Assembly: GCA_965649055.1 (NCBI GenBank)
Contig: CBFGJG010000042.1
Coordinates: forward strand, 1-16,152
DNA: 16,152 bases
Reading direction: 5' to 3'
Origin: a candidate division WOR-3 bacterium
GTDB lineage: Bacteria > Hydrothermota > UBA3072 > B12-G15
Below are positions 1-16,152 of this stretch, one piece after another (positions within the stretch are counted from its first letter, which is position 1; every line of letters begins with the position of its first letter). A model generated the notes under the pieces. It was not told the DNA's origin and made no database searches. It worked only from the letters and a program-made list of their open reading frames with translations. The translations under genes and the position numbers were made by a program.

Positions 1-412
1 GATATTCTTCTTCTAATTTCGAAAATATAAGCGATATTTTCTCTATAAACTCTTCTTTATTAAGTTCCTCTAAAGGGTCTTCCGATTTAACCATTTCTAT
101 TTTGTTCATTATTTCCTTTTCACGATTTTTCTTCCTTATAAAACTTATTGTATGGTTATAAGCTATTTTCATAACCCAAGGATAAAATGGATAATTACAA
201 TTATATTTATTTAGTGAACGAAAGACCTTTATAAATATTTCCTGAACAAGGTCTTCTGCATCATCTCTATTTTGAACCATTCTATAAACTAAATTATAAA
301 CTTTCATCTTATACCTCTCAACAATAACAGCATAGTTATCATTATCACCCCTTTTTATTCTTTCTATCAATATTTCATCTTTTTCATTACTTAAATACGC
401 AAAATTTTTCAT
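1..412 (-). CDS. ECF (sigma-70 family) RNA polymerase sigma factor, 3' end truncated by window edge
   Basis: Not in the ORF track. Hand translation from ATG at 412 gives 137 open codons to the edge: MKNFAYLSNEKDEILIERIKRGDNDNYAVIVERYKMKVYNLVYRMVQNRDDAEDLVQEIFIKVFRSLNKYNCNYPFYPWVMKIAYNHTISFIRKK... Region-2 signatures DAEDLVQE and FxxWxxxIAxN are present. Exact start uncertain. Confidence 0.92.
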   Translation of the reverse strand, partial: MKNFAYLSNEKDEILIERIKRGDNDNYAVIVERYKMKVYNLVYRMVQNRDDAEDLVQEIFIKVFRSLNKYNCNYPFYPWVMKIAYNHTISFIRKKNREKEIMNKIEMVKSEDPLEELNKEEFIEKISLIFSKLEEEY

Positions 413-421
413 TTTATTCCC
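394..421 (-). promoter_or_regulatory. Putative ECF-type promoter GGGAAT-N16-CGTATT overlapping the sigma start
   Basis: -35 GGGAAT at 421..416, 16-nt spacer, -10 CGTATT at 399..394. Fits the general ECF consensus (GGAA(C/T) ... CGT). Confidence 0.4.
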
Positions 422-426
422 GTAAT

Positions 427-3234
427 TTATCTCCAATCACCAAAAACTGCAAATGGTGCCCAGTAAAATGGTTTATCATAGAATTCCTGTTTCTTTAACC
501 ACCTCTGTGCATCACATAATGCCTTTGTTTTGTCTTTTGACTTTAAATTTTTATAGAAATTCATCATTAAAAGAACTGTTGCATCATCACTAACCTTCCA
601 TAATGATGCAACAACTGAAGGAGTTCCAGCATATATAAAAGCCCTGCTTAATCCTGTAAGTTCATCACCAATGAAACCTGACTCTGAAAATCCTCTTAGC
701 TGTCCTGTTTCACATGCAGATAATGTTATAAGATATGCATTTAATTCCAAATTGAATATTTCTTTTACCTTTAGTTCCCCATCGTTCTCTTCATCTTTAG
801 AGAGTATTATTCTTGATTCCATTGCAGAATCACCCGGTGCAAGTTTACCGTGAGTTGCAAAATGAACTATATCAAAATCTTTAACATTTTTCTTCACATT
901 TGTCTCTGTTGGAAAAGAATTTGAGAGTGAATCATCTGAAAAAATCTTAATATTTTTTGTTAATCCAATCTTTAATATAGAATCTTTTTCTCCTATAGTT
1001 CCATTTAAAGGCATATCAAACCACGCTGGATGCTCTCTAAATTTGGACTTTGCGAAAATAACGAATGATTCCTTTTTGAGTTTATTTTTATTCCTTGCAA
1101 TTAAATATACTGAGGAAGATGGCGCGTAAAAAATATCGAAATTGTCAATAATAAGTTTTTTTGTCTCAGGATCAATAACAATTGTTGAAAAAGGAAGATT
1201 GTGTAAAGAGCCATAAGGAATAATACATAGTCTTTTTTTATCTTTTATCTCATCCCATACAGGCTTTATCAATTTATTAAAAAACCATTTAGATAAATCC
1301 AAAAAATCATTATCATCAAAACTTGAAGGCATCCTTATAAAATCACGATAATCTTTAATTTTTTGATAAATTTCATTTGGTTTCGCATCTATTTTTCTTA
1401 TACATAATTTATTACTTGTTATTCCAAATACATAGGCATTTTCAAAACCTACAAAATATTCAATGATTGCTGTTTTGTCATCAAGAATTTTTTGAACCTC
1501 TTTTACATCAATAGGTTTTTTAGATTTCAGTATATTATAATCTGGGAATTTTTTAGACAATTCTTTTATTATCTTGTTATGTTCAATTATAGCACTTGTC
1601 TGTTCAGGAAGTCCTGTAAGGAATTCTATCTTCCTTTCAAGTTCCTGTTCCTTCTTTATAAGTTCTTTAATCTCTATAGAAAGGTCCTCCCTTTCAGAAA
1701 TATCAATACCTCTAAGTAAATCAAGAAATGCCCTTGATTTAGCATTTTCTGCATAATAAAATGAGTTTTTTGCATCACCTTTTTTAAAATAAAGTTCAAT
1801 AAGCATCTCGTAAATGAATATCTTGTTTTCAAAGAATGCAGATTTAAATTCCTGTCCTGTCAGTTTACCCCTGAGATTTTCAACCATATCAACTGCCATT
1901 TTTAATGAATTTATTGCCTCATCAGTTTCACCTGATTTATAAAATGCAAATCCAAGATTTGAAAGTATTGACAATTCCCAATCCTTTCTTTTACTCTTTT
2001 CAGCAATCTTAATTGCTTCTTTATAGTAATCTATTCCTTTCTTATAATCACCTTTTATAACGTATAGATTTCCTAAATTACAGAGAACCTTTGTGATTCC
2101 AACAGAATCCATTGTTAACTTATAAATATCAAGGGATTTTTCATAATTTTCAATTGCTTTATCGAATTCTCCTTTTCTTTCATATGCAATACCTAAATTA
2201 TTAAAAAACAATCCTTCATCTTTTTTATCCATTATAATCTGTCTTGAAAGATTAAAATAATAAATTGCAGTATCAAGATATATACTTTTTGCAGGTGCCA
2301 ACAGTATATACGAATAGCCTATACTGAATAAAGCCTCTATCTCCCATGTTTCGTTTTTTGTATATTTAAATATTTCATAAGCATTTTTAAAATTTTCAAT
2401 CCCCGCATGGTATTTTCCCATATCAACTAATAAATTCCCAATATTAATCAGAATCTCGCCTTCACCAATAAGTATTCCTCTTTCACCCTTCAATTTCCGT
2501 ATATATATCAAAGCATTATTAAGATACTCATAAGATAAATCATAATCACCAAGTTTTCTTAAAATATTTCCCATCTCTCGATAAGCATCAGCTGCACTTT
2601 TATAAAGTCCAAGATTTAATGAAAGAGAGCAGGAAAGACCAAAATATTTCATTGCACTGTCAGGTTCGCCTTTTTTTATAAAAATACTTCCTATCAAATA
2701 TGAACCGTCTATAATCCCTTTTTTATACCCTATTTTTTCTGAATTCTGGATAACAGAATAAAGCGTTTTTTTACCTTCTTCAAAATTATCCTCAGTAATA
2801 TATATATTCCCAAGCATAAGATAAACATTAATCTCATCTATTTTATCTTCTATTGATTTCTCTTTTATCTTTTGATTCATCTTTAATGCTTGATTAAAAA
2901 AATCTTTTGCCTCATAAATATTATTTTGATAAAATGAAAGGCTTCCTAAATTAATGTAAATCTTTGTAATACCTGGATAATACTTCTCACTTTTAAATAT
3001 CTTCAAAGCCTCATTATAAAATTTCTTTGATTTTTCTATATCACCGAAAGAAAAATAGATGTTTCCAAGCCCTTTCAGACATACCCCTCTTTCTATACCT
3101 TTCGCATTAATAAGAACCTCGTTATATAAACTTTCAGCCTTCAAGAAATGTTGTGAGAAAAATAATGAATCTGCTTCCTTTAATCTTAAATCTAAATATT
3201 CAACAGATAAGATTAAAATGTAATTTATCAACAT
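427..3234 (-). CDS. TPR-repeat + CHAT (caspase-like cysteine protease) domain protein
   Basis: Many TPR units (e.g. FFNNLGIAYERKGEFDKAIENYEKSL, LCNLGNLY, LSNLGFAF) and the linker AENAKSRAFLDLL. CHAT motifs IIPYGSLHNLPF, VHFATHG (His), LITLSACETG (Cys), VVASLWKVSD and PFYWAPF. SD GGAG 9 nt upstream of the ATG. Confidence 0.95.
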   Translation of the reverse strand: MLINYILILSVEYLDLRLKEADSLFFSQHFLKAESLYNEVLINAKGIERGVCLKGLGNIYFSFGDIEKSKKFYNEALKIFKSEKYYPGITKIYINLGSLSFYQNNIYEAKDFFNQALKMNQKIKEKSIEDKIDEINVYLMLGNIYITEDNFEEGKKTLYSVIQNSEKIGYKKGIIDGSYLIGSIFIKKGEPDSAMKYFGLSCSLSLNLGLYKSAADAYREMGNILRKLGDYDLSYEYLNNALIYIRKLKGERGILIGEGEILINIGNLLVDMGKYHAGIENFKNAYEIFKYTKNETWEIEALFSIGYSYILLAPAKSIYLDTAIYYFNLSRQIIMDKKDEGLFFNNLGIAYERKGEFDKAIENYEKSLDIYKLTMDSVGITKVLCNLGNLYVIKGDYKKGIDYYKEAIKIAEKSKRKDWELSILSNLGFAFYKSGETDEAINSLKMAVDMVENLRGKLTGQEFKSAFFENKIFIYEMLIELYFKKGDAKNSFYYAENAKSRAFLDLLRGIDISEREDLSIEIKELIKKEQELERKIEFLTGLPEQTSAIIEHNKIIKELSKKFPDYNILKSKKPIDVKEVQKILDDKTAIIEYFVGFENAYVFGITSNKLCIRKIDAKPNEIYQKIKDYRDFIRMPSSFDDNDFLDLSKWFFNKLIKPVWDEIKDKKRLCIIPYGSLHNLPFSTIVIDPETKKLIIDNFDIFYAPSSSVYLIARNKNKLKKESFVIFAKSKFREHPAWFDMPLNGTIGEKDSILKIGLTKNIKIFSDDSLSNSFPTETNVKKNVKDFDIVHFATHGKLAPGDSAMESRIILSKDEENDGELKVKEIFNLELNAYLITLSACETGQLRGFSESGFIGDELTGLSRAFIYAGTPSVVASLWKVSDDATVLLMMNFYKNLKSKDKTKALCDAQRWLKKQEFYDKPFYWAPFAVFGDWR

Positions 3235-3264
3235 TATACATTTCTCCGAATCTATGTTATTTTT

Positions 3265-3293
3265 ATTATAAAAATAATTAAATAAAAAGTCAA
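3265..3293 (-). promoter_or_regulatory. sigma70-type promoter for the TPR-CHAT/ECF sigma unit
   Basis: TTGACT (3293..3288), 17-nt spacer, TATAAT (3270..3265); 30 nt upstream of the ATG. Confidence 0.75.
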
Positions 3294-3395
3294 GTTTTTG
3301 AGTCTTTATTTCTTTTAATTTTAATTGAATCAGTAAATTTCTCTATTTAAAGCAATTAATCGATTGATTATCTGTATCTTTTATAAATAATGAAA

Positions 3396-4031
3396 CTATT
3401 TTGCTATTGCAAGGAATGCAATCACCGCTGTTTCTATCCTTAAGATATAATCTGATAGTTTTATTGGGAAACCACCTTTTGATAAAATCAAATTCTTTTC
3501 CTCTTCTGTAAAACCTCCTTCCGGACCTACTAAAAATAGACCATCTTCTATCTTTTCAATTCTTTCACCGTTTATATCACCAAAATATATCTTTTTAAAT
3601 CCCATATTCAAAACATCTTCTAATTTCATTCCATCATATATCAATGGTAGATTAGGATTTCCCGATTGTTTCATTCCTTCAATAATGTATTTCTTTATCT
3701 TATCTTTCTTCACTATCCTCAAAGACCTTTCAGTTATTAAAGGGATGAATCCTTTAACACCAAATTCTGCAAGTTTTTCACATAAGAAATGAATCCTTTT
3801 CCCTTCAGGCAATGCAGATGAAATGAATATATCTTTATCGAACTTTACTGTTTTAATATCTTTTATCATTATCTCTTTATCTTTAAAATAAACATAATAA
3901 ACATTACCTTTACCATCTAAAATCCCAAAAATTTGATTGTCTCTTATTCTTTTGACCCTTATATGTTTCCATTCTTCGTCGGGTATAATTTTACTTTTTT
4001 CAGTGAATTTTTCGGAAAAGAAATAATCCAT
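3396..4031 (-). CDS. rsmE: 16S rRNA m3U1498 methyltransferase RsmE
   Basis: HIRVKR near the N-terminus, EKLAEFGV, and the SPOUT motifs LVGPEGGF and ILRIETA. Confidence 0.93.
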   Translation of the reverse strand: MDYFFSEKFTEKSKIIPDEEWKHIRVKRIRDNQIFGILDGKGNVYYVYFKDKEIMIKDIKTVKFDKDIFISSALPEGKRIHFLCEKLAEFGVKGFIPLITERSLRIVKKDKIKKYIIEGMKQSGNPNLPLIYDGMKLEDVLNMGFKKIYFGDINGERIEKIEDGLFLVGPEGGFTEEEKNLILSKGGFPIKLSDYILRIETAVIAFLAIAK

Positions 4032-4056
4032 AAAAAAGGGGCTTTTTAAGCCCCTT
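4032..4056 (-). terminator. Intrinsic terminator after the ECF/Spy cassette
   Basis: Perfect 9-bp inverted repeat AAGGGGCTT/AAGCCCCTT (4036-4044 / 4048-4056). On the minus strand the 3' arm runs into T6. It begins 3 nt after the stop at 4060. Confidence 0.8.
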
Positions 4057-4059
4057 CAT

Positions 4060-4617
4060 TCACTTAACATCCTGTTGCTTACACTTATGTTCCTGTTTCT
4101 GTTCCTCGGTGCATTTGTGTTCCTGTTTTTGTTCTTGTGTGCACCTGTGTTCCTGTTCTTTTTCCATTACTTTCTTTATTATCTTTTTTCTTATCTCTTC
4201 TTTCCCGCAGAATAACCAATGTTTTGCTTCTTTTGCCTTCTCTTTTGGAAGTAGTTTATAAACTGAAATTTTGAAGTTCAGTATCTTAAGTTCCATATCG
4301 TTCTTCAGTTGCTGTATCTCTTTCCATTTAGCCTGAAATTTCTCAATCGAGAAATCATCCTTTCTTAAAATATCCATCAGTTCCATCTCTTTCTTCTCAA
4401 TATTATATCTCGCGTCAAGCATTTCCTTTTGATGTTGATACCAGAGGTCTTCAATCTTTGTCTTCAAATCAGCACCAATTTCAAGCTTATCCATCATCTC
4501 CTTAAGCATCGGTGTATGGGGACCCATTGCTAATTCAATAACTTCTTCCTCATTCACAATATCCTGTGCTAAGACTGTGAAAGGGATAAAAGCAAAAGCC
4601 AATAATAAATACTTCAT
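4060..4617 (-). CDS. Secreted Spy/CpxP/ZraP-like helical periplasmic protein with His/Cys-repeat tail
   Basis: Canonical signal peptide MKYLLLAFAFIPFTVLA|QD and a long amphipathic helical body with Spy/heavy-metal-sensor-like patterning (KIEDL..., YKLLPKEK). SD AAGGAGG. Family assignment is by resemblance and context. Confidence 0.7.
   Translation of the reverse strand: MKYLLLAFAFIPFTVLAQDIVNEEEVIELAMGPHTPMLKEMMDKLEIGADLKTKIEDLWYQHQKEMLDARYNIEKKEMELMDILRKDDFSIEKFQAKWKEIQQLKNDMELKILNFKISVYKLLPKEKAKEAKHWLFCGKEEIRKKIIKKVMEKEQEHRCTQEQKQEHKCTEEQKQEHKCKQQDVK
4081..4160. repeat. ~2.6 copies of a 30-bp in-frame tandem repeat (T-x-E-Q-K-Q-E-H-[KR]-C)
   Basis: Units acacttatgttcctgtttctgttcctcggt / gcatttgtgttcctgtttttgttcttgtgt / gcacctgtgttcctgttctt start at 4081, 4111 and 4141. 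Confidence 0.9.
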
Positions 4618-4628
4618 AGAACCTCCTT

Positions 4629-5045
4629 TTAAGGTTTAAAGTTTACTGGTTTTCTTAAATCTCTCATCAAAATTCCTCTTATAAAAGCCTTCCTCATATC
4701 TGGTGGCATGTCTTTTGATGTCTCAATTATATGCCTTATAACTTTTTCCCTCATCTCAAGTTCAAGCTGAATGATCTCTTCTGAAATCTGAAATGCAAAA
4801 TCACTATCACCCTTTGTAATAGCAACAATTAAAAGTTCATCTTTCCTTATCTTTTCCTCCATAAGTGGTGCCATTTCTTTCCTGAATTTATCTATCTCAG
4901 GTTTAATCATATGATACGAAACAAATCTTGAGAAATATCTTGCATTCCTTCTAATGGTTATGTATCTACCTATTGCAAAACCAGCACTAACAGATACAAC
5001 ACAAATAAGAATTATAATTAAAATATTAATAAGTTTATTCTTCAA
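4629..5045 (-). CDS. Membrane-anchored periplasmic heavy-metal-sensor-like protein (CnrX/Metal_resist-like)
   Basis: TTG start with SD GGAGGTG, one N-terminal TM helix, helical body ending IRHIIETSKDMPPDMRKAF (LxPEQR-like). Lies directly behind the sigma/anti-sigma pair. Confidence 0.6.
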   Translation of the reverse strand: MKNKLINILIIILICVVSVSAGFAIGRYITIRRNARYFSRFVSYHMIKPEIDKFRKEMAPLMEEKIRKDELLIVAITKGDSDFAFQISEEIIQLELEMREKVIRHIIETSKDMPPDMRKAFIRGILMRDLRKPVNFKP

Positions 5046-5337
5046 AGTAAATCACCTCCTCGGTTAATGTTATATATTCCTGATATTTATATGAGTTTTT
5101 ACCAACATAAATACCAAGTAGTATAAGTATTAATGAAAAAACAAATGCAGGGTAAAGGATAGGTATCATTCTTCTTTCTTTCTTATATGTAGGGAGATTA
5201 TCAAGTAGTCTCCAAACCTTTCTATATTCATTATATTCTTTGCGAAGTCTTCTATCAGGTAATATGGATAAAAAAATAAAAATTCTTTTTATAATATTCT
5301 TTTCCCCGGTAATTAACTCAAATATCTTTTTTTCCAT
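5035..5337 (-). CDS. Putative single-TM anti-sigma factor
   Basis: Overlaps the ECF sigma stop by 20 nt, SD GGAGGT. Cytoplasmic N-domain with EYNEYRKVWRLLDNL (anti-sigma-domain-like helix), then one TM (ILYPAFVFSLILILLGIYVG). Confidence 0.7.
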   Translation of the reverse strand: MEKKIFELITGEKNIIKRIFIFLSILPDRRLRKEYNEYRKVWRLLDNLPTYKKERRMIPILYPAFVFSLILILLGIYVGKNSYKYQEYITLTEEVIYFEE

Positions 5338-5800
5338 TACTACCTCCTATATAAGGCTCAAGATAAATTTTTAATTTTTCAAGTGTCCTCATCAATATAA
5401 TCCTGCTGTTTTCTTCTGAAATATTCAGTATATCTGAAATCTCCTTATGTGAAAGGTTTTCAAATTTTTTCAGGGTAATTATAGCCCTTTCTTTTGGCTC
5501 AAGTTTCATCATTGCCTTTTGGACAACTTCCTTTATTTCTTTTTTTAATAAACAGGATTCAGGGTCTTCTTCTTCTAAGAATAATTCATAGGTCTTGGAA
5601 TTATTCTTAACAAGATTTATAGACTTATTTGTTGCAACCTTCATAAGCCATGCCTTTATATTACCTTCAGGTTTTCTTTTTTCATACTCAAGTATTGTAT
5701 CTTGAAGTATATCCTCACTATCAGCTATATTCCCTGTTATCCTGTAACTTATACTTAATATCATATTTTTATATCTCCTGTAAATTTCCTCTGTGTTCAT
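5318..5800 (-). CDS. ECF RNA polymerase sigma factor
   Basis: Region 2 (DSEDILQD, KAWLMKVATNKSIN) and region 4 (LEPKERAIITLKKFENLSHKEISDIL). Confidence 0.93.
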   Translation of the reverse strand: MNTEEIYRRYKNMILSISYRITGNIADSEDILQDTILEYEKRKPEGNIKAWLMKVATNKSINLVKNNSKTYELFLEEEDPESCLLKKEIKEVVQKAMMKLEPKERAIITLKKFENLSHKEISDILNISEENSRIILMRTLEKLKIYLEPYIGGSNGKKDI

Positions 5801-5810
5801 TCTATATAAT

Positions 5811-5838
5811 ATAACATATAAAGAATTGATTTGTTACA
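5811..5838 (-). promoter_or_regulatory. Putative autoregulatory ECF promoter TGTAAC-N16-TGTTAT
   Basis: -35 TGTAAC at 5838..5833, 16-nt spacer, -10 TGTTAT at 5816..5811. Lies 10 nt before the sigma ATG with no SD in between. Confidence 0.55.
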
Positions 5839-5851
5839 ATTTTTTGAATTT

Positions 5852-7894
5852 TTATTCCTTTATCGTAAAAAAACCTTTTTTTATCTTTTTTACAACCCCA
5901 TTAAAAGATATAAGAAAATTATCTCCATCTTTTTTTATAATTATTCCTTCACCAAATACAGGATGAGAAACAATCTTTCCACCGAAATCTGATTTTACCT
6001 TTTTTCTTCTTATTTCTCCTTCTATCTCTACTGCATCCGGAGGTAATTCTTCAATAAACCTTGAACAAACAAAATCTTCAAAACTTCTATAATTGGACAG
6101 TCTTGTCTGGTAAAATGATATATAAGCCTTTTCTTTTGCGCGGGTAATACCAACATAAAAGAGTCTTCTCTCTTCTTCGATACCTGAACTATCATAAGAC
6201 AAATAATGCGGGAAGATGCCTTCAACAAGACCTGATATAAAGACAACTGGGAACTCAAGCCCTTTTGCATTGTGTATAGTCATAAGAGATACTCTATTAC
6301 CTTTTTCTGTTCTATCAATATCTGTGAGAAGGGAAACTTCATGAAGAAAATCAGCAAGCTCAGCTTCTGGGTTCCTTTCCATAAAATATTCAATTGAACG
6401 CCCGAGTTCTTCAATATTTTCAATCCTCGATAATGATTCTGGTGTTCCTTCCTCTTCAAGTAAACGAATAATTCCTGTTTCTTCTATTATTTTTTTTAAA
6501 AGTTTATCAGGTTTTTTAATCTTACCCATTTCTTCTATCATCTCAACGAAATCTTCTACCTTACTATTTATTTCCCCTACCTCTCTTGCTGCATCCCATA
6601 CAGGTATTCCTCTTTTTTCTGAAGTAATTAGGATATTATCAATTGTAACTTTTCCTATACCTCTTGATGGAGTATTTATAATCCTTAAAAAACTTGTGAC
6701 ATCATTCTTATTCAATATAAATCTCATATAAGCAAGAATATCTTTTATCTCTTTTCTTTCATAAAACACTATACCTTTATAAATTTTATAGGGAATATTC
6801 ATCTTTATTAGTGCCTCTTCAATAGGCCTTGATTGTGCATTTGTCCTGTAAAATACTGCCATTTCAGAGTAATCGTATTTTTTTGATTCTTTCAAAATAT
6901 TAAATGCTATTTTATCTGCTTCTTCTATGTCTGTCTGTGCAGAAAAAATTTTAATCTTTTCACCAGCCGGTTTATCTGTCCATAATGTTTTGCCCATCCT
7001 TAAAAGATTATTTTTTATCATATAAGATGCTGCGTCAAGAATGTATCCTGTAGATCTATAGTTTCTTTCAAGTTTATATATTTTAACATTTTTGAAGTCT
7101 TTTTCAAAATTAAGAATATTATTAATATCAGCACCTCTGAAACTATATATTGACTGGTCATCATCGCCAACAACAAATATATTATTATGTTTTTCTGCAA
7201 GTAGCTTAAAAATCACATATTGAGCATGATTTGTATCCTGATATTCATCTATTAAAATGAACCTGAATTTTTCACCCAATCTTTCCCTTATATCAGGAAA
7301 TTCTTTTAAAATTCTTGCTATATTATAAAGTAAATCATCGAAGTCCATTGCATTATAAAAGAACATTTCACTCTCATATTCCATAAATATTTTTTTAAGG
7401 TAATGGCTTTTTTCATCTTTTTCAACAATACTCTTATAATTTAGAAGTCTATTCTTATAATGTGAAATCGCATTCTGAACATAGCCTATAGATATTTTCT
7501 TTTCCGGTATTTCCAGTTTTTTAAATATATTCTTCAGAACCTGCTTCTGCTCATCCGTATCATAAATACTAAAGTTATTATTATAACCAATTTTATCTGC
7601 ATAAACCCTTAATATTCTTGCACAGAAAGAATGAATTGTTCCTATATTAAGTTCACTTGGGTCCCTTTTAAGTAGATTCCTTATCCTTTCTTTCATCTCG
7701 TCAGCTGCTCTATTTGTAAATGTAACAGCAACTATATTGTATAAGGGAATTTTATAGAAATGATTAAGATATGCGATTCTATAGGTAATTACCCTTGTTT
7801 TACCAGAACCTGCGCCGGCTAAAACCAGCGCAGGTCCCTCAAAATGTTTAACGCATACTATTTGCTCTTCATTTAATTCATCAAGTAATGACAA
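5852..7894 (-). CDS. uvrD: UvrD/PcrA superfamily 1 DNA helicase
   Basis: AGAGSGKT, TFTNRAA, IDEYQDTN, VGDDDQSIYSFRGA, LERNYRST, MTIHNAKGLEF, EERRLFYVGITRAK and a C-terminal HPVFGEG Tudor-like domain. TTG start 1 nt after the ompA stop. Confidence 0.96.
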   Translation of the reverse strand: MSLLDELNEEQIVCVKHFEGPALVLAGAGSGKTRVITYRIAYLNHFYKIPLYNIVAVTFTNRAADEMKERIRNLLKRDPSELNIGTIHSFCARILRVYADKIGYNNNFSIYDTDEQKQVLKNIFKKLEIPEKKISIGYVQNAISHYKNRLLNYKSIVEKDEKSHYLKKIFMEYESEMFFYNAMDFDDLLYNIARILKEFPDIRERLGEKFRFILIDEYQDTNHAQYVIFKLLAEKHNNIFVVGDDDQSIYSFRGADINNILNFEKDFKNVKIYKLERNYRSTGYILDAASYMIKNNLLRMGKTLWTDKPAGEKIKIFSAQTDIEEADKIAFNILKESKKYDYSEMAVFYRTNAQSRPIEEALIKMNIPYKIYKGIVFYERKEIKDILAYMRFILNKNDVTSFLRIINTPSRGIGKVTIDNILITSEKRGIPVWDAAREVGEINSKVEDFVEMIEEMGKIKKPDKLLKKIIEETGIIRLLEEEGTPESLSRIENIEELGRSIEYFMERNPEAELADFLHEVSLLTDIDRTEKGNRVSLMTIHNAKGLEFPVVFISGLVEGIFPHYLSYDSSGIEEERRLFYVGITRAKEKAYISFYQTRLSNYRSFEDFVCSRFIEELPPDAVEIEGEIRRKKVKSDFGGKIVSHPVFGEGIIIKKDGDNFLISFNGVVKKIKKGFFTIKE

Positions 7895-7895
7895 A

Positions 7896-9749
7896 CTACT
7901 GTGAAATAACCTTAAATTCTACCCTTCTATTCCTTGCTCTTCCTTCCCTTGTTGTATTTGGTGCAATAGGCATAGATTCACCATAACCTTTAGCAATAAG
8001 CCTTGATGCTTCAACACCACGCTGAATAAGATAATTTCTTACAGCGTTTGCCCTGGATTCTGATAATCTTAGGTTATAACTATCAGAACCCTGTGAATCA
8101 GTATGTCCACCAATCTCAACAACAACAGTTGTGTTTGCTTTAAGCAGTTCTGCAATGTTGTCAAGGATAGGATAAGAAGTTGGTAGAATCACTGCACTTC
8201 CTGTTTCAAAGTTAATATCATTGAAAACAAGAACCTGTTTCTCTTTAAGTTGTTCATATAAACCAATATTTTGTATCGTTGTTTCTTTATCCTTTATAAC
8301 CACCACTATTGTTTGCGGAACATATCCATCCGCTTCAATCTTTACATTGTAAGTCCCTTCTTTCAATTCCTTCTTGAATATACCTGTTTCAATATCTGAT
8401 GTGATTGGTTTTTCATCAGTTCCAAGGAATGTTATCTTTGCGGCGATTGGTTTCTTTGACCTCGCATCTGTAACAGTTCCGGTAAATGTTCCTACAGGAA
8501 TATATATTTTCTTTAATGTCTGGTCAATATTTATAGTTTGATCTGCTATTATATTTATAGTTCCTTGTTTTGAAATATAACCATCCTTAACAAGCTTGAA
8601 ATTATAAGTTCCCGGTTTAAGTTTTATTGTGACCTTGCCAGTGATATCTGTTGAATATGGTTGAATAGTAGTATCCTCAAAGATTATATTAGCCATCAAA
8701 GGTTCATCCGTTTCCATATCCTTAAGACTTACTATTAGTGTTCCTTCTTTTGGTTTTGGTGGTGGGGGAGGTGGAACCTCTTTCTTCCTCTCTATTAACG
8801 CATTTGTTGTAGTGAAACCAAATGTGAATTTCCATTTACCTGATTCGTTGAAATAATCTTCTCTATTTCTGTAATCCCAATCAGGGACCATATCTATACT
8901 ATTATTCATCAATGAATATTCCCCACCAAAATCAAATGTAACACCCACTGGTGTTGTAAACCTTATACCTACCATACCCATAAGTGTATCCTTAATATTT
9001 ATATCTTTAAGATGAACATTCCCCTTAACTCCAAGAAGGAACCTTGTAAAAGGGCCTGCCCAGAGTTCAACACCAGCACCATAAAGAAAACTATTAGTAT
9101 TATTCATTGAATCAAGCGCATTAAAATAGTCATTCAAAGTATCATATTCTGTAAACCTATCCCTTACACCACGCTTAAAATATCCAAGATTCCCATGTAT
9201 CATTAAAGGAAAGATCTCAATATCTATTAGAAAATCACCTTGGTAATCTGCCCTGTGGGTGTTAGTAGGATAGAAATTTCCATTTTTAACAGCATCTTCA
9301 ACTCTTCTCTGGATAATAGTCGTTTTACCAGCACCATGAAAACCTACGAATATACCAACAGGAATTCTTGGTGTGTCATTCAAAACTGGTATTGAAAGTT
9401 TGAAACCACCATAGATATTCTCATTTCCAGGATTCCCCCAATCACGTTGATAGCCGGCATCACCGTCTTTTCTTTCCTCATATTTTACATAGAAAGTTCC
9501 ACCAAAATACGCTTCAATGTAATCGAGTATTCCATAAGCAAGCCCTACATACCCTTTTGCAAAATGATGGTCAACATCATATGTTGTTACAGTATCAGTA
9601 TACCTTTCGAGATAATGCTGTCTTGTATACTGGATACCCGAAAAGAAACTCAGGTTTGCCATAGGAAGAGAACGTGCTGAAATTATTGTAAAGGAACCTG
9701 AAGGTCCGGTTAGTGAAGGATATGAAAACAATAAAACCAATCCTAACAT
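7896..9749 (-). CDS. OmpA-family outer-membrane protein (putative N-terminal beta-barrel, poly-Pro linker, two carboxypeptidase-regulatory/PEGA-like domains, OmpA_C)
   Basis: C-terminal INFETGSA, IGGHTDSQGSDSYNLRLSESRANAV, GYGESMPIA and GRARNRRVEF. PPPPPPKP linker. Aromatic alternating beta-strand pattern in the N-half. SD GGAGG 7 nt upstream. Confidence 0.9.
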   Translation of the reverse strand: MLGLVLLFSYPSLTGPSGSFTIISARSLPMANLSFFSGIQYTRQHYLERYTDTVTTYDVDHHFAKGYVGLAYGILDYIEAYFGGTFYVKYEERKDGDAGYQRDWGNPGNENIYGGFKLSIPVLNDTPRIPVGIFVGFHGAGKTTIIQRRVEDAVKNGNFYPTNTHRADYQGDFLIDIEIFPLMIHGNLGYFKRGVRDRFTEYDTLNDYFNALDSMNNTNSFLYGAGVELWAGPFTRFLLGVKGNVHLKDINIKDTLMGMVGIRFTTPVGVTFDFGGEYSLMNNSIDMVPDWDYRNREDYFNESGKWKFTFGFTTTNALIERKKEVPPPPPPKPKEGTLIVSLKDMETDEPLMANIIFEDTTIQPYSTDITGKVTIKLKPGTYNFKLVKDGYISKQGTINIIADQTINIDQTLKKIYIPVGTFTGTVTDARSKKPIAAKITFLGTDEKPITSDIETGIFKKELKEGTYNVKIEADGYVPQTIVVVIKDKETTIQNIGLYEQLKEKQVLVFNDINFETGSAVILPTSYPILDNIAELLKANTTVVVEIGGHTDSQGSDSYNLRLSESRANAVRNYLIQRGVEASRLIAKGYGESMPIAPNTTREGRARNRRVEFKVISQ

Positions 9750-9775
9750 ATAAAAACCTCCATAATTTTAAATAG

Positions 9776-9848
9776 TGAGCCGTGCAGGAATCGAACCTGC
9801 GACTCCCGGCTTAAAAGGCCGGTGCTCTACCTGCTGAGCTAACGGCCC
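9776..9848 (-). tRNA. tRNA-Lys (anticodon UUU), CCA not encoded
   Basis: Reverse complement reads GGGCCGTTAGCTCAGCAGGTAGAGCACCGGCCTTTTAAGCCGGGAGTCGCAGGTTCGATTCCTGCACGGCTCA. Acceptor, D, anticodon (CCGGC-CTTTTAA-GCCGG) and T arms all fold. Followed by CTA. Confidence 0.97.
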
Positions 9849-9857
9849 ACTTTAATT

Positions 9858-9885
9858 AATTTATAACAATTATAATAATTGTCAA
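9858..9885 (-). promoter_or_regulatory. sigma70-type promoter for tRNA-Lys (and probably ompA-uvrD)
   Basis: TTGACA (9885..9880), 16-nt spacer, TAAATT (9863..9858); 9 nt before the tRNA 5' end. Confidence 0.6.
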
Positions 9886-9904
9886 GAATTTTCAAGAATT
9901 TTCT

Positions 9905-12132
<2,228 letters not shown>

Positions 12133-13407
12133 CTATCCTCCTTTTTTATAATCAGGTTTCTGGAAACTATATTCAAAACTTGTATAATGTTTGTACCTGT
12201 TTTCAATCAATGCAATAACATCTTCTATGAATACTATCTCTTCATCTGTTGGTATTACAAAAACTTTTATTTTTGAATCATCCGAAGAGATAACAAATTC
12301 TTTATCTCTGCTTTTTGCATTATTATTCCTTTCAATATCAATCTTTATCCCCAATTCATCAAGTTCTTTTAATGCTTCATATCTTAGCTCAGGCCACATT
12401 TCCCCAACTCCAGCAGTGAAAACAATTGCATCAACATGCCCTAAGACAGCTGTATAAGCACCTATGTATTTTCTTATTCTGTAAGCCTCTATCTTGAATG
12501 CAAGAATTGACCTTTCGTCACCCTCAGAAATTCCTGTCTCCACATCCCTTCTATCGGTATACTTTCCAGTAATACCCAGAATACCACTCTTTTTATTCAA
12601 AATATTTATTACCTCAGATGCAGAAATATTAAGTTTTTCGGAAATATAACCTATAATTGCAGGGTCAATATCTCCACTCCTTGTTCCCATAACAACGCCT
12701 TCAAGTGGGGTGAAACCCATAGATGTATCAACTGATATGCCTTTCTTTATTGCTGTTATACTTGCCCCATTACCTATATGACAGGTTATAAGGTTAACCT
12801 CATCCGGTTTTTTACCAAGAAGACAGGCTGCTCTCCTTGAAACATAAAGATGACTTGTTCCATGAAATCCATATCTTCTTATTCCGTATTTCATATACCA
12901 TTCATATGGAACTGGATAAATATACGCATAGTTTGGCATTGTCTGATGGAATGCAGTATCCATCACTGCAATATGGGGTATATCAGGAAGAATTTCCATT
13001 GCGCTCTCTATACCCAAAACATTAGGGGGATTATGTAAAGGTGCAAGGTCTGATAGTTCTTTAAATTTATCAATAACCTCTTGTTTTATTATCACTGATT
13101 TTGTAAAAACCTCACCACCATGAACAACTCTGTGTCCAACTGCTATAATCTCTTTTCTATCCTTAAGGATTCCTATTTTAGGATCTTCAAGAACTTTCAA
13201 GATCAATTTAATAGCCTCTTTGTGTGTTGGACATTCTTCTTCAATCTTAATCTTATCATTACCAGTTATCTCGTGTTTTATAAAAGAACCACCAACTGTA
13301 ACCCTTTCTACAATACCTTTTGCTAATACTTTTGATATATCACAATCAAACAGAGAATATTTTACAGATGAACTACCACAATTTAATGTTAATATCAATC
13401 TACCCAT
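12133..13407 (-). CDS. ackA: Acetate kinase
   Basis: LNCGSSSVK, GHRVVHGG, LAPLHNP, DTAFHQT, RRYGFHGTSH, DTSMGFTPLEG, FTAGVGE and IPTDEE. Confidence 0.97.
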   Translation of the reverse strand: MGRLILTLNCGSSSVKYSLFDCDISKVLAKGIVERVTVGGSFIKHEITGNDKIKIEEECPTHKEAIKLILKVLEDPKIGILKDRKEIIAVGHRVVHGGEVFTKSVIIKQEVIDKFKELSDLAPLHNPPNVLGIESAMEILPDIPHIAVMDTAFHQTMPNYAYIYPVPYEWYMKYGIRRYGFHGTSHLYVSRRAACLLGKKPDEVNLITCHIGNGASITAIKKGISVDTSMGFTPLEGVVMGTRSGDIDPAIIGYISEKLNISASEVINILNKKSGILGITGKYTDRRDVETGISEGDERSILAFKIEAYRIRKYIGAYTAVLGHVDAIVFTAGVGEMWPELRYEALKELDELGIKIDIERNNNAKSRDKEFVISSDDSKIKVFVIPTDEEIVFIEDVIALIENRYKHYTSFEYSFQKPDYKKGG

Positions 13408-13811
13408 CTCTCCTCCCCGAAGAAAAATTTTATCTCCCTTTCTGCACTTTCAGGTGAATCCGACGCATGAACAGCGTTAACTGTTACATTCGTTCCATAA
13501 AGTTTTCTTATTGTTCCATCTTCTGCCTTGGAAGGGTCTGTAGACCCAACTATATTCCTTATCCTTGTAACTGCATTTTCACCTTCTATTCTTATTGCAA
13601 CAACAGGACCCGTAAGCATAAAATTTATAAGTCTTTCAAAGAAAGGTTTACCTCTATGGATTTCATAGAATCTTTCTGCCCTTTCTTTTGTAAATTTTTC
13701 CATTTTTATGTTTGTTATTTTAAAATCATTTCTTTCAATAATTCTAATTATCTCTCCAATCAGAGATCTCTTGACTCCATCAGGTTTGATCATAAGTAAG
13801 GTTTCGCTCAC
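13395..13811 (-). CDS. ndk: Nucleoside-diphosphate kinase
   Basis: TLLMIKPDGV, FYEIHRGKPFF, GTIR and NAVHASDS (phospho-His). GTG start. Confidence 0.97.
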   Translation of the reverse strand: MSETLLMIKPDGVKRSLIGEIIRIIERNDFKITNIKMEKFTKERAERFYEIHRGKPFFERLINFMLTGPVVAIRIEGENAVTRIRNIVGSTDPSKAEDGTIRKLYGTNVTVNAVHASDSPESAEREIKFFFGEERWVD

Positions 13812-13817
13812 ATTTTT

Positions 13818-13845
13818 ATTTTAGGATAAAAGATTTTTATGTCAA
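13818..13845 (-). promoter_or_regulatory. sigma70-type promoter for ndk operon (likely leaderless)
   Basis: TTGACA (13845..13840), 16-nt spacer, TAAAAT (13823..13818), 6 nt, then the GTG start. Confidence 0.75.
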
Positions 13846-13884
13846 TAAAATTTTTAAAAGAGCATTAAAAAATAAAAAATTTTT

Positions 13885-13912
13885 GGAACCTTTTTTTGAA
13901 ACTGTTCGTCTT
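13885..13912 (+). promoter_or_regulatory. ECF/sigmaE-type promoter GGAACC-N16-CGTCTT
   Basis: GGAACC at 13885-13890, 16-nt spacer, CGTC at 13907-13910. Matches the widely seen ECF consensus GGAAC-N17-CGT. Confidence 0.65.
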
Positions 13913-13917
13913 TATAA

Positions 13918-13974
13918 TTGCATAAAGACCTCCTTCCTTTTAATATATACGGGAGCCTCCGGGCTCCCATTTTT
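13918..13974 (+). ncRNA. Candidate ECF-dependent small RNA with anti-Shine-Dalgarno seed
   Basis: Bounded by an ECF promoter and an intrinsic terminator, with no ATG. Contains CATAAAGACCTCCTTCC. The 5' end is estimated from promoter spacing. Confidence 0.6.
13951..13974 (+). terminator. Intrinsic terminator with c(UCCG)g tetraloop
   Basis: GGGAGCC-TCCG-GGCTCCC followed by ATTTTT. The UNCG loop and U-tract both point to the + strand. No + strand CDS lies upstream for it to terminate. Confidence 0.8.
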
Positions 13975-14009
13975 ATTGACTTTTTTTTTATATATATTAA
14001 AAAATTAAT

Positions 14010-14672
14010 ATGAGATTAAAAGCAGACCTTCATATACATACAAGAAATTCTTATGATTCTTTAAATAGTATTGACAAAATTATCCAATTTGCAAAAAGGA
14101 AGAATTTAAATGTAATAGGTATAACAGACCATAATCATCTTACAATTTACCCTGATTATAAAAATATTAAAATTATATTTGGTGAAGAGATAAAAACAAA
14201 GAATGGAGAAATTATCGGATATTTTTTAAAAGAAAAGATAAGAAAAGGAATGACAATAATGGATACAATAAGGGCTATAAAAGAACAAGAAGGTATTGTT
14301 TGTGTTCCACATCCTCTTGATAGAATTAGACGTTCAGCTATAGGTATAGAGACATTAATGAAGATAATAGATTTTGTAGATATCATAGAAGTATTCAACG
14401 GAAGAACAACCTTTCTTGAAGATAATCTTAATGCTTTAAAAATTGCAAAAGAATACAAAAAGAGTATGAGTGTTGGAAGTGATGCACATATACCCTTTGA
14501 AATAGGTTCCTGTTCATTCGAGATAGACGATTTTAATTCTAAAGACGAATTTTTGAATGTCTTAAAAAATCCCAAAATAAATATGGGATTAAGTCCTTTT
14601 GTTGTTCATATTCCATCAACATTTGCAAAATATTATAACAGGATCGGGAATTTGTTCAAAAGATATAAATAA
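14010..14672 (+). CDS. PHP-domain metal-dependent phosphoesterase
   Basis: DLHIHT, ITDHN, GEEI, VPHP, EVFNGR and GSDAH. The 3' end overlaps the convergent kinase gene by 17 nt. Confidence 0.92.
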   Translation: MRLKADLHIHTRNSYDSLNSIDKIIQFAKRKNLNVIGITDHNHLTIYPDYKNIKIIFGEEIKTKNGEIIGYFLKEKIRKGMTIMDTIRAIKEQEGIVCVPHPLDRIRRSAIGIETLMKIIDFVDIIEVFNGRTTFLEDNLNALKIAKEYKKSMSVGSDAHIPFEIGSCSFEIDDFNSKDEFLNVLKNPKINMGLSPFVVHIPSTFAKYYNRIGNLFKRYK

Positions 14673-15969
14673 GCTGAATGTCATTCACATTAGTTCCTGT
14701 TAAGCCAGTAAAAATAAGGTCTTTTGAAGACTTTAAAGTTTTTTCAGCATTATGTAATTCCAAAGAATATAATATTTTCTTCTTCCCAGTAAGCCCAATA
14801 GTATAATTGTCAACTATCGCACCAGCATAATTACTTGAGCCATCTTTACCATCTGTATCTATTGAAGAGAAAACAAATTTCATTTTTGGTGAAATATTCA
14901 GAATAAAATAAAGACATAATTCCTGATTTGCACCACCTTTTCCCTTTTTCCCTGAAATATTTACCTCTGTTTCACCTCCAGAAATTAGAATGACGGGTTT
15001 CCTCACAGGAATATTGTTAAAGTAGACATCCTCTGCTATTGCACTTAAAAAAATACCTGCATTATTTGGTGAACCTCTTATTCTTGAAGAAATTATAAAT
15101 GTTTTGAATTCAGATATTCTTTTAATTTCCTTTAATACATCAATGTTTTTTAAAATTATAAAATTATTAATGTTATTTAAAAGTATTCTTTCTTTGCTTT
15201 TAATTTTCAGAAACTTCTTTAATTCGGGAAAGCCTTCAAATATTCTGTATTTATTCACGACTTCTTTGAATTCTTCAAATGTTGTATTGTTTTCAACAGT
15301 TGGCCCGGAACTTATCATATCTATTCTATCGTCAACAACATCCGATATAATAAGATTTATTATTTGTGCTTTACATAGCTTTGCGAGTTTTCCTCCTTTA
15401 ACTCCTGATAAAAATTTTCTTACTGTATTTATTTCCTGAATATCTGCACCAGATTCAATCAGTTTTTTTGATATTTCTATCTTCTGTCTTAAAGTAATTC
15501 CGTCTTCAGGTAAAACAAGAGAAGAAGAACCACCACCTGAGATTAAAAAAATAACATGGTCATCTTTTTTAGTATTTTGAATCAAAGAAATAACCCTTTT
15601 TGTCCCTTTAACACTATTTTCGTTCGGATAAGGATGGCTAGACCTGTAGTATTCAAATTCATTCCCAGTATATTTTTCAGGTGAGATTAAAATATATCTT
15701 TTAACTTTTTTATTTAAAATTTTCTTTATTCCCTCAGCCATTCCCAATGCTGCCTTCCCAAATCCTATAACATAAACATTTCTATTCCTGATATTGAAAC
15801 TTTCATTGAAGATATATAATTTTTCATTTTTAAATTCAATATTTCTATTTATTGAATTTTCAGGATTTGCAAAATTTATTGCCTTTTCAATCAGTTCCAA
15901 TATATATTTTCTTTCTTTTTTAAAAATTTTACCTTCTGTAATCTCATTCTTGTTTTTTATTATATTCAT
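14656..15969 (-). CDS. Glycerate 2-kinase family (class II, DUF4147 + MOFRL)
   Basis: GFGKAA, SHPYP, LISGGGSS, INTVRK.LSGVKGG.LA, ISDV, SSGPT, SGGET, DTDGKDG and TGLTGTNVND. Start moved from the track's TTG (16005) to ATG 15969. Confidence 0.88.
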   Translation of the reverse strand: MNIIKNKNEITEGKIFKKERKYILELIEKAINFANPENSINRNIEFKNEKLYIFNESFNIRNRNVYVIGFGKAALGMAEGIKKILNKKVKRYILISPEKYTGNEFEYYRSSHPYPNENSVKGTKRVISLIQNTKKDDHVIFLISGGGSSSLVLPEDGITLRQKIEISKKLIESGADIQEINTVRKFLSGVKGGKLAKLCKAQIINLIISDVVDDRIDMISSGPTVENNTTFEEFKEVVNKYRIFEGFPELKKFLKIKSKERILLNNINNFIILKNIDVLKEIKRISEFKTFIISSRIRGSPNNAGIFLSAIAEDVYFNNIPVRKPVILISGGETEVNISGKKGKGGANQELCLYFILNISPKMKFVFSSIDTDGKDGSSNYAGAIVDNYTIGLTGKKKILYSLELHNAEKTLKSSKDLIFTGLTGTNVNDIQLIYIF

Positions 15970-15975
15970 AAATAA

Positions 15976-16005
15976 AATATAAACAGATTTCTGTTTGTAT
16001 GTCAA
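15976..16005 (-). promoter_or_regulatory. sigma70-type promoter for the glycerate kinase gene (likely leaderless)
   Basis: TTGACA (16005..16000), 18-nt spacer, TATATT (15981..15976), 6 nt, then ATG. Confidence 0.6.
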
Positions 16006-16014
16006 GGAGATAAA

Positions 16015-16152
16015 TTAACAAAAAACGGGAAGATCAGGGACATGGTGGTACAATTTATTATAATTAACATTTAAGTTTTGTCTAAAAATTTTATCATAAA
16101 TCTCATCAATTATTATAGGTGGTATATATGCTAACACACAAGGTAGGTTATA
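16015..16152 (-). CDS. 3' end of an unidentified gene entering from the right edge
   Basis: 45 open codons from the edge (YNLPCVLAYIPPIIIDEIYDKIFRQNLNVNYNKLYHHVPDLPVFC) ending in TAA at 16017..16015, just before the next promoter. No recognisable motif. Confidence 0.45.
   Translation of the reverse strand, partial: YNLPCVLAYIPPIIIDEIYDKIFRQNLNVNYNKLYHHVPDLPVFC

Follow-up and report, generated by a model that had tools for sequence, protein, structure and literature searches.

In the window (the whole stretch of DNA analysed, 16,152 nucleotides), the intergenic region between ndk and a PHP gene very probably contains a gene for a short RNA with an ECF/sigmaE-type promoter, an unpaired anti-Shine-Dalgarno (anti-SD) 5' end and a terminator; the support from the sequence is strong, and the arrangement is conserved and duplicated. 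The preliminary description had taken this RNA for a MicA-like repressor of ompA. That account is partly supported by the sequence data: the RNA and its stress-type promoter appear well founded, but ompA as its specific target does not. We lean towards a reading in which a stress small RNA would block mRNAs with a GGAGG-UYUUU-AUG initiation region, chiefly those of type IX secretion system (T9SS) cargo, and the OmpA-domain gene would be a secondary target at best.

The genome measures 2.08 Mb (31.6% GC, 85 contigs). The genes flanking the RNA diverge, with ndk on the minus strand (13395-13811) and the PHP gene on the plus strand (14010-14672); the features of this region and of the putative targets in the window are collected in Table 1. 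The predicted transcript begins GCAUAAAGACCUCCUUCC..., about 8 nt past the -10 element CGTCT and ahead of the hairpin. In the predicted fold, nucleotides 1-36, seed included, are unpaired. A terminator scan of the intergenic region gave one terminator-like site against 0.1 expected, and this terminator is an orphan, with no upstream plus-strand gene to end. Upstream of 13920, the promoter scan gave no sigma-70-like site on the plus strand, and a sigma-54 or sigma-70 promoter for the RNA was ruled out by eye on spacing. When the whole window was compared with Rfam (cmscan, E<=1), no family, MicA, RybB, MicL and VrrA included, matched at 13880-13980. The metatranscriptome of the same study has 0 contigs on 13000-15000 and is silent on expression either way. 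A reading of the region on the minus strand, as an SD followed by a mini-ORF (MQL*, or MHK* on contig C65), was rejected: the hairpin has no U-run on that strand, and the GGAAC and GTCT boxes would be left without a role.

Table 1. Position of the predicted RNA gene, its candidate targets and neighbouring features in the window
Feature	Positions	Strand	Details
-35 element GGAAC	13885..13889	plus	ECF/sigmaE-type; invariant in 12 aligned homologues
-10 element CGTCT	13907..13911	plus	17 nt past the -35 element; GTCT near-invariant in the 12-homologue alignment
Predicted small RNA	13920..13975	plus	About 56 nt; putative 5' end placed by promoter spacing
Seed	13921..13936	plus	CAU (anti-start codon), AAAGA, CCUCCUU (anti-SD, like the 16S 3' tail)
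Intrinsic terminator	13951..13977	plus	7-bp GC-rich hairpin, 4-nt loop, then ATTTTTATT
Sigma-70-like promoter of the PHP gene	13976..14005	plus	TTGACT-18-AAAAAT; begins directly past the terminator
SD and spacer of the OmpA-domain gene	9750..9761	minus	GGAGGUUUUUAU; ranks 90/1854
OmpA-domain gene	7896..9749	minus	617 aa; Pfam PEGA, CarboxypepD_reg, OmpA PF00691
tRNA-Lys(UUU)	9775..9848	minus	Its 3' end is 14 nt before the SD of the OmpA-domain gene
RBS and start of the 185-aa 'Spy-like' gene	4615..4628	minus	Weaker match
ECF sigma gene of the window	5318..5800	minus	Pfam Sigma70_r2 and r4_2; not an evident partner of the RNA promoter

A second copy of the RNA lies on contig C65. It shows 82% identity over the promoter and the seed (seed ...AUAAACACCUCC), and its hairpin sequence is unrelated. 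Against 40 relatives, a BLAST search with the intergenic region recovered this paralogue alone, and homologues had to be sought with a promoter-plus-seed pattern. The strict pattern (GGAAC-N15-19-GTCT-N8-22-ATANNNACCTCC) matched 19 of 24 genomes within the order and 1 of 248 in the rest of the phylum, and its reversed-pattern control had 0 matches in the 272 genomes. A looser pattern (-35, -10, CCTCC) revealed clear homologues in the other genera of the order. GGAAC, ATA and ACCTCC are invariant among 12 aligned homologues and GTCT is near-invariant; the hairpins are lineage-specific. A strong 3' hairpin was nevertheless present in all of the 19 homologues folded, its sequence varying by lineage. 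Family f1 and genus g4 retain CAU-N5-CCUCC, and since CAU stands 5 nt ahead of CCUCC in these lineages, the conserved single strand combines an anti-start codon with an anti-SD. In the sister family, a C-rich CUCCCCUC stretch lies in the terminator loop. The RNA copy of genome G002 and that on C65 are in synteny, with 48% identity between their downstream proteins, which makes the window copy an extra paralogue. A chance promoter- and terminator-like arrangement, or a remnant with no function as RNA, would agree with the absence of an Rfam family for this region. We regard this explanation as highly improbable, because the promoter boxes, the seed and the hairpin are kept across 8 genera, the hairpin is kept while its sequence changes, and the reversed patterns found nothing.

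Every copy of the RNA has a same-strand gene approximately 40-100 nt downstream. This would suit a cis element, that is, an ECF-driven leader or attenuator with terminator read-through into a stress-induced downstream gene, in which the anti-SD would be a feature of the leader. The U-tract past the hairpin is interrupted in the sister family (UUCUUUAUAAAA). In G008, the single sister-family locus examined, the RNA is directly followed by hsp20 and an HtrA-like protease gene, and hsp20 and htrA are typical stress-regulon genes; moreover, FoxJ of Fusobacterium was initially misannotated as a 5' UTR (PMC11005410). However, a separate TTGAC(A) promoter stands between the terminator and the gene in all copies (the box is found 3' of the terminator in those RNA homologues that could be read), and the downstream genes vary (PHP, an unknown secreted protein at C65, hsp20 in the sister family) while the seed is conserved. 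In addition, the PHP gene has no SD for the anti-SD to sequester, and the terminator in the window has a good hairpin and U-run. Taken together, a cis element appears improbable to us.

The promoter motif GGAAC-N16-18-[AC]GTCT occurs 11 times in the genome. Three of these occurrences are intergenic: those of the two RNA genes and one located 15 nt before C2:46072. This last gene (C2:46072-46533) encodes an ECF sigma factor (Sigma70_r2, r4_2, Sigma70_ECF) and is followed by a zf-HC2 anti-sigma gene and then by a PDZ/trypsin-like protease gene, a layout that resembles rpoE-rseA-degS. No GGAAC...GTCT motif was found upstream of the sigma gene in the window, which is probably not the partner of the RNA; the ECF sigma factor of the C2 operon is its most likely driver. 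The previous suggestion of a circuit with all parts within 14 kb becomes doubtful, as the motif of the RNA promoter precedes the C2 sigma operon and is absent upstream of the sigma gene in the window. With respect to the class of envelope-stress small RNAs, the ECF promoter would be shared with an autoregulated sigma operon, judged on the motif alone; the predicted features indicate a short, independent transcript ended by a terminator; and the fold and the predicted targets suggest an unpaired seed complementary to the initiation regions of exported proteins. No gene for Hfq was found above the cut-off in the genome.

The 12-base pairing proposed between the RNA (13922-13933) and the start of the OmpA-domain gene was borne out in its coordinates, its letters and its composition. 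The window reads ATAAAAACCTCC at the target site, directly upstream of CAT at 9747-9749 (the complement of the minus-strand ATG), and ATAAAGACCTCC on the plus strand at the RNA 12-mer, which is included in the seed of Table 1. Paired with the RNA, the mRNA 5'-GGAGGUUUUUAU-3' forms 12 contiguous pairs (11 Watson-Crick and one G:U). A scripted search also gave 12 as the longest contiguous run for this gene; the pairing ends with the base that immediately precedes the AUG. The weaker match described at the Spy-like gene (4060-4617) is present as well (AAAAGGAGGTTCTATG on the minus strand); no Pfam family was found in this gene. The 617-aa protein carries the C-terminal OmpA domain PF00691 (OmpA_C, peptidoglycan-binding; residues 514-608, 89.6 bits), but no Pfam match to the E. 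coli-type N-terminal 8-stranded OmpA barrel was detected at E<=0.001. PEGA and CarboxypepD_reg occupy the middle of the protein, and the first ~330 residues are without a Pfam match; another barrel is possible there. The 3' end of the same tRNA is also found upstream of the orthologues in G001, G002, G003 and G009.

Sites complementary to the RNA 12-mer at 12 of 12 positions (wobble allowed) number 22 genome-wide, compared to about 1.5 expected from base composition. This excess arises because the 12-mer complements a common ribosome-binding region, not because of ompA. Called gene starts hold 16 of the 22 sites. In 15 of these 16 starts an ATG directly follows the site, and pairing therefore extends into the start codon; the sole exception is the OmpA-domain gene (TATATG). 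At least 12 contiguous pairs with nucleotides 1-30 of the RNA were found at 66 of the 1862 called starts. The chance of at least one such match among the 14 called genes of the window is 1-(1-0.035)^14 = ~0.4, and a single 12-bp match is therefore unremarkable. The match at the OmpA-domain gene is real but ordinary: it goes beyond random-sequence chance, yet ompA is not singled out.

We then ranked the initiation regions of the whole genome. A simple codon-score ORF caller gave 1862 genes, with 93% of the genome covered, and 279 of them have a full GGAGG. Start codons were picked by SD score, which favours the competitors of the OmpA-domain gene. The target score was home-made and IntaRNA-like, combining duplex and opening (accessibility) energies computed at 37 °C; the organism is probably a thermophile (hot-spring metagenome source), and in hotter conditions an AU-rich duplex of 12 bp would be only marginally stable, whereas those of 15-16 bp would weigh more. 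By duplex energy, the OmpA-domain gene ranked 131/1855 (-18.4 kcal/mol) with the window RNA and 541/1855 with the C65 RNA. By duplex plus opening score it ranked 90/1854 (top 5% of starts) and 540/1854 respectively. Among the GGAGG genes only, the rank was 48/279 with this score (top 17%), so that the gene does better than the average GGAGG gene, the comparison on which the preliminary description had staked its claim. The 7 nt beside CCUCC have 41 other permutations; with the eight of these that were run, the gene ranked 74 to 600, and the native seed ranks it better than 7 of the 8 permuted seeds do. By contrast, between 89 and 130 genes rank above it depending on the measure, and the two other OmpA-domain paralogues ranked 451 and 199, which argues against a privileged, MicA-like target. 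The Spy-like gene, with a rank of 839/1854 with the window RNA, is not supported as a target.

The OmpA-domain gene itself is well conserved, with matches at E<=1e-20 in all of the 24 genomes of the order (full-length in 21); a related-locus search with the protein gave distant relatives only. Family f1 has GGAGGUUUUU(AU)AUG as the initiation region, whereas most of the sister family f2 has AAAAGGAGGAAUAAAUG. Both parts could be read in 13 sister-family genomes. In all of these, the RNA pairs with the orthologue of its own genome over 7 contiguous bases, those of the SD; the energies (-11.7 to -15.1 kcal/mol) are no better than those of cross-genome pairs. The local energies in f1 are moderate (-18.4, -19.2 and -21.8 kcal/mol). 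The compensatory changes that the earlier account had led us to look for were not seen in f1 or in the 13 f2 genomes. The RNA and the OmpA-domain orthologue lie 4-10 kb apart in G000, G008, G009, G016 and G019.

These data allow a MicA-like circuit, in which the main job of the RNA would be to repress the OmpA-domain gene by RBS occlusion, to be weighed. The contiguous pairing, which covers the SD as far as the last base ahead of the AUG, the ranks overall and among the GGAGG genes, the advantage of the native seed over most permuted ones, the f1 energies and the short distance between the two loci all agree with it, and sigmaE-dependent RNAs that repress ompA are known (VrrA, PMC2628432; MicA/RybB, PMC1804206). 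Nevertheless, 89 genes rank higher, and 15 genes share the 12-mer and pair with the AUG too; the pairing is confined to the SD in the 13 sister-family genomes; the C65 paralogue gives the gene a much lower rank (540/1854); and the other OmpA-domain genes rank 451 and 199. We consider such a circuit decidedly improbable.

Many of the top-ranked predicted targets are large proteins with signal peptides. Their C-termini resembled what we took to be T9SS sorting domains, and this presumed likeness was then tested by Pfam in 19 of the top 44 targets (ranks 1-5, 7, 8, 11-16, 18-20, 33, 37 and 44). Por_Secre_tail was found in 6 of these 19 and FlgD_ig in 1, together with secreted proteases of families C1, M14, S8 and C11. 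In the entire genome, the T9SS sorting domain Por_Secre_tail (PF18962) has 58 matches at E<=0.01, 38 of them over the curated cut-off; four matches at contig ends without a called gene were dropped, leaving 54 mapped and 53 ranked. The 53 ranked genes account for 9 of the top 20 targets of the window RNA (Fisher 8e-10), 12 of the top 50 (Fisher 4e-9) and 15 of the top 100 (Fisher 4e-8). The trend persists when the 279 GGAGG genes are considered by themselves: the 20 with a T9SS domain rank better than the remaining 259 (Mann-Whitney 2e-5).

The enrichment can be traced to one form of the initiation region. GGAGG-T[CT]TTT-ATG is present at 15 of the 531 starts that have GGAGG and a 3-10-nt spacer, and 10 of these 15 genes have a T9SS domain (three of them below the curated PF18962 cut-off) vs. 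16 of the 516 other GGAGG starts (Fisher 3e-11). A T9SS domain or a signal-peptide call was found in 14 of the 15. These genes are not recent copies of one another: one trio is 40-46% identical, the rest share local similarity, and the upstream flanks differ. A SprA_N translocon candidate is present in the genome; PorP_SprF was not found, in a search that matched no control genome either. Signal peptides were called with a crude, home-made heuristic, which marked 25% of the GGAGG genes vs. 5-7% of the SD-less genes, and their enrichment within the GGAGG genes was weak (18/50 vs. 51/229, p=0.03). Secreted proteins are generally richer in strong SDs, and the T9SS link may consequently reflect a consensus that exists for other reasons. 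We regard a T9SS-cargo regulon as a possible role of the RNA, suggested by these sequence statistics.

The specificity of the enrichment was examined using the permuted seeds. The number of T9SS-domain genes in the top 20 was 1, 2, 3, 2, 2, 1, 6 and 2 with the eight permutations, compared to 9 with the native seed. The C65 paralogue had 1 in its top 20, i.e. no enrichment. This bears on the idea that the RNA imitates the 3' tail of 16S rRNA and, as a general anti-SD RNA, would damp all SD-led mRNAs under stress and have no particular regulon. Such an RNA would explain why the invariant core is ACCUCC(UU), and it would still be selective, as approximately 58% of the called genes have a recognisable SD; the scarcity of perfect extended matches in the sister-family genomes also fits it. 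However, the CAU is conserved at a fixed 5-nt distance in f1 and g4, and permuting the 7 nt beside CCUCC abolishes most of the T9SS enrichment, which locates the specificity outside the anti-SD. We find this general role quite unlikely.

Leaving aside the RNA gene, each sister-family genome contains 0-2 perfect complements (GGAGGTTGTTATG) of the seed of its own RNA. Sixteen such sites were inspected. Two corresponded to RNA genes read backwards; of the remaining 14, about 13 lie ahead of proteins that begin, judged by eye, with a hydrophobic, signal-like stretch. Given how few exact complements the sister family has, a large set of perfect matches is peculiar to this genome and to the window copy of the RNA. 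G002 has 8 GGAGGTTTTTATG sites, mismatched to the seed of its own RNA. Covariation was also sought in T9SS cargo. C12:2766 and C20:10274 have domain-level matches alone in G001-G003, and C4:4558 has an orthologue in G001 only, a genome in which no RNA homologue was found and in which a relaxed pattern matched no more than its control. A large G002 gene (GGAGGUGUUUAUG) fits the G002 seed, and its best relative in G000, C48:5807 (GGAGGUUUUUAUG), fits the window RNA; as the two proteins are 32% identical over an offset 438 residues, they are putative orthologues at best, and the pair was given no weight.

The promoter motif, the terminator, the unpaired seed, the conservation, the paralogy and the complementarity statistics are read from the sequence, and from them we infer transcription, sigma dependence, repression and the identity of the targets. 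In the reading towards which we lean, release of an ECF sigma factor, most likely that of the C2 sigma/anti-sigma/PDZ-protease operon, would lead to transcription of the ~56-nt RNA from an envelope-stress (sigmaE-like) promoter, ending at the intrinsic terminator. Its unpaired 5' end (CAU-AAAGA-CCUCCUU) would act as the antisense of an ideal initiation region, consisting of an SD, a 5-nt spacer and AUG. By pairing across both the SD and the start codon of GGAGG-UYUUU-AUG mRNAs, the RNA would block binding of the 30S subunit. Because this consensus marks secreted proteins, above all T9SS cargo, the likely effect would be less export of large proteins during envelope stress. At the OmpA-domain gene, where pairing would not reach the AUG, repression would be secondary at best.

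A more far-reaching version of this reading, which we put forward as doubtful though worth stating, is that GGAGG-UYUUU-AUG is a selected 'zip-code' of T9SS cargo genes read by the ECF-controlled RNA, the latter having been gained by duplication of a C65-type ancestor and one change of a seed base. The G at seed position 8 would accept both C and U. If this were true, one 56-nt RNA could switch off a whole class of large secreted proteins under envelope stress, and the envelope-stress response would have a non-coding arm directed at the type IX secretion pathway. Full-text literature searches gave no report of T9SS cargo being controlled by a small RNA. The OmpA-domain gene also illustrates a general caution: an anti-SD seed always finds a 'nice' match at some nearby envelope gene, and genome-wide ranking together with orthologue comparison is needed to tell which of these matches carry information.

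RsaE and RoxS are C-rich anti-SD small RNAs of Gram-positives. The 6C RNA of Mycobacterium belongs to the same kind, according to its published description (PMC6486639). As in 6C, RsaE and RoxS, a C-rich unpaired motif would be directed here against the G-rich SD of many mRNAs. Unlike the motif of the present RNA, which would be a 5'-end seed reaching the start codon, theirs lie in loops, and an ECF envelope-stress promoter is not a feature of those RNAs as described.

MicA and RybB, like VrrA and MicV, form the non-coding arm of the envelope-stress response. They are sigmaE-dependent small RNAs of Enterobacteria (MicA/RybB) and Vibrio (VrrA/MicV), as reported in PMC1804206, PMC2628432 and PMC6694218. 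The predicted RNA shares with them a sigmaE-type promoter, a short terminator-ended transcript and an unpaired seed for the RBS or 5' region of envelope mRNAs. It differs from them as follows: it has no Rfam match at E<=1, i.e. no homology of sequence or structure was seen; its seed is a plain anti-SD plus anti-AUG, whereas theirs are gene-specific; the genome has no Hfq gene above the cut-off; and the list of its predicted targets is headed by T9SS cargo and secreted proteases instead of porins or OmpA.

FoxI and FoxJ of Fusobacterium nucleatum are reported as two experimentally validated, sigmaE-dependent small RNAs with similar seeds and different target sets, which repress envelope proteins; FoxJ has ~156 nt, and the FomA porin is a target (PMC11005410). 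As described there, they provide a precedent both for such circuits outside Proteobacteria and for a paralogous pair of RNAs. The RNA presented here belongs to another phylum, has ~56 nt and other putative targets, and is predicted from a metagenome-assembled genome. The design that combines sigmaE with a small RNA has so far been demonstrated for Proteobacteria and Fusobacteria; should the present RNA be real and ECF-dependent, this design would extend to an uncultured lineage of hot springs in which type IX secretion is used.

An OmpA-domain orthologue lies 8-10 kb from the small RNA gene on one contig in four genomes of the sister family (G008 contig C30, G016 contig C2, G019 contig C2 and G009 contig C4), and in a further genome of the order, G002, the RNA gene is approximately 1.6 kb from an OmpA-domain paralogue; this proximity may reflect general synteny. 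The OmpA-domain gene of the window is preceded by a tRNA gene (see the table below), and the 3' end of the same tRNA was found upstream of its orthologues in G001, G002, G003 and G009. The OmpA-domain mRNA may be co-transcribed with tRNA-Lys, its 5' end being made by tRNA processing.

In the sister-family homologues of the RNA (L066, L049, L069 and other loci), a further C-rich stretch resembling an anti-SD (CUCCCCUC or UUCCCUCA) is found in the terminator loop, and a near-consensus TTGACA...TATAAT promoter directly follows the terminator. The minus strand of window 13911-13936, like that of the equivalent region of the paralogue on contig C65, reads as a perfect SD with an ATG and a 3-codon mini-ORF with a TAA stop (MQL* in the window copy, MHK* in the C65 copy). 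These mini-ORFs are probably a by-product of the RNA seed, which is the complement of a translation-initiation region. A sub-threshold match to the Rfam family RF03531 (40.6 bits vs. a gathering score of 65.2; window 6105-6205, minus strand) was located within the UvrD/PcrA helicase gene and probably reflects conserved coding sequence.

Using our own simple gene calls and crude signal-peptide calls, the SD was absent or a mere trace in about 42% of the called genes of the whole genome carrying the window, and signal-peptide proteins were about 4-fold commoner among the full-GGAGG genes (25% vs. 5-7%). The 5-nt spacer was T-rich in genes with a type IX secretion (T9SS) domain (T fraction of 0.75 vs. 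0.39 in genes with neither signal peptide nor T9SS domain).

Coordinates of the ECF sigma loci and of the tRNA region upstream of the OmpA-domain gene
Feature	Position	Strand	Remarks
Sigma operon region (locus L129)	contig C2:45000-47900		in this order: S49 peptidase, GGAAC-N17-CGTCT, ECF sigma, zf-HC2 anti-sigma, PDZ/trypsin-like protease
ECF sigma gene	window 5318-5800	minus	then three small genes (region 4060-5800)
TPR-CHAT protein (935 aa) and second ECF sigma gene, cut off	window 2-3234	minus	beyond the three small genes
tRNA-Lys(UUU)	window 9775-9848	minus	3' end 14 nt ahead of the OmpA-domain gene SD
tRNA-to-start stretch, OmpA-domain gene	window 9750-9774	minus	

The three small genes after the window ECF sigma gene (100, 138 and 185 aa) had no match in Pfam; in the 185-aa protein the N-terminus is signal-like and EQKQEHKC is repeated in the tail. 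A GGAAC-N18-AGTCT motif is also present at C2:13521 (minus), intragenic and 116 nt upstream of a T9SS-domain gene (C2:10382-13405; 1007 aa). Downstream of the C2 sigma operon, in convergent orientation, lies a gene for a GAF-domain sigma-54 activator. The products of the operon itself are 153 aa (ECF sigma), 148 aa (zf-HC2 anti-sigma) and 307 aa (PDZ/trypsin-like protease) long, and its layout resembles that of rpoE-rseA-degS.

Follow-up and report, generated by a model that had tools for sequence, protein, structure and literature searches.

The intergenic unit between ndk and a PHP-domain gene of a candidate division WOR-3 bacterium (genome G000) is very probably a genuine small RNA (sRNA) gene, and sequence comparison indicates a real and conserved sRNA family, apparently not described before, that belongs to one order of an uncultured phylum. 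The unit lies in a window of 16,152 nucleotides, which is the whole stretch of DNA analysed. The RNA is likely to act in trans by base pairing and to repress exported-protein mRNAs, giving a sigmaE-like envelope/protein-stress response a repressor arm that works without Hfq. Its free 5' end mirrors the Shine-Dalgarno (SD) sequence and start codon of many secreted-protein messages, and it therefore probably lowers their synthesis under stress. Sequence anatomy, conservation, promoter identity and target enrichment are established. A preliminary description of the locus had proposed a trans-acting sRNA of about 57 nt with an ECF promoter and a seed mirroring an initiation region, and conservation now lends support to that proposal.

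Table 1. Features of the candidate sRNA locus and its neighbours, in window positions
Feature	Position	Strand	Basis
-35 box GGAACC, ECF-type promoter	13885..13890	+	GGAAC invariant in 17/17 aligned homologues and in syntenic orthologues; same box before C2 ECF sigma gene
-10 box CGTCTT	13907..13912	+	GTCT invariant in 17/17 aligned homologues
Predicted sRNA, ~57 nt	13918..13974	+	Predicted +1 (8th base after GTC); 3' end placed by the hairpin and its T-tract
Seed core: anti-AUG CAT, 4-nt spacer, anti-SD ACCTCC	13921..13933	+	ATA and ACCTCC invariant in 17/17; anti-SD-like run continues to 13941
Predicted intrinsic terminator: 7-bp stem, UCCG loop, T-tract	13951..13974	+	Fold; stem kept in orthologues with UUCG loop
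ndk (PF00334), divergent neighbour	gene 13395-13811; with promoter 13395..13845	-	Own sigma70 promoter 13845-13818
PHP-domain gene, downstream neighbour	gene 14010-14672; with promoter 13976..14672	+	Own sigma70-like promoter 13976-14005

The GGAACC-N16-CGTC promoter, the seed, the 7-bp stem with its TCCG loop and the U-tract were all found where the preliminary description had placed them (Table 1). The two boxes (GGAACC, 13885-13890; CGTC, 13907-13910; 16 nt between them) form the sole GGAACC-N16-CGTC in the 2.08-Mb genome. The composite pattern gave 0 matches in 8 Mb of order-3 Markov sequence, and a reversed control pattern matched 1 of 272 genomes. The sRNA +1 was placed at 13918 because ATG or TTG stands 7 nt after GTC, a leaderless-like start, in 21 of 23 sigma-gene promoters (read by eye). 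The seed sequence, CATAAAGACCTCCTTCCTTTT (13921-13941), has a predicted mean unpaired probability of 0.90. The hairpin (13951-13968) has seven pairs, six of them G-C, and a TCCG loop followed by A and five T; it is the only structure in the predicted fold of 13917-13976 (-16.6 kcal/mol, z -3.0). In sequence and predicted fold, the locus is a stand-alone short non-coding unit with an intrinsic terminator, as is characteristic of sigmaE/ECF-dependent repressor sRNAs. The terminator does sit between divergent genes, ndk (-) and the PHP gene (+), whose own sigma70-type promoters fall outside the sRNA unit. The ndk start codon lies about 6 nt past its -10 box, and both genes look leaderless (13811-13845, 13976-14010). 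One RNA run from the same study had no read cover at the locus, which is evidence neither way. A DNA palindrome over the -10 box and seed was considered as an operator and rejected, being imperfect or absent in other members.

The promoter, of the general form GGAAC-N17/18-GTC, is, by sequence, the same in kind as the autoregulated promoter of an ECF sigma factor, a second trait of sigmaE-class sRNAs. Autoregulation is established behaviour of ECF sigmas. Sigma-70 region 2 has eight matches in the genome, and one ECF sigma gene (C2:46072-46533) carries GGAAC-N17-CGTC directly upstream. Its operon (C2:46031-47892; L125:3032-4893) codes for the sigma (sigma70 r2/r4), a zf-HC2 anti-sigma and a trypsin+PDZ (HtrA-like) protein. 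The GGAAC/GTC promoter precedes the C2-type sigma in 23 of 24 homologous loci, the exception being a more distant paralogue, whereas neither ECF gene in the window has such a promoter upstream; the earlier suggestion that one of these two drives the RNA was not borne out. Because the promoter is shared with the C2 sigma's own autoregulated operon, the C2 ECF, which lies outside the window, is probably the cognate sigma and would drive the RNA. The best profile for this sigma is SigE PRK09647, below cut-off, and its best solved relative is SigE. With a matrix made from 30 promoters of other genomes, the window promoter is the top G000 match at 26.8 bits, and the only three intergenic matches above 17 bits belong to the window RNA, the sigma gene and a second RNA copy on contig C65; four in-gene matches score as high or nearly so. 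The same promoter is found in relatives before hsp20, a grpE-like gene and polysaccharide-type genes (identities read from protein starts).

The two ECF genes of the window have surroundings of their own. At 4060-5851 (minus strand), an ECF sigma is grouped with a small membrane protein and a pair of helical exported proteins, of which one is weakly Spy-like; upstream of this sigma is another ECF-like promoter shape (TGTAAC, 16 nt, TGTT) near an SD-less ATG. At 2-3234 (minus strand), a TPR-CHAT protein is followed by an ECF sigma, a CHAT/sigma pair cut by the contig end.

At E<=4e-6, a model that includes G000's own sequences detected homologues of the RNA in 21 of the order's 24 genomes. A model from a sister family alone returned the two G000 copies as its only two G000 matches (E 0.014 and 0.041). 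The second copy (C65:7646-7742; L002/L095; E 4.7e-14) sits between glnA and an exported-protein gene and has the same boxes and seed with an unrelated hairpin; its orthologues occur in L417, G002 (L077) and G003 (L123). Among the 24 genomes, no RNA match was obtained in G001 (98% complete), G018 (73%) and G023 (62%), although in G001 the sigma gene and its promoter are present. A metagenome scan gave 30 loci, and metagenome orthologues of the window copy lie between ndk and the PHP gene (L408/L424, L414); in orthologues the promoter spacer has diverged, whereas GGAAC, GTCTTTAT, seed and stem persist. Neighbour genes vary between lineages. Conservation of the hairpin without promoter and seed had been named beforehand as the outcome that would speak against an sRNA; the opposite was observed, with promoter boxes and CCTCC seed kept (Table 1) while the hairpin sequence changes. 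Covariation of the stem, which had been suggested as a check, is seen in the sister family: 97% of cells are paired and 4 of 11 pairs are changed on both sides, a level reached in 4 of 500 shuffles by a statistic that ignores kinship.

Beyond these members the family was not traced. BLASTN of the unit against 60 relatives gave no clear homologue, the unit is absent upstream of ndk in three genomes of the same family, and a model search of 126 other genomes of the phylum gave two weak matches, both rejected, and none convincing. A contig-database pattern scan found at least 117 loci; once filtered for hairpin and ORFs, the matches listed comprised known-type members only, plus two weak loci (L203, L232), and no Fusobacterium record was among the 80 titles listed. 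One contig-database member, L251, comes from a record labelled candidate division TA06. L203 and L232, from unrelated taxa, combine the promoter-seed pattern with a weak hairpin and are not covered by a long ORF; they are probably chance matches. Weak model matches in G023, G064, G122, G133 and others were discarded on inspection. Nine pattern matches outside the order, and likewise one each in G002 and G003, were attributed to chance, positions within ORFs or the reverse of true gene starts. Rfam gave no match at the locus (E<=5) and none relevant in eight homologous loci (E<=1), in keeping with the preliminary description, which had recognized no named family. Searches of mainly open-access literature, main texts only, returned no description of this RNA.

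Two features of the sister-family loci were noted separately. A motif, ACTGAT..TCGTGTAAAAAATCTTAAA, is strongly conserved across genera (L080:1600-1680 and equivalents); it sits between a sigma70 promoter and hsp20 and may be a repressor operator or leader element. Also, the loop of sister-family hairpins (e.g. L080:1573-1583) is C-rich and might serve as a second anti-SD seed of the FoxJ kind.

Targets were predicted from gene calls by a simple script, which also supplied the starts (1945 ORFs; 1834 of at least 80 aa used; 1812 without starts near contig ends), and signal peptides were scored by a hydrophobicity rule. In G000, 17 genes pair in register with all 13 bases of the seed core, including C12:2766, C20:12382, C4:4558 and C57:8149. 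Fifteen of the 17 are signal-peptide-like, compared with 437 of 1834 genes (24%). TIGR04183, the T9SS type A sorting domain, is matched over cut-off by 10 of the 17, two of which are cut by contig ends, versus 44 of 1795 others; among signal-peptide genes with GGAGG, the figures are 10 of 15 perfect partners versus 13 of 177. Each of the 18 non-self perfect sites across the genome lies at the start of an ORF. The upstream regions of the perfect partners are not copies of one another (1 of 136 pairs is more than 70% identical). The mean duplex energy of these partners is -24 kcal/mol with the sRNA versus -12.5 kcal/mol with the 16S tail. Ranked by duplex energy, the top 25 genes hold 17 exported ones (25 flank shuffles: mean 6.9, maximum 11; plain 16S-tail probe: 13 in its top 25), and in the top 100 the best shuffle, with 52 exported, exceeds the real seed, with 46. 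The window seed spacer ties for best among the 256 possible (8 tied). Of the TIGR04183 genes, 12 of 54 pair at 12 or more of the 13 bases and 42 pair at fewer.

Other copies and lineages gave a mixed picture. The C65 copy has one perfect partner, a protein without signal peptide, and at 12 or more pairs 21 of 28 partners are exported. In G002, which has another seed spacer, the eight perfect sites correspond to four TIGR04183 proteins, one exported barrel-like protein and three that are neither. Lineage-matched spacers were seen in two homologous target pairs (L406 with C48:5807; L152 with C57:6014 and C20:10274), while other homologous pairs (L151, L153/L166) lack a spacer match. Even in genomes whose own seed does not match it, the all-U spacer marks exported genes (5 of 6 such sites), so a U-rich start region may be present in exported genes on grounds unrelated to the RNA. 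For the sister-family seed, each genome offers 0-3 perfect non-self partners; of 12 partners tested, 10 were signal-peptide-like.

Across G000 there are 61 TIGR04183 matches over cut-off. A SprA-like frame of 1765 codons (C2:76254-80042) scored below cut-off and PorV had no match in G000, so that any T9SS-like export route of this genome would be atypical. Within the window, a tRNA (9776-9848, minus strand) lies directly upstream of an OmpA/carboxypeptidase-regulatory-domain gene (7896-9749); the start region of this gene forms 12 pairs with the seed, out of register (-18.4 kcal/mol, rank 139).

The RNA might instead be a general anti-SD brake that damps SD-led initiation broadly, with SD-less or leaderless mRNAs such as that of the sigma gene escaping and the exported bias reflecting strong SDs only. 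Pairing is indeed widespread, since 444 of 1812 start regions reach -15 kcal/mol or better and 73 reach -20. The anti-SD is the only strictly invariant part of the seed when G010, which has lost the anti-AUG, and G007 are counted, and about 133 of 1812 G000 genes look leaderless (5-60 in shifted controls), as does the sigma start in the 21 of 23 loci mentioned above. However, the start region of the sigma gene itself still pairs at -16.4 kcal/mol with the sRNA in free pairing, and the exported enrichment persists within GGAGG genes (29 of 45 at 12 or more pairs versus 165 of 482 others, p 1.4e-4). The TIGR04183 enrichment, moreover, is tied to the SD-start spacing of 5 nt that the seed encodes (17 of 143, versus 7 of 234 and 1 of 72 at neighbouring spacings), and a general brake is judged unlikely. 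A cis-acting leader or attenuator is more improbable again: the inspected loci have a distinct TTGAC promoter beyond the hairpin, the downstream genes differ within the window copy's family (the PHP gene; an exported protein) and the PHP gene of the window has no SD. Such a leader would require transcription from the ECF promoter to pass a leaky hairpin (reaching hsp20-degP in the sister family), with the anti-SD folding onto the start of that gene or onto the GGGGTTG after the hairpin. It would suit the sister-family unit, which is closely followed by hsp20 and a DegP-like gene and preceded by varied genes, as well as the weak T-tracts and, in some members, read-through folds in which G-runs further downstream pair with the seed.

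The reading frames bear on two further explanations. Taken literally, the earlier statement that the unit has no ORF fails, given a TTG frame of 31 codons from the predicted +1 on the plus strand and SD-ATG-CAA-TTA-TAA on the minus strand; it stands in the sense that neither frame is conserved, and on comparative grounds a peptide gene can be dismissed. Counted from the predicted +1, plus-strand frames range from 1 to 36 codons, with the seed in all three registers. This variability also counts against a protein-binding decoy, in which a mimic of the 16S tail would titrate an anti-SD-binding factor or a 5' AUG/UUG would capture 70S as a leaderless mini-message. The RNA does have ACCTCCTT in its seed in common with this genome's own 16S 3' tail, and 16 of 20 copies start with ATG or TTG at the predicted +1, for which we have no explanation; yet the anti-AUG has no 16S counterpart and is held at a fixed distance in most members, which leaves the decoy with very little likelihood. 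Slightest of all is the probability that the signal belongs to the minus strand, whether as a remnant of a type I toxin/antitoxin system, as a decayed gene or as the SD and start of a mini-ORF. On that strand SD-ATG-two codons-TAA can be read in each of the G000 copies, but across 16 members the ORF runs from 3 to 90 codons with no kept sequence, no minus-strand promoter lies upstream, the ndk promoter is downstream of the ORF, and the T-tract and the ECF boxes both have plus-strand orientation. As for a toxin, the 18 non-self perfect sites show no small hydrophobic toxin-like ORF, save one signal-peptide-like ORF of 37 codons near a contig end.

For the trans-acting repressor, which is the preferred reading, we infer transcription, sigma dependence, repression and the stress signal from the sequence evidence. 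Once released, the C2 ECF sigma would transcribe its own mostly leaderless operon, as the identity of the promoters suggests, together with the window sRNA and its C65 paralogue. The RNA would consist of a single-stranded 5' part, read directly from the sequence, and a predicted terminator hairpin. Its seed would form one helix over the SD, spacer and AUG of GGAGGU-YUUU-AUG mRNAs, out-compete the 16S tail and block 30S loading. Most of the target mRNAs would code for large exported proteins, among which a T9SS type A sorting domain is frequent, and because of this the export load on Sec and the outer membrane is proposed to fall. Neither Hfq nor ProQ would be required. Hfq (PF17209; positive control worked) and ProQ were each found in 0 of 5 genomes, whereas KhpA/B was found in 5 of 5, and these proteins are candidate helpers of the sRNA.

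The seeds of MicA, RybB, MicL, VrrA and MicV are not known to be copies of the anti-SD. In other respects these RNAs of enterobacteria (MicA, RybB, MicL) and Vibrio (VrrA, MicV) resemble the window RNA: a sigmaE repressor arm, a 5' seed plus terminator hairpin and exported-protein targets are described for them (PMC9546586, PMC11005410). They are Hfq-dependent according to PMC9546586, whereas Hfq is absent from all five genomes here; in addition, no Rfam family such as those of MicA, RybB, MicL or VrrA was matched at the locus. The AbcR1/AbcR2 and NfeR1 RNAs of Sinorhizobium meliloti likewise have anti-SD seeds and repress many mRNAs for exported or periplasmic (transporter) proteins, and AbcR2 is also under an alternative sigma, RpoH1 (PMC8844928). 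They are multi-hairpin RNAs with two or three aSD motifs that belong to the Hfq network and are described without an anti-AUG register (PMC8844928); the window RNA has one seed, one hairpin and no Rfam match.

The closest parallel is FoxI/FoxJ of Fusobacterium nucleatum, a sigmaE-dependent pair of sRNAs that repress envelope proteins in a host without Hfq or ProQ, according to PMC9546586 and PMC11005410. Like this pair, the window RNA has a sigmaE-type promoter (AAC/GTC boxes), and it would be one of two sRNAs per regulon and act by translational repression of envelope proteins (PMC9546586, PMC11005410); with FoxI it shares a linear C-rich seed and an Hfq-free host (PMC11005410). The differences lie in the phylum, in the absence of any Rfam or model match here outside one order, in a seed that spans SD, spacer and AUG in fixed register, in a sigma operon of the form sigma/zf-HC2/HtrA, and in the predicted partners, which are TIGR04183 proteins rather than the porins and autotransporters named for FoxI/FoxJ. 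On the best reading, the RNA works like FoxI and constitutes a separate family, set apart from FoxI/FoxJ by their descriptions.

An sRNA repressor arm is documented for sigmaE-type responses of Proteobacteria and Fusobacterium (PMC9546586), and the present family adds a conserved candidate for such an arm from an uncultured phylum. Since the sigma, promoter, start site, seed and ranked targets are specified, E. coli reporters can be used to rebuild the complete circuit. The finding bears on how targets may be found without Hfq, namely by one long in-register helix over SD and AUG, and on how an anti-SD seed gains specificity. The RNA would also be an sRNA link to T9SS-type cargo, of which the literature searches returned no report. 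A more far-reaching and distinctly tentative idea, which we consider possible and on balance doubtful, is that of a shared address code. Exported T9SS-type cargo genes of this lineage would all begin with one start signature (SD, fixed 5-nt spacer, AUG) evolving in step with the spacer of the seed, and one chaperone-free 57-nt RNA could thereby shut off a whole secretory class; its sigma would start without an SD, and the ECF regulon here would be little more than its own operon and two such RNAs. If that were true, this family would, together with the Fusobacterium case, point to anti-start-site sRNAs having arisen more than once as repressor arms in ECF responses.
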